A stretch of 51,590 nucleotides of DNA from Candidatus Micrarchaeia archaeon (GTDB lineage: Archaea; Micrarchaeota; Micrarchaeia; Burarchaeales; JAVZCV01), in assembly GCA_038874215.1 (NCBI GenBank), contig JAVZCV010000005.1:1-51590 (forward strand), in the 5' to 3' direction. The translations under genes and the position numbers were made by a program. Within the stretch, counting starts at the first letter, position 1, and the number at the start of each line of letters is the position of its first letter. The notes beneath the pieces are model-generated. The model searched no databases. It was not told where the DNA came from and saw nothing but the letters and a program-made list of their open reading frames with translations. Below are positions 1 to 51,590 of the stretch, in pieces.

Positions 1-2
1 GG

Positions 3-707
3 GGAGTGCCGTACATACACTCGCTTTTTGAAAATGCGCCAGCAGTTGCGTCTGGAGTAGTACGCGCTTTGAGAGTGAAAGGAAACGACCATACTCTCGT
101 GCTCGTTGTAGCTGGCGATGGAACCACTTATGACATAGGGTTTGGTTCGCTTTCTGGTATGCTTGAACGCAATGAAGATGTTCTATACATCTGCTACGAC
201 AACGAAGCATACATGAATACGGGCGTGCAGAGGAGTAGCGCAACACCTTTCGGCGCCTCTACAACGACATCGCAGGCTGGTAAAAAAATCCCAGGAAAGC
301 AGGAGTGGAAGAAGCCCATAGTTGAAATAGCGGCTGCACATCAAATTCCATATGCCGCAAGCGCGAGCATTGCTTTCTATGCAGATTTGCGTTCAAAGTT
401 GCACAAGGCGGTGAAAATACGGGGCGCAAGGTTCATATCAATCCACTCTTCATGCTGCATAGGCTGGGGTTTTGATAGCAACCTTGCCGTTGAGGTGTGC
501 AGGCTCGCCGTTGAAACTGGTCTCTGGAAGCTATTTGAAGTAGAAAACGGTGAATTCAGGATAACAAGGGAGCCAAGCTTCATCCCTGTTGAGGAATATT
601 TCAAGCTGCAAAGGCGCTTCAAGCACCTAACGAAGGAACAGATAGAGAAGATACAGCAACATGTTTATGAGGATTGGGCGAGGCTTGGGGTTAAGCCCAA
701 AAAATAG
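3..707 (+). CDS. porB: Pyruvate/2-oxoacid:ferredoxin oxidoreductase beta subunit (5'-truncated by window edge)
   Basis: TPP-binding GDG...YDNEAYMNTG motif, QRSSATP and FENAPAVASG motifs; the frame is open to the window start. Confidence 0.9.
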   Translation, partial: GVPYIHSLFENAPAVASGVVRALRVKGNDHTLVLVVAGDGTTYDIGFGSLSGMLERNEDVLYICYDNEAYMNTGVQRSSATPFGASTTTSQAGKKIPGKQEWKKPIVEIAAAHQIPYAASASIAFYADLRSKLHKAVKIRGARFISIHSSCCIGWGFDSNLAVEVCRLAVETGLWKLFEVENGEFRITREPSFIPVEEYFKLQRRFKHLTKEQIEKIQQHVYEDWARLGVKPKK

Positions 708-708
708 C

Positions 709-1071
709 TTACACGAAATTTGAGGCGACGCAGTATAATGCAATTAGAAGTTGTAGAGCAAGCATAAGCACAACTTCCAGAGAAACGTTTTCTATCCTGC
801 GGAGATATAGCAAGGTAATGAATAGGACTGCGAGCGACACCATCCCCCCAAATAGCATAAAACTGCTCTTCTGCGAAACTGCTTCAACACCCAGCGAAAG
901 CATTGAAATAACAACCCCAAGCAGGGAGATCGTGAGTATGTTCTGCTCCTTTATCCCTGCACAGGTTCTTCCAATAGACCTTACTCCCCTTTCTACATCC
1001 GTAACGTCTCTCTCCAACTCCTTTACGAGCGCCTTGTCAACATGCTTCTCGTGCGTTTTTTCCATGTGCAT
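709..1071 (-). CDS. Small membrane protein with N-terminal charged helix and about 3 TM segments
   Basis: 120-aa ORF abutting the upstream gene on the same strand; hydrophobic C-terminal half. Confidence 0.6.
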   Translation of the reverse strand: MHMEKTHEKHVDKALVKELERDVTDVERGVRSIGRTCAGIKEQNILTISLLGVVISMLSLGVEAVSQKSSFMLFGGMVSLAVLFITLLYLRRIENVSLEVVLMLALQLLIALYCVASNFV

Positions 1072-1072
1072 A

Positions 1073-2869
1073 TCACAATTTTGGTATTTTTAAACATTCT
1101 GCGCACAAAAGCAGAACAATTCCAAGCAAAACAAAATAAAATAAGAAGAATGCAAACTGGCGCCTCACATTGTCAAAAAATCCTTGCACTATTTTGGCGA
1201 TTGGATTATCGGGCTTGAAATAAACTTTGAAACTCGCACACTCATCACCAAGATTTGCTTTATTAAAGCCGTCAGGTGCAACCGCATTCGTTATATTGAA
1301 CTCATACCCACGATTTGCCGAGTCCAATATACTATCAAACCTGAATCTGAGAAAACTAACATTACCTTCCGGAAGAACGCAGGCTTGCCGCACAGTCCTA
1401 TTTCCATCCGAGAGAATGAGGCATGATTCGCTTACTGGATTAGCACTCTTAGCAAAAACATCAATTCCACTGATTCCATTATTTTTTGCTATGAACGCCC
1501 CGCTATTGACGCTATCGCGCAAAATGTTGGTGAGGTCCGGCATTTCACCCAACGAATAACTTAAAGGCAAGTGTAGTATGGCAAAAATAAAGAAGAAAAC
1601 ACCAAGGACTGCGATCAACCAGTTTTTATCAAGGGGCTCATTGCTACTCTTTTTTCTTGCAGATAGATACAAAACGCTGATGAAAAGGCCAACTACCAAA
1701 ATAAGCCATGCACTATTAGAAATCAAAACATACGCCAGCAATAGGCTTTCATTCATATTCGGTTGCAAGTAAGGTGAAACAGGTGAAAAAGGATAAATCC
1801 ACGAGGATAAGATCATTGCTGCATTCAAATGCAATGAATATACCGTAGCTTGGAATCCGTAAGCTATCCTATACCACCCATAGTTTATGAGGGCAATTCC
1901 AATGAAAGGAGCAATCCACACGAACCACTGAGGATGCCAAGGAACGAACATGTAAAAAAACGAAAGCGCGGCAAAGCAGTACCTCCACAAATTTTCAAAA
2001 TTGCAAGCAGAGCAAATGCCCAATACCATGAGAGATGCTATTGCGCCCAGAAAAAAAGGGGAAGTATAACTCCCATAAAAAACGCGCCCTGTAAATCTAC
2101 TGCTTAAAAATACGGTCCTAATAAAATCCAACGAATTAATGAAAGGCAGAGATGCAACAATGAGAGGTAGAAGCGCCAAAGCGCCGAGCATGATGCCCCT
2201 GCCTATATCCTTCCTTGCGAGAAATATCGCAAAAAACGGCACAAAAAACAACGGAAACATCTTAAAAGCTATACCCATACCCAACGAAAGCATAGAAAGG
2301 CAAGCACTTCTGAAACAGTTCCTCTCAAAAGAAATTTTCGCATAGTAAAGTGCAACTACAACAAAAAAAACTGGTATTATGTCAAATTGTCCCCACACAT
2401 AAGATACCCATATTGTAATCGGGCAGAAAATCCAGTACATAAAAAGCCGCCTGTCTAATCGTAGAAGTACAAGCGCCGCACCAATATCAAAAAACAGGTA
2501 CGGGATTTTTGCAAAAAACAAGAGTATGTTTGTTTCCCCTTCATACAACAGCGTTTGTGCGAATGGGCTAATTCCAAATTTAAGCCTTTCAAGACAGGCA
2601 TATTCTTTCAGTTCGGCGAATTTTACGATGCCAGCGGAGTTTAGCATATAAAAGTATGGCAGCATAACCTCGTAATACAGGGGGGGATAAGGGAATATGC
2701 TCATTAAACCAAGAGACGAAAAATATTCGTATGGGTTGATACCCCCATTACTTGCGCAACTGGTGAACATCATTATTATTAAAGGCAGATCGTCGTGGGT
2801 GAAAAATGGCATCAGAAGAAGGCGTATAAAAATCCCGACAAGCAGAAGGCGTCTGACCTCCGTGTCCAT
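1073..2869 (-). CDS. GT-C fold polyprenyl-phosphate-sugar glycosyltransferase (GT87/DUF2029-like)
   Basis: Multi-TM protein; acidic HDD after TM1, FPYPPL, KIPYLFFD, WGQFDIIP and WHPQWFVW motifs typical of GT-C mannosyltransferases. Confidence 0.75.
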   Translation of the reverse strand: MDTEVRRLLLVGIFIRLLLMPFFTHDDLPLIIMMFTSCASNGGINPYEYFSSLGLMSIFPYPPLYYEVMLPYFYMLNSAGIVKFAELKEYACLERLKFGISPFAQTLLYEGETNILLFFAKIPYLFFDIGAALVLLRLDRRLFMYWIFCPITIWVSYVWGQFDIIPVFFVVVALYYAKISFERNCFRSACLSMLSLGMGIAFKMFPLFFVPFFAIFLARKDIGRGIMLGALALLPLIVASLPFINSLDFIRTVFLSSRFTGRVFYGSYTSPFFLGAIASLMVLGICSACNFENLWRYCFAALSFFYMFVPWHPQWFVWIAPFIGIALINYGWYRIAYGFQATVYSLHLNAAMILSSWIYPFSPVSPYLQPNMNESLLLAYVLISNSAWLILVVGLFISVLYLSARKKSSNEPLDKNWLIAVLGVFFFIFAILHLPLSYSLGEMPDLTNILRDSVNSGAFIAKNNGISGIDVFAKSANPVSESCLILSDGNRTVRQACVLPEGNVSFLRFRFDSILDSANRGYEFNITNAVAPDGFNKANLGDECASFKVYFKPDNPIAKIVQGFFDNVRRQFAFFLFYFVLLGIVLLLCAECLKIPKL

Positions 2870-2890
2870 GCGCTTTTATCCCACTCCCAA

Positions 2891-2900
2891 ATTTATAAAT
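2891..2900. promoter_or_regulatory. Palindromic TATA box (ATTTATAAAT) between divergent genes
   Basis: Perfect palindrome about 22 nt from the minus-strand ATG (2869) and about 30 nt from the plus-strand ATG (2931, preceded by GAGGTG). Confidence 0.6.
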
Positions 2901-2930
2901 GCTGTTTGCGGAAGCATATGAGGTGCAAAG

Positions 2931-3488
2931 ATGGAAAAGGCGCAGTACTGGTCTGCAGACATACTAATCTCCTCATTCATTTTCATAATCATCCTCGGCG
3001 TGTTTGTGGGTATAAAGTGGAGCATAAACACAAATACGAGCGAAGATGAAGATAGGCTATTGCGCAACGCACTAAAATTCGCAGACGACATAATGCAGCC
3101 AGGAATGCCACAAGAATGGGCTACTAGGATAGATCTGGCTACCCTATGCCCAAATGGTGAAGGGACTAAAAGAGTTGAGCGCATAGGCATAACGGACGGA
3201 TGGGACACTAACACCCTAAATGAAACTAAACTACTTAAACTCATAGAAATCAATAAGACATCTTGTGGTTATAGCGTTCTCAGAACAGTTTTCAAATGCC
3301 CATACGATTTTCACATATACGCAGAGCGTGATAATAAAACGATATTAATAAATGGCGAAGAGTTCAATATCGGGCTTGCGCCGATAAGCCCACGAAGCAG
3401 CGTAAAGATAGACAGAATAGTGGTAGTAAACAGCACGGTTTCATTGCTTCATATAACAGTGTGGACAAATTCCACGTGGTTGCGTTAG
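2931..3488 (+). CDS. Prepilin-like protein with class III signal peptide
   Basis: MEKA/QYWSAD followed by a hydrophobic helix fits the archaeal class III pattern (basic residue, G/A at -1, acidic residue near +5/+6). Confidence 0.75.
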   Translation: MEKAQYWSADILISSFIFIIILGVFVGIKWSINTNTSEDEDRLLRNALKFADDIMQPGMPQEWATRIDLATLCPNGEGTKRVERIGITDGWDTNTLNETKLLKLIEINKTSCGYSVLRTVFKCPYDFHIYAERDNKTILINGEEFNIGLAPISPRSSVKIDRIVVVNSTVSLLHITVWTNSTWLR

Positions 3489-3502
3489 GAAGAGGTGCAA
3501 GC

Positions 3503-6500
3503 TTGGGACACTGGAAAAAAGGCATGACATTCAGCATAGATGCGATTTTTGCAATTTTCCTACTCATCCTCATCTCCTCAATTCTCCTTCTTCTTAACTA
3601 TTCGCCGCAGATGCAGGTAGAGGAGGACTACAATATTGCGAAGGACGCCCTAACCTCGCTTGATTCAATCCACATCTCCGATCTCGCAAAAAATCCCCAT
3701 TATCCCTACCTTTCCTCGCTTATATCATGCACGCTTGTTAATGGCACATGCCCGAACAACTGTGAGATAGGCAACCTGAATAACACCATATTGGAACAAA
3801 TCGGCGAGTTTTGGGCTACGAATAGAAGCCACTGCGCAACACAACTCATAAACGAATCTTTAGACTCAATTATACCCTCCCGCTATGGGTTTCAGATAGG
3901 CTTCAAAAACGAAAGCGGAGAATTTGATACCCTTTATACGAGAGAGAAAGAATACAAAAAAATAATGCTCGTTGACAGGCGTATTATATCAGGGCTTGAA
4001 AAGAACATGCCTGTAACGGGCTGGTCCGCACGCGCATCGCTCGGCACGATAAAAAAGTATAACACGCATTTCGTCTATTTCGGAGGCTATGAGGGAGACG
4101 GAAACATAACGAAGGTTTTTGAGCTTCCTTTTGATGCGAACATAACTGGCGCATATCTTGAAGCAGATATAAACAGCCCTTTCAAACTCTACATAAATGG
4201 AAATGATGCGGGAACTTTCTCTTCGAGCGGTTTGGGCGAACTGCATGCCAAAAAGTGGAACATCTCCGACTATGATTTCTTTAACAATGGCCCCAACACC
4301 GTCCAAATCAACTTTACAAGCGGAACAGGCTATGTCGGAGGAGGATTTCTAAGCATCACGTACAACACATCAATCATGCGGGAGGAAGGCATTATAGTCC
4401 CAGGCATCCCGAAAACGAAGAAATACCTTTTACCTGGCATAAAAGGGATAATTAACCTATACTCCTCCTTTGATTCGCCAGGCGAATTAACGGCGCTTGA
4501 ACTTTACCTTCACTACGTGAGCAATTACTCCGTCTTCTTCAACATAGGAAATATGACAGTCTACTACAATGACAGCACATCCGAAACTACGGTGAATATA
4601 ACCTCATTCCCGGATTTGAACTTCTCCCTTCTTAGCAACAGAACAGTTCCCATAAGGTTCGGCACGGAGGTGCCAACGCAGTACATCGTGAGTGGTGTTG
4701 AAAATGCAGATGTAATCATGATAACCGACTGCTCGGGAAGCATGGACTGGGACATGAATGGCACTACTTCTGGTGTTGGAAGGGCATGTGACGATCCCCT
4801 CGTGAATGATTCATCAACAAAGAGGATAAGCCTTGCAAAATGCTTGAATGAATACCTCGTTGACAGAATCCTAAGTGCTTCTGGCACGAAGCTGGGCCTC
4901 ATCTGCTTCAGCGATGATATCGTCGCAGAACATGAATTGAGCAACAACAGTGCCTCCCTAAAAGCCACGATAGCCACATACGCACCCCGTAGCGGCACGT
5001 GCATCTGCTGTGGGCTAAACAGGGCAAGGCAGATGCTGCAGGATGCGATGCTTAACAAAACAGCAATAGTGCGGAGGAGCACGGCGGTTTGGAAGGAAAC
5101 ACAGAGAACGGGCTGCGGTAATGGTTGTGATGCCTCAAACCCCTCTTGCTCTCTCCCAATTGGCTGGTATCTTCCAAATTTTGATGACTCCTCTTGGAAT
5201 ACGATTTCAACGCCCGATGACTGGTGGAGTCAAAGGCGCGTCCGCATGTATAGAACTACTTTCAACCTCCCACAAATACCAAACGCAAGCACTCTTAGGG
5301 TAAGGCACTCTAACGGGATGGTGTGCTACATAAACGGGAATCTCGTGGGAAACGATTCGTCATGCTCATTGGCTTACTATTGGAACAACGAGTGGGATAT
5401 CGGAGTTGGGAACTTTACAGTAGGCACGAACACGCTTGCATGCGCAGTGAGGACGGGTGCATCTGCAATAGGCATGTTTGATGCAGAACTTGAAGTTGTT
5501 TCACCCATCTCCGAAGAGCGGGAGCGCTTCATAATACTAATGAGTGATGGGGTTCCAAGCGATCAGTGTTCATTTTTCTCATGTGAGGGGGAGGGCATAA
5601 ATGGGTGGAACGATTGCAGCGGTGCAGACTGCAACGATTTCTCTGGCTGCTCGTGCGCAGTGCGAAACAGCAACTACAGCGCATGCAAGGCGCACAACGC
5701 AACGAACGCAACCATAATAAGCATCGGCTTCGGCCCTGTTGACACATGCACTGTAGCCAACACGACGCTAAAAAGCATTGCAGAATGCGGCAACGGAACA
5801 TACATGTATGCGAACAACTCTGAGGGCCTGTGGGATATATTCCGAAACACCACCGAACTCATACTAAACGCATCCTATAAGGAGCAGACGATTGAAGTAA
5901 AAGGCGATGCCGTGTACAACAACACGCTTTTCCCCGATTCATACATAAAAATTACCTATATTCCCTCTGAGGAAGTGCGGTATGGGGAGATAACGATATC
6001 TGCGCAAGGGCCGACGCTTGCCGACTGCACGGGTGACGATATCCAGTCCCCAAAGGAAGGCTGTTTCACGCTCTCAAACGTTACTCGTATAATAGACGCC
6101 CATGTCACATCGTATTCTGGTCCCTACTGGACTGCTGTTGTAGATGCGAAGGCGGCTAATACTTCATGGACGCCCGTTTTCAGGCTGAACGATTTCGGCA
6201 CAATTTATACACCGCTCGGCGATCCATTCAGCATTTTCATACCACCATCACTGTTTGCGTCTGGGATAGAAGACAGGGTTAGGGTTGACACAGCTACCTC
6301 CCCCACGGACTTCAGGGGCGCATCACCCGACGACCGCATAATCTACTCATACGCAGTTGCAGGCTTCGTTCCATACGGTGGCCTTTTCCCGAAAAAATCA
6401 GGATGCAACAGGACTGTATGGTATGATATAGACGGCGACGGTACGCCAGATGGAAGCGTAGAAATATACTTCGGGAACGGTACATGCACCGCAGACGATG

Positions 6501-6688
6501 CGCTTAACGATGCATTGACACGTTTGCTGAGGCAGCTGTTGCCTGTTGATAGGGGAGGCGAGCCTGGTAGCGAAACCAACCCTGTCGGCATTGAAATAAA
6601 GTCTGATATACAATTTGAGGTTTCGGAAAGCAGAAGCCTGCCGTATATGTGGGGCCCAGCAGTGATTGAGTTGAGGGTATGGAGATGA
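3503..6688 (+). CDS. Large vWA-domain surface protein/adhesin with class III signal peptide
   Basis: Likely TTG start after GAGGTG; KKG/MTFSIDAIFA class III signal; MIDAS DCSGS, GTCICCG and ILMSDG; many NxS/T sequons; Cys-rich. Confidence 0.8.
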   Translation: MGHWKKGMTFSIDAIFAIFLLILISSILLLLNYSPQMQVEEDYNIAKDALTSLDSIHISDLAKNPHYPYLSSLISCTLVNGTCPNNCEIGNLNNTILEQIGEFWATNRSHCATQLINESLDSIIPSRYGFQIGFKNESGEFDTLYTREKEYKKIMLVDRRIISGLEKNMPVTGWSARASLGTIKKYNTHFVYFGGYEGDGNITKVFELPFDANITGAYLEADINSPFKLYINGNDAGTFSSSGLGELHAKKWNISDYDFFNNGPNTVQINFTSGTGYVGGGFLSITYNTSIMREEGIIVPGIPKTKKYLLPGIKGIINLYSSFDSPGELTALELYLHYVSNYSVFFNIGNMTVYYNDSTSETTVNITSFPDLNFSLLSNRTVPIRFGTEVPTQYIVSGVENADVIMITDCSGSMDWDMNGTTSGVGRACDDPLVNDSSTKRISLAKCLNEYLVDRILSASGTKLGLICFSDDIVAEHELSNNSASLKATIATYAPRSGTCICCGLNRARQMLQDAMLNKTAIVRRSTAVWKETQRTGCGNGCDASNPSCSLPIGWYLPNFDDSSWNTISTPDDWWSQRRVRMYRTTFNLPQIPNASTLRVRHSNGMVCYINGNLVGNDSSCSLAYYWNNEWDIGVGNFTVGTNTLACAVRTGASAIGMFDAELEVVSPISEERERFIILMSDGVPSDQCSFFSCEGEGINGWNDCSGADCNDFSGCSCAVRNSNYSACKAHNATNATIISIGFGPVDTCTVANTTLKSIAECGNGTYMYANNSEGLWDIFRNTTELILNASYKEQTIEVKGDAVYNNTLFPDSYIKITYIPSEEVRYGEITISAQGPTLADCTGDDIQSPKEGCFTLSNVTRIIDAHVTSYSGPYWTAVVDAKAANTSWTPVFRLNDFGTIYTPLGDPFSIFIPPSLFASGIEDRVRVDTATSPTDFRGASPDDRIIYSYAVAGFVPYGGLFPKKSGCNRTVWYDIDGDGTPDGSVEIYFGNGTCTADDALNDALTRLLRQLLPVDRGGEPGSETNPVGIEIKSDIQFEVSESRSLPYMWGPAVIELRVWR

Positions 6689-8109
6689 ATTACATGTATA
6701 TCTCAAAAATAGGAAAAAGAAGGGGCTTTCTCTTCACGCTTCTCGTGTTCGTCATCTTCCTTTTCCTCTTCCTCAACATCAACATATGGGCAAAAATGCA
6801 GAAAGCAAAAGAGCAAAAAAGCGCCATGAAAATCCGCTCAGAAGTCCTGCACGAGTTCATTAAATCAGCGGTAAGGGACGCTAATCGGTTTGCATACATA
6901 TCTGCAACAAGGGCGATATTCTATGCCGATAACTACGTAATATTCAACAGGACATACCTTTCAAACGCGAGCAGTGCAATAGCAGAGCTCATGCTCAATG
7001 GCACGATAGATGGAAAGGATAACTTCACATACTTCACTGGCGAGAACATTACCGTAGTTTATTTAAGGGAGGGGATGGCAAACGCAACAGTGGATTACTG
7101 GCGAACAAAAATTGAGGAGAAGGGCTCAGAGTTTCTCTTTAACGTTCATGTGAATTTCACCGATTTTGTGATAAACCAAAGCGACCCGTGGAACGTTGAC
7201 GTGCACTTTACAATGTACATACGCGCAGACGATGAGCTCGGCCTTATCTCTTGGGAAAGAGAAGTTCCATTAACCGTCAGTGTTCCCATAGAGTATTATG
7301 AGGACCCAATCTTTCCGATAGGGACGAATGGGGAGATTTTCAGGAAGATACGGAGAGGCAACCTGACGCAGCTGTGGAGCCAGATAGGCGATGTGGGTCA
7401 AAACGGCGATGGTTGGGTTTATGCGCCTGCTTTTGTTATTGAAGACCCGAATGCGCGTTGCGATGATATACAGGAGATAAACAAGCAATACATATTGGTT
7501 GTGCATCAGTGCGAAACCATCACGAACCAATGCCCAGATATATTGAACAGCTTTGCGGGGATCATATGCGAGAACTCGCATGCATCCTGTGTGGGAGGCT
7601 TCAATCCCATATGCAACATAACGATACCGTTTATACAGGGAATGCGGGACGCAAGAGACACTATACCAAATGACACACATATACTCCTGAACGGGAATTA
7701 TGCCGAAGCACTCAACATAAGCCTTCTCAGGGAATATGCATCGGAGGGCTATTACGTGCATGCGAACTACGCGCCGAGTTTCTTAAAGAGGCTTGAAGGG
7801 GATTTAAGCAACGACCCGCAGGGTATAGAATCACTTGTTGGAAGCTGGGGAACAAAGCGGGCAAGCTATGTTGATTACCTTTACTTTAACGAATCAAGCG
7901 TTCAGCTTTACAAAATAAAAGGAACATTCGGTTGCGAAAATGCCGATTCATGCACGCGCGACTACGATATTGAAGGCAATCCTATCTGGCGCTTTCTTAT
8001 AGACAACGAAACTGCTCTGCTCAACATGACATGCGCATACATTCCATCAACAGAGAACTGCACGCACATAGACTTATACAATCTCGCACATATCGTCGTG
8101 CCAGTATGA
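6679..8109 (+). CDS. Class III signal-peptide surface protein (pilin-like subunit)
   Basis: KRRG/FLFTLL plus hydrophobic helix; overlaps the stop of the vWA gene; N-glycosylation sequons and Cys pairs. Confidence 0.7.
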   Translation: MEMNYMYISKIGKRRGFLFTLLVFVIFLFLFLNINIWAKMQKAKEQKSAMKIRSEVLHEFIKSAVRDANRFAYISATRAIFYADNYVIFNRTYLSNASSAIAELMLNGTIDGKDNFTYFTGENITVVYLREGMANATVDYWRTKIEEKGSEFLFNVHVNFTDFVINQSDPWNVDVHFTMYIRADDELGLISWEREVPLTVSVPIEYYEDPIFPIGTNGEIFRKIRRGNLTQLWSQIGDVGQNGDGWVYAPAFVIEDPNARCDDIQEINKQYILVVHQCETITNQCPDILNSFAGIICENSHASCVGGFNPICNITIPFIQGMRDARDTIPNDTHILLNGNYAEALNISLLREYASEGYYVHANYAPSFLKRLEGDLSNDPQGIESLVGSWGTKRASYVDYLYFNESSVQLYKIKGTFGCENADSCTRDYDIEGNPIWRFLIDNETALLNMTCAYIPSTENCTHIDLYNLAHIVVPV

Positions 8110-8117
8110 TGTTTCCT

Positions 8118-8414
8118 TTATTCGCTGCTTATCGGACCCATGAATGGAATCGGCTCATCGTCCTCGCTCTCATCACTTTCTGCCCTATCAAGCAGCGACC
8201 CGCCACTCGGGCTTTCATACCTAACGCTCTCTACCTCATCCTTCCTCTCATTTCTTATGAATGAATTAAGAGTCAGCCTTATCGCCGCCCTGCAATTCGG
8301 GCATGAGGCTTCAATCTGCAAGGAATCAATGCAAAGGCTCGTTTCTATATCCACAGTTAATTTTTCACCGCACTTGCAAACAACATCCTTACCGAGCCTG
8401 CACACTTCCTTCAT
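8118..8414 (-). CDS. Small zinc-ribbon protein with acidic tail
   Basis: CKCG and CPNC pairs; the ATG at 8414 follows GGGGGTGG (alternative start 8438). Confidence 0.55.
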   Translation of the reverse strand: MKEVCRLGKDVVCKCGEKLTVDIETSLCIDSLQIEASCPNCRAAIRLTLNSFIRNERKDEVESVRYESPSGGSLLDRAESDESEDDEPIPFMGPISSE

Positions 8415-8444
8415 CAAACCACCCCCTTTTTTGCCCATCCAACA

Positions 8445-10190
8445 CTACTCAACCGTCACCGATTTGGCAAGATTTCTTGGTTTATCGGGGTCGTTCCCCC
8501 TTAATACCGCCGTATAGTATGCAAACATCTGCAATGGGATGATATACGGAATGGGTGAAAGCGCCGTTTTTATTCGTGGCAGTTCTATAAATTCATCTAT
8601 ACCATCAAAAACATCATCTGAATCCGAGAGCACGATTACAGTTGCTCCCCGTGCCTTGCATTCCTTTATGTTATTCACCATCTTTATTTTTGTCTCATCG
8701 CTCGGAGCTATGGCTATCACAACAACATCCTTCTCAAGAAGGCTGAGAGGGCCGTGCTTCAATTCCCCAGCAGGATATGCCTCGGCATGCGCATAGCTTA
8801 TCTCCTTCAACTTAAGTGCGGCTTCAAGCGCTATCGGGTAGGAGAGGCCTCTTCCTATGAAGAAAAAGTCGTTTTTCCTGTAGTACTTCTTTGCCAGCGC
8901 CTTCATTTTTTTCTCAAGCGCCATCACTTTGCCTATATCGGAAGGTAGTTTTCTAAGCTCCTTAATGAGATAATTATGACCGCTAAGGCGGAATGCCATA
9001 TACGAGAGCGCAGCAACCTGCGCCACAAACGCTTTCGTTGATACAACTGATATTTCAGGGCCAGCATGCGTGTATGCCACAACATCTGCTTCTCTCGTAA
9101 GCGAACTTCCGAGGACATTCACAAGCGCCATAGTTTTTGCCCCCTTCCCCTTCGCCTCTCTAACAGCGAGCAGAGTGTCCGCAGTCTCACCTGATTGGCT
9201 TATTGCGAAAACGAGCGTTTTCCTATCAATAGGCACGTACGAGTGCCTATACTCCGATGCAACGAAGGCATCGCACTGCCTTTTCGCATATCTGTGCAGA
9301 AGATATCTGAATATAAGCCCTGCATGAAATGCCGTTCCACACCCAACAATATGAAGCCTCTCAAACTTTTTTATTAGCTCAACTCCTTGTTCAAATTCGC
9401 CCCCCAACGTTTCAATTATAGCCCTCGGCTGTTCGTGTATCTCCTTTATAGTAAAGTGCGGATAGCCTTCCTTCTGCGCCATCTCAGCGCTCCAGCCAAC
9501 CCTTATAATCTTTGGCTTAACCTTTTTTCCTTCTTTCTCAAGGTAAACCTCGGAGTCTGTTATATACCCGAAAAACCCATCCTCAACAACCACATATTTG
9601 TTCGTATACGGGAGGAGCGCAGGTATATCCGAAGCGCAGAACATCTCATTTTTTCCAATGCCGACCACAAGCGGGCTGTACTTCCTTCCGAAAAAAAGCT
9701 TCTCATATCCGCTGTGCATTACTACTATCGCATACGAGCCTTCAAGCATTGAGAGCGCCGAGCGCACCGCTTCTTCTACCCCTTGCTTCTCCGCCTTCTC
9801 CTCTATAAGATGCACGACTATCTCGCTGTCTGTTTCTGAGGAAAACCTATGGCCCTTTCTAACAAGCATCCGCTTCAATTCTGCATAGTTCTCTATAACG
9901 CCGTTATGCACTATTGCAATCCTGCCACTGCAATCCGTATGCGGGTGTGCGTTTGGTGTACTTGGTGGGCCGTGCGTTGCCCATCTCGTATGGCCTATTC
10001 CAATCCTGCCTGGCATTGAGCCAACATTCTTTATCCTGTCTAGCCTACCCTCACTCTTATTTATGTGCATCTCTCCATAAGCGGTTGCTATCCCAGCGGA
10101 GTCATATCCTCTGTATTCCAGCCTTTTCAGGCATTCGTATATCACAGGAGCAGCACGCCTATGCCCCACATAGCCGACAATACCGCACAT
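8445..10190 (-). CDS. glmS: Glutamine--fructose-6-phosphate transaminase (isomerizing)
   Basis: The catalytic N-terminus MCGIVG fixes the start at 10190; GHTRWATHG, SQSGETAD and C-terminal PRNLAKSVTVE. Confidence 0.97.
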   Translation of the reverse strand: MCGIVGYVGHRRAAPVIYECLKRLEYRGYDSAGIATAYGEMHINKSEGRLDRIKNVGSMPGRIGIGHTRWATHGPPSTPNAHPHTDCSGRIAIVHNGVIENYAELKRMLVRKGHRFSSETDSEIVVHLIEEKAEKQGVEEAVRSALSMLEGSYAIVVMHSGYEKLFFGRKYSPLVVGIGKNEMFCASDIPALLPYTNKYVVVEDGFFGYITDSEVYLEKEGKKVKPKIIRVGWSAEMAQKEGYPHFTIKEIHEQPRAIIETLGGEFEQGVELIKKFERLHIVGCGTAFHAGLIFRYLLHRYAKRQCDAFVASEYRHSYVPIDRKTLVFAISQSGETADTLLAVREAKGKGAKTMALVNVLGSSLTREADVVAYTHAGPEISVVSTKAFVAQVAALSYMAFRLSGHNYLIKELRKLPSDIGKVMALEKKMKALAKKYYRKNDFFFIGRGLSYPIALEAALKLKEISYAHAEAYPAGELKHGPLSLLEKDVVVIAIAPSDETKIKMVNNIKECKARGATVIVLSDSDDVFDGIDEFIELPRIKTALSPIPYIIPLQMFAYYTAVLRGNDPDKPRNLAKSVTVE

Positions 10191-10296
10191 GCGCTTACCT
10201 TCCTCTTCTTTAACAGTTTTACTAAACGTTTTTATTTGCCCTATTACTATGTGTGCCACATACTTTAATCTTATCATCGCAATCCGAATGCGCAAA

Positions 10297-10304
10297 TTTA
10301 TAAA
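10297..10304 (+). promoter_or_regulatory. TATA box (TTTATAAA), probable leaderless promoter of glycogen synthase
   Basis: About 23 nt upstream of ATG 10327, with no SD between; A-rich BRE-like sequence upstream. Confidence 0.55.
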
Positions 10305-10326
10305 GCGGAATTCGTAATCTTACCTC

Positions 10327-12126
10327 ATGGATTACCTCTTTGAAATCTCATCCGAGGCGGGCAGAAAGATAGGCGGCATATACACCGTCCTAAGAAGCAA
10401 AAGCGCTTACATGAAAAAGCATTTCGGAGACAACTACACTTTAATCGGATACTACGAGATGAAGAGGGTTGAGAACGAATTTGAACCCTCCGAGGCGCCC
10501 CGCGAACTTGCCAAAATGTTCTCAGAGCTCTCGCTTGAAGGCATAAACTGCTTTTATGGAAATTGGATAAAGGGAAGCAACACGAACCTCATATTGGTTG
10601 ATGCTAAGAAATTCGGAGAGCGCCTTGTGCAATTCAAAGACGGGCATATGGATAAGGAGATCAATTTCATAAAATTCTTTTTATGGGAAAAATTCGGGAT
10701 TGATTCACTCGGCGTTGATAGCGATTTCACCGAATACGTCACATGGGCGTACGCTGCGGGCATGCTGTTAGAGAGAATCTCAAAACTCCGCTCAATGCAG
10801 GATAAAAAAATACTGGCGCACTTCCACGAGTGGCTATCTGGCGCAGGTTTGCTTTACTTGAAGGCTATGGACGCAAACGTAGCAACGATTTTCACAACGC
10901 ACGCGACGACCCTTGGGAGGACTATGAGCTTCTCGGGTAGGGATACGCTTCTTGAAGCCTACAACAGCAGAGGGAGAACGATTGATTCAGGCGAAGCATA
11001 CAGGTATGCAGTGCAGGCAAAGCATCTTTTGGAAGTTGCCTGTGCCAAGAACGCCGACGTTTTTACCACTGTCAGCGATACTGTCTCAATAGAATGCGAG
11101 TATATTCTTGGCAAGAAGCCAGACGTAGTCACGCTCAATGGGTTTGATTTTGCATTCTTTGAGGAGAAGCTTAAAAAGGACAAGCTTGCAAAATACGTCC
11201 GCCAAGAGCTCCTGCAGTTCCTTGAATCCTACTTCATGCCATATTACATACAAAGCTACAAAGATGCAATAATCCTCTACATATCTGGCAGATATGAGTT
11301 CACAAACAAGGGTTTTGACATACTGATAGGTGCTCTTGGCAAACTAAACAAGCGTGTTCAAGGAATGGAGCGGAGGCTTTTCGCGTTCATTTTCGCCCCA
11401 TCAAATATACGTGGCCCAAAACCTTTCGTAATAAGCAACTACCTCCTTATTGATAAAATAGAAGAAATGCTTACACACGCAGGCTTCAAAAGAGAGGGAA
11501 AAAACCTGCAAGAAACGCTAAAAAACGTGGATGAGGACATCGCATTGAACATACGCGAAATGGTTAAAAACATGAAAAAGATAGGTGAAAAGCCACCAAT
11601 ATCCTGCTTTGAGCTTGACTATCCCGAAGAAAACGATTCAATAATAAGCGCATGCATCGCGAATGGGCTTACAAATTCAAAAAACGACGCCGTGAAAGTG
11701 ATATTCTACCCCGCATACCTCACTCCTGGAGACGGTCTTCTTAGTATGACCTACTATGACTTGATAGGCGGCACTGATGTCGGCGTTTTTCCATCCCGAT
11801 ACGAGCCGTTTGGGCTTACGCCCGTTGAAGCTGGCTCAAAGGAAAACATAGCGATAACATCCGATATGACGGGTTTCGGGCGTTTTATAATGGATAAAGT
11901 TGAGAATGGGTGTGGTATTAAGGTGATAAGGATGCTCGGCAGGAGTTATGAGGATGCGACTAACGAGCTTGCTGATTATCTTTTTGAAATCTACAAAATG
12001 CCCGCTCAGGAATTAGAGCGCATTAAAAAGCGCGCATTTGAAACTATGCGGATAGTTGACTGGAAGTACATGGTCCCGCTTTACCTTGATGCTTATAAAT
12101 TGGCGATAAGGCGCAAATACGGATAG
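10327..12126 (+). CDS. Glycogen synthase, GT3 (eukaryote-like) family
   Basis: FEISSEAGRKIGGIYTVLRSK, HFHEWLSG, FTTHATTLGR, GRYEFTNKGFD and GVFPSRYEPFGLTP motifs. Confidence 0.9.
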   Translation: MDYLFEISSEAGRKIGGIYTVLRSKSAYMKKHFGDNYTLIGYYEMKRVENEFEPSEAPRELAKMFSELSLEGINCFYGNWIKGSNTNLILVDAKKFGERLVQFKDGHMDKEINFIKFFLWEKFGIDSLGVDSDFTEYVTWAYAAGMLLERISKLRSMQDKKILAHFHEWLSGAGLLYLKAMDANVATIFTTHATTLGRTMSFSGRDTLLEAYNSRGRTIDSGEAYRYAVQAKHLLEVACAKNADVFTTVSDTVSIECEYILGKKPDVVTLNGFDFAFFEEKLKKDKLAKYVRQELLQFLESYFMPYYIQSYKDAIILYISGRYEFTNKGFDILIGALGKLNKRVQGMERRLFAFIFAPSNIRGPKPFVISNYLLIDKIEEMLTHAGFKREGKNLQETLKNVDEDIALNIREMVKNMKKIGEKPPISCFELDYPEENDSIISACIANGLTNSKNDAVKVIFYPAYLTPGDGLLSMTYYDLIGGTDVGVFPSRYEPFGLTPVEAGSKENIAITSDMTGFGRFIMDKVENGCGIKVIRMLGRSYEDATNELADYLFEIYKMPAQELERIKKRAFETMRIVDWKYMVPLYLDAYKLAIRRKYG

Positions 12127-12128
12127 AT

Positions 12129-12665
12129 ATGGATCCGAAAAAACGTAGAAACCGTATTATACTCCTCATTATCGGCATAATCATAACTGCCACCATTCTA
12201 TACCTATCCCCCTCAAAATTTGTTGAAGATGTGGTTGTGAAATACGGATATCTCGGCGCCTTCACAATCGCTTTTCTTTCCAGCTCCACAGTCATATTGC
12301 CCGCGCCAGGTCTCGCAGGCGTTTTCATAATGGGTGCATTCCTCAATCCCTATCTGCTTGGTTTTTGTGCGGGTTTAGGAGCTGCACTAGGAGAGCTAAC
12401 GGGCTACATGACGGGCTATGGAGGGAAAACACTCGTAGAGAAAGAGCCGCTTTACCGAAAAATCCGCTCATGGATGGATAAGAGCGGTTTTATTACGATA
12501 TTCGCCTTTGCTTTAATACCCAACCCCGTTTTTGATATTGTGGGTATAATTGCGGGTGTTTCCGAATACCCGATAAAAAAATTCTTCGTTGCTTGCCTCC
12601 TTGGCAATATCCTTAAAGCTATCATGGTGGCACATCTCGGCGAAATGCTGCTAACCTTTTTATAG
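12129..12665 (+). CDS. VTT/DedA-family membrane protein
   Basis: GAALGELTGY.TG and IPNPVFDIVGIIAG motifs. Confidence 0.85.
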   Translation: MDPKKRRNRIILLIIGIIITATILYLSPSKFVEDVVVKYGYLGAFTIAFLSSSTVILPAPGLAGVFIMGAFLNPYLLGFCAGLGAALGELTGYMTGYGGKTLVEKEPLYRKIRSWMDKSGFITIFAFALIPNPVFDIVGIIAGVSEYPIKKFFVACLLGNILKAIMVAHLGEMLLTFL

Positions 12666-12699
12666 TTTTTTAGCGTAAACCTATTTAGGTGCTGGTTTT

Positions 12700-13908
12700 A
12701 TGGGATATTATGCAATGCATAATCCAAGCCCATCACATAAGCCCAGGTCTGCAATGCACGGAAATGTGTATAAACCATTCCCACACATGGATTTATACAA
12801 CGGTTCCGGGGATGGACCAATCCCTTCTACGCCGGGTATAATCGGCTTAACGAATTCGCAGCAAATTGCCGTAGTTTTCAATCCGCAAACCCCAGACCAA
12901 ACGCTTGCCATTCAGGGAAAAGCCCCAAGCCCAGTTCCATATCTTCTTGATTCTATAAGACTGCTTAACCGACTTGGCGCAGATTTTGTGATAGTTCCAT
13001 GCAACACTGCCCACTACTTCATGCCCGAGGTTATGGCACGGGCAGAGCACGAAGGACTAAAAACAGAATTCATCAGCATGATAGATGAGGCTGCACGCGC
13101 TACGCGCGACGCTGGCGCAAAGAAGGTGGGCATCCTTGCAACAACGGGCACAATATCAACAGGACTTTATCAGCGTGCTTTGGAGGAATACGGGATAACT
13201 GCTCTGGTTCCGTCTCCTGATTCGCAGGAAAAACTCGTTATGGAGTCAATATATGGCGAAGGCGGAATAAAGGCGGGCTTCACACATGGGAAGCCGCGCG
13301 AGCTCATGCAGAGAGCAGCATCTGAATTAGTTGAAAAAGGCGCCGAAGCGCTGCTTCTGGCATGCACTGAAATACCGCTGGTTATAACTGAAAAGGAAAT
13401 CTCATTTGCTGGAAAAACAGCCATGATTATAGATGCATCTCAGGTTCTTGCTGAAGCTGCATTACGGAGACGAGGTAGAATAGGGATAGCGGGTGGCTTG
13501 GGCCCCGCCGCAACCGTTGACCTTCTGAAAAAACTCAATGCTGAAAGTGCGACAACAAGGCTTTTAGAAGAAATCGTTTCTGCAACAACTAACTACATTA
13601 TATGGCAAAAAGGCGAATCCCACAAAGTTGTAGATCAGGAACACCTTCGCGTGTATGCTCTTTACACGAACAATATTGAAGATGGCGTAAAAGCAATGGA
13701 ATTAATCAGGGCTGATTTTCTCGTATTCTCTCCTTCAATTCCACTTGGCGATATACGCAAAGTTGGCAATTCTACGAAGCTCCCGATACTCAACCTATAT
13801 CCAGAGATAAGAGCACTCTACTCCCAAATTTCGGTTAATGGAAGAGCGCAGGCTCTTGGAAAAGGTTCTGTTAGGGTGGCAATGGGACATAACAAGCTAG
13901 CCGTTTAG
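12700..13908 (+). CDS. Aspartate/glutamate racemase family protein, rearranged domain order
   Basis: Two catalytic Cys motifs, PCNTAH (C101) and ACTEIP (C222); GILATTGT; the family's N-terminal IGIxGGxGP motif sits at residues 261-269. Confidence 0.85.
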   Translation: MGYYAMHNPSPSHKPRSAMHGNVYKPFPHMDLYNGSGDGPIPSTPGIIGLTNSQQIAVVFNPQTPDQTLAIQGKAPSPVPYLLDSIRLLNRLGADFVIVPCNTAHYFMPEVMARAEHEGLKTEFISMIDEAARATRDAGAKKVGILATTGTISTGLYQRALEEYGITALVPSPDSQEKLVMESIYGEGGIKAGFTHGKPRELMQRAASELVEKGAEALLLACTEIPLVITEKEISFAGKTAMIIDASQVLAEAALRRRGRIGIAGGLGPAATVDLLKKLNAESATTRLLEEIVSATTNYIIWQKGESHKVVDQEHLRVYALYTNNIEDGVKAMELIRADFLVFSPSIPLGDIRKVGNSTKLPILNLYPEIRALYSQISVNGRAQALGKGSVRVAMGHNKLAV

Positions 13909-14690
13909 ACCACATCACTATTTACTCTCTTAAATTCATCTTCCCTTTCTCTTTGTTCTATCCTGTCAAGCAAGTCTCTATTTATAAACATGGCTATCTG
14001 CGTAAGCGTATTCTGAATGCCTATCGCTCCAATTTCCATCCTAATATTGTCCTTTATCCTATCTATCTCCCCTATTATATCGCTGAAATCAATACTTACC
14101 CCAACCCTTCTGAACCTATCCTCATAGTCTATGAGCAGTTTTCTCACTTCCCCAAGTAGCTCTTCCAATTCTCTTGCGGATGAAGAGGAGTTTATTTTAT
14201 CACGCATTCTGTTAAGTCTTTCAAGTGCATCATTTTTGACATCTGCCTGCAATTCGGAGTTCGGGCTTATCGTGCGTATACGCCTAATAGCTTCCAAAAT
14301 CGCCGCAACGGCTTTACTTCTTTCGTTTTCCAATCTATTCTGTACCGTTTGGCTGCCGGGAGGCTGTGTTTTTTGTTCCTCTTTTTTGCATTGAGGCTGT
14401 ACGTCCTGTTTTCTTTGTATGCCCTCACTATAAATCAGCGCCTGCTCACGCAATTTTTTGACTTCCTCTCGCCAACCGAAAACCTTGGTTTCATCAGCAT
14501 CGCCCAATTTTGCATATTCCTCAATCATCTGCTCAACGTCGTCAAGGGCCCTCAGTATATCCTCTTTAGATTTTAGAACCTCCTCAATCTTTCTAATTCC
14601 CTCGGGTTTGTCAACATCAGCCAACGCACCTACCCCTACCAAGGCTGATAATGATACTCCTTTGTGAGGTCGGATTTCCTTGCTTTCCAA
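13905..14690 (-). CDS. Hypothetical alpha-helical/coiled-coil protein
   Basis: 261-aa charged helical ORF overlapping the upstream gene; start uncertain. Confidence 0.6.
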   Translation of the reverse strand: MESKEIRPHKGVSLSALVGVGALADVDKPEGIRKIEEVLKSKEDILRALDDVEQMIEEYAKLGDADETKVFGWREEVKKLREQALIYSEGIQRKQDVQPQCKKEEQKTQPPGSQTVQNRLENERSKAVAAILEAIRRIRTISPNSELQADVKNDALERLNRMRDKINSSSSARELEELLGEVRKLLIDYEDRFRRVGVSIDFSDIIGEIDRIKDNIRMEIGAIGIQNTLTQIAMFINRDLLDRIEQREREDEFKRVNSDVV

Positions 14691-16012
14691 ATTTTGCCGT
14701 TAGGATCATACTCCATTAAGCATAACCATTCAGAGGTTTTATCAGTAATCGCCAGCCACTTTTCTATCCCTGTCACCATCTGTGGTTCTTTGAAACGATC
14801 AATACCCAAAACTTCACATATCGTATCAAATATGTTCCCGCCAACCACGGAGGCATCCTCTGTATTACCAAAAAGCCTATACATCACTAAATTTTTAGAA
14901 TCGCTGCTTGTGAAATAAACCTCAATATTTGACTTTCCAGAATCCTTAAGGCCATACTGGCTTGCTTTCTCCCTTACTCTTACAGCAACTGACGGCAAAC
15001 CTAATTTATGTATCCCCAAATCTTCGCATACTGAAAAGTTCATATCGCTTTTCCAACCCGGAGAAGCTATTATTACATCCTCCCCCCCTTCAAACATGTG
15101 GGCACCGATTGGATTCCATGTATCTATCGCTGCTCGGGGTGAAGCAACCCTACTCTTATACGACCATCCGCGCATCAGCACATCAAAATCCTTCTTATCT
15201 TTCCGTGGTTTCGTGATCATTACCACTGCTGCATTACCACGGGCCGCTATGAAAGAAGGAGCAAGAATCTCCCCCTTATCGCCAACAATGCTTCTATCAC
15301 CACGCATTTTTATCTCTCCCGCACCGTTTTTACTGAGGTAATCATTGCAGAACTTTATACCCAATGTTTCCTCTAGGGTATCTGCCATCTCTCTCCAACC
15401 CTGACTCCGTGATTTTTCAGCCAAATCTATGGCAATCCTCCCCTCCTTAACATAAACGCCCATATTAGCCCATCTTGCTCGGCTCTCGTTAGGTCCCAAA
15501 TCTTTTCCATTCCATGCTATCCTCTCGTTCGCAAATGCATTCTCTGGCAACTGGCTTACCTCTGCATTTGCTCGACTCGCAAGCATAACCGCCCCAGCCA
15601 CCATAAGAAGAGATCTGATGAACTCTCTCCTCGTCATACCTCCTTCCAAAACGCTACCCGCAACCGTTGTGCCTAAAAATGGCAGAAATTCCTTCGGAAC
15701 CTGCCGTGAAATTTCCACATGCGAAACTCTTCTTTCCGATATACTCGCAACGACTTTCTTAGGTTTGGCCTCAATTCTCCTCCCTTCCTTTACCCCAACA
15801 AACTCAGCATATCCCTTTCTCACAGCGTCTTGAAGAAACGAGTCTATAGTCGGAAACCGTCGGGCAAGCCCTTCTGCAACAACAGCGCCCCCCAATAGAG
15901 GCGCAAGTTTAAGAAATTCCCTTCTACCCCTGTTCTCTATACCTCCATTTCCTCTTTTTCCAGCAGGATTTAAACTATTGCCTCTGAAAACATGCGAATT
16001 AGACATAACCAA
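14636..16012 (-). CDS. Hypothetical protein with two twin-arginine-like motifs
   Basis: GRREFLK (residues 29-35) and TRREFIR...ASRANA (from residue 127), each followed by an apolar stretch. Confidence 0.65.
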   Translation of the reverse strand: MVMSNSHVFRGNSLNPAGKRGNGGIENRGRREFLKLAPLLGGAVVAEGLARRFPTIDSFLQDAVRKGYAEFVGVKEGRRIEAKPKKVVASISERRVSHVEISRQVPKEFLPFLGTTVAGSVLEGGMTRREFIRSLLMVAGAVMLASRANAEVSQLPENAFANERIAWNGKDLGPNESRARWANMGVYVKEGRIAIDLAEKSRSQGWREMADTLEETLGIKFCNDYLSKNGAGEIKMRGDRSIVGDKGEILAPSFIAARGNAAVVMITKPRKDKKDFDVLMRGWSYKSRVASPRAAIDTWNPIGAHMFEGGEDVIIASPGWKSDMNFSVCEDLGIHKLGLPSVAVRVREKASQYGLKDSGKSNIEVYFTSSDSKNLVMYRLFGNTEDASVVGGNIFDTICEVLGIDRFKEPQMVTGIEKWLAITDKTSEWLCLMEYDPNGKIWKARKSDLTKEYHYQPW

Positions 16013-16060
16013 ATTTACGAAATTCTAATATAAAATCCTTTCGGAGTATATACATCCCCT

Positions 16061-16573
16061 ATGCCCATAATATTAGAAACGAGAAAAGTAAGCATAACCG
16101 ACTGCGAAGCAGATGCGATAGTGAACCCTGCCAACTCCTACGGTTATATGGGAGGCGGAGTCGCGCTCGCGATAAAGCGTGCGGGTGGCGATGAGATAGA
16201 AGAAGAGGCGGTTAGAAAATCTCCCATACCTATTGGTAAGGCGGTTCTAACAACAGGAGGAAAATTGAAGGCGCTCGTCATTCATGCGCCTACGATGGAG
16301 AAGCCTGGCAGAACAACTGCTGAAAAAGTGAGAATGGCAACGATGGCTGCCCTTCTCTGCGCCAAAGAAAACGGGTTGCGCAAAATAGCATTCCCAGGCA
16401 TGGGTACAGGCGTAGGTGGAGTTCCATACGAAGATGCTGCGAGTGCGATGCTGGAAGCAATAACCGAATTTGAAAGGCAGAACCCAGGCATAGCCATGAC
16501 GATAACGTTGATTGATATAGACGCTGAGATGGTATCCGCTTTCAAAAAAGCCATGCGAAGAATAAATAAATGA
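16061..16573 (+). CDS. Macro domain (ADP-ribose-binding / O-acetyl-ADP-ribose deacetylase)
   Basis: DAIVNPANS.GYMGGGVALAIK, VIHAPTM and IAFPGMGTGVGG motifs. Confidence 0.93.
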   Translation: MPIILETRKVSITDCEADAIVNPANSYGYMGGGVALAIKRAGGDEIEEEAVRKSPIPIGKAVLTTGGKLKALVIHAPTMEKPGRTTAEKVRMATMAALLCAKENGLRKIAFPGMGTGVGGVPYEDAASAMLEAITEFERQNPGIAMTITLIDIDAEMVSAFKKAMRRINK

Positions 16574-18111
16574 AAGCACAAATTATACCGATGCTCAAGA
16601 TTCTATTCCATGAACTAAAAGAAATCCTGCGAGATAAACGCTACCTAATCTCGGTTTTTCTTGGAATGTTCCTTACCCTTGCAATGACATTCCTAATTCT
16701 CGGCTTCATCGGTTCGTTTAAGGAAGGAACGCTCCTTTCATCAATGCCTGTTTCTGCAAAATTGGCTAAGATAGCAGTAGTTGTTGAAAGCTACCACCAG
16801 AGCATTGATGAACTTGAGAAAAGCCCCTCAGCATATCTCATCTACGCTGACAGGGAGAATGCTTTTCAGATGTTGGGCGAAGGAAAAGTGCACGGGATAT
16901 ATTTTGTCTCAGAGAATAGGGGTACGTTTATAGGCGGCAGAAACCCACTCTCAAGCCTCGCCGAATACATCGTTCAGGAATCGGTTGACAGAGTCGTTAG
17001 GAGAAATGCTGAGGAAAGGTATGAATTCAGGGAAGATGCAGGTCTTGAATCGCTCATAAAAGGTCTACTATCTCCTATTCTCCTCCTATCCCCCATTTTC
17101 ATATGGTGCCTTCCAGTCCTCCAGAGCATCTCTTATGATAGGGAGAGGAAAACGCTTGAGGTTCTTTTTGCCACCCCACTTGATAGAAAATCAATAATCC
17201 TATCAAAAATAGGGGCTAATTTCCTATTCGTTGCTTTTCTCTCCTTTATTTGGCTTTCAATCGTATATCTCGCAGGCTTTCGCTTTTCAGACCCCTTCGG
17301 AGTTCACCTTATACTCCTTGTGCTCGGGCTACTTGTCATATCAATGAATGCTCTCGTCTCCACCATAACAACGGGCGTTCAGGAAGCAACGCTTGCAGCC
17401 TCAATAATATCGACAGCGATATTCACTGTCCTATTCTCAATAACCATATTCAAGGCTTTTCCACAAACAGCAGCAATCGCAGATATATCCCCTGCGACTT
17501 ATATAGCACGTGAAGTCGGCGAGGCAAGCGCCCCATTCCCAATAAACTCTCTCGTCATCCTTCTCATAATCTCCGCATCCGCCATACTTCTTGCTGTTTC
17601 TGCATTTTCTACCGAGGTTTTTGCGTTCTCCCTTAAACCCGGGATAATGCAGTTATACGAAGGAATGTTGCAGATTTTGGGCGATAAGAGAAAAGCCGCA
17701 TTTGGCATGGGCTTTGTTGCATTCTCCCTTACAACACCAGCACAGCTCATAGTTCTTGGCCTTCTTTTTTTCACCTCAGGCGCGAATGCGCTTCTCATAA
17801 TGTTCGGGCTTGTTCTCGTTGAGGAAACCCTAAAAGGTCTTTCAATATTTGCCCTTAAACCAAAAAACGTTCACTCTGGGATACTCTACGGCGCACTCGT
17901 AGGCTTAAGCTTCGGGCTAAGCGAAAGCTCACTATACACGCCGCTCGTAGGACTAAACATATACCTTAGAGCAGTCCCTATTTTCATCCACATACTCTCA
18001 AGCGCTATCGTCGGCATGGGCTACCCAAAAAAGCTCGGTATACCGAGCATACTGCTCGCATCAGCGCTTCACTTCACATACAACTATTCTTTGATTAGGC
18101 ATTTGCTGTGA
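16570..18111 (+). CDS. ABC-2 type permease fused to PrsW-family intramembrane metalloprotease
   Basis: DRERKTLEVLFATP permease motif; C-terminal VEETLK, FGLSES, FIHILSS and LHFTYN PrsW motifs. Confidence 0.8.
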   Translation: MKAQIIPMLKILFHELKEILRDKRYLISVFLGMFLTLAMTFLILGFIGSFKEGTLLSSMPVSAKLAKIAVVVESYHQSIDELEKSPSAYLIYADRENAFQMLGEGKVHGIYFVSENRGTFIGGRNPLSSLAEYIVQESVDRVVRRNAEERYEFREDAGLESLIKGLLSPILLLSPIFIWCLPVLQSISYDRERKTLEVLFATPLDRKSIILSKIGANFLFVAFLSFIWLSIVYLAGFRFSDPFGVHLILLVLGLLVISMNALVSTITTGVQEATLAASIISTAIFTVLFSITIFKAFPQTAAIADISPATYIAREVGEASAPFPINSLVILLIISASAILLAVSAFSTEVFAFSLKPGIMQLYEGMLQILGDKRKAAFGMGFVAFSLTTPAQLIVLGLLFFTSGANALLIMFGLVLVEETLKGLSIFALKPKNVHSGILYGALVGLSFGLSESSLYTPLVGLNIYLRAVPIFIHILSSAIVGMGYPKKLGIPSILLASALHFTYNYSLIRHLL

Positions 18112-18115
18112 TTTC

Positions 18116-19195
18116 ATGAACCTTCTAACAAAAGAATTTGCAGATATCGTTGGCGACAGGGCATTTATATTCAGCGTTATAATACAGTTCATACTCATCT
18201 CACTTCTCGTTTTCATATACTCTCTCTACTCAAACATCTCAGAGGCGCCCGTGAAGGTTAAAATAGCTGTGGACAGCAACGACACCGAACTAATAAAGAG
18301 CCTTGAAAAGACGGGCGCCGAAGTTATTCTACTCCAAAAGCCGCAGGCATCAAACGAAACAGAGCAACGTGGCGAATCAAGCGAAACACAAAACGAAACA
18401 TCCGCTGCTACTACGAATGAAACAAAAAAGCCATCGCTCATCCCGCCAACAGAGGTTGTTGCCTCAATAGACACATCTTCAAAATATGTACGCACGGACC
18501 CATCAAATCTCATGTCGGGTTTTGCGATAGCAAAGATAAAGGCTGCATCAAAAACACTCTCCTTTGAGGAAGCCTTACGAAAGAGCAACTTTACTTTCAG
18601 TGTTGAGAGAAACATAAATGAGAACGCCGATTTTGTGCAAATGGGATACGGAGTTCTCGTCCCTATCGCCATCATTCTCCCTGCACTCGTTGCGATGTCT
18701 CTCTCAACGCAGAACATATTCATAGAGAGAAAAAGGCAGACAATAGAGCTGCTGCTCGTTTCTCCCGTATCAAACCTATACCTAACATTCGCAAAAGTTT
18801 TCCCGCTTGTTTTCGCCTCAACCGTCTGTGCAATCGCATGGCTTTTCATAGTTCAGCAGGAGATACCGCTCATGAACCTCCCGCTCCTCTACTTTCTTGC
18901 ATTCCTATTCTCGCTGCTCGCCGTAGGGATGAGCGTCGTCATATCTGCTGGCTCTAAGACCGTGAAGGAAGCAGATGCCCTATCCTCAATACTCGGAATG
19001 CTGATAATGATAACCATGGTAATGCCCCACAACCCCCTTTCTGTTTTCACGCCCACCATAGTTATAGCGCGTGCGGCGTCAAACACGGTTGACTTTGAAA
19101 TAATGGCTGGCACATTCCTTCTTTTTGTTTTTGCAATCATCTCTTTTTTCCTTGCGTGGTGGAGCGTTTCAAAGCTGAGAAAATCCTACACATGA
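18116..19195 (+). CDS. ABC-2 type transporter permease
   Basis: IERKRQTIELLLVSP motif; N-terminal TM, extracellular loop, then a multi-TM C-terminus. Confidence 0.8.
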   Translation: MNLLTKEFADIVGDRAFIFSVIIQFILISLLVFIYSLYSNISEAPVKVKIAVDSNDTELIKSLEKTGAEVILLQKPQASNETEQRGESSETQNETSAATTNETKKPSLIPPTEVVASIDTSSKYVRTDPSNLMSGFAIAKIKAASKTLSFEEALRKSNFTFSVERNINENADFVQMGYGVLVPIAIILPALVAMSLSTQNIFIERKRQTIELLLVSPVSNLYLTFAKVFPLVFASTVCAIAWLFIVQQEIPLMNLPLLYFLAFLFSLLAVGMSVVISAGSKTVKEADALSSILGMLIMITMVMPHNPLSVFTPTIVIARAASNTVDFEIMAGTFLLFVFAIISFFLAWWSVSKLRKSYT

Positions 19196-19200
19196 GAGCA

Positions 19201-19428
19201 CTATGCCTCACTGTACGCATCGTATGCCAAAAGCAGTGAGAATAATGTTGCGAACGGAATTAGGTAAACCGCAAAATCTGGCCTATACAGAACTATAGGC
19301 AAGAGGAGAACTACATCGCATACGAGCAAACCAGCGCCAAAAACGGTGCGCTTCCCCACATATATATAACCAGCCCCCCACACAAGCACATTTAGCAATG
19401 CTGCAGCCAGCTTCCGTTTTACTACCAT
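19201..19428 (-). CDS. Small membrane protein (TM2-like)
   Basis: AAALLNVLVWGAGYIYVGK motif; ATG 19428 follows AGGTGG. Confidence 0.65.
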   Translation of the reverse strand: MVVKRKLAAALLNVLVWGAGYIYVGKRTVFGAGLLVCDVVLLLPIVLYRPDFAVYLIPFATLFSLLLAYDAYSEA

Positions 19429-19436
19429 AAGACCAC

Positions 19437-19922
19437 CTAAAGGTATGACTTCATACCTTTTATCTCCTTTACCCACCTTGCCGAATCCTCAACAACAAAA
19501 GAGTTCACCTTATCTTCCGAATAAATTTTTATGTGTTCAAGCCCACCTTCATCAAACCCCGACTCAACGTATGTGATATCCTTGATATTTATCTCAACGA
19601 TGCTTTTTTCCTTCCCCTTTTCGTCCAGAATAGTGAAAATGATAGTGGAAGGAGTAAGGTAAAGCGAGCCTGGGGTTTTTGTTTCTAAATGGACACACGT
19701 TGATTTTAATATAAAGTGCTCCTCTACGCTTCTCTGCTTCTTTATTATAAATGCCAAAAGAACTATCTCTACAATAACCATCAATGCAAGAATAACGAGC
19801 AATTGCCACATCTCGGCGTTTTTTGTTATATAAAGAACAGCAAGCACCGCTACTCCGAGAAAACCGACTACAACTATGGCAATACCAAGCACGGACGCGA
19901 AATCTGTTAATTGAAGTTCCAC
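19437..19922 (-). CDS. Two-TM membrane protein with PH/GRAM-like cytoplasmic domain
   Basis: Two TM helices, then GSLYLT.S.IIF beta-rich region and a terminal W..EI helix. Confidence 0.55.
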   Translation of the reverse strand: MELQLTDFASVLGIAIVVVGFLGVAVLAVLYITKNAEMWQLLVILALMVIVEIVLLAFIIKKQRSVEEHFILKSTCVHLETKTPGSLYLTPSTIIFTILDEKGKEKSIVEINIKDITYVESGFDEGGLEHIKIYSEDKVNSFVVEDSARWVKEIKGMKSYL

Positions 19923-19988
19923 TACTACCCCCTAATTACTATCAACATAAGCATTAAAAAAACAGACAGAGCAGATTGATTGAGGCAT

Positions 19989-20507
19989 ATGCAGAAAGGC
20001 ACTGTTATAATATACCATGGCGACGGCGAAGGCAAGACAATGGCTTCTATTGGGCATGCGGTGCGCGCCCTTGGCCACGGTGCAAAGGTAGCGCTCGTAT
20101 TCTTCATGAAGGGAAGAAAAGAGATAGGGGAATACACCCAGCTGAAAAAACTCCTTGGTGCGAATGTTTATCTCTGCGGTGATAAGCACTTCTTAAAGAA
20201 AACGAAATTCAGGGAAGCCCATAGAAAGAAGGTTGCAGAAGGCGTGAGGATCGCAAAGACAATTCTGGAAGCCCAAACGCACGGTTTGCTCGTGCTTGAC
20301 GAGATACTTTATGCTGTAAAATTCGGGCTTCTAAGCGAGCAAGAACTTCTTTCTCTTGTTGATATGAGGGGAAAAACGAGCCTTATCATAACGGGCAGAG
20401 AGCCGAGCAAAGAACTGAAAAAAAGAGCCTATGTAATAACAAAGATGGTCAAGGAAAAGCATGGCTACGAGAAAAACCATAAGACTATTGAAGGGCTTGA
20501 TTTCTAG
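19989..20507 (+). CDS. cobO: Cob(I)alamin adenosyltransferase (CobO/BtuR type)
   Basis: IYHGDGEGKT.ASIG.AVRALG.G, LVLDEI and LIITGR motifs. Confidence 0.85.
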   Translation: MQKGTVIIYHGDGEGKTMASIGHAVRALGHGAKVALVFFMKGRKEIGEYTQLKKLLGANVYLCGDKHFLKKTKFREAHRKKVAEGVRIAKTILEAQTHGLLVLDEILYAVKFGLLSEQELLSLVDMRGKTSLIITGREPSKELKKRAYVITKMVKEKHGYEKNHKTIEGLDF

Positions 20508-20901
20508 CTTTTTCCAAAAATCCCCTCATTATCAGTTCGTGGTCAAAAGCCAATTCTGGCAAATCCTTAATGTCAAACCATCTTGCTTCAGTTGCATCGT
20601 CGCTTCCTTTCAGCCTGCCACCGCTTTTCCTACATTGATATGCAACAGAAACGGTATGCCCACGAGGGTCTCGTGCAGGATCCGAGAAAACACCAACCAG
20701 ATCCAAAATTTCAACATCAAGCCCTGTCTCCTCCTTAACTTCCCGAATACAAGCTTTTTCGCACGTCTCCCCATACTCAACAAATCCGCCAGGCAGAGCC
20801 CACTTCCCAGCAAAAGGTGGGTTCTTTCGCCTAACCAAAACAACTCGCTCCCCATCAACTATTATTGCATCCACAACAAGAAAAGGCCTTCTTTTGCCCA
20901 T
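20485..20901 (-). CDS. NUDIX hydrolase (ADP-ribose pyrophosphatase-like)
   Basis: WALPGGFVEYGET.EKACIREVKEETGL Nudix box; RDPRGH; LAFDH. Confidence 0.95.
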   Translation of the reverse strand: MGKRRPFLVVDAIIVDGERVVLVRRKNPPFAGKWALPGGFVEYGETCEKACIREVKEETGLDVEILDLVGVFSDPARDPRGHTVSVAYQCRKSGGRLKGSDDATEARWFDIKDLPELAFDHELIMRGFLEKARNQALQ

Positions 20902-20913
20902 AATATACCTCCT

Positions 20914-21957
20914 TTATTGACTCTTCCCAAAAATCGGCAAACGCGGCTGGGCTTCTTTGTTCTCTTCCTGCTTAACCGTTTTTCTTCCCCCCCACTGCTC
21001 GCTGCTTCCACGTGCAACAAACTTGTAGACTTCGGCATCCGCTCCAAAATTATGCCTAACCTGTTCCTCACTTTTGGGCGATAAACTTTCATAAATCACG
21101 ACAAGCGATGGGCGAAGAGTGCGCACTCTTGCCAGCGTTTCATCTCCAACAAGGCACCTTAAATCTCCATCAGAGTGCATCCTCCGCAATCTCTCTCTTA
21201 TCTTTTTTCCCATATCCCCCCTATACTGTTGTATGGTTATGCCATTTTGAACTAGTTTCTCAACTATCGCTTCAATCGTCTCCCTATTTCGCGCTATTAT
21301 AACTGCGCTCGCAGGCGCCCTATTGGTAAAAAGCCATAAAAGATACCCCATTTTACTTACTTCTGCATCATCAGATATCCCCTGCGCAAGCTGTACTGCA
21401 CGCCTTATATTTTCGCTATTGCTTAGAATTTTGAATGCTTCAGTTTTATCCTGCCTCATATGTTCATCAAACCAAACCAAAAACGCTTGTGCTCCCCCCT
21501 TTTCAAAAACATCCCTTGCCTCCATAAGCCTGTTAATATTGGTATAAAGCGAGTATGCTTCCATTGCACGGGCATGGAGCTCTTCCGCTCTTTCATACGG
21601 TTCTGCATTCCCCCTTTTTGAAATTATATGCTCTGGGCTCTCAAGCCTATTCCTATTCTCAAGCATAACTTTGCATATTCTTCTGCCCAACCGATTCCAT
21701 TCTTGTGGAGTTATAATTCTTGCGCCTCTGCTAATGAAACCGAGATCTGCTAATACTTCTATTATAAAATCCTTCTCCGCATCCAATAACCTCAACACTT
21801 CTCTACCCTCGCTTCCTTGGGAAAACCAGATGGTTTTGTTGCCTGGTTCTCCAGTTTCTAGCACAGACGGTTTTCGCATTTCTTTATTTTCTGGAATTCC
21901 GAAAAGCCGCGGTTGTTGCAATACACGATTTCTACTAATGCGAGTAGCATATCTCAT
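20914..21957 (-). CDS. Degenerate Hef/FANCM-like SF2 helicase fragment (insertion domain plus RecA2)
   Basis: C-terminal half aligns by eye with helicase RecA2 (SKM..LL; VIIARNRETIE.I; LVVIYE; VY.FVARGSSEQ); Walker A/DEAH domain and motif VI are missing. Confidence 0.55.
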   Translation of the reverse strand: MRYATRISRNRVLQQPRLFGIPENKEMRKPSVLETGEPGNKTIWFSQGSEGREVLRLLDAEKDFIIEVLADLGFISRGARIITPQEWNRLGRRICKVMLENRNRLESPEHIISKRGNAEPYERAEELHARAMEAYSLYTNINRLMEARDVFEKGGAQAFLVWFDEHMRQDKTEAFKILSNSENIRRAVQLAQGISDDAEVSKMGYLLWLFTNRAPASAVIIARNRETIEAIVEKLVQNGITIQQYRGDMGKKIRERLRRMHSDGDLRCLVGDETLARVRTLRPSLVVIYESLSPKSEEQVRHNFGADAEVYKFVARGSSEQWGGRKTVKQEENKEAQPRLPIFGKSQ

Positions 21958-22021
21958 TTAAGCACCATCAAAACAATTTTATTTTTGCATGTTCTCATTT
22001 ATATAGTTTAGCGGTGTTTGC

Positions 22022-22840
22022 TTGTTTTCACAAAAGCAGCGGTTACTAAGAACAAACAGTTTACCAGAATGGCGGTTTTCTGCCAGACTTCTTGGACCAG
22101 ACAGGCATCTTGCTAGCATGGAAAAAATGCTTGAACGCCAACTTGAGGACCGCATAAATTTGGCCAATAACTATGCTCATGAATTCATTCTCCCCAATAA
22201 GGAAGTGCTAGGAGTAGCTGTTGTCGGATCTGTCGCATTCGGCGTACCCCCATCACAAAAAAGCGATGTTGACCTATTGGTAATAACATCAAACGCTCGT
22301 CGGGTAAAAGAGGTGGTTCCAGAAATCCGGCTGCTGCGTTCTATTAGTATATTTGTAAGAACAACAGACGAGTTTTTCCATCAACATTCAACAAAGACAT
22401 TGGTTGATTTAGTTGGAGCGAAGACATACATAGCGCTTTCCAGCATGAAGCCAATAAAGCGCTTGGTAAAGTTTATCCTTACAGAGCCAGTATGGCGAAG
22501 GATAAGCCAACATACTGTTTTTCCAGAACGCGTTTTGAGCTACATACCTATTTTTGACCCATACAACATAATTCACAGCATGAGTCGACTAGTTGCTTCT
22601 TTTGCGGACGCCGACATAGCGAGCCTATATGCTCCCATGGGGCTAAAAAAAATCGTTTTCTCTTTCTTGCGAAGACAAATACCTATGGAAGAACTCCACC
22701 AAATTATCACATTGATTCTCAAATCAGACATAAAGTGGAATTATTATCTTAAGCGTTTTCGTGCTTTCTTTTCAGGAACTCCTTTTGAAGACGACATAAC
22801 CCTACTTCATAAGGCGATAAAAAGAGGAAGAGTCCAATGA
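22022..22840 (+). CDS. Pol beta-type nucleotidyltransferase domain protein
   Basis: VVGSVAFG...SDVDLLVI (GS plus DxD); start uncertain (TTG 22022 or ATG 22118). Confidence 0.7.
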   Translation: MFSQKQRLLRTNSLPEWRFSARLLGPDRHLASMEKMLERQLEDRINLANNYAHEFILPNKEVLGVAVVGSVAFGVPPSQKSDVDLLVITSNARRVKEVVPEIRLLRSISIFVRTTDEFFHQHSTKTLVDLVGAKTYIALSSMKPIKRLVKFILTEPVWRRISQHTVFPERVLSYIPIFDPYNIIHSMSRLVASFADADIASLYAPMGLKKIVFSFLRRQIPMEELHQIITLILKSDIKWNYYLKRFRAFFSGTPFEDDITLLHKAIKRGRVQ

Positions 22841-22890
22841 TGGCTAAGCAATTTAAAATTAAACATACATCGCTAAATACTGCGTAGCAT

Positions 22891-23024
22891 GGGCTCGTAG
22901 CTCAGCTTGGACAGAGCGGCACCCTCCTATCCAGGGGCTCCACCCCTCTAAAATAGTTGTGTGGCCGAAGCTTGTTTGGGGCGGAGTTAGGTGAAGGCCG
23001 AGGGTTCAAATCCCTCCGAGCCCG
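22891..23024 (+). tRNA. tRNA-Arg(CCT) with 59-nt intron at canonical position 37/38 (22930-22988)
   Basis: Acceptor GGGCTCG/CGAGCCC, D-stem GCTC/GAGC, anticodon CCT at 22926-22928, T-arm GAGGG-TTCAAAT-CCCTC; BHB-like junction CUCC/GGAG with UAU and UUA bulges; no encoded CCA. Confidence 0.88.
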
Positions 23025-23074
23025 CTTCCCATCAGCGTTAATGTTTTATCCTCACCCAGATAGATATTAAACGT

Positions 23075-23159
23075 GCAGGGATGGCGGAGCCTGGTCAAAC
23101 GCGTACGGTTCAGGGCCGTATGACTTAGGTCTGCGTGGGTTCAAATCCCACTCCCTGCA
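23075..23159 (+). tRNA. tRNA-Leu(CAG)
   Basis: Acceptor GCAGGGA/TCCCTGC, anticodon arm TACGG-TTCAGGG-CCGTA, long variable arm, T-arm GTGGG-TTCAAAT-CCCAC, discriminator A. Confidence 0.95.
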
Positions 23160-23220
23160 CTTTGGCTTCTTAACCATGTGGTAAAGAAAGGAAAAGAACG
23201 CAACTGATGAAGGTGTTGCC

Positions 23221-24144
23221 ATGGCTTCAAAAAAAAGCGTCGCCGTCCGCGATATGCGTCTTAGGAGAGATATGAGTATTAAAGAACTTTTAAACCAGAT
23301 GTACTGCTCCGGCGGATTTACGGCAAAACATGTAGCAATAGGCCATCAAATACTAAAAAAAATGCTCTCTGATGAAAAATGCACCAACTTTCTTTCCTTC
23401 CCAGCGTGTATCGTATCAACAGGTCTAAGGGGCGTGCTCGCACAGGCAGTAAAACATTTTGATGTTATAATAACCACGTGTGGCACGCTTGACCACGATC
23501 TGGCAAGGGCATGGGGTGGTGAATACCTTCACGGAACCTTCTCCGCTGATGATAGAAAACTTCACAGGAAGGGCATAAACCGCATCGGCAATATATTCGT
23601 TTCAAACGAAAGCTATGGGAGGATAATTGAAAGAAAGATGCAGCCCATTCTCAAAGAACTCTCGGATAAAAAATCGGAGTGGGGCGGAAGAGAACTGATA
23701 GGCGAGTTTGGCAGGAGATTAAAAGACAGGAATTCAATCTTATGCCAAGCGGCAAGGCATAACGTACCAATTTACGTGCCCGGTTTCTTTGATGGTGCTT
23801 TCGGCACCCAAATTCTTCTTTTCTCACAGGACAGGAAGATAAAAATAGACTTGATAAAAGATGAGAAAGAGCTTTGCGACATCATCTTTGAATCTAAGAG
23901 AACTGGTGCGCTCATGATGGGGGGCGGTATCTCAAAGCACCATACCATATGGTGGAACCAGTTTAAAGGCGGGCTTGATTACGCCGTATACATAACAACG
24001 GCAACGCAATACGATGGAAGTCTCTCTGGCGCACGGCTTGAAGAAGCGATTTCATGGGGAAAAATAAAGGAAAACGCCCGTTTTGTTACGATTGATGGAG
24101 ATGCGACCGTTATACTCCCACTTCTAATTCTACCGTTGCTCTAA
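23221..24144 (+). CDS. dys: Deoxyhypusine synthase
   Basis: STGLRG, GGGISKHH and DGSLSGARLEEAISWGK (catalytic Lys) motifs. Confidence 0.95.
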   Translation: MASKKSVAVRDMRLRRDMSIKELLNQMYCSGGFTAKHVAIGHQILKKMLSDEKCTNFLSFPACIVSTGLRGVLAQAVKHFDVIITTCGTLDHDLARAWGGEYLHGTFSADDRKLHRKGINRIGNIFVSNESYGRIIERKMQPILKELSDKKSEWGGRELIGEFGRRLKDRNSILCQAARHNVPIYVPGFFDGAFGTQILLFSQDRKIKIDLIKDEKELCDIIFESKRTGALMMGGGISKHHTIWWNQFKGGLDYAVYITTATQYDGSLSGARLEEAISWGKIKENARFVTIDGDATVILPLLILPLL

Positions 24145-24767
24145 CTGCTTTCCAACAGCCTTGCTATTTCTCTTCCAAACTTCGTAGCCGACTTTGGACC
24201 GTCTGCAGTAATGATTTTCCCATCAACCTGCACATCTGCACCTGTATGCATTGCGCCCGCATCCGCCAACATTGATTTTGTAGTTCCGTCTGGGTATGAG
24301 GTTACTCTTTTTCCCTTTACTACTCCTGCTCTTGCGAGTATCCGAGGCGCTATGCATATTGCTCCAACGACTTTATTCTGACCAACTGACTCTCTTGCTA
24401 TACGCAGAACATCTTCGTCTTCATAGAGAAGGTTTTCCTCCACTCCTATTCCGCCAACAAAAACAATAGCAGCGTATTCGCTTATATTTGCCTCTGAAAC
24501 ATGCAGTGATGCGGTTGCCCTGCCGCCAAGCATGCCCCGTGCTTCCCCCTTTCTTGTGCTCGCCAAAAAAGTCGCATATCCTGCCGATTCAATCTCTCTC
24601 CTCGTATCAAAAAGCTCCTCATCCCTGAAGTCAGAAGGCGCTATCACAAGAAGCACTTTGCCCTTTCCGCCAACCCCCCTGACCTGCTCAGCAGTCTGCA
24701 TCGCACATCCTGCTATAAAAATGCCTGAAACGAGCCCCGAAAAAACTAAAAGCCTACCTACCACCAT
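24141..24767 (-). CDS. DJ-1/PfpI family protein with lipoprotein-type signal
   Basis: FRDEEL, FVGGIG and GAICIAP (nucleophilic Cys); N-terminal h-region ending IAGC. Confidence 0.88.
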   Translation of the reverse strand: MVVGRLLVFSGLVSGIFIAGCAMQTAEQVRGVGGKGKVLLVIAPSDFRDEELFDTRREIESAGYATFLASTRKGEARGMLGGRATASLHVSEANISEYAAIVFVGGIGVEENLLYEDEDVLRIARESVGQNKVVGAICIAPRILARAGVVKGKRVTSYPDGTTKSMLADAGAMHTGADVQVDGKIITADGPKSATKFGREIARLLESS

Positions 24768-24804
24768 GGCATCACTTTTTATACTATAAACACCATATAT
24801 TATT

Positions 24805-27390
24805 ATGGCTTTTGATGGTTATGGTAGAGGGCAGCCTAGACAACAACACCCACATATAGAAAGAATTTTGAAATGTGCAAAAAACCTGCCTCATTTGCAT
24901 GAAAGCGCCATAATAAGCACGATCGTTCTTAGGAGAGTCGCGCAAGAAATTTTTATGCGTTTTCAGTCTGGCAGGATTTCTCTGCCATTTGGAAATTACA
25001 AAATACACTTCTATTCTACTCAATACAGCAAGCCGTCCGATCCCATGGATGACCATGCAGGCTTATCCATTATGCCCGTCATGGGGAGTAAGGAAGTCCT
25101 AGTGGCATACCGCTATAAATCTGTAACCTCAATAGCTGCGAAAAGGGGAAAATATGGAGGAGCGGTTTGCCGAAGCCCTACGCAGAGTAGTACCCCATCA
25201 CTTTCTGATATTGAAACTGCTCTCTCCAAACTACGCGCACAAATTGCATCTTTCGAATTACAACAATCACCGAAGATTAAGGAACTGCTTGATCTAATTG
25301 AGAGAAGGCAACAGTTAGTAAAAGGAATTTTTGATTTTGTTGGACATACAAGAATAGATACGGACAGGGCTTATGCACCGCTAACATCTCAGATCCTTGC
25401 AGAAATAGATGAGATTTCAGCTAAATTACGAGATATTCCTCATCATCTAGCTAAAAAGGAAAATGTTGCAAGTCGCATGGAACGTGTAGCACCCGATAGA
25501 GATAAGCGCTGGCCTCTTAATGCCGATGACGCCAAAGAAATTGTAGAAGCCTTAGCATCCGCTGGGATGAAGGAAAAGTTAACAGAAGCAATAAGCGCCT
25601 ACTTGGAAGCAGAATTGCAAAATATCGGAGCGGGCGTTATGGACTACACTTTCTCGGAGAGAGTTGGGGAGATCGCAGATGGCCTCCTGCTCCTGTTAAG
25701 AAATTACCAAGATACTCTGCAGAATGCCCAGCAGGCATACATTGATATCGGGATGGTTGGTGTTGCAAACGCCCTGAATGCCATCGGTTCAAAAATACAC
25801 GGGCTGGAGAATAGAGTTAACGATATAAAAATGCAGAGAGATTCTGGAGATATCGTCACTGTATTCGGTCTTGTATGCCAAGCAGGACATCTGCGTTCAG
25901 ACATCCTTGAAACTTTGTATGATACCTACCTCCAAATTCTACGAATGGCAAAGAGAATAGCGAAGAGCGGCGGGGATACGCGGCAGCTTGAATGCGTTCT
26001 TGATTCAATTGAATGCATGTTCTTTGAACTTGCAAGAATAGACGCAACGAGGGAATTAAAATTCTGGAATGAACTTACCCAAGGACCGATGGGGAAGAAA
26101 ATACCGAAAAGACAAAGGCGAGCAATCGCCAGATACATCCAACATCTGAGCTCCATTGCAGGCATAGTTTCTGACGAGACGGATAAGGGAAGAGAAGAGT
26201 ATATACAGAACAAAAAAAGCTCTTCTGTTTTGGAGCAGAGCCTATGTGAAAAAATCAACGAACTACATGCGGTATCACCCATAGAGGCAGAAGCCCTAAG
26301 AAGTTATTATATGGATATCAAATCCCATAGGCGTTATAAATTAGGGGATTTGCTTCCGCCACCCGCAGTAATTTTAACACCAGAAAAGCTTGCACAAACT
26401 GCACTGGAGCTCATATATGCCGCGAGGGCAAAAGGAGAAACAACGGGAATAACGGTTTTCGGCATTCCTCTTGAAAACTATGAAAACCATTTGCGCGAGC
26501 AGCTCATTTCATTGTTAAACATAAATGCGCGGATTATAGCTACTCTGGGTGATATACCCATTGTACTAACCATGCTAATCGGAGATAAAATCGGTTTTGA
26601 TACAGAAAGCAGGCTAAACATCATCAATTTGCTTGATGGTATCCCCAGAAATATTATTGCTATCGCAGACCGCGTAGGTTACATGGATCATTACATTCAT
26701 GACATGTTCCCCGATTTGGAGCGCTTGCTTGCGAGGGGATCCACGAATGAGCCAATTACAATACCATATACAGAGCAATTTGACGGCGATACAATTATAA
26801 TAACGCTCCAAAAGCCCGAGGGAAAGCATGCGGATTTGTTTGAAGAACCGATTACAATTCGTGTACCTCTTCATCCATCTATAACTCATTCTGCTATGGA
26901 GACAACCGAACGAAATGTAGATGAACTATACATTGGTGAAAGATTTGGTGTAAACGAAGTACTGAGGTTACCCAAGCCAAATATCCCCGCCCTCTTTAAA
27001 GAAATACGGGAGAGCACAGAAGAGCCTGCTTTCGCCTATTGCTGTATTGTGGGCGGGGTGGTGAGCAGATTGGAGGAGAACACCCGTGTAAAAGCCCAAT
27101 TTCCAAATGACCAAGACTTGTTCTATGCTTTCTACTCCTATCAGCATCCTTTCTGCGGTGTTATAACAAGGTTTGGAGAAACTGCACCAGCCGTGGTTGG
27201 CGGAGAAAATACGCTTGCCAGTCATACATCTACTACAAGAGGGGATGACTACTACAATAAAGCAACATCGCAACTCTCTGGTCTACGAAGGTTTGTTGCA
27301 ATGAGCTCAATGGCAGACGAAATGCACATGTATCTCCCAAACGCAATAATGGAAACCCTAACCCAAATTGGGTCGTTTTTTGGTCCTTAA
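24805..27390 (+). CDS. Large hypothetical protein (861 aa, mostly helical)
   Basis: Uninterrupted 2.6-kb ORF filling the intergenic space; no recognised motif. Confidence 0.75.
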   Translation: MAFDGYGRGQPRQQHPHIERILKCAKNLPHLHESAIISTIVLRRVAQEIFMRFQSGRISLPFGNYKIHFYSTQYSKPSDPMDDHAGLSIMPVMGSKEVLVAYRYKSVTSIAAKRGKYGGAVCRSPTQSSTPSLSDIETALSKLRAQIASFELQQSPKIKELLDLIERRQQLVKGIFDFVGHTRIDTDRAYAPLTSQILAEIDEISAKLRDIPHHLAKKENVASRMERVAPDRDKRWPLNADDAKEIVEALASAGMKEKLTEAISAYLEAELQNIGAGVMDYTFSERVGEIADGLLLLLRNYQDTLQNAQQAYIDIGMVGVANALNAIGSKIHGLENRVNDIKMQRDSGDIVTVFGLVCQAGHLRSDILETLYDTYLQILRMAKRIAKSGGDTRQLECVLDSIECMFFELARIDATRELKFWNELTQGPMGKKIPKRQRRAIARYIQHLSSIAGIVSDETDKGREEYIQNKKSSSVLEQSLCEKINELHAVSPIEAEALRSYYMDIKSHRRYKLGDLLPPPAVILTPEKLAQTALELIYAARAKGETTGITVFGIPLENYENHLREQLISLLNINARIIATLGDIPIVLTMLIGDKIGFDTESRLNIINLLDGIPRNIIAIADRVGYMDHYIHDMFPDLERLLARGSTNEPITIPYTEQFDGDTIIITLQKPEGKHADLFEEPITIRVPLHPSITHSAMETTERNVDELYIGERFGVNEVLRLPKPNIPALFKEIRESTEEPAFAYCCIVGGVVSRLEENTRVKAQFPNDQDLFYAFYSYQHPFCGVITRFGETAPAVVGGENTLASHTSTTRGDDYYNKATSQLSGLRRFVAMSSMADEMHMYLPNAIMETLTQIGSFFGP

Positions 27391-27454
27391 TATTTATCGG
27401 CTAAAACTGCACCAAATTTATATAACTATGCACAGTTATTCCTTTGGTGTTTTT

Positions 27455-27742
27455 ATGAAAATCTCTGAACTGAAGCCCGGTACGGGTAATGCCACAGTGG
27501 AAGCCAAAGTGGTTTCTATTGAAGAGCCGAGAGATGTTCTGACAAGATATGGGAAAAAAACAAGAGTTGCAAGAGCCATAATAGAAGATGATACAGGTCA
27601 GGTTTCGCTTACGCTATGGGGGGACGAGGTTAACGCAGTAAAAGAAGGCGAGCATATACGAATAGAGGATGGATGGGTTTCAGAGTACATGGGGAACTTG
27701 CAGATATCAACAGGCAAATACGGGCGTCTCGTTAAATTATAG
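27455..27742 (+). CDS. ssb: Single-stranded DNA-binding protein, single OB fold
   Basis: MKISELKPG...IEDDTGQVSLTLWG...GKYGRL, matching archaeal SSB/RPA OB folds; ATG after GGTG. Confidence 0.88.
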   Translation: MKISELKPGTGNATVEAKVVSIEEPRDVLTRYGKKTRVARAIIEDDTGQVSLTLWGDEVNAVKEGEHIRIEDGWVSEYMGNLQISTGKYGRLVKL

Positions 27743-28036
27743 CCGATGCTTATTTGAGTATATCTTTTCAAGATAGCGCAGGTTGTGCTCCGCCATTATT
27801 AGCTCAAGGTCGTGGCGTATCCCCATAACCTCATAAACACGCATATGCGCCCTAACTTTTCCGAGCGGAAGTTTCTTCTTCTCCTCTATACCCTCAACAT
27901 ATCCGTTAGGGACTATTATTTTATCCCCAGCTTTTATTATGAGCCCGTTCTCCTTTACAACCATCTCCCCTTCCTTGGTGTTAAGCAAAATAGGGAACGA
28001 TGTTATAGTTTTACCGAGAAAAGCTGGCTCTTCCAT
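27737..28036 (-). CDS. Small hypothetical protein (possible PH-like fold)
   Basis: ATG 28036 after GGTG, with TATA-like TATATA upstream; beta-rich with a terminal helix. Confidence 0.55.
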   Translation of the reverse strand: MEEPAFLGKTITSFPILLNTKEGEMVVKENGLIIKAGDKIIVPNGYVEGIEEKKKLPLGKVRAHMRVYEVMGIRHDLELIMAEHNLRYLEKIYSNKHRL

Positions 28037-28094
28037 AAAAAACACCAGAGTATATATCAATCAGCGTTTAGTTTAAATTAGTAGTGCTTTTTGG

Positions 28095-28114
28095 AAAATA
28101 AAAAAGAAAAAGAA
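28095..28114 (-). terminator. Oligo-T terminator downstream of the ftsZ pair
   Basis: Minus strand reads TTCTTTTTCTTTTTTATTTT just after the stop codon. Confidence 0.55.
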
Positions 28115-28119
28115 GAGGC

Positions 28120-29187
28120 CTAATACCTTATCTCATCAAGGCCTGCAAGAATTTCCTTAGCAGCCTTCTCTGCGCCAGCCTGCACATCTGCGATGATGTT
28201 CTCCGAGGTTATGCCCGTCATTATTGCAACAACAGTAACCCCATCGCCTGCTTCGGGTGTCAGTCTCGCACCAAATATCACATTCGCATCTTCTGGCAAT
28301 GCCTGCGTTATTTTTTCTCCAATCGTCGTCGCTTCCCCGAGTGTAAGCTGGGTTCCACCTTCAATGTGCAGCAATGCGCCCCTTGCCTTACTGCAATCCA
28401 CATCAAGCAACGGGTGTTCAAGCGTATTCCTGACAACCATATCCACCCTGTCATTCCCCCTTCCTTCCCCTACAGATATCAACGCCAATCCTGACGAAGC
28501 CATTATTGCTTTCAAATCTGCATAATCAATGTTGATAAGGCTTGGAAAGATTATCGTATCTGATATCCCTGCTACCGCTTTAGCCGTTATCTCATCTGCA
28601 ACAGCAAACGCTTGGTTTATCGGAAGGTTTGGCACGTATGTTGCGAGCCTGTTGTTGTCTATCACCACCACACTATCGCAGTGCTTCATCAGTTGCTCAA
28701 GTCCCCATACCGCCTTCTTTATTCTTGCTCTTTCTAGTGCAAACGGCAGTGTAACGAAAGAAACAACTATTGCGCCCTGCTCTTTTGCAACTTCTGCTAT
28801 AACTGGCGACGCACCTGTTCCCGTCCCACCGCCAAGACCTGTGCATATAAAAACGAGCTCAGAGTTGCCAACCACTTCTCTTATCTTATCTTTGCTTACC
28901 TCTGCACACCTCATGGCCACTTCTGGGAAACCGCCCGCACCCAGACCTTTTGTTATTTTCTCCCCTATAAGGATCCTCCTGTTCGCTTCTGTGATCTTAA
29001 GGTGCAACTGGTCCGTATTCACCGCTACGGTCTCAGCGCTTTTTATCCCCCTTTTCGTCAATCTCGTTACTGTGTTGCAACCCGCACCGCCGACTCCAAT
29101 AACCTGAATGCGTATTCTATCGTTCGATAACGTTGTCTCCTCATGCGGCCTTTTTTCGCCGATTACCGAGTTTATCAAATCTTCCAT
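28120..29187 (-). CDS. ftsZ: Cell division protein FtsZ (archaeal FtsZ2-like)
   Basis: GVGGAGCN, GGGTGTG signature, T7 loop SLINIDYAD. Confidence 0.96.
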   Translation of the reverse strand: MEDLINSVIGEKRPHEETTLSNDRIRIQVIGVGGAGCNTVTRLTKRGIKSAETVAVNTDQLHLKITEANRRILIGEKITKGLGAGGFPEVAMRCAEVSKDKIREVVGNSELVFICTGLGGGTGTGASPVIAEVAKEQGAIVVSFVTLPFALERARIKKAVWGLEQLMKHCDSVVVIDNNRLATYVPNLPINQAFAVADEITAKAVAGISDTIIFPSLINIDYADLKAIMASSGLALISVGEGRGNDRVDMVVRNTLEHPLLDVDCSKARGALLHIEGGTQLTLGEATTIGEKITQALPEDANVIFGARLTPEAGDGVTVVAIMTGITSENIIADVQAGAEKAAKEILAGLDEIRY

Positions 29188-29214
29188 AAACTCACCCGTA
29201 GGCCAACGTGCGGG

Positions 29215-30270
29215 TTAGCCTATTATCTCTATGTCTGGATAGGGGACTGCTTCCATATCCTCTATTTTCTTCCCGAGGATGCTTGCGCCCTTTACGCCAG
29301 TAACTATTGCCACAAGCTCAAGCTTCCCGTCGTAGCCCGGTATTATCCTCGCACCCCACTTCACGTTCGCATTCGGATCCATCCTCTCAGTCACTATCTC
29401 TCCTGCCTGTATCGCATCACCGAGCGTAAGGTCTGAGCCGCCTGATATATGTATCAATGCGCCGTTTGCACCTTCAAAGTCCACGTCAAGCAGCCTGTTT
29501 TTCAGAACTCCCTCTGCTGCGCCTCTCACTTTGTCTGTACCCTTTCCTTCACCCACTGCTATGAAGCCCACACCTCCGCCCTCCATTATCGCCTTAACAT
29601 CCGCAAAATCTATGTTTATCAAACTCGGTTGCGTTATCGTCCAAACAAGCCCTCCAACTGCTTTTGCCAGTATCTCATCAGCAACAGCGAATGCTTCGTT
29701 CATCGGAAGGTTTGGCACAAGCTGCACGAGCCTGTTGTTGTCAAGGATTATTACGGAGTCCGTCACTTTTCTGAGTTCCTCTATACCCTTCTCTGCCTTT
29801 ACCTTTCTCGCCCTTTCAAGGTTAAATGGGTACGTTACCATCGCGACTGTTATGGCGCCTTGGTCCTTTGCGATTTGCGCTATAACAGGTGCTGCACCCG
29901 TTCCCGTTCCTCCTCCCATACCTGCACACAGGAACACGAGGTGGGCGTTAGATAGCACTTTCTCAAGAAGCGGTCTGTCTACCTCGGCTGCCTTCGTACC
30001 GACTTCTGGGAAGCCACCCGCCCCAAGCCCTTTTGTAACACTCTTCCCTATCAGAATTTTCTCAATCTGGTCGCTCAGCATGGTGAGGTGCTGTTTATCC
30101 GTATTAACAGCTACAAGGTCGCATCCCTTAACACCTGCCTTCACTAGCCTCTGCACTGTGTTGTTTCCTGCTCCCCCTACACCAATCGTCACAATCTTTA
30201 TTCGGTCGGAAGAAAAGCTGTCTTGGGCAAGCTGGCGCTCGCCGACTACGTTTTTTATTATGCTTTCCAT
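29215..30270 (-). CDS. ftsZ: Cell division protein FtsZ (archaeal FtsZ2-like), second copy
   Basis: GVGGAGNN, GMGGGTGTG, SLINIDFAD; start MESIIKNVVGE parallels MEDLINSVIGE of the neighbour. Confidence 0.96.
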   Translation of the reverse strand: MESIIKNVVGERQLAQDSFSSDRIKIVTIGVGGAGNNTVQRLVKAGVKGCDLVAVNTDKQHLTMLSDQIEKILIGKSVTKGLGAGGFPEVGTKAAEVDRPLLEKVLSNAHLVFLCAGMGGGTGTGAAPVIAQIAKDQGAITVAMVTYPFNLERARKVKAEKGIEELRKVTDSVIILDNNRLVQLVPNLPMNEAFAVADEILAKAVGGLVWTITQPSLINIDFADVKAIMEGGGVGFIAVGEGKGTDKVRGAAEGVLKNRLLDVDFEGANGALIHISGGSDLTLGDAIQAGEIVTERMDPNANVKWGARIIPGYDGKLELVAIVTGVKGASILGKKIEDMEAVPYPDIEIIG

Positions 30271-30389
30271 TCTGATCGCCTGCTTAGTTGTTGTATATAG
30301 GATATTTAAATAACTTTCGTTTTTTGGATTTTTACGAATACAAAAAAGCATACTCGTGTAATATCAAATTCTTTCTCCCTCTTTTCTTT

Positions 30390-31022
30390 TTACCCGTATA
30401 CAGGTACATACTTATTTTTACGTAATAAGGCAGGAGGGCATGGCAAAACGATTTCTCCATCCCTTCCCTTCAAACATTCGTGCATACCCTGCAAATATAA
30501 AAGTGCAGTAATCGCGCATGCAATCGCATCAAGCTCGTCCTGTGACAATCCTTCGTTTGCAGGCAAACCAAGTTTTCTTGCCCATGCGCATATCCCCTTC
30601 TTGTCTCTCCTTCCTACCCCAAAAACATCGTATGTAGCGCCAGGGAAAACCTCAATCACACTTGCTATTCCCAATCGCTGAATTTTTTTCTTAAGATTCA
30701 TACCCCTTTTCGTAAGCATGCGCATTGGGCCGAGTGTTATCGGGAAAAAGCGTATTCCCTTCTCCCTAAGCATGATGTCGCACTCCCTAAAATGCTTTGG
30801 AGATTTCTTATCAATAGAGTCTCTCCCATGAGGGAGAGAAAGCGGTGCATCTATTGCTACGATACACGGCTTATTCTCACAAATAATCCTGATTATCTCC
30901 TCGTCTGTATGCAGCACCATCGTTTTAGATGACATCCTCCTGCCAGCAATGCAAATTATGCAGCAACCAGTTTTTCTTCTCTCGCTTCCAGCGAGGTCAA
31001 TCCCGACTATTTTGATACCCAT
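30390..31022 (-). CDS. DUF429 predicted nuclease (RNase H-like fold)
   Basis: VGIDLAG, AIDAPLSLP, RECD, IEVFPGA and DELDAIACA motifs. Confidence 0.85.
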   Translation of the reverse strand: MGIKIVGIDLAGSERRKTGCCIICIAGRRMSSKTMVLHTDEEIIRIICENKPCIVAIDAPLSLPHGRDSIDKKSPKHFRECDIMLREKGIRFFPITLGPMRMLTKRGMNLKKKIQRLGIASVIEVFPGATYDVFGVGRRDKKGICAWARKLGLPANEGLSQDELDAIACAITALLYLQGMHECLKGRDGEIVLPCPPALLRKNKYVPVYG

Positions 31023-31067
31023 AGCAACACATTATAATTTTGCCGCATATAGTTTTTGGGTGTTTCT

Positions 31068-32084
31068 GTGATAATCGGGCTTACCGGCGAAAACTGCGCA
31101 GGAAAAGGAGCTGTTGCAGATTATCTTGAGAAAAAAGGATTTGCGCGTTTCTCCCTTTCGGACGTAATACGGCAAGAGCTAAAGCGAGAGGGAAGGCGGA
31201 TAACGCGCGATTCCCTAATAAAAAAAGGGAACGAACTGAGAGAAAAATATGGTGCAGGCGTATTGGCGAAGATGATAAAAGAACAGTTTTCTGGCGAGGC
31301 AAACATAGTCATAGACTCAATAAGGAATCCATCAGAGGTTGAGGAACTTAGAAAATCACCCAACTTTTTTCTCCTTTATGTAACGGCACCCGCAAGGATA
31401 CGGTTTGAAAGAATGAGAGAACGTGGAAGAGAAAGCGACCCAAAGACTTTCGCTCAATTCCTGAAATTAGAGAAAATGGAAGCCGCAAATAAGGACAAAA
31501 ACGCACAACAGCTCACCGCATGCTTTAAAATGGCAGACGCCAAGATTGACAATAGCGGAACTTTTGATGAACTTCATGCAAAGGTGGATAAACTTCTCCT
31601 ATGTCTTGCATCTCGGATTAAGTTTGAAAGGCCAGACTGGGATGAGTATTTCCTAAGAATCGCGAAAGTAGTCGCAACGAGAAGCAACTGTGTAAAGAGG
31701 CATGTTGCCGCCGTTATCGTGAAGGACAAACGGATTATATCAACAGGTTACAACGGAACACCGCGTGGCGTGAAAAACTGCTATGAAGGGGGCTGCCCCC
31801 GTTGCAATTCATACTGTGAAAGCGGGAAAAACCTTGAGGAGTGCGTTTGCTCCCATGCAGAAGAAAACGCCATAGTGCAGGCAGCCTACCACGGAATAAG
31901 CGTAAAGGATTCCATCCTATATACTACATACTCACCTTGCTTGATATGCACAAAAATGATAATAAATGCAGGCATAAAAGAGGTTGTTTATAATGCCCGC
32001 TATCCACTTGAAAAAACATCAATAAAACTGCTGAAAGAAGCTGGTGTTAAGGTGAGAAAATTCAACTTCAAAGAGCAGGGTTAG
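31068..32084 (+). CDS. P-loop nucleotide kinase-like domain fused to dCMP deaminase
   Basis: IIGLTGENCAGKG and IDSIRNPSEV (dephospho-CoA-kinase-like); RPDWDEYF, STGYNGTP, HAEENA and PCLIC (Zn deaminase); GTG start after GGGTG. Confidence 0.9.
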   Translation: MIIGLTGENCAGKGAVADYLEKKGFARFSLSDVIRQELKREGRRITRDSLIKKGNELREKYGAGVLAKMIKEQFSGEANIVIDSIRNPSEVEELRKSPNFFLLYVTAPARIRFERMRERGRESDPKTFAQFLKLEKMEAANKDKNAQQLTACFKMADAKIDNSGTFDELHAKVDKLLLCLASRIKFERPDWDEYFLRIAKVVATRSNCVKRHVAAVIVKDKRIISTGYNGTPRGVKNCYEGGCPRCNSYCESGKNLEECVCSHAEENAIVQAAYHGISVKDSILYTTYSPCLICTKMIINAGIKEVVYNARYPLEKTSIKLLKEAGVKVRKFNFKEQG

Positions 32085-32121
32085 CCCTGCAACCTAACGG
32101 ACGTCTATGCTTGGTGTTTGC

Positions 32122-32655
32122 ATGGAAGGCGAAACAAAAAAAGACAAGGGGGAGAATTTTTTCCTCACACCGCTAGTAAGCCATGAGTCTACTGATAGGG
32201 AAAAAAAGATTATGGCGATTTTCAAAGAACTTCGTGAAGCAGGCATACCCATCCCATACATTTTTAACACGCCCTCAGAAGAACACAAATTCCGAACGCT
32301 TGCAGAGGTATATAAAGAATACAATTTCTCAAAAAGCGAAATCAGCGAAATCTACACAGCACTTTCTGGTTTGAATGAGCCTTACCCAGATATGGACATA
32401 CGCGAGTTTTTAGATACTGTCTCATCACACATGGGCGTTATTCTCGAAGGGAGAAAAGCATGCATGGAACACTTTAAAAAGGAGATTGATAAGCTCGATA
32501 ATGCATCCAAGCTTGTGCAGGATGAGGATTTTGAGAAAGCAAAAAAACAGCTGGAAAAAGAGGAATTCATATGCCTTGCCGCATGCATGCTCCCAAAAGA
32601 CCTAATTAACAAGTTAATACTAAAGGCGAAGCCAAAGAAAACACGTAACCCATGA
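32122..32655 (+). CDS. Hypothetical protein
   Basis: Charged helical ORF; ATG after GGTG. Confidence 0.6.
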   Translation: MEGETKKDKGENFFLTPLVSHESTDREKKIMAIFKELREAGIPIPYIFNTPSEEHKFRTLAEVYKEYNFSKSEISEIYTALSGLNEPYPDMDIREFLDTVSSHMGVILEGRKACMEHFKKEIDKLDNASKLVQDEDFEKAKKQLEKEEFICLAACMLPKDLINKLILKAKPKKTRNP

Positions 32656-32672
32656 GGACTTTAAGAGCCGCA

Positions 32673-33953
32673 CTAAACTATCCTCTCCCACTTCTCTATA
32701 TGGACAGTTTCCGAAAGCGTCCTTCTCTTCTTTTTCATTTCAGACAGTATGCGCCCCTCATTTTTGTAAACTTCAAGCGCTCGGTTAGCCACTTCAAGTG
32801 CCTTCTCAGCAGGAACAACAACGACACCGCTTTCGTCCCCTATTATCCAGTCCCCAGGCTTTATACTTGCTCCCCCTATTTTTATCTCAACGTTTATCTC
32901 CCCCATCCCCTTTGGCTCTCCTGCAGTCGGGCTTATACCAATCGCAAAAAGCGGGAACTTCATCCTTCTTATCTCCTCAACGTCTCTTACACACCCGTAC
33001 ACAACCGCCCCTGCTACGCCCTTATTCAAGCAACTGTGCGTAGCCAACTCTCCCCATACTGCTTTTTCACATCCGCCCGCATCTATAACTATGACATCCC
33101 CCTTCTTCGCCGTATCTATAGCCCTAACAGGCTTCGCCCAATCCCCAGGATAAGTCCTCACCGTTACAGCCCTACCTACAAGTTTTACTCCTGTTGTAAT
33201 TGGAATGATTCCCCTTATCTCCCCATTCCTATGCATTGCATCAGATATATTCGGAGATGAAACAATTCTGAAAGCCTCCTCCAACTCCTTCTCTCCAAAA
33301 CGCCCGCGCTCTGTTTTTATACTTCTGTTTTTTTTTAAAGCAAGATGTATCTTTCTTGCAGATTCTTCTGCGTCTTCCGCCTTTGTTATAGCCGACCCCA
33401 CTATAACGATATCAGGTCGGTATTTCAATATCTCCCCAACATTGCCTGCGTCTATCCCGCCAGCAACAGCGATTTTCATTTTCGTGTGAGCAATTTTCCC
33501 AAGCATTTCAACAGGCTTCTTTCCTTTCATCTGCTGGTCTATGCCGACGTGCGCGCACACATACGTCACACCCAGCTTCTCAAATTTTTCAATTGCTTCC
33601 CCTGGCTCATCTACATTCATTATATCAACCATTATCTGAGCGCCGTACCTCCTGCCTGCTTCTACTGCTTCTTTTAAAGTGGACTCATCGCTAACTCCCA
33701 TGACAGTCACTATGTTGGCACCTGCCTTGGCCGCCATCTCCACTTCAAGGGCGCCGACATCCATCGTTTTCATGTCGGCTACAATCGGCTTATCGGGAAA
33801 AGCTTTCTTCATTGCGCGCACTGCATTCATGCCCTCCGACTTTATCAGGGGCGTGCCTACCTCTATGATATCCACATACTTCTCAACTTCTTTCGCTATA
33901 CGCATCGCCCTGTCCAAATCCACAAAATCAAGTGCAATTTGCAAAAGCGCCAT
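32673..33953 (-). CDS. hxlA: 3-hexulose-6-phosphate synthase fused to RraA/HMG-aldolase-like domain
   Basis: LQIALD, IEVGTPLIKSEG, ADMKTMDVG and HVGIDQQ (HPS); NISDAM, AVWGELAT, GCVRDV and PGDWIIGDESGVVVVP (RraA). Confidence 0.9.
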   Translation of the reverse strand: MALLQIALDFVDLDRAMRIAKEVEKYVDIIEVGTPLIKSEGMNAVRAMKKAFPDKPIVADMKTMDVGALEVEMAAKAGANIVTVMGVSDESTLKEAVEAGRRYGAQIMVDIMNVDEPGEAIEKFEKLGVTYVCAHVGIDQQMKGKKPVEMLGKIAHTKMKIAVAGGIDAGNVGEILKYRPDIVIVGSAITKAEDAEESARKIHLALKKNRSIKTERGRFGEKELEEAFRIVSSPNISDAMHRNGEIRGIIPITTGVKLVGRAVTVRTYPGDWAKPVRAIDTAKKGDVIVIDAGGCEKAVWGELATHSCLNKGVAGAVVYGCVRDVEEIRRMKFPLFAIGISPTAGEPKGMGEINVEIKIGGASIKPGDWIIGDESGVVVVPAEKALEVANRALEVYKNEGRILSEMKKKRRTLSETVHIEKWERIV

Positions 33954-34038
33954 GCGTCTATAATGAGAAACAAGTTTAAGAGTTTTTCATACTCCCGGAT
34001 GATAGGTATTTATATTTTAATATGAATACATACCTTCC

Positions 34039-35496
34039 ATGTCGCCTTCTATGCTAAAACAGATTGCCAGAGATAAGTCTCTACACAATGTGCGTTTTCG
34101 GGACTTACCGCCTCGCACACAAGCCCAAATCATCGCGGAATTCATGCGGTTAAAAGAGCGTTTGCAGATACCTGATGAGAATTTTACTGGGTTCATTAAT
34201 GGTTTTGCAGCAGCCAAGAGACCATCACAAAGCAGTGATGACTTCAGAGCGCTCTACAATGCGGTTGTTAGGATAGGCGAACGCGAATTTCTAGAGCAAA
34301 GGTTAAACACGATACTTGAACAGATACTGCAGCTTGGTTTTGACAGAGCAAGAATATACATGCTTGACTCTGATGTTTTGAAATGCGTTGCGGCTAAAGG
34401 AGTTGAGGAAGAAACGTGGAGAACTCTTGAAGCACCACGCTCCGAACGCTCAAAATGGGGGGTATGGCACGCTTTTCTAAGCAAAAAAGTCGTCAACGTC
34501 ACTGATGCAAAAAACGATAGACGAATACAAAACACATCCTTGGAAAAGCTGGGGATAAATGCCTTCGCATGCATACCACTTATTGCGGCAGGCGATGTCA
34601 TAGGAGTTCTGGTTGTTGATAACAAAAATTCTGGTAAGCCGATAACATATGGACAACTGGAATCCCCCCTAATGGAGTCTCTGGCTGCTACAAGCGCGTT
34701 GTTTCTAAGGGACGCCCGTGCAAGGAAAGAAGAATCCAGAAGGCGCCAAATTCTGACAACTCTAATCGCAGCGATCGCTCATGATGTTAAAAATCCAATC
34801 ATAACTGCAGCCGGATTTGCTCGGATTTCTCAAAGATACGCTCAGGATTTTGTAAAAAAAACCGATGATGCAGGAATCCCTATTCCTGATAAAGCAAAAG
34901 AGAATCTCCAAAAAGTCTTACGCAATATGGCAATAGTTTCTCAATTGACAGAGACCGCAGAGCGTTTAGTTTCAGAACTTATGGAGTTTTTGCGCATAGA
35001 AAGCGATAATGTGCGACCTTCACCACGAGAGTTGGATCTTTCAGAATTCATCGGAGGCATCATAAAGAGTTTTGAAGCCCAAGCTAAAGAAAGAGGATGT
35101 AAGATAAACATGCAGGTTGGGGATGTAGGCATCGTTTTCTGGGACAGAAATATGGTTGGAAGCATAATCAACAACCTCGTTGAAAACGCAATAAAATATT
35201 CGCCGAATGGCGGTACGATATCAATAACAATATCCAAAACAAAATTGCGTAATGCAGACGCGATTTCAATAAGTGTTGCAGATAATGGCATCGGAATACC
35301 CGAAGAGCATCTTCCACATTTGTTTGAGCCATTCCACAGAGTTCAAACTGAGGAGACTAAAAATATAAAAGGGACGGGCGTAGGGCTTTTCATAGTGAAG
35401 GCATACACCGAGGCACACGGTGGTTCCGTTTCTGTTAAGAGCGAACACGGTGTTGGCTCAGTTTTTACAGTACTCCTGCCTACCGACTGCCGATAA
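34039..35496 (+). CDS. Cytoplasmic GAF-domain sensor histidine kinase
   Basis: GAF (AFACIPL...IGVLVVDN); H-box IAHDVKNP; N-box NLVENAIKY; DNGIGI, LFEPF and GTGVGL; no TM segment. Confidence 0.92.
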   Translation: MSPSMLKQIARDKSLHNVRFRDLPPRTQAQIIAEFMRLKERLQIPDENFTGFINGFAAAKRPSQSSDDFRALYNAVVRIGEREFLEQRLNTILEQILQLGFDRARIYMLDSDVLKCVAAKGVEEETWRTLEAPRSERSKWGVWHAFLSKKVVNVTDAKNDRRIQNTSLEKLGINAFACIPLIAAGDVIGVLVVDNKNSGKPITYGQLESPLMESLAATSALFLRDARARKEESRRRQILTTLIAAIAHDVKNPIITAAGFARISQRYAQDFVKKTDDAGIPIPDKAKENLQKVLRNMAIVSQLTETAERLVSELMEFLRIESDNVRPSPRELDLSEFIGGIIKSFEAQAKERGCKINMQVGDVGIVFWDRNMVGSIINNLVENAIKYSPNGGTISITISKTKLRNADAISISVADNGIGIPEEHLPHLFEPFHRVQTEETKNIKGTGVGLFIVKAYTEAHGGSVSVKSEHGVGSVFTVLLPTDCR

Positions 35497-35508
35497 TCTT
35501 CTATACAC

Positions 35509-36531
35509 TTATGTAGAAACAAGCATTCCGGAGAACATATAACTGAAAATCACGGTCACCAAGAAAAATATAATCAATCCCGCTATAATAAAAATAGGGA
35601 TATACTTTATTCCGTTTCTCTTGTTTCCTGTTGTTATAGATGCGATTATAAGAGCCGCAAACACCATTGTTATACACGAAGATATTATTGCAAAGATGAA
35701 GAAGTCATCACCACTGACACCCGGCTTGCTGGGTGTTAAAAACACCATACCAACAGCGGGCAAACCTCTCGGATTCTGGAGTAGTATCTGCCCCCATATG
35801 AAATCTATTATCCTTATTAGCTGATAAGAAAGCGCATAAAGAATGGGGGCACCGATTACAGAAGCGAAGAGAATAAAAATAACATACATGACCATCATCG
35901 CAGATATATCTTTACGAAGGAGTTGCATTTCTCTTATGTCCAGAGCTGTTCTCTCGAGTATCTCCGCCATCTCCCCGCCTGAGGCCATACCATCTATTAT
36001 CAAATTTACCGTCCTTTCAAGAATTCTTGACTGAAACCTTGTGCTAAGCCTTTGCAATGATTGCGCAAAAGGCTCGCCGCCAAATGTCCTCTTTGCCACT
36101 ATCTCAACTTCTCGTGAAAGCAAGCCAAACTCGGGTCTCGCCGCAAACCAAAGGGCACGGTCTATCGGCATACCTGCTCTAACATTGGAGGCTGCAAGCT
36201 GAAGAAAGTCTGGCAGGGCGTTCTCAACTTCAACACGCCTTGCATCAGTTCTAAGCATTATAAGTGAATATATTAGAAGCGGAAGACCGATTAGCACAAT
36301 AAATCCTGCAACTATGTCGTATTGCGGGAAAATCCCATGAACTACCATATATGCCGATACGGCAAGAACCAACGTAGTAGTTATCACAAAACCAGCAAAC
36401 ATCTCAGGCACGACATTTATACCCGCCATATCAAGCATTCTTGCTATGCTCCTTATGCGGTCTCTCCCGAGCATCCGACCTACAAGTTCATATATCGCAT
36501 CTGCGACTTTTGATTTTTTCATCCTACGCAC
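35509..36531 (-). CDS. Type II secretion/type IV pilus platform protein (TadC/ArlJ-like, T2SSF domain)
   Basis: LPDFLQLAASNVRAGM, EFGLLSREV and SGGEMAEILE, followed by TM helices. Confidence 0.88.
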   Translation of the reverse strand: MRRMKKSKVADAIYELVGRMLGRDRIRSIARMLDMAGINVVPEMFAGFVITTTLVLAVSAYMVVHGIFPQYDIVAGFIVLIGLPLLIYSLIMLRTDARRVEVENALPDFLQLAASNVRAGMPIDRALWFAARPEFGLLSREVEIVAKRTFGGEPFAQSLQRLSTRFQSRILERTVNLIIDGMASGGEMAEILERTALDIREMQLLRKDISAMMVMYVIFILFASVIGAPILYALSYQLIRIIDFIWGQILLQNPRGLPAVGMVFLTPSKPGVSGDDFFIFAIISSCITMVFAALIIASITTGNKRNGIKYIPIFIIAGLIIFFLVTVIFSYMFSGMLVST

Positions 36532-37455
36532 CTACGCAATGACATAGTAGTCTGGCCTTGAAGACTCTATCATCGTGAGGAAGAACCACTGGAGAATTGC
36601 GAATAGCGCTGTTAGAGCCATAAGCATATCAAAAGTCAATTTTATTGAGACGAAAGACGTTATTATAATGAAAAGCGTAACCCCAAGAGAGGGCATTATG
36701 ATCCCAAACAGCATGTAGAACATCGCAAGCGGGTTAAGCTTCTGCCCATATCTCTTTATCTCAATAATCTGTTCGCGAGATAATTGGTCCAATACTGATT
36801 CAAGCGCTTCTGCGACATCGGCGCCAGACCTCAACGAGTTGATAAGTTGCATTACTATGCGCCTGAATGCGGGTGATGGATTAAGCTCTGACACCTGCTG
36901 CATAGCTACATCGGCAGGTACGCCCATACTTATCTTTTCAACTATCTTATTAAACTCCTTGCTTGCCTCCCCATACCCGCGGCTTATACTCAGCATGGCG
37001 TCAAAAAGTGGAACACCAGCCTTTAATTCTATCAGCATCTGCTTACCAGCAAAAACGAGTTCTCTATCAACTTCCTTCATCCTTCTCTTTATCTTTACAA
37101 TCGGCAGCTGCAACGTGTAAAAGAAAAACAACACCATAACTACAGGAAAAACAACAAAGGTTAGAAATGCTGGATGTATCGGAAATCCCATCCTATCCGT
37201 TACTATGAAAACTACCACTAAAACAGTCAATGCAAGTATGGCTGATTGTAGGATTGCATATGAAATATACTCCTGAGGAGTTTTGTTTATTCCTGCCTGT
37301 GCAAGTTGTTTCTTGAGCTCTGGAAAGCGGAGGGTTAACATGTTTATTATTGCCTTACTATACCTTACTCCTACACGTTTTATTTTTCTATCAGCTTCCG
37401 CAGTCGTTTTTGAGGTAGCAGGGACAAGTACACGACTTTTTTCTTCTACCATCAA
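36532..37455 (-). CDS. Type II secretion/type IV pilus platform protein (TadB/C-like, T2SSF domain)
   Basis: ELKAGVPLFDAM, YGEASKEF, SGADVAEAL and YGQKLNPLAMFYM. Confidence 0.88.
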   Translation of the reverse strand: MMVEEKSRVLVPATSKTTAEADRKIKRVGVRYSKAIINMLTLRFPELKKQLAQAGINKTPQEYISYAILQSAILALTVLVVVFIVTDRMGFPIHPAFLTFVVFPVVMVLFFFYTLQLPIVKIKRRMKEVDRELVFAGKQMLIELKAGVPLFDAMLSISRGYGEASKEFNKIVEKISMGVPADVAMQQVSELNPSPAFRRIVMQLINSLRSGADVAEALESVLDQLSREQIIEIKRYGQKLNPLAMFYMLFGIIMPSLGVTLFIIITSFVSIKLTFDMLMALTALFAILQWFFLTMIESSRPDYYVIA

Positions 37456-37477
37456 ATCAACATCGCTTATATCATAT

Positions 37478-38452
37478 TTAAACTCTTCTCTTGCTTTTCA
37501 CAAGTTCTTCCAATTCGGCAAGAGATCTTATCCTCGTTTCAAGTGTCGTCTGGAGGAGTTTTTCTCTAAGTAAATCCTCCCTTACATTTATACCAAGGAC
37601 TTCCTCTATACTTCTTCCGTGAGTTATCACTTCCCTAGACTCTTCAACCTCTCTCGTAAGCTTGAGCTTTTTAAGCTCTTTTTCCTCTTCCGGCGTAAGC
37701 AAAACTTTCTTTTCTCTTATTTTTTTCATCCAATCATAAGGAATTACCAGCCTCTTAACTTTTTTTGAGGGCAACATACCTATTTTTCGTTCCTCTCCCT
37801 TCACTTCTGCTGACGACTTTCCAAAACTCCGCTCAGTAACCTCTAACTCTCTGATTACTTGGTCTTGCTTTACGGCTTTCATCTGCTCCTCTGTTTTTTT
37901 CATTGGTTCACGTACCTCCACTGTTGGTGGTGGCATAGGTTTCTGCACTGGAACCTCCTTAACATAACCAGGACCAACTTTAGGCGGCGCGAGCAAAATT
38001 TCATCGGAAAGCTGAATTGAATTCCTCAATTCCTTTTCGTGTTTTGGGGGAGATGGCGGCTCAAGAGGTCGTTTTGCTGGGGCCTCTTGCTTTGTAGAAG
38101 GAGGCGTTTCCTTCTTTACATCCTCCTGTTTTACCACCTTCTCTATTCCCTCCCCTGATATCGTCGGCCTTTCTACTGGACGTGGCGCTTCAATCTTTGG
38201 CTTCGGTGCAGTTATCCCCGTTTCCCTTTTTACATCGCCCTTAGGTTTTTCTATCTCGTATCCGATTTTTGCCTCGTGCTGGGCGATTTCTGCAGAAATC
38301 TCATTAAAAGTGTATGAAACAGGTTTCGGGGATCTATCCTCTTCCTTCGTAATACTAACGTCTATCTCTATTTCTACCCCCTTTATTATCCTCTCCTCAT
38401 AACTTATAATCTCACCAACAGCATACTCAAACAATATTTCAGTCTCAAACAT
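37478..38452 (-). CDS. Hypothetical low-complexity protein (Pro/Glu/Lys-rich) in the pilus operon
   Basis: Co-oriented between the ATPase and platform genes; disordered middle, helical C-terminus. Confidence 0.7.
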   Translation of the reverse strand: MFETEILFEYAVGEIISYEERIIKGVEIEIDVSITKEEDRSPKPVSYTFNEISAEIAQHEAKIGYEIEKPKGDVKRETGITAPKPKIEAPRPVERPTISGEGIEKVVKQEDVKKETPPSTKQEAPAKRPLEPPSPPKHEKELRNSIQLSDEILLAPPKVGPGYVKEVPVQKPMPPPTVEVREPMKKTEEQMKAVKQDQVIRELEVTERSFGKSSAEVKGEERKIGMLPSKKVKRLVIPYDWMKKIREKKVLLTPEEEKELKKLKLTREVEESREVITHGRSIEEVLGINVREDLLREKLLQTTLETRIRSLAELEELVKSKRRV

Positions 38453-38469
38453 ATGCTACACGCCATCAA

Positions 38470-40080
38470 TCACGTGGTTTTTTCTTCTATCCACGGTTTG
38501 TCTGCCTTTACTATCTCTAATAACTCGTCGGGGTGCCTGTAGAATTTGGCTATTACCTGCCCTACCTCATTAACCTCCCTTATGTTATTCTTTACCATCC
38601 ATTTCAATATGCTTGCTTTTTCTTCCATATCTTCCTTTATCTCCTTTAATGTCATTCCTGCATACAAAGTCAGCGTATCAACTAAAACACTCATCGTGTT
38701 CATCTCTTTAAGCTGGTCTGTTTTTATGTCCCACCTATATAGTATGTTTATGTTTCCGCCTTTCATAACTTCTGCAAATTCAAGAGTCCTTCTCAGACCC
38801 ATCCTTCTATGTCTAAACTGAACAACTATGCCGCCAAGTGCCTCAAGCATCGTCTTTGGAACGTTTATTGGCGGATTGGTAAGCCTTGATATGGTCTCCT
38901 TTGCGTTATCAGCATGCAATGTTGCATATACTGCATGTCCTGTGTGCATTGCTTCAAATAGTATCTCTGCCTCGCGTTGCCTTCGTATCTCTCCTACAAG
39001 TATCCTATCGGGTCTTTGTCTAAGGGCGTTCACTAGAAGATCAAGCATTGTTATTTCACCTTTGCCTTCTGCGTTGGGCTCCCTCGTAGTCATCGGCACC
39101 CATTGAAAGAACTTCGGCAATGTTAGTTCGCGTGTGTCCTCAATTGAGATTATGCGGTGGTTTGGAGGTATAAAGCAACATATCGCGTTCAAGAACGAGG
39201 TTTTTCCGCTGCCTGTCCCACCAGAAATTATAAGAGAAAGTTCGTTCTGTATCGCAAGCCATATTAGTGCAGCAACATCCGCATTTATGGTTTTGTTTAT
39301 TAGCAAATTTGTGATAGTCCACGGGTTCCTTGAGAAACGCCTTATAGTTAACGTGTTCCCACAGGTTGATATGGGGAATAGCGTTGCATTTACTCTATCA
39401 CCCGTTACCAGATGCGCATCCATCAGAGGGTTAAGCACGTTTATCTGTCTCCCTACTCTTCTCCCTATCATTGCAGCATAGTCGTATATAACCTCTTCAC
39501 TTTTTATTCGTATATTTGTTTTGCACCACCCAAACTTCTTGTGATAAACCCATATCGGCTCTGATGAGCCGTTTATGACTATCTCCTCAAGATTATCGTC
39601 ATGCATAGGCGACTCAAGCTCTCCCAAGCCCAAACTATGATGAATGAGATACGACATTAGCACCTTTTTCGTGTCCTCGGAAAGAGTCGGGAAATGTTTA
39701 CTGAGCAGCATCATCGCTTTCTCCTCAAATTTCTTGCGCACTACTTTCGCTAACTTCTGGTCAAGCATCTCCGTAATATCCAGCTTAACCTCTGTTATGA
39801 GTTCACCCTTTAGCGTATTCAGAACAATTTTTGTACCCTCCCCAAGCCCAGGTATAAGAATATCATAATGGGGTACAAAATCCCCGCGTTCAACTATCTT
39901 AACATTAACAGGTATGCCGTCCGCATCAAATATATAAGAGTCTAAAAGTTTCTCCCCTTTTTCAAGCTTCACTTTAACCGCTTTGGCCGCTTGTGGTGCA
40001 ATGCCTTGCCCTAAACCCGTTGGCTGAATCTTATCCGCTATATTATCCTCTTCCTCCACCTTCTCCTCCACATCGGTCAC
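38470..40080 (-). CDS. Type IV pilus/type II secretion ATPase (VirB11/PilB/ArlI family)
   Basis: Walker A GGTGSGKT, Asp box SIEDTREL, LRQRPDRILVGEIR, His box HTGH..YATLHA. Confidence 0.95.
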   Translation of the reverse strand: MTDVEEKVEEEDNIADKIQPTGLGQGIAPQAAKAVKVKLEKGEKLLDSYIFDADGIPVNVKIVERGDFVPHYDILIPGLGEGTKIVLNTLKGELITEVKLDITEMLDQKLAKVVRKKFEEKAMMLLSKHFPTLSEDTKKVLMSYLIHHSLGLGELESPMHDDNLEEIVINGSSEPIWVYHKKFGWCKTNIRIKSEEVIYDYAAMIGRRVGRQINVLNPLMDAHLVTGDRVNATLFPISTCGNTLTIRRFSRNPWTITNLLINKTINADVAALIWLAIQNELSLIISGGTGSGKTSFLNAICCFIPPNHRIISIEDTRELTLPKFFQWVPMTTREPNAEGKGEITMLDLLVNALRQRPDRILVGEIRRQREAEILFEAMHTGHAVYATLHADNAKETISRLTNPPINVPKTMLEALGGIVVQFRHRRMGLRRTLEFAEVMKGGNINILYRWDIKTDQLKEMNTMSVLVDTLTLYAGMTLKEIKEDMEEKASILKWMVKNNIREVNEVGQVIAKFYRHPDELLEIVKADKPWIEEKTT

Positions 40081-40127
40081 CCATAAAATTTCGACAACCC
40101 TCTTTATATCCTTTTCTACTCAACCAA

Positions 40128-41612
40128 TCAAGAACTACTTTTTTCCTCACCTGTCTCGACCCAATTTTTAATGAACTCTTTAAGTTTCTCCCTTTTTCTT
40201 TCAAGTTCAATTTCATCCTCTTTTATCTGTTCTATTCTCTGGGTTATTTCTTCGCCTTTTCTCTTTCCTTCCTCACCCTTGCCGATTATCTCAAGCAATT
40301 CAACCTCCTTTGAAAGAAGCGCCACCTGCCTCGTTATCCTTTTGCGCTCTTCTTGCATCTCCTGTATCATTCTTTCTATCTCATCTCTTTTCTTTACTAT
40401 ATCCTCAAAACGTGCCATCGTTTCTCCTACTATCCTGAGCTCATCTTCTATTCCCTTTTTGCTTGCTTCAATGTCGTCTTTTATTGCCTTTTCTATATTA
40501 CTCGCCTCTGCCAGCTCCTCACTATATCTTGATTTTAGATTTGCAAGGTCCGCCTCATACCGCTGAAGCGGTATTAGGAAACCGCTCTCCTTTAGCTCCA
40601 TAAGGGATTTGTACTCTATCTCCTGCTCATCTATGACTTTTACCAGTGTCTTTACACGTTCAAGCGCGAGTTTATTCTCATCGTTTATTTCAGATGCCAT
40701 CTTCTCAAGTTTTTTCATATCCTCCTCCAATACTCCTATCTTCTCTCTTATTACCCCCATATCCGAATAGACCTTTTGTTGTTCTTTTATGGATTCCATT
40801 ATCTTTTTGGAGCGTTCTATCAATTCTTGCAGAGAATTTTCAACCTCAACTCTCATCTTGTTTATCCTTTCAATGCTCTGCTCTGCTGCTTTGCTGTCTG
40901 CTATTGTTTTCCTTATCTCCTCCTCCCATGCTTTATACTCCTTCATTTTTCCTTCTATCTCTATCTCTTTCTCAACAAGCTTTGCTTCTATTTTTTCCAC
41001 ATCCCCTTTTATCTCCTCAAGTTTTGCAATTTCTGGCTTAACAGCTTCTGCTTGTGCGTCAAGTTGCTTGAGCCTATCATAAATCTCAGAAAGCCTTTTT
41101 TCATCAAGTGCTATCATGTCCCCTACAGTATTCAACTCATTCTTCATTTTATCAAGCACCGAAAGACGCTTTGCATACATCTCCTCTCTCTCTTTTTCAA
41201 GCATCTTCAGTGCGTCAACTCTTCTCCTTATACTCTCCATTTTAGGGTCAAACAACCTAGCAATCTTCTCAAACTCTCGTTGTATCTCATCAAGTTCCTT
41301 CCCCTTAGAGCTCATTCTCTCAAGTATGGACTCCAGATCTCTGGTAAGCACCTCCCGTTTGTCTCTCAACTCCTCTATGATCTTTCCCATTTCTTCCTCT
41401 GTCTTACCAATCCAGACAAGGTAGATTTTTGTTAGCTGGTATTCTATCCTTATCAGCCCTTCCTCTTCAAGAACACGTGCCCAATCCTCAAGCGCCATCG
41501 GGGAGGTTCCAAGTTCCTCAGCTGCTTCGCTAAGTTCTACTTTCCCCTTGCTTCGTATGAGTTTTATCAGACTGTCAACACCTGTGCTTATAAGTAATTC
41601 ATCCAGAGGCAC
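40128..41612 (-). CDS. N-terminal winged-helix plus long coiled-coil protein
   Basis: LSEAAEELG...EDWARVLEEEGLIRIEY wHTH, then about 420 aa of heptad-like E/K-rich helix; GTG start after GGGTG. Confidence 0.75.
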   Translation of the reverse strand: MPLDELLISTGVDSLIKLIRSKGKVELSEAAEELGTSPMALEDWARVLEEEGLIRIEYQLTKIYLVWIGKTEEEMGKIIEELRDKREVLTRDLESILERMSSKGKELDEIQREFEKIARLFDPKMESIRRRVDALKMLEKEREEMYAKRLSVLDKMKNELNTVGDMIALDEKRLSEIYDRLKQLDAQAEAVKPEIAKLEEIKGDVEKIEAKLVEKEIEIEGKMKEYKAWEEEIRKTIADSKAAEQSIERINKMRVEVENSLQELIERSKKIMESIKEQQKVYSDMGVIREKIGVLEEDMKKLEKMASEINDENKLALERVKTLVKVIDEQEIEYKSLMELKESGFLIPLQRYEADLANLKSRYSEELAEASNIEKAIKDDIEASKKGIEDELRIVGETMARFEDIVKKRDEIERMIQEMQEERKRITRQVALLSKEVELLEIIGKGEEGKRKGEEITQRIEQIKEDEIELERKREKLKEFIKNWVETGEEKSSS

Positions 41613-41736
41613 TTCTGTACACCCGCTTAAAATATTTTATAGAAACACTATATAAATATACCTAAATGTTGCATTTGCATATTTATTAAATAACAAAATA
41701 TTATAGTGGGATAACTTCAAAACATTATGTGATATC

Positions 41737-43131
41737 ATGGACCTACCTCTTGATGCAATTGCAATAAAAAAAGAAAAAGGGCCTCTTGACAAATTCAAGA
41801 ATCAAAGCACCATAATAAACATATACGGGAATACAGGGCTTCGGATATATCTTTGGATTGATAACCAGACAACCATAGGGGAACTTATGGAAAGAGCACA
41901 GCTACCAAAGGAAAAGTTTTTGGAAATCATGTGGTTCATGATTGACAGTGGTATCGTAACCCTATCCTATAAAACGTCTGCAGTGGAAAGCAAGCTCCCC
42001 GAGGCCACTCGCCCTCCGATAGCTTCATACCCTCCCACGCAGGAAAAACAACGAACAACGGAACCTCCGAAACCTGCTGAAAAAATAGAACCGCCGCACC
42101 CGGCACAACTTCCCGAAGTTGAACGCACACCTCGTCTTCCTCCACAACCGCATGTTTCACAGGAAACACCACCCTCCATTACCGAATCTGTGCCAGCACC
42201 GCCTGAAAAACAAGTTTCCAAACCAGCTCACAAAGAAAAAGGTACAGTGATACCCCCTGCCCCAATGCCAAAGCCTATTGCCGGTTTAGAGCGATTTCCT
42301 GCCGGAGAAAGCGAGGTTGCACCAAAAACAACACCGTCCAACGTAGAAAACGGAACACCCCAACATGTATCAAAAGAACTTTACGAAGCCCCTAAATTTG
42401 AGAATCCCCTTGAAGAAAAGATATACCAGAAATTTGGGCCAATAGGAGTGAAGGTTTACAACGCAATAGATGGGGAGAAAACAGCCCAAGAAATACTCAA
42501 AGAAACAAAAATAACAGAGGAGTATCTTGTAGAGATACTGGAGTTCTTAAACGATGAAGGCATAATACGCCTTGAAGTAGAGGAGGAGACTCCTCAGGAG
42601 AAGCCCAAGGAGATTACAGCGTTGGGGGGAGAAGCAGAACCTATAAAGCCCATACATAAGCCAATAAAGAGGCCAATGAGTGTCCTAAATGAAGCTATGG
42701 TAAAAGCCGACCTTATGCTAAAATTCAAAGGTAGTGCGAAAGTATACTCTGCGATTGACGGCAAGCGTAATATACTCCACATATCAAGAGAAACAGGAGT
42801 ACCGATTACAGAAATAGACAACATAATGAAATACCTTGTTGAAAAAGGTGCAATAACACTTGAACCCTTAACACCGCACGAAATCCAGTACCTATACGGG
42901 CATGAAGGTCTAAAAATATACTCCACGTATGGTAGAGACGGCATAGTCCTGTATGAACTTATTGACAGTAAGGCCAGCATAAAGGACATAGTCATGCAAA
43001 CGGGCATAGAACCAGAAAAAGCAATAGATATATTCCTCTTTATACATCGCCTTCTCGGCATAGAGATGCCCATAACACGAGAGATGCTCATGCGGCAATT
43101 CAAAGAAGCAATCCTCACCTCAGAGCAATAA
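41737..43131 (+). CDS. Protein with four winged-helix-like repeats and a Pro-rich linker
   Basis: Repeated G.[KR][IV]Y..ID...[TNS]...I.......E....I...L...G.I.L units; disordered Pro-rich segment at about residues 85-220. Confidence 0.75.
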   Translation: MDLPLDAIAIKKEKGPLDKFKNQSTIINIYGNTGLRIYLWIDNQTTIGELMERAQLPKEKFLEIMWFMIDSGIVTLSYKTSAVESKLPEATRPPIASYPPTQEKQRTTEPPKPAEKIEPPHPAQLPEVERTPRLPPQPHVSQETPPSITESVPAPPEKQVSKPAHKEKGTVIPPAPMPKPIAGLERFPAGESEVAPKTTPSNVENGTPQHVSKELYEAPKFENPLEEKIYQKFGPIGVKVYNAIDGEKTAQEILKETKITEEYLVEILEFLNDEGIIRLEVEEETPQEKPKEITALGGEAEPIKPIHKPIKRPMSVLNEAMVKADLMLKFKGSAKVYSAIDGKRNILHISRETGVPITEIDNIMKYLVEKGAITLEPLTPHEIQYLYGHEGLKIYSTYGRDGIVLYELIDSKASIKDIVMQTGIEPEKAIDIFLFIHRLLGIEMPITREMLMRQFKEAILTSEQ

Positions 43132-43169
43132 TTTTATTACACTATATCCAATTATTACAAGGTGATTTA

Positions 43170-43505
43170 ATGGGACAGTTTGAATTGGAAGTAACCGATG
43201 CGGATTTCAAAACGAAGGTTATAGAGCAGTCAAAGCGTGTTCCTGTTGTGGTTGATTTCTGGGCTAGTTGGTGCATGCCTTGTATGATGCTTGCACCCAT
43301 ATTGGAAAAACTGGCAAACGAATACAACGGCAAATTCATACTTGCAAAAGTGAATGTTGATGAGAACCCAGAAACAAGCGCTCGGTATGGCATAATGAGC
43401 ATCCCATCTGTAAAACTTTTCAAGAACGGTGAAATTGTTAGTGAGTTTTTAGGCGCTATGCCTGAGAGGTACGTTCGCGATTGGATTGAAAAGAACCTGG
43501 AATAA
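43170..43505 (+). CDS. trxA: Thioredoxin
   Basis: VVVDFWASWCMPC and YGIMSIPSV. Confidence 0.95.
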   Translation: MGQFELEVTDADFKTKVIEQSKRVPVVVDFWASWCMPCMMLAPILEKLANEYNGKFILAKVNVDENPETSARYGIMSIPSVKLFKNGEIVSEFLGAMPERYVRDWIEKNLE

Positions 43506-43516
43506 ACGGTGGTTGC

Positions 43517-44404
43517 ACGCACGATTATGATGTTTTGATTATTGGAGGAGGACCCGCGGGGCTCAGCGCAGCAATTTATTCAGCTCGGGCAAACTACAAG
43601 ACGTTAGTTCTGGATACTGGTAAATCCAGACTGTATTATGCAGATAAAATACAAAACTACTTTGGGATACCAGACATTAGCGGAAATGAACTGATGCGAA
43701 TAGGAAGAGAGCAAGCAAGAATGTTTGGTACGGAAATAAAAAACGAGGAGGCGCTCGTTGTTAGAAAAACAGGAGGCATATTCGTTGTTGAAACTAACAA
43801 GGATACATATTCTTGCAAAGGCCTTATACTTGCGACTGGTTTGCCTCTTAAAAAACCCTCAATCCCAAGCCTAGAAAGTTTTATCGGCAAAGGGGTTTCC
43901 TACTGTGTTCTTTGCGACGGATTTTTCTTCAAAGCTAAGCGTGTAGGGGTTATAGGGGCGCGAAACCATGCTGCAAAGGAAGCGCTTGAACTACTAAGCC
44001 ATACGACAGATATTGTATTGCTTACAAACGGTGAAAGGCCTAATATTGATAACACGCTCTTAGATAAGCTTAAAGAGGCTGGTGTAAAAATTGACGAGAG
44101 AAAAATAAACAGGATTTTTGGCGATAGTATCGTCCGTGGCGTTGTTTTTGATGATGGAGGCGAAATGCCTCTTAATGGGATTTTCGTCGCATTAGGCGAT
44201 GCGGGCGCAACAGAAATGGCAAACATGCTTGGCTTAGAACTTCGGGGGGCGTACATAGCAGTTGACACCAAGCAGAAAACAAACCTTGACTGCGTTTATG
44301 CCGCTGGCGACTGCACAGGAAGCACCTCACAGGTTGCAATCGCCGTTGGCCAAGGAGCAAATGCGGCGATCTCGCTGATATCCGAGTTAAAGAATTCAAA
44401 ATAA
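43517..44404 (+). CDS. trxB: Thioredoxin reductase-family FAD oxidoreductase
   Basis: DYDVLIIGGGPAG, GVSYCVLCDG and VYAAGDCTG; homology extends upstream of TTG 43535 to an ACG at 43517. Confidence 0.85.
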   Translation, partial: THDYDVLIIGGGPAGLSAAIYSARANYKTLVLDTGKSRLYYADKIQNYFGIPDISGNELMRIGREQARMFGTEIKNEEALVVRKTGGIFVVETNKDTYSCKGLILATGLPLKKPSIPSLESFIGKGVSYCVLCDGFFFKAKRVGVIGARNHAAKEALELLSHTTDIVLLTNGERPNIDNTLLDKLKEAGVKIDERKINRIFGDSIVRGVVFDDGGEMPLNGIFVALGDAGATEMANMLGLELRGAYIAVDTKQKTNLDCVYAAGDCTGSTSQVAIAVGQGANAAISLISELKNSK

Positions 44405-44417
44405 GGCGCGTTAAAAA

Positions 44418-44936
44418 TCAGAGATACCCCAAATATCTCTCAACACTTGCCAGCGTCTTAAACCCCAAAGTCTTTTTAAGTGCGTGCAGGTCCCGTGTTT
44501 TTCTTATAAAATCAATAGCGAAAGCATGCCTGAGGTCCGCGGGACTTATCTCCCTTCCTACGCCGCTCCTATTTGCGTGCTTTTTTACTATCTTCTGTAT
44601 TTGCCTATGTGTCAGCGGCCCTTCTCTGCCAGAAAAAACGAAAGTCTCCTCACCCAAAAAATCCTCATCCTTCCTGCGCTCCTCTATAAATTTTGCTATA
44701 ATGGGCAGCATCGCCTTTGATATGGGCACCCTTCTAACGAACTTACCGTTATTCACTTCTATTACTTCTTGTGAAAGGTCTATGTCTTCTACGCGTAGAT
44801 TCGCAACTTCGCTTGTTTTCAGGCCGCATTTGCACATGAGAGCCAGCAAAAGCGCATCCCGTGTGGAATGGGACTTTGCAGAATCAAGCAGCTTCTTCAC
44901 TTCTTTTTTGCCAAGCAAACCCATACCCATCCCCAT
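44418..44936 (-). CDS. Xer/integrase-family tyrosine recombinase catalytic domain, degenerate
   Basis: RDALLLAL...GLKTSEVANL..EDID, RRVPI, SPADLRHAFA and LGF.....VERY; no N-terminal core-binding domain. Confidence 0.8.
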   Translation of the reverse strand: MGMGMGLLGKKEVKKLLDSAKSHSTRDALLLALMCKCGLKTSEVANLRVEDIDLSQEVIEVNNGKFVRRVPISKAMLPIIAKFIEERRKDEDFLGEETFVFSGREGPLTHRQIQKIVKKHANRSGVGREISPADLRHAFAIDFIRKTRDLHALKKTLGFKTLASVERYLGYL

Positions 44937-44974
44937 TCAAATAAAACCATAATATAGAAAATAAGGGAAAAAGT

Positions 44975-45097
44975 TTATATTACGGTTATTTCTACCTCCA
45001 GAAATTTTGAGGAGGCGAGAATTTCAAGAGCCTTCGCTATCTTCCTTTCAAGCATTTTGAGTTCTTCCTCATCTTCTCTAGTGAATGTTATTTCCAC
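44975..45097 (-). CDS. Putative 40-aa microprotein (MEITFTREDEEELKMLERKIAKALEILASSKFLEVEITVI)
   Basis: Below the ORF-track cutoff; GTG start preceded by AGGAGGGGTG and a TTTAAATA box; amphipathic helix. Confidence 0.5.
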   Translation of the reverse strand: MEITFTREDEEELKMLERKIAKALEILASSKFLEVEITVI

Positions 45098-45143
45098 TTC
45101 CCCCACCCCTCCTAATAAATTTATACCAAAACTCATATTTAAA

Positions 45144-45171
45144 TATTCGCATATTAAAAATTATGCGAACT
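45144..45171. repeat. 28-bp imperfect inverted repeat with 11-6-11 dif-like layout (TATTCGCATAT TAAAAA TTATGCGAACT)
   Basis: TTCGCATA/TATGCGAA perfect inverted core; flanked by TATA-like boxes on both strands. Confidence 0.6.
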
Positions 45172-45253
45172 TATAAAATACAACATTCTTCAAAAATGTT
45201 CTGAGAATAACATCAGCTTTATATCTTTGCGTTATGCAATTCTCTGCGATTTT

Positions 45254-46351
45254 ATGTTCCCTGGCGAAGAAAAGAAAAAAACGAATGCGGTTCTCGTTTT
45301 AAGCGACGGCACAGTTTATTACGGAATGGGCGTCGGCGCAGAAAAAACAGTTTCAGGAGAGCTCGTTTTTACAACTGGCATGGTGGGATATCAGGAAGCG
45401 CTGACAGACCCCTCATACAAGGGCCAAATCTTAACTTTCACGTACCCTCTTATAGGAAACTATGGAGTAAATTACGAGGACTTTGAATCTGAAAGAATAC
45501 ATGCGCTCGGCGTGGTTATGCGCGAAGCATGTCCTGCACCCTTCCATAGCAAACTTACAAAAACGATTCACGAGTTTCTGGTTGATTTTGACGTACCAGG
45601 CATATCCGAGGTAGACACGCGTGCCATAGTAAGAAAAATACGAAATTTTGGCGTGATGCCTGCATCGCTTTCCGTATATACGGGCGAGGCGGACATAGGA
45701 GAGTTAATAGAGCGCGCAAAAGCCGTGGACTATTCCTCATTTGATTTTGTTAAAGAAGTTGCATCAAAGAAAGTTGAGGAATATTTCGCAAAAAATGAAA
45801 AGAAACGGGTTGCGCTCATTGACTGCGGTTTGAAAATGAGCATAATAAGAGAACTTGTGGCAAGAGGAATAAGTGTTACAAGCGTCCCGCCCACGATGTC
45901 TGCAAGAGAGATTTTAGGAAGAAAACCCGACGGTCTTGTTGTTTCAAACGGGCCAGGAGATCCAGCAAGGCTCGGATACATTTTTAGGACTATAAGAGCG
46001 CTTGTACCAAAGATGCCCTATATGGGGATTTGCATGGGCCACCAACTCCTCGCACATGCAATAGGCGGGAAAACATACAAACTAAAGTTCGGGCACCGGA
46101 GCCTGAACCAGCCAGTAAAGGATATGAGAACGGGTAAAGTTTACATAACAGCCCAGAACCACGGTTTTGCTGTTGATGAGAAATCACTGCCCAAGGGCTG
46201 GGGAGTTTCGCATATAAACTGCAACGATAAGACGGTTGAGGGCTTATGCCATGAGGAGCTCCCTGCATTCTCCATTCAATTCCACCCAGAGGCAAACCCT
46301 GGCCCGCTCGACACGAGGTACCTGTTTGATGAATATATAAAAATGCTGTGA
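45254..46351 (+). CDS. carA: Carbamoyl-phosphate synthase small subunit
   Basis: GELVFTTGMVGYQEALTDPSY, SNGPGDP, GICMGHQ and QFHPEA. Confidence 0.97.
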   Translation: MFPGEEKKKTNAVLVLSDGTVYYGMGVGAEKTVSGELVFTTGMVGYQEALTDPSYKGQILTFTYPLIGNYGVNYEDFESERIHALGVVMREACPAPFHSKLTKTIHEFLVDFDVPGISEVDTRAIVRKIRNFGVMPASLSVYTGEADIGELIERAKAVDYSSFDFVKEVASKKVEEYFAKNEKKRVALIDCGLKMSIIRELVARGISVTSVPPTMSAREILGRKPDGLVVSNGPGDPARLGYIFRTIRALVPKMPYMGICMGHQLLAHAIGGKTYKLKFGHRSLNQPVKDMRTGKVYITAQNHGFAVDEKSLPKGWGVSHINCNDKTVEGLCHEELPAFSIQFHPEANPGPLDTRYLFDEYIKML

Positions 46352-46361
46352 GGTGTTGTGA

Positions 46362-47261
46362 ATGAACCTTCTCGGAATGGGGGACCTTTCCAAAAAGCAG
46401 ATTTTTGAGATACTGGACATTGCAGAAAGAATGAAAAAAGAAGAAGATTTTGGGAAGCCGCTTTCGGGCAAAACTCTGGCAATGCTTTTTGAAAAGCCTT
46501 CAACGAGAACGCGCGTCTCGTTTGAAGTTGCCATGGCACAACTTGGCGGTCATGCAATCTACCTTGACTTTGTAGGTACTCAGATAAGCCGCGGTGAGAC
46601 GATGGCGGACACTGCACGGGTGCTCAGCAGATATGTTGATGCAATAACAGCGAGGCTTTACAAGCACGCCGATTTGGAGGAGATAGCACAAAACTCAACC
46701 ATACCTGTCATCAACGCTCTCACAGAGTTGGAGCATCCATGCCAAATTATCGGAGACCTCCTAACAATAAGAGAGAAAAAAGGGGAGTTTGAAGGGAAGA
46801 AAATCGTTTTCGTTGGAGATGTGGCATGCAACGTTGCCAACTCTCTGATGATAGGTGCCGCTACAGTAGGCATGGACGTCACTCTCGTGGGACCGATTGG
46901 GGCATTCCCGCCGAATAAAAAAATAGTCCAGCTGGCAAAGAGGAGGGGAAAAGTTGAGATTACAGACCAGCTTGAAGGCGTTAAAGATGCAGACATAGTT
47001 TATACTGATGTATGGGTCAGCATGGGTTTTGAAGCAGAAAGGGCGGAGAGGCTCAAAGCGTTCGTTCCATACCAGGTTAACAAGAGCCTCATGAAGAGGG
47101 CGAAGAAAAACGCAATAGTTATGCACTGCTTGCCTGCCCACCGCGGCTTGGAGATAACATCTGATGTGCTTGACAGCAAGCAGTCTGTTGTTATAGATCA
47201 AGCCGAGAACAGGCTCCATACAGAAAAGGCGCTTCTGCTCTACCTTCTGTGTAAAAAGTAG
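46362..47261 (+). CDS. argF: Ornithine carbamoyltransferase
   Basis: FEKPSTRTR, HPCQ, DVWVSMG and HCLPAH (OTC-specific). Confidence 0.96.
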   Translation: MNLLGMGDLSKKQIFEILDIAERMKKEEDFGKPLSGKTLAMLFEKPSTRTRVSFEVAMAQLGGHAIYLDFVGTQISRGETMADTARVLSRYVDAITARLYKHADLEEIAQNSTIPVINALTELEHPCQIIGDLLTIREKKGEFEGKKIVFVGDVACNVANSLMIGAATVGMDVTLVGPIGAFPPNKKIVQLAKRRGKVEITDQLEGVKDADIVYTDVWVSMGFEAERAERLKAFVPYQVNKSLMKRAKKNAIVMHCLPAHRGLEITSDVLDSKQSVVIDQAENRLHTEKALLLYLLCKK

Positions 47262-47279
47262 GTTTTTCAAGGTGATTCC

Positions 47280-50200
47280 ATCCCGAAGCGCGAAGACATA
47301 GAGAAAGTGCTGGTGATAGGAAGCGGACCGATAGTAATTGGGCAGGCTGCCGAGTTTGACTATTCAGGCTCGCAGGCATGCACAGCACTTCGTGAAGAAG
47401 GAGTTCAAGTAGTGCTCGTTAATTCCAACCCAGCAACCATACAAACTGACTTGGACATCGCAGATATCGTATACATAGAGCCTCTCAAAGCCGAATTTTT
47501 GGAGAAAATAATTGAGAAAGAAAGGCCGCAGGGGCTTATAGCAACGATGGGCGGCCAGACAGGTCTCAACCTCGCAGTAGAATTGGAGAGAAAGGGTGTG
47601 CTTAAGAAATACGGGGTTGAAGTCCTTGGTACGGGTATACAGGCAATAAAAGAAGGAGAGGACAGAGACCTTTTTGTAAAAGCGATGGAAAGAATAGGGG
47701 AGCCTGTCCTCAAAAGCATTGCTGCAACGAGCGTAGAGGAAGCGCTTGAATTCGCATCCAAATACGATTACCCGTTTATACTCAGGCCAGCCTACTGTCT
47801 CGGCGGTACGGGCAGTTCCGTTGCGCACAGCAAAAAGGAGCTCATTGAGAAGATGGAGTTCGGCCTTCGTTTAAGCCCAGCCCATCAAGTTCTCGTTGAG
47901 CAGTGTGTCCTCGGTTGGGCCGAGATAGAGTATGAGATGGTGCGTGATTCTTACGGGAACGCCATCACTGTTTGCAACATGGAAAACATAGACCCCATGG
48001 GGATACACACAGGAGACAGCATAGTAGTCGCTCCATCACAGACGCTTTCGCAGGACGAATACCAGATGTTGCGCCATGCATCCCTAAAAATCGTCTCAGG
48101 CCTAAACATATGCGGAGGCTGCAACATACAATATGCGCTCAATCAGGAAACTGGCGAATATTACGTAATTGAAATAAACCCTCGTCTTTCGCGGAGCTCA
48201 GCCCTTGCCTCCAAGGCAAGCGGATATCCTATTGCGCGCGTTGCGGCAAAGGTTGCGCTTGGCTTCGCTCTTGACGAAATACCCAATGCGATAACCAAGA
48301 AAACGCCAGCTTCATTTGAGCCAGCGCTTGACTATGTGGTTGTGAAAATACCACGCTGGCCCTTTGACAAAATGCCAGAGGGTGATAGGCACATCGGCAC
48401 GCAGATGAAGGGCACTGGCGAGGTAATGGGAATAGGGAGAACTTTTGAGGAAGCGCTCCAGAAGGCGATAAGGAGCACCGAGATTAGAAGGGAATTCGGA
48501 GATGGGAAGCCGCTTAAAAGTTGCAACGACCTGCGCGACTGCCTGAAAAATCCCACCGATGAGCGAATATTCGCCATTTACGATGCCCTTAAGCAGGGTA
48601 TGAGCGTGGAAGAAATCGTAGAACTCACAAAAATAAACCCATGGTTCATAAGAAAAATTCTTAACATAGTTCGGATGGAACAGCGCCTACGGACAGAGAA
48701 ACTTGACGAGAACCTGATGAGGGAGGCGAAGAGGCTCGGCTTTTCTGACAGGCAAATAGCGATGTTCACAGACAACCAAGAAACTGCAGTAAGACGGGCG
48801 AGGAAAAAAATGAACATAAAACCCGTATATAAGATGGTTGATACATGCGCTGCAGAGTTTGAGGCAAAGACGCCTTACTACTATTCAACATACGAGAGCG
48901 AGTGCGAGGCCAATCCGAAGAAAATAAAGAAGGTGATAGTTATAGGGGCGGGACCGATAAGGATAGGGCAGGGAATAGAGTTTGATTATTGCTGCTGCCA
49001 TGCAAGCTTTGCGCTTAGGGAAGCAGGCGTGCAGTCAATAATAATAAACAACAACCCCGAAACCGTTTCTACCGATTTTGACGCCTCCGACAAGCTCTAC
49101 TTTGAGCCTCTCACATTTGAGGATGTAATGAACGTGATAGAGCGCGAGGAGCCAGACGGCGTCATAGTGCAGTTCGGCGGGCAGACGAGCATAAACCTCG
49201 CAGTGCCTCTCGCAGAAGAAGGAGTTACCATTCTGGGAACGCAGATATACGGAATAGACATAGCAGAGGACAGGGAGCGCTTCCGCCAACTTCTGAAAGA
49301 CCTTGATATACCCCAGCCTGCCAACGGAACCGCAAAAAGCGAGGATGAGGCTCTTGATGTTGCAGAAAAAATCGGCTATCCAATAGTTGTTAGGCCCAGC
49401 TATGTTATTGCGGGCAGGGCGATGGCAATAGTGCCGAACGAGGAGGAGCTGAAGAAATACATAACCGAAGCTGTTGACGTGAGCGAGAAGCGCCCCGTGC
49501 TGATAGACAAATACCTTGATAATGCAATAGAATGCGAGATTGACGGAGTTAGCGATGAAAAAAGGCTTTTCATAGGGGGCATAATGGAGCATATAGAAAA
49601 GGCTGGCGTTCACTCAGGAGATGCAAGTTGCGTTACCCCTCCCCTAAACCTGAGCGAAAAAATCCAGAAGCGGATAGTTGAATATTCAAAGAAAATAACA
49701 TTTGCTCTCAGGAACATAGGGGCAATAAACATCCAATACGCTGTTCAGAACGATACCGTCTATGTTCTTGAAGCGAACCCCCGCGCGAGCCGAACAATAC
49801 CATACCTAAGCAAGGCGACGGGCATACCCCTTGCGAAGGTTGCAACGCGCGTTATACTCGGGCAATCACTTGAAGAACAGGGGCTTTATGAAACTCCTCG
49901 GCTTCCATACTACGCAGTGAAGAGCGTATGCTTCCCATTCCTAAAACTGCCCGGCGTTGACCCTGTTCTCGGCCCAGAAATGAAAAGCACGGGAGAAAGC
50001 ATGGGCATAGATGCGAATTTTGGCATGGCATACTACAAATCGCTTCTTGGCGCTAACATGAACATTCCGCTAAATGGCCGTGTGATAATAAGCCTCAGGG
50101 ACAGCGATAAGAAAATGGCGGGAAAGCTGGCAGAAAGTTTTGAAAAGCTTGGTTTTAAGGTAAGCGCCACGAAAGGGACTGCGGCATATATAGGCGGCAA

Positions 50201-50486
50201 CATTGAGATACTCAACAAGCTTGATGAGCAACCGCCAAACATGCTATCAAAAATCAGGGCGAAGGATGTGCAACTCATAATAAATACGCCATCAAAAGGC
50301 AAACGCTCATTCACTGATGGGTTCAAAATCCGCAGGGCTGCCCTTGAAAGCAACATACCAATAATAACCACAATTGAGGCAGCGTTTGGGCTTGTAGGGG
50401 CACTAAACGCAGCAAAGGATACGGGGATATCCGTTTGTTCTACTAACGATTATCTAAATATACTAAAAAATATAAAAAATAAATAG
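47280..50486 (+). CDS. carB: Carbamoyl-phosphate synthase large subunit
   Basis: IGSGPIVIGQAAEFDYSG, duplicated ATP-grasp halves and MGS domain; the conserved (M)PKREDI N-terminus begins at ATC 47280. Confidence 0.97.
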   Translation: MPKREDIEKVLVIGSGPIVIGQAAEFDYSGSQACTALREEGVQVVLVNSNPATIQTDLDIADIVYIEPLKAEFLEKIIEKERPQGLIATMGGQTGLNLAVELERKGVLKKYGVEVLGTGIQAIKEGEDRDLFVKAMERIGEPVLKSIAATSVEEALEFASKYDYPFILRPAYCLGGTGSSVAHSKKELIEKMEFGLRLSPAHQVLVEQCVLGWAEIEYEMVRDSYGNAITVCNMENIDPMGIHTGDSIVVAPSQTLSQDEYQMLRHASLKIVSGLNICGGCNIQYALNQETGEYYVIEINPRLSRSSALASKASGYPIARVAAKVALGFALDEIPNAITKKTPASFEPALDYVVVKIPRWPFDKMPEGDRHIGTQMKGTGEVMGIGRTFEEALQKAIRSTEIRREFGDGKPLKSCNDLRDCLKNPTDERIFAIYDALKQGMSVEEIVELTKINPWFIRKILNIVRMEQRLRTEKLDENLMREAKRLGFSDRQIAMFTDNQETAVRRARKKMNIKPVYKMVDTCAAEFEAKTPYYYSTYESECEANPKKIKKVIVIGAGPIRIGQGIEFDYCCCHASFALREAGVQSIIINNNPETVSTDFDASDKLYFEPLTFEDVMNVIEREEPDGVIVQFGGQTSINLAVPLAEEGVTILGTQIYGIDIAEDRERFRQLLKDLDIPQPANGTAKSEDEALDVAEKIGYPIVVRPSYVIAGRAMAIVPNEEELKKYITEAVDVSEKRPVLIDKYLDNAIECEIDGVSDEKRLFIGGIMEHIEKAGVHSGDASCVTPPLNLSEKIQKRIVEYSKKITFALRNIGAINIQYAVQNDTVYVLEANPRASRTIPYLSKATGIPLAKVATRVILGQSLEEQGLYETPRLPYYAVKSVCFPFLKLPGVDPVLGPEMKSTGESMGIDANFGMAYYKSLLGANMNIPLNGRVIISLRDSDKKMAGKLAESFEKLGFKVSATKGTAAYIGGNIEILNKLDEQPPNMLSKIRAKDVQLIINTPSKGKRSFTDGFKIRRAALESNIPIITTIEAAFGLVGALNAAKDTGISVCSTNDYLNILKNIKNK

Positions 50487-50511
50487 GTAACAAAAACCCA
50501 CTTATGCGACC

Positions 50512-51084
50512 TTAACTGTATTTATTCGTCATCTGTTGCATGATTTCTTCGAAGGTGCATACTCTCCCTTGCGTTTCAAATTTTTCATTTCCGAAAATCG
50601 CAGGAACGCACTCAAAGCTCGTTGAAGGCATATTCTTCAAATCTTCGGGCGATATCGTTTGGCTCCATCCGCTGTAATTGGCGTATGTGTGGGAAATTGA
50701 AATCCAATCGCACTCTACATCCCCGTAAATACCCCTATCAACTTTTATATAACCCACATTATTTTTTGATATCATAACAACTGTCTCATTTTCAATCTGA
50801 GTCTCAGCCCTCATCATACCCCCCAGCAGATAAAGTGTAGTCGTGGAGGAAATCCCCCTCTTATCCGTCATTCTTATAGTGCACTGCACGGGTTTCCCGA
50901 GCGCTACGAGTTGTGCATACCCCATTCCACCAAGACCCGTTCCTCCCTGCTGTCCCCCTGTTTGGTTTCCACCACCCTGCGTTCCTCCCTGCCCCAATCC
51001 CGTACCGCCCTCCAATTTACAAAGCGAACAGCAACCCGCAAAAATCAGAACCGCCATGGCAAGAAAAGCATAACACCTTCTCAA
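50512..51084 (-). CDS. Putative lipoprotein with Gly/Gln-rich linker
   Basis: Likely TTG start after GGTGA; RR, h-region, then FAGC lipobox; GGTGLG repeated around a QGG-rich linker. Confidence 0.7.
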   Translation of the reverse strand: MRRCYAFLAMAVLIFAGCCSLCKLEGGTGLGQGGTQGGGNQTGGQQGGTGLGGMGYAQLVALGKPVQCTIRMTDKRGISSTTTLYLLGGMMRAETQIENETVVMISKNNVGYIKVDRGIYGDVECDWISISHTYANYSGWSQTISPEDLKNMPSTSFECVPAIFGNEKFETQGRVCTFEEIMQQMTNKYS

Positions 51085-51156
51085 TAAATCACCCAAATCA
51101 GATAGCAGCACACGATTTTATATATACATAGCCTACAATAGCAATGAAGTGGTTCT

Positions 51157-51590
51157 ATGCTCTGGGGCGGAAGGCTTCAGAAACCAGAGGATTTGCTTCT
51201 TGACTACACTGCGGGCGAGAATATTGAGGTTGATGAGAAGCTCATTCCATATGACATAATTGGCAGTATCGCGCATGCGAAAATGCTTGCCGAACAGGGC
51301 ATAATATCCGAAGAGGAAGGAAAAAAACTAGTGCGCGGCCTTCAGCACATCTATAAGAAATGGGCGAGAGGAGAATTTCGCCTAGATAAAAAATACGAAG
51401 ACGTCCACATGAACGTTGAGCACGCCCTGGCTGAACAAATTGGAGAAACTGCGGGAAAACTACACACGGCCCGCTCGCGCAACGACCAAGTCAACCTTGA
51501 CATGCGCATGTACATGCGCCATGAAATCCTTTGTCTTTGTGATGCTATAAATGCTGTTTGCACAACCTTGGTCTCTCTTGCAAAAAAGAA
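51157..51590 (+). CDS. argH: Argininosuccinate lyase (3'-truncated by window edge)
   Basis: Manual translation: MLWGGRL, YDIIGSIAHAKML, EDVHMNVE and KLHTARSRNDQV. Confidence 0.95.
   Translation, partial: MLWGGRLQKPEDLLLDYTAGENIEVDEKLIPYDIIGSIAHAKMLAEQGIISEEEGKKLVRGLQHIYKKWARGEFRLDKKYEDVHMNVEHALAEQIGETAGKLHTARSRNDQVNLDMRMYMRHEILCLCDAINAVCTTLVSLAKK

Follow-up and report, generated by a model that had tools for sequence, protein, structure and literature searches.

A degenerate, catalytic-domain-only Xer-like protein and a putative divergent-promoter palindrome in a Micrarchaeota genome

Several described systems bear on a short Xer-like gene and a neighboring palindrome in a genome of the archaeal phylum Micrarchaeota, the placement that had been guessed from the sequence alone. 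For archaeal XerA, removal of the C-terminal alphaN helix is reported to abolish recombination but not cleavage (PMC3646895). According to an account of archaeal dif sites, a TAA-N6-8-TTA core is their most conserved feature, and Haloferax and Halobacterium carry a dif-like site upstream of the xerA operon (PMC11840125); a dif site beside its own xer gene is also described for the XerS/difSL system (PMC2731167). In Cre, activity above 5% of the wild-type level is reported to depend strictly on two residues alone, the turn lysine and the tyrosine; an R173K variant gives recombination in vivo and none in vitro, and H289A and W315F are both active (PMC2943603). MrpR (YopR) of the Bacillus subtilis phage SPbeta (PDB 8A0A) is described as a repressor with a tyrosine-recombinase fold and no recombinase activity, in which the equivalents of Arg-I, His-II, Arg-II and His-III are replaced and the Tyr is kept (PMC10516654). 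Split int(C) fragments, according to another report, are known in archaea (PMC8371274).

The Xer-like gene is on the minus strand at 44418..44936 of the window (the whole 51,590-nt stretch of DNA analyzed). The product, 172 aa as listed among the ORFs, belongs by its catalytic-domain fold and sequence profile to the tyrosine recombinase superfamily: PF00589 is matched over profile positions 3-166 of 172 (E 1.1e-28; 100.6 bits, cut-off 27.1), with nothing N-terminal of this catalytic domain in the ORF. An AlphaFold model is confident and complete (pLDDT 88.7), and its best Foldseek matches are to XerA (5hxy; TM 0.85, rmsd 1.7 A). In phmmer comparisons with two XerA chains, 4a8e and 5hxy, E values are 2.5e-21 and 2.8e-14; the top NCBIfam model is recomb_XerA_Arch (NF040815), matched over positions 97-252 of 263 with 109.3 bits against a cut-off of 220, a partial match short of full-length XerA. 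HMMER alignment to the same two chains places K40 at Arg-I (GLK40TSE), A133 at His-II (A133xxR136) and F159 at His-III (LGF159), with Arg-II (R136) and the nucleophile Y168 retained. The model has strands at 58-62 and 67-71, and K65 sits in the beta2-beta3 turn that joins them; the active-site set reads K40, K65, A133, R136, F159 and Y168, three of the six being replaced. The first-pass annotation had described a 172-aa recombinase domain with these R>K, H>A and H>F changes and no core-binding domain, and both the PF00589 match and the XerA alignments bear it out. The chain stops 4 aa past Tyr168, where the aligned XerA chains continue for 19-31 residues more, and it lacks the XerA C-terminal alphaN helix; its pI is 9.75.

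The real start of the gene is probably the ATG at 44924, giving 168 aa, because in a near-identical second assembly 1-nt insertions behind 44932 and 44942 shift the first two ATGs out of frame; the gene call in that assembly (P0001) also begins at 44924. The second assembly differs from the window by eight substitutions and two insertions in 3 kb, with one substitution (K to R) within the Xer-like gene, too few for dN/dS, and the reading frame is intact in both. Minus-strand positions 44950..44957 hold a TATA-like octamer, TATATTAT; lying 13-33 nt before the three in-frame ATGs, it is a possible promoter of the gene's own. The gene is the sole PF00589 match in its 91%-complete, 1.13-Mb genome (G000, the one representative of its taxonomic family among the genomes compared), so that the separate intact xerA for which a check had been suggested was not found there; nor does the genome have a separate core-binding domain (PF02899, PF13495, PF13102 or PF14659) above cut-offs, one weak sub-cut-off match falling in a TPR protein.

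On sequence grounds, and in the genomes sampled, the protein is a member of an order-restricted Micrarchaeota family of 143-185 aa proteins, whose members are 31-42% identical to it and share its architecture and the loss of Arg-I. In the 15 short degenerate members, a grouping in the tree that is defined by the very feature counted and set apart by a branch with support of just 93/68, the Arg-I position is K in 11, T in three, S in one and never R. Arg-II is R in all 15, His-II is H in three, His-III is H in seven and Tyr is Y in ten; the beta2-beta3 turn Lys is missing in seven, including L003 and L006, and present in L004 and L005, their closest kin. All 23 tabulated sequences are basic (pI 9.3-11.0). 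In one subfamily (f7), with synteny kept across two genera, dN/dS is 0.047-0.100 (dS was estimable in five of ten pairs); a value near 1 had been named beforehand as the mark of a decaying pseudogene, and these values point instead to a maintained gene. With the window's protein as lone query, metagenome contigs gave no match.

The reading we favor, with moderate confidence, is that the protein is a non-recombining, DNA-binding pseudo-recombinase, and that the palindrome near its gene represents divergent BRE/TATA promoters rather than dif. The protein would be a stand-alone catalytic domain, still folded like that of XerA and strongly basic on its surface, in a family presumably under purifying selection for something besides strand exchange; by analogy with MrpR, its most likely activity would be DNA binding without recombination. 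Each of its substitutions, taken singly, is compatible with some activity in Cre, and Tyr168 and the turn Lys are kept, so some residual cleavage or topoisomerase-like activity may remain.

The palindrome is about 210 bp upstream of the Xer-like gene. Its core, TTCGCATA-N8-TATGCGAA at 45146..45169, has perfect arms and lies within a 28-mer at 45144-45171 that is present just as first reported; read as 11-6-11, the 28-mer has arms complementary at 8 of 11 positions, and the inverted-repeat pair extends to 16 nt at 81% complementarity. It is intergenic and single copy in the genome, with the imperfect 11-6-11 form of a dif site. Perfect inverted repeats with 8-nt arms and spacers of 0-12 number 420 in the 1.13-Mb genome, and 303, 319 and 415 in the three first-order Markov simulations that set the chance level: the class is about as common as chance predicts, and having such arms does not by itself make the palindrome improbable.

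Each arm closes with GCGAA, and a TATA box follows within 0-1 nt; the two boxes face outwards. Directly downstream of the left arm's GCGAA is a TATA box, TATTTAAA, at 45138..45145 on the minus strand; one base after the right arm's GCGAA is a distal TATA-like box, TTATAAAA, at 45171..45178 on the plus strand. Each arm would accordingly consist of a BRE-like GCGAA abutting the TATA box of one divergent promoter: the minus-strand box is a putative promoter of an orphan micro-ORF, possibly also of the Xer-like gene, and the other would be a distal promoter before carA. The palindrome may in addition double as an operator for some factor. Two back-to-back BRE-TATA promoters had been raised in the first-pass annotation only as a caveat; with GCGAA abutting a TATA box in both arms, and no conservation near orthologues, the caveat has become the favored account.

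The core carA promoter is likely to be a proximal TATA box, TTTATATC, at 45218..45225 on the plus strand, 29 nt before the carA ATG at 45254, since relatives (L074-L082 and others) have their TTTAAAT boxes at the matching place before carA. A positional A/T signal is seen at -30 to -23 in this genome; of all hexamers, TTTAAA shows the strongest enrichment before genes (7.8-fold; TATA hexamers overall, 4-8-fold). In favor of the promoter reading, GCGAA followed by a TATA-like motif occurs at about seven intergenic sites genome-wide, and in the promoters of four f7 orthologues GCGAAG stands invariant right before TTTA. GCGAA is within 10 nt upstream of just one of 138 strict TATA matches, the zone being merely A-rich; judged by this count, GCGAA is not a generic BRE of this genome. 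Rfam gave nothing relevant in the region, and a sigma-70 and terminator scan gave nothing above shuffles.

The micro-ORF (44975..45097, minus strand) has 40 codons; it begins with a GTG at 45097, which GGAGG precedes at a distance of 10 nt, and its stop is at 44975-44977. A longer version of 53 codons would begin at an ATG at 45136, 2 nt from the TATA box. Its product is acidic (pI 4.6), and a single-sequence fold, one helix at residues 7-29, is uninformative. Searching the order's 28 other genomes turned up no homologue (best E 0.09), and the Atlas had no match; a search of 5.8 billion proteins returned one cluster only, made up of the contig's own 40-aa call and the second assembly's identical 53-aa call. 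By these searches the micro-ORF is an orphan. It had been presented as an unannotated 40-codon ORF with a strong Shine-Dalgarno sequence: the ORF and its GGAGG do exist, but so does a 40-aa NCBI-sourced call.

The divergent neighbor of the Xer-like gene is carA (45254..46351, plus strand), the first gene of carA-argF-carB (argF, 46362-47261; carB, 47307-50486). HEAT-repeat proteins are encoded next to the gene in G005 and G012. The contexts of the orthologues differ and none adjoins carA, which, as gene neighborhoods go, is outside any conserved module with the Xer-like gene. A co-conserved module of Xer, microprotein and dif, as originally envisaged, does not survive comparison: the micro-ORF is an orphan, the orthologues lie away from carA, and no related palindrome is present in loci of 2-3.5 kb around seven of them, or upstream of carA in 25 relatives. 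In E. coli, the Xer accessory factors ArgR and PepA are tied to carAB regulation; a connection with the present arrangement was considered and dismissed as a bacterial coincidence.

One alternative, possible though unlikely, is that the Xer-like protein is an autoregulator or local regulator, a dimer that sits on the palindrome and controls the divergent promoters on either side (micro-ORF/xer-like and carA), in the way described for MrpR at its operators. At both TATA boxes the BRE position is taken up by part of the palindrome, which is where archaeal repressors usually bind; the protein is basic; and arms of 8-9 bp with a spacer of 6-8 bp would suit contacts made by a catalytic domain alone. 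A further point in favor of a regulator comes from G005, a genome of a different family within the order, in which a short degenerate Xer-like gene is again the only PF00589 match. The exact core TTCGCAT-N10-ATGCGAA is found once in G005, before another promoter, where it forms a perfect 9-6-9 palindrome; the right arm abuts a TATA box and the left arm does not. Of the 28 other genomes of the order, only G005 shares the exact core with the window's genome, and a discrete cis-element would explain the G005 copy better than two chance BREs would. Comparison among relatives weighs against regulation at this site: the orthologues are unlinked to carA, their seven loci are without a related inverted repeat, the site is absent from the carA promoters of the 25 relatives, and the f7 proteins are nearer to the window's (38-42% identity) than that of G005 (31%), yet f7 genomes are at control level for the site. 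The GCGAAG in the promoters of the f7 orthologues is a single copy with no inverted partner. An ungapped alignment of these promoters with the window's minus strand gives GCGAA-NN-TTTA-N14-TATAA, a pattern picked after the alignment and unique in the genome. Promoter homology with f7 is not claimed, an f7-only nhmmer profile missing the window's site among 412 matches at E<1000.

That the palindrome is the chromosomal dif site, one of the two readings first put forward, is not supported. The TAA-N6-8-TTA core is absent, the palindrome having TAA-N3-TTA; an order-wide search allowing up to two mismatches found six sites in 5 of 28 other genomes, against five control sites, which is not the conservation among related genomes that a dif site would need. 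Elsewhere in the genome, archaeal dif-core patterns occur at just two AT-rich intergenic sites, both promoter-like.

A looser version, improbable in our view, is a minimal Xer/dif-like system, in which the single-copy palindrome serves to resolve or anchor the chromosome and is acted on by the degenerate protein, either slowly or aided by the host. Consistent with this, the 14-nt core is single copy both in G000 and in G005 (there with a 6-bp spacer), with the short protein as sole PF00589 match in each; XerS/difSL and Haloferax/Halobacterium are described precedents for dif beside xer; Tyr, Arg-II and the turn Lys are kept; and Cre R173K is reported to recombine in vivo. Set against this are the lack of a core-binding domain and of alphaN, without which XerA is reported not to recombine; a family in which Arg-I is never Arg and the required Lys and Tyr drift; the missing dif core; and a site that is unconserved in other family-bearing genomes. 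Three of 400 other genomes contain the exact core, near a rough expectation of 1-2, and in two of the three it lies in G+C-rich, coding-like DNA. The promoter-side copies both abut TATA boxes, for which a dif site would offer no reason. A family profile (E<=1e-18) found an Xer-like match in just seven of 251 phylum genomes, three of them with full-length-like frames, and none in 244, so Xer/dif is not a general feature of the phylum.

A likewise improbable variant is that a dimer of the pseudo-Xer protein, without a core-binding domain, reads TTCGCAT-N10-ATGCGAA as a single-copy landmark: the pair would then be a stripped-down Xer/dif descendant, marking or organizing the chromosome or resolving dimers very slowly, where most of the phylum would have lost Xer.

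It is more doubtful still that the protein is a minimal but active recombinase or a FimB/FimE-type invertase whose sites would lie in other parts of the genome. The Atlas does contain PF00589-only recombinases as short as 167-203 aa, in clusters named FimE-like, and the Atlas clusters nearest to the Xer-like protein by features are short PF00589-only proteins (score 0.97); intact short forms were also found alongside the degenerate ones (P0035, P0067, P0083, P0109, P0128 and P0163), and there are weak matches to the invertase models NF007370 and NF007371. These matches score 43.2 and 35.3 bits, however, against cut-offs of 221 and 222, and those short enzymes keep Arg-I, Arg-II and His-III in eight of eight cases, His-II in seven of eight, and Tyr in seven of eight (the one without the Tyr, P0076, is truncated); nor does the genome have a second palindrome copy to bound an invertible segment. 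A decaying remnant, either a pseudogenized xerA or what a mobile element left of its split (suicidal) integrase, the C-terminal half, can be given hardly any credence: truncation at both ends, three lost catalytic residues and the reported archaeal split int(C) fragments (PMC8371274) would fit, but neither of two assemblies breaks the frame, the AlphaFold model is complete and confident, homologues 31-42% identical have the same architecture, dN/dS is 0.05-0.10 in f7, the flanking genes are housekeeping, with normal G+C and the nearest tRNA 21 kb away, and Xer models, rather than SSV-type ones, match the protein best.

As far as can be told from a limited literature search, a chromosomal archaeal family that keeps the catalytic domain alone has no earlier description. 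The reuse of recombinase folds as plain DNA binders is known from what is described of phage MrpR, and eukaryotic Crypton-derived genes are said to be possibly another case. If the family does bind DNA, site recognition would be seen to need only a small part of a tyrosine recombinase, and genome maintenance in DPANN archaea would become more accessible to study. The name "site-specific recombinase XerD", given to the protein by one annotation source, is the wrong label for such genes, and the dif claim, from which most of the finding's appeal derived, is unsupported.

Among known systems, the nearest in both sequence and fold is archaeal XerA (Pyrococcus abyssi 4a8e, Thermoplasma acidophilum 5hxy; NF040815), with which the Xer-like protein shares Arg-II, Tyr, the Glu after Arg-I and a turn Lys; unlike XerA, it has neither a core-binding domain nor an alphaN helix, it has K, A and F in place of Arg-I, His-II and His-III, and no archaeal-type dif was found beside its gene. 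FimB/FimE-type invertases and other PF00589-only proteins of about 170-200 aa are similar in length and single-domain architecture, but those short enzymes retain their catalytic residues, whereas its active site is degenerate. The streptococcal XerD-like family (NF002685), which from UniProt/HAMAP annotation we take to be an Xer paralogue with no role in cutting and rejoining at dif, matches weakly (E 8.8e-14; 51.9 bits, cut-off 178); its proteins are bacterial and, with 245 profile positions, longer. Compared with archaeal divergent BRE/TATA promoters, the palindrome differs in that its symmetry runs 3 nt beyond GCGAA and in that GCGAA is rare in the TATA contexts of this genome. MrpR, as described, is a phage-encoded bacterial protein of 320 aa with core-binding and catalytic domains, binding repeated SPBRE elements, whereas the Xer-like protein has one domain, keeps Arg-II and is encoded on an archaeal chromosome. 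Of the features by which a protein would be called MrpR-like, sequence-specific DNA binding without recombination would agree with the basic pI of 9.75, and a recombinase fold, lost catalytic residues and purifying selection are seen here, the selection being seen in the f7 subfamily and not in the window's gene itself.

The Xer-like gene occupies 44418-44936 on the minus strand, and its 172-aa product matches PF00589 over profile positions 3-166 of 172 (E 1.1e-28), with no other domain match. When HMMER aligns it with archaeal XerA (chains 4a8e and 5hxy), the first catalytic arginine (Arg-I) is replaced by Lys40 (GLKTSE, versus GLRVSE in XerA), HxxR reads ADLR (Ala133, Arg136) and LGH reads LGF (Phe159); the XerA nucleophile position is occupied by Tyr168, and the first lysine of the XerA GKGxK turn by Lys65. 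The catalytic residues had thus been called correctly in the first-pass annotation, which did not mention that the protein ends 4 residues past the tyrosine; the aligned XerA chains extend 19-31 residues further. The alphaN helix of XerA is thereby missing, and XerA from which this helix is deleted still cleaves but no longer recombines (PMC3646895). The confident AlphaFold model of the window protein (pLDDT 88.7) matches XerA 5hxy with a TM score of 0.85 and an rmsd of 1.7 Å, and its top NCBIfam model is recomb_XerA_Arch (109 bits versus a cut-off of 220, positions 97-252 only). The true start is probably 44924, giving 168 aa, since in a near-identical second assembly (run X1, a contig of 6182 nt) one extra A follows each of 44932 and 44942, and the gene as called there (P0001) begins at the third ATG; apart from these insertions there are 8 substitutions in 3 kb, and the palindrome at 45146-45169 is identical.

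The genome (1.13 Mb, 38 contigs, 91% complete), of which the window is contig C5 and whose relatives are Candidatus Micrarchaeota MAGs, has a single PF00589 match, the Xer-like gene itself. Nothing exceeds the cut-offs for PF02899, PF13495, PF13102 or PF14659 in this genome, and the sole recurring weak core-binding-domain match lies within a TPR protein; given the incompleteness of the assembly, absence of a second Xer protein or a detached N-terminal domain is not proven. At the level of the class, PF00589 matches 22 of 41 genomes, and most of the matching frames are about 400 aa long. A family profile (E<=1e-18) matches 7 of 251 sampled phylum genomes and leaves 244 without a match: four of the seven carry the short form, all within the window's order, and three have frames of XerA length (265-294 aa). 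Judging from these matches, Xer chromosome dimer resolution seems to be the exception in these small genomes.

Homologues of the window protein (frames of 174-236 aa, 32-40% identity) occur in four genomes of family f7 of the same order (G018, G015, G021, G006) and in G005 (family f6), and it matches two more distant short forms in G012. To these and P0002, from an earlier homologue search, a profile run against 1.84 billion representatives added P0021, P0024, P0042, P0047 and P0092; it also yielded short forms whose active site is intact. Across 15 short degenerate proteins, Arg-I is never arginine (K in 11, T in 3, S in 1), and is R in all 8 intact short forms tabulated for comparison. Arg-II is R throughout the 15; His-II is H in 3, N in 8 and other residues in 4, His-III is H in 7, Q in 6, F in 1 and L in 1, and the tyrosine is Y in 10, L in 4 and A in 1. 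The lysine of the beta2-beta3 turn is present in 8 and absent from 7, and is missing at loci L003 and L006 but present in their close kin L004 and L005. In the excerpts of a Cre study (PMC2943603), the turn lysine and the tyrosine are the only residues strictly required for >5% of wild-type activity; that exactly these positions drift argues that catalysis is not the selected trait.

Selection on the f7 genes is nevertheless strong: dN/dS, a check proposed with the first-pass annotation, ranges from 0.047 to 0.100 over the five f7 pairs, out of 10, with estimable dS (1.4-4.1, near saturation), the other five pairs giving no estimate. All 23 tabulated proteins are basic (pI 9.3-11.0). In a tree built without the truncated P0076, a single branch (support 93/68) has the degenerate forms on one side and the full-length and intact short forms on the other; this is weak evidence, since the trait itself had served to define the groups. 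The Xer-like gene is real and conserved and, on these comparisons, is a member of a conserved family rather than a wreck.

Two other kinds of protein came up in the searches. P0071 (in a cluster of 7 members) is a Xer-like protein of full length (265 aa) that has an N-terminal domain, K at Arg-I, N at His-II and LSY for LGH; it may represent an intermediate stage on the way from XerA to the short degenerate forms. P0025, P0028, P0030 and P0034 (314-347 aa) have two tandem degenerate catalytic domains, each protein being matched by the family profile in two stretches, and no core-binding domain; two are labelled Candidatus Woesearchaeota, and the four resemble fused pseudo-dimers of this type of domain in a different DPANN lineage.

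The window gene lies between trx-trxB (convergent) and carA-argF-carB (divergent), in DNA of normal G+C and 21 kb from the window's only tRNA gene. Its f7 orthologues are flanked by a small membrane protein gene and an AP_endonuc_2-TauE-glutaredoxin group, in an order kept across two genera. In G005 (L007:1038-1460, minus strand, PF13646) and at two loci in G012 (L010:2-1450, plus strand, and the gene beside L020:1498-1926, minus strand), the short gene is directly abutted, on the same strand, by one for a HEAT/PBS-lyase-type repeat protein, a possible partner. With orthologues in these other contexts, linkage to carA is not conserved. Elsewhere in the window, the 464-aa product of a gene at 41737-43131 (plus strand) has a long, proline-rich linker and matches winged helices of the TrmB and HxlR types, and a divergent gene at 40128-41612 (minus strand) encodes a highly charged, Glu/Lys-rich protein of 494 aa.

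The palindrome, TTCGCATA-N8-TATGCGAA, is unique in the genome, though its class is not unusual, perfect inverted repeats with 8-nt arms numbering 420 versus 303-415 in simulations. The reading favoured for it, allowed in a caveat of the first-pass annotation, is a pair of BRE/TATA promoters set head to head, which may also serve as an operator. TATA-like octamers lie outside its left arm (TATTTAAA, 45138-45145, minus strand) and its right arm (TTATAAAA, 45171-45178), and five bases of each arm, GCGAA, occupy a BRE-like position. TATA hexamers are enriched 4-8-fold upstream of genes in this genome, GCGAA with a TATA-like motif recurs at about 7 other intergenic sites, and GCGAAG stands invariant immediately 5' of TTTA in four f7 orthologue promoters. 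Against the BRE assignment, of the genome's 138 strict TATA matches only one has GCGAA ahead of it, the zone being merely A-rich. The core carA promoter is likely TTTATATC (45218-45225), 29 nt before the carA ATG, where relatives have their TTTAAAT boxes. Between the distal and proximal boxes lies another inverted repeat, AACATTCTT-C-AAAAATGTT (45182-45200; 9-nt arms, one mismatch). Family f9 relatives (L074, L076, L077, L079) share a carA promoter block of TTTAAAT, then TTTTGC..., then CAATAG and usually GAG, which the window's TTTATATCTTTGCGTTATGCAAT resembles; the block may have a conserved role in regulating the arginine/pyrimidine operon.

Alternatively, the palindrome may be a discrete element, which the short Xer-like family perhaps recognises, an idea kept alive, post hoc and from two genomes, by G005, where the short degenerate gene is the only PF00589 match. 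There, a perfect 9-6-9 palindrome, TTCGCATTT-CTCACA-AAATGCGAA (L101:124-147, contig C15), shares the 14-nt core and spacing of the window's site; after its right arm come C-G and a TATA box, TTTAAATA, ahead of a gene for a CbbQ-like AAA ATPase (CbbQ/AAA_5), and its left arm adjoins no TATA box. Elsewhere in the phylum, 3 of 400 genomes contain an exact copy of the core, TTCGCAT-N10-ATGCGAA, versus none for the control (rough base-composition expectation 1-2); two of the three copies are in G+C-rich, coding-like DNA, and the third is the one in G005. The f7 genomes lack such a site, although their proteins are closer to the window's than is that of G005.

The co-conserved module of Xer-like gene, 40-codon micro-ORF and palindrome envisaged at first pass did not hold up: in the genomes compared it is not conserved. 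No related inverted repeat was found at 7 orthologue loci, and the palindrome is absent upstream of carA in 25 of 25 relatives, in four of which half-sites with one mismatch are scattered at separations of 57-113 nt. The putative micro-ORF is an orphan, with no Pfam or NCBIfam family, a best E-value of 0.09 across the order's 28 other genomes, no match in the Atlas, and, among 5.8 billion proteins, one cluster comprising the contig's own 40-aa call and the second assembly's identical 53-aa call. Its plausible start is the 40-codon GTG, with GGAGG upstream; the 53-codon start and the TATA box are 2 nt apart.

The palindrome is unlikely to be a chromosomal dif site: by hand count, half of the 28-mer (14 of 28 positions) agrees with the Thermococcus kodakarensis dif given in PMC11840125, which is unremarkable for AT-rich palindromes, it lacks TAA-N6-8-TTA, the most conserved archaeal dif feature in the excerpts of that paper, and at <=2 mismatches the 28 other genomes of the order hold 6 sites in 5 genomes, the level of a reversed-pattern control (5 sites). 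Two intergenic ATATAA-N6-TTATAT sites in the same genome (C6:5177 and C9:7275) are closer to the archaeal core pattern, and look like AT-rich promoter DNA.

As to activity, the same Cre excerpts (PMC2943603) report that R173K recombines in vivo and not in vitro and that H289A and W315F are active; the window protein, moreover, retains the tyrosine and a turn lysine. Its three substitutions, combined with the lack of a core-binding domain and of alphaN, the XerA C-terminal helix, make it probably non-recombining, inactivity not being claimed as proven. Among the papers surveyed, mostly by title, none describes an archaeal family of this kind. By analogy, the best interpretation of the product is a DNA-binding pseudo-recombinase reduced to the catalytic domain, for which, in the excerpts of PMC10516654, the tyrosine-recombinase-fold repressor MrpR of Bacillus subtilis phage SPbeta is a precedent.
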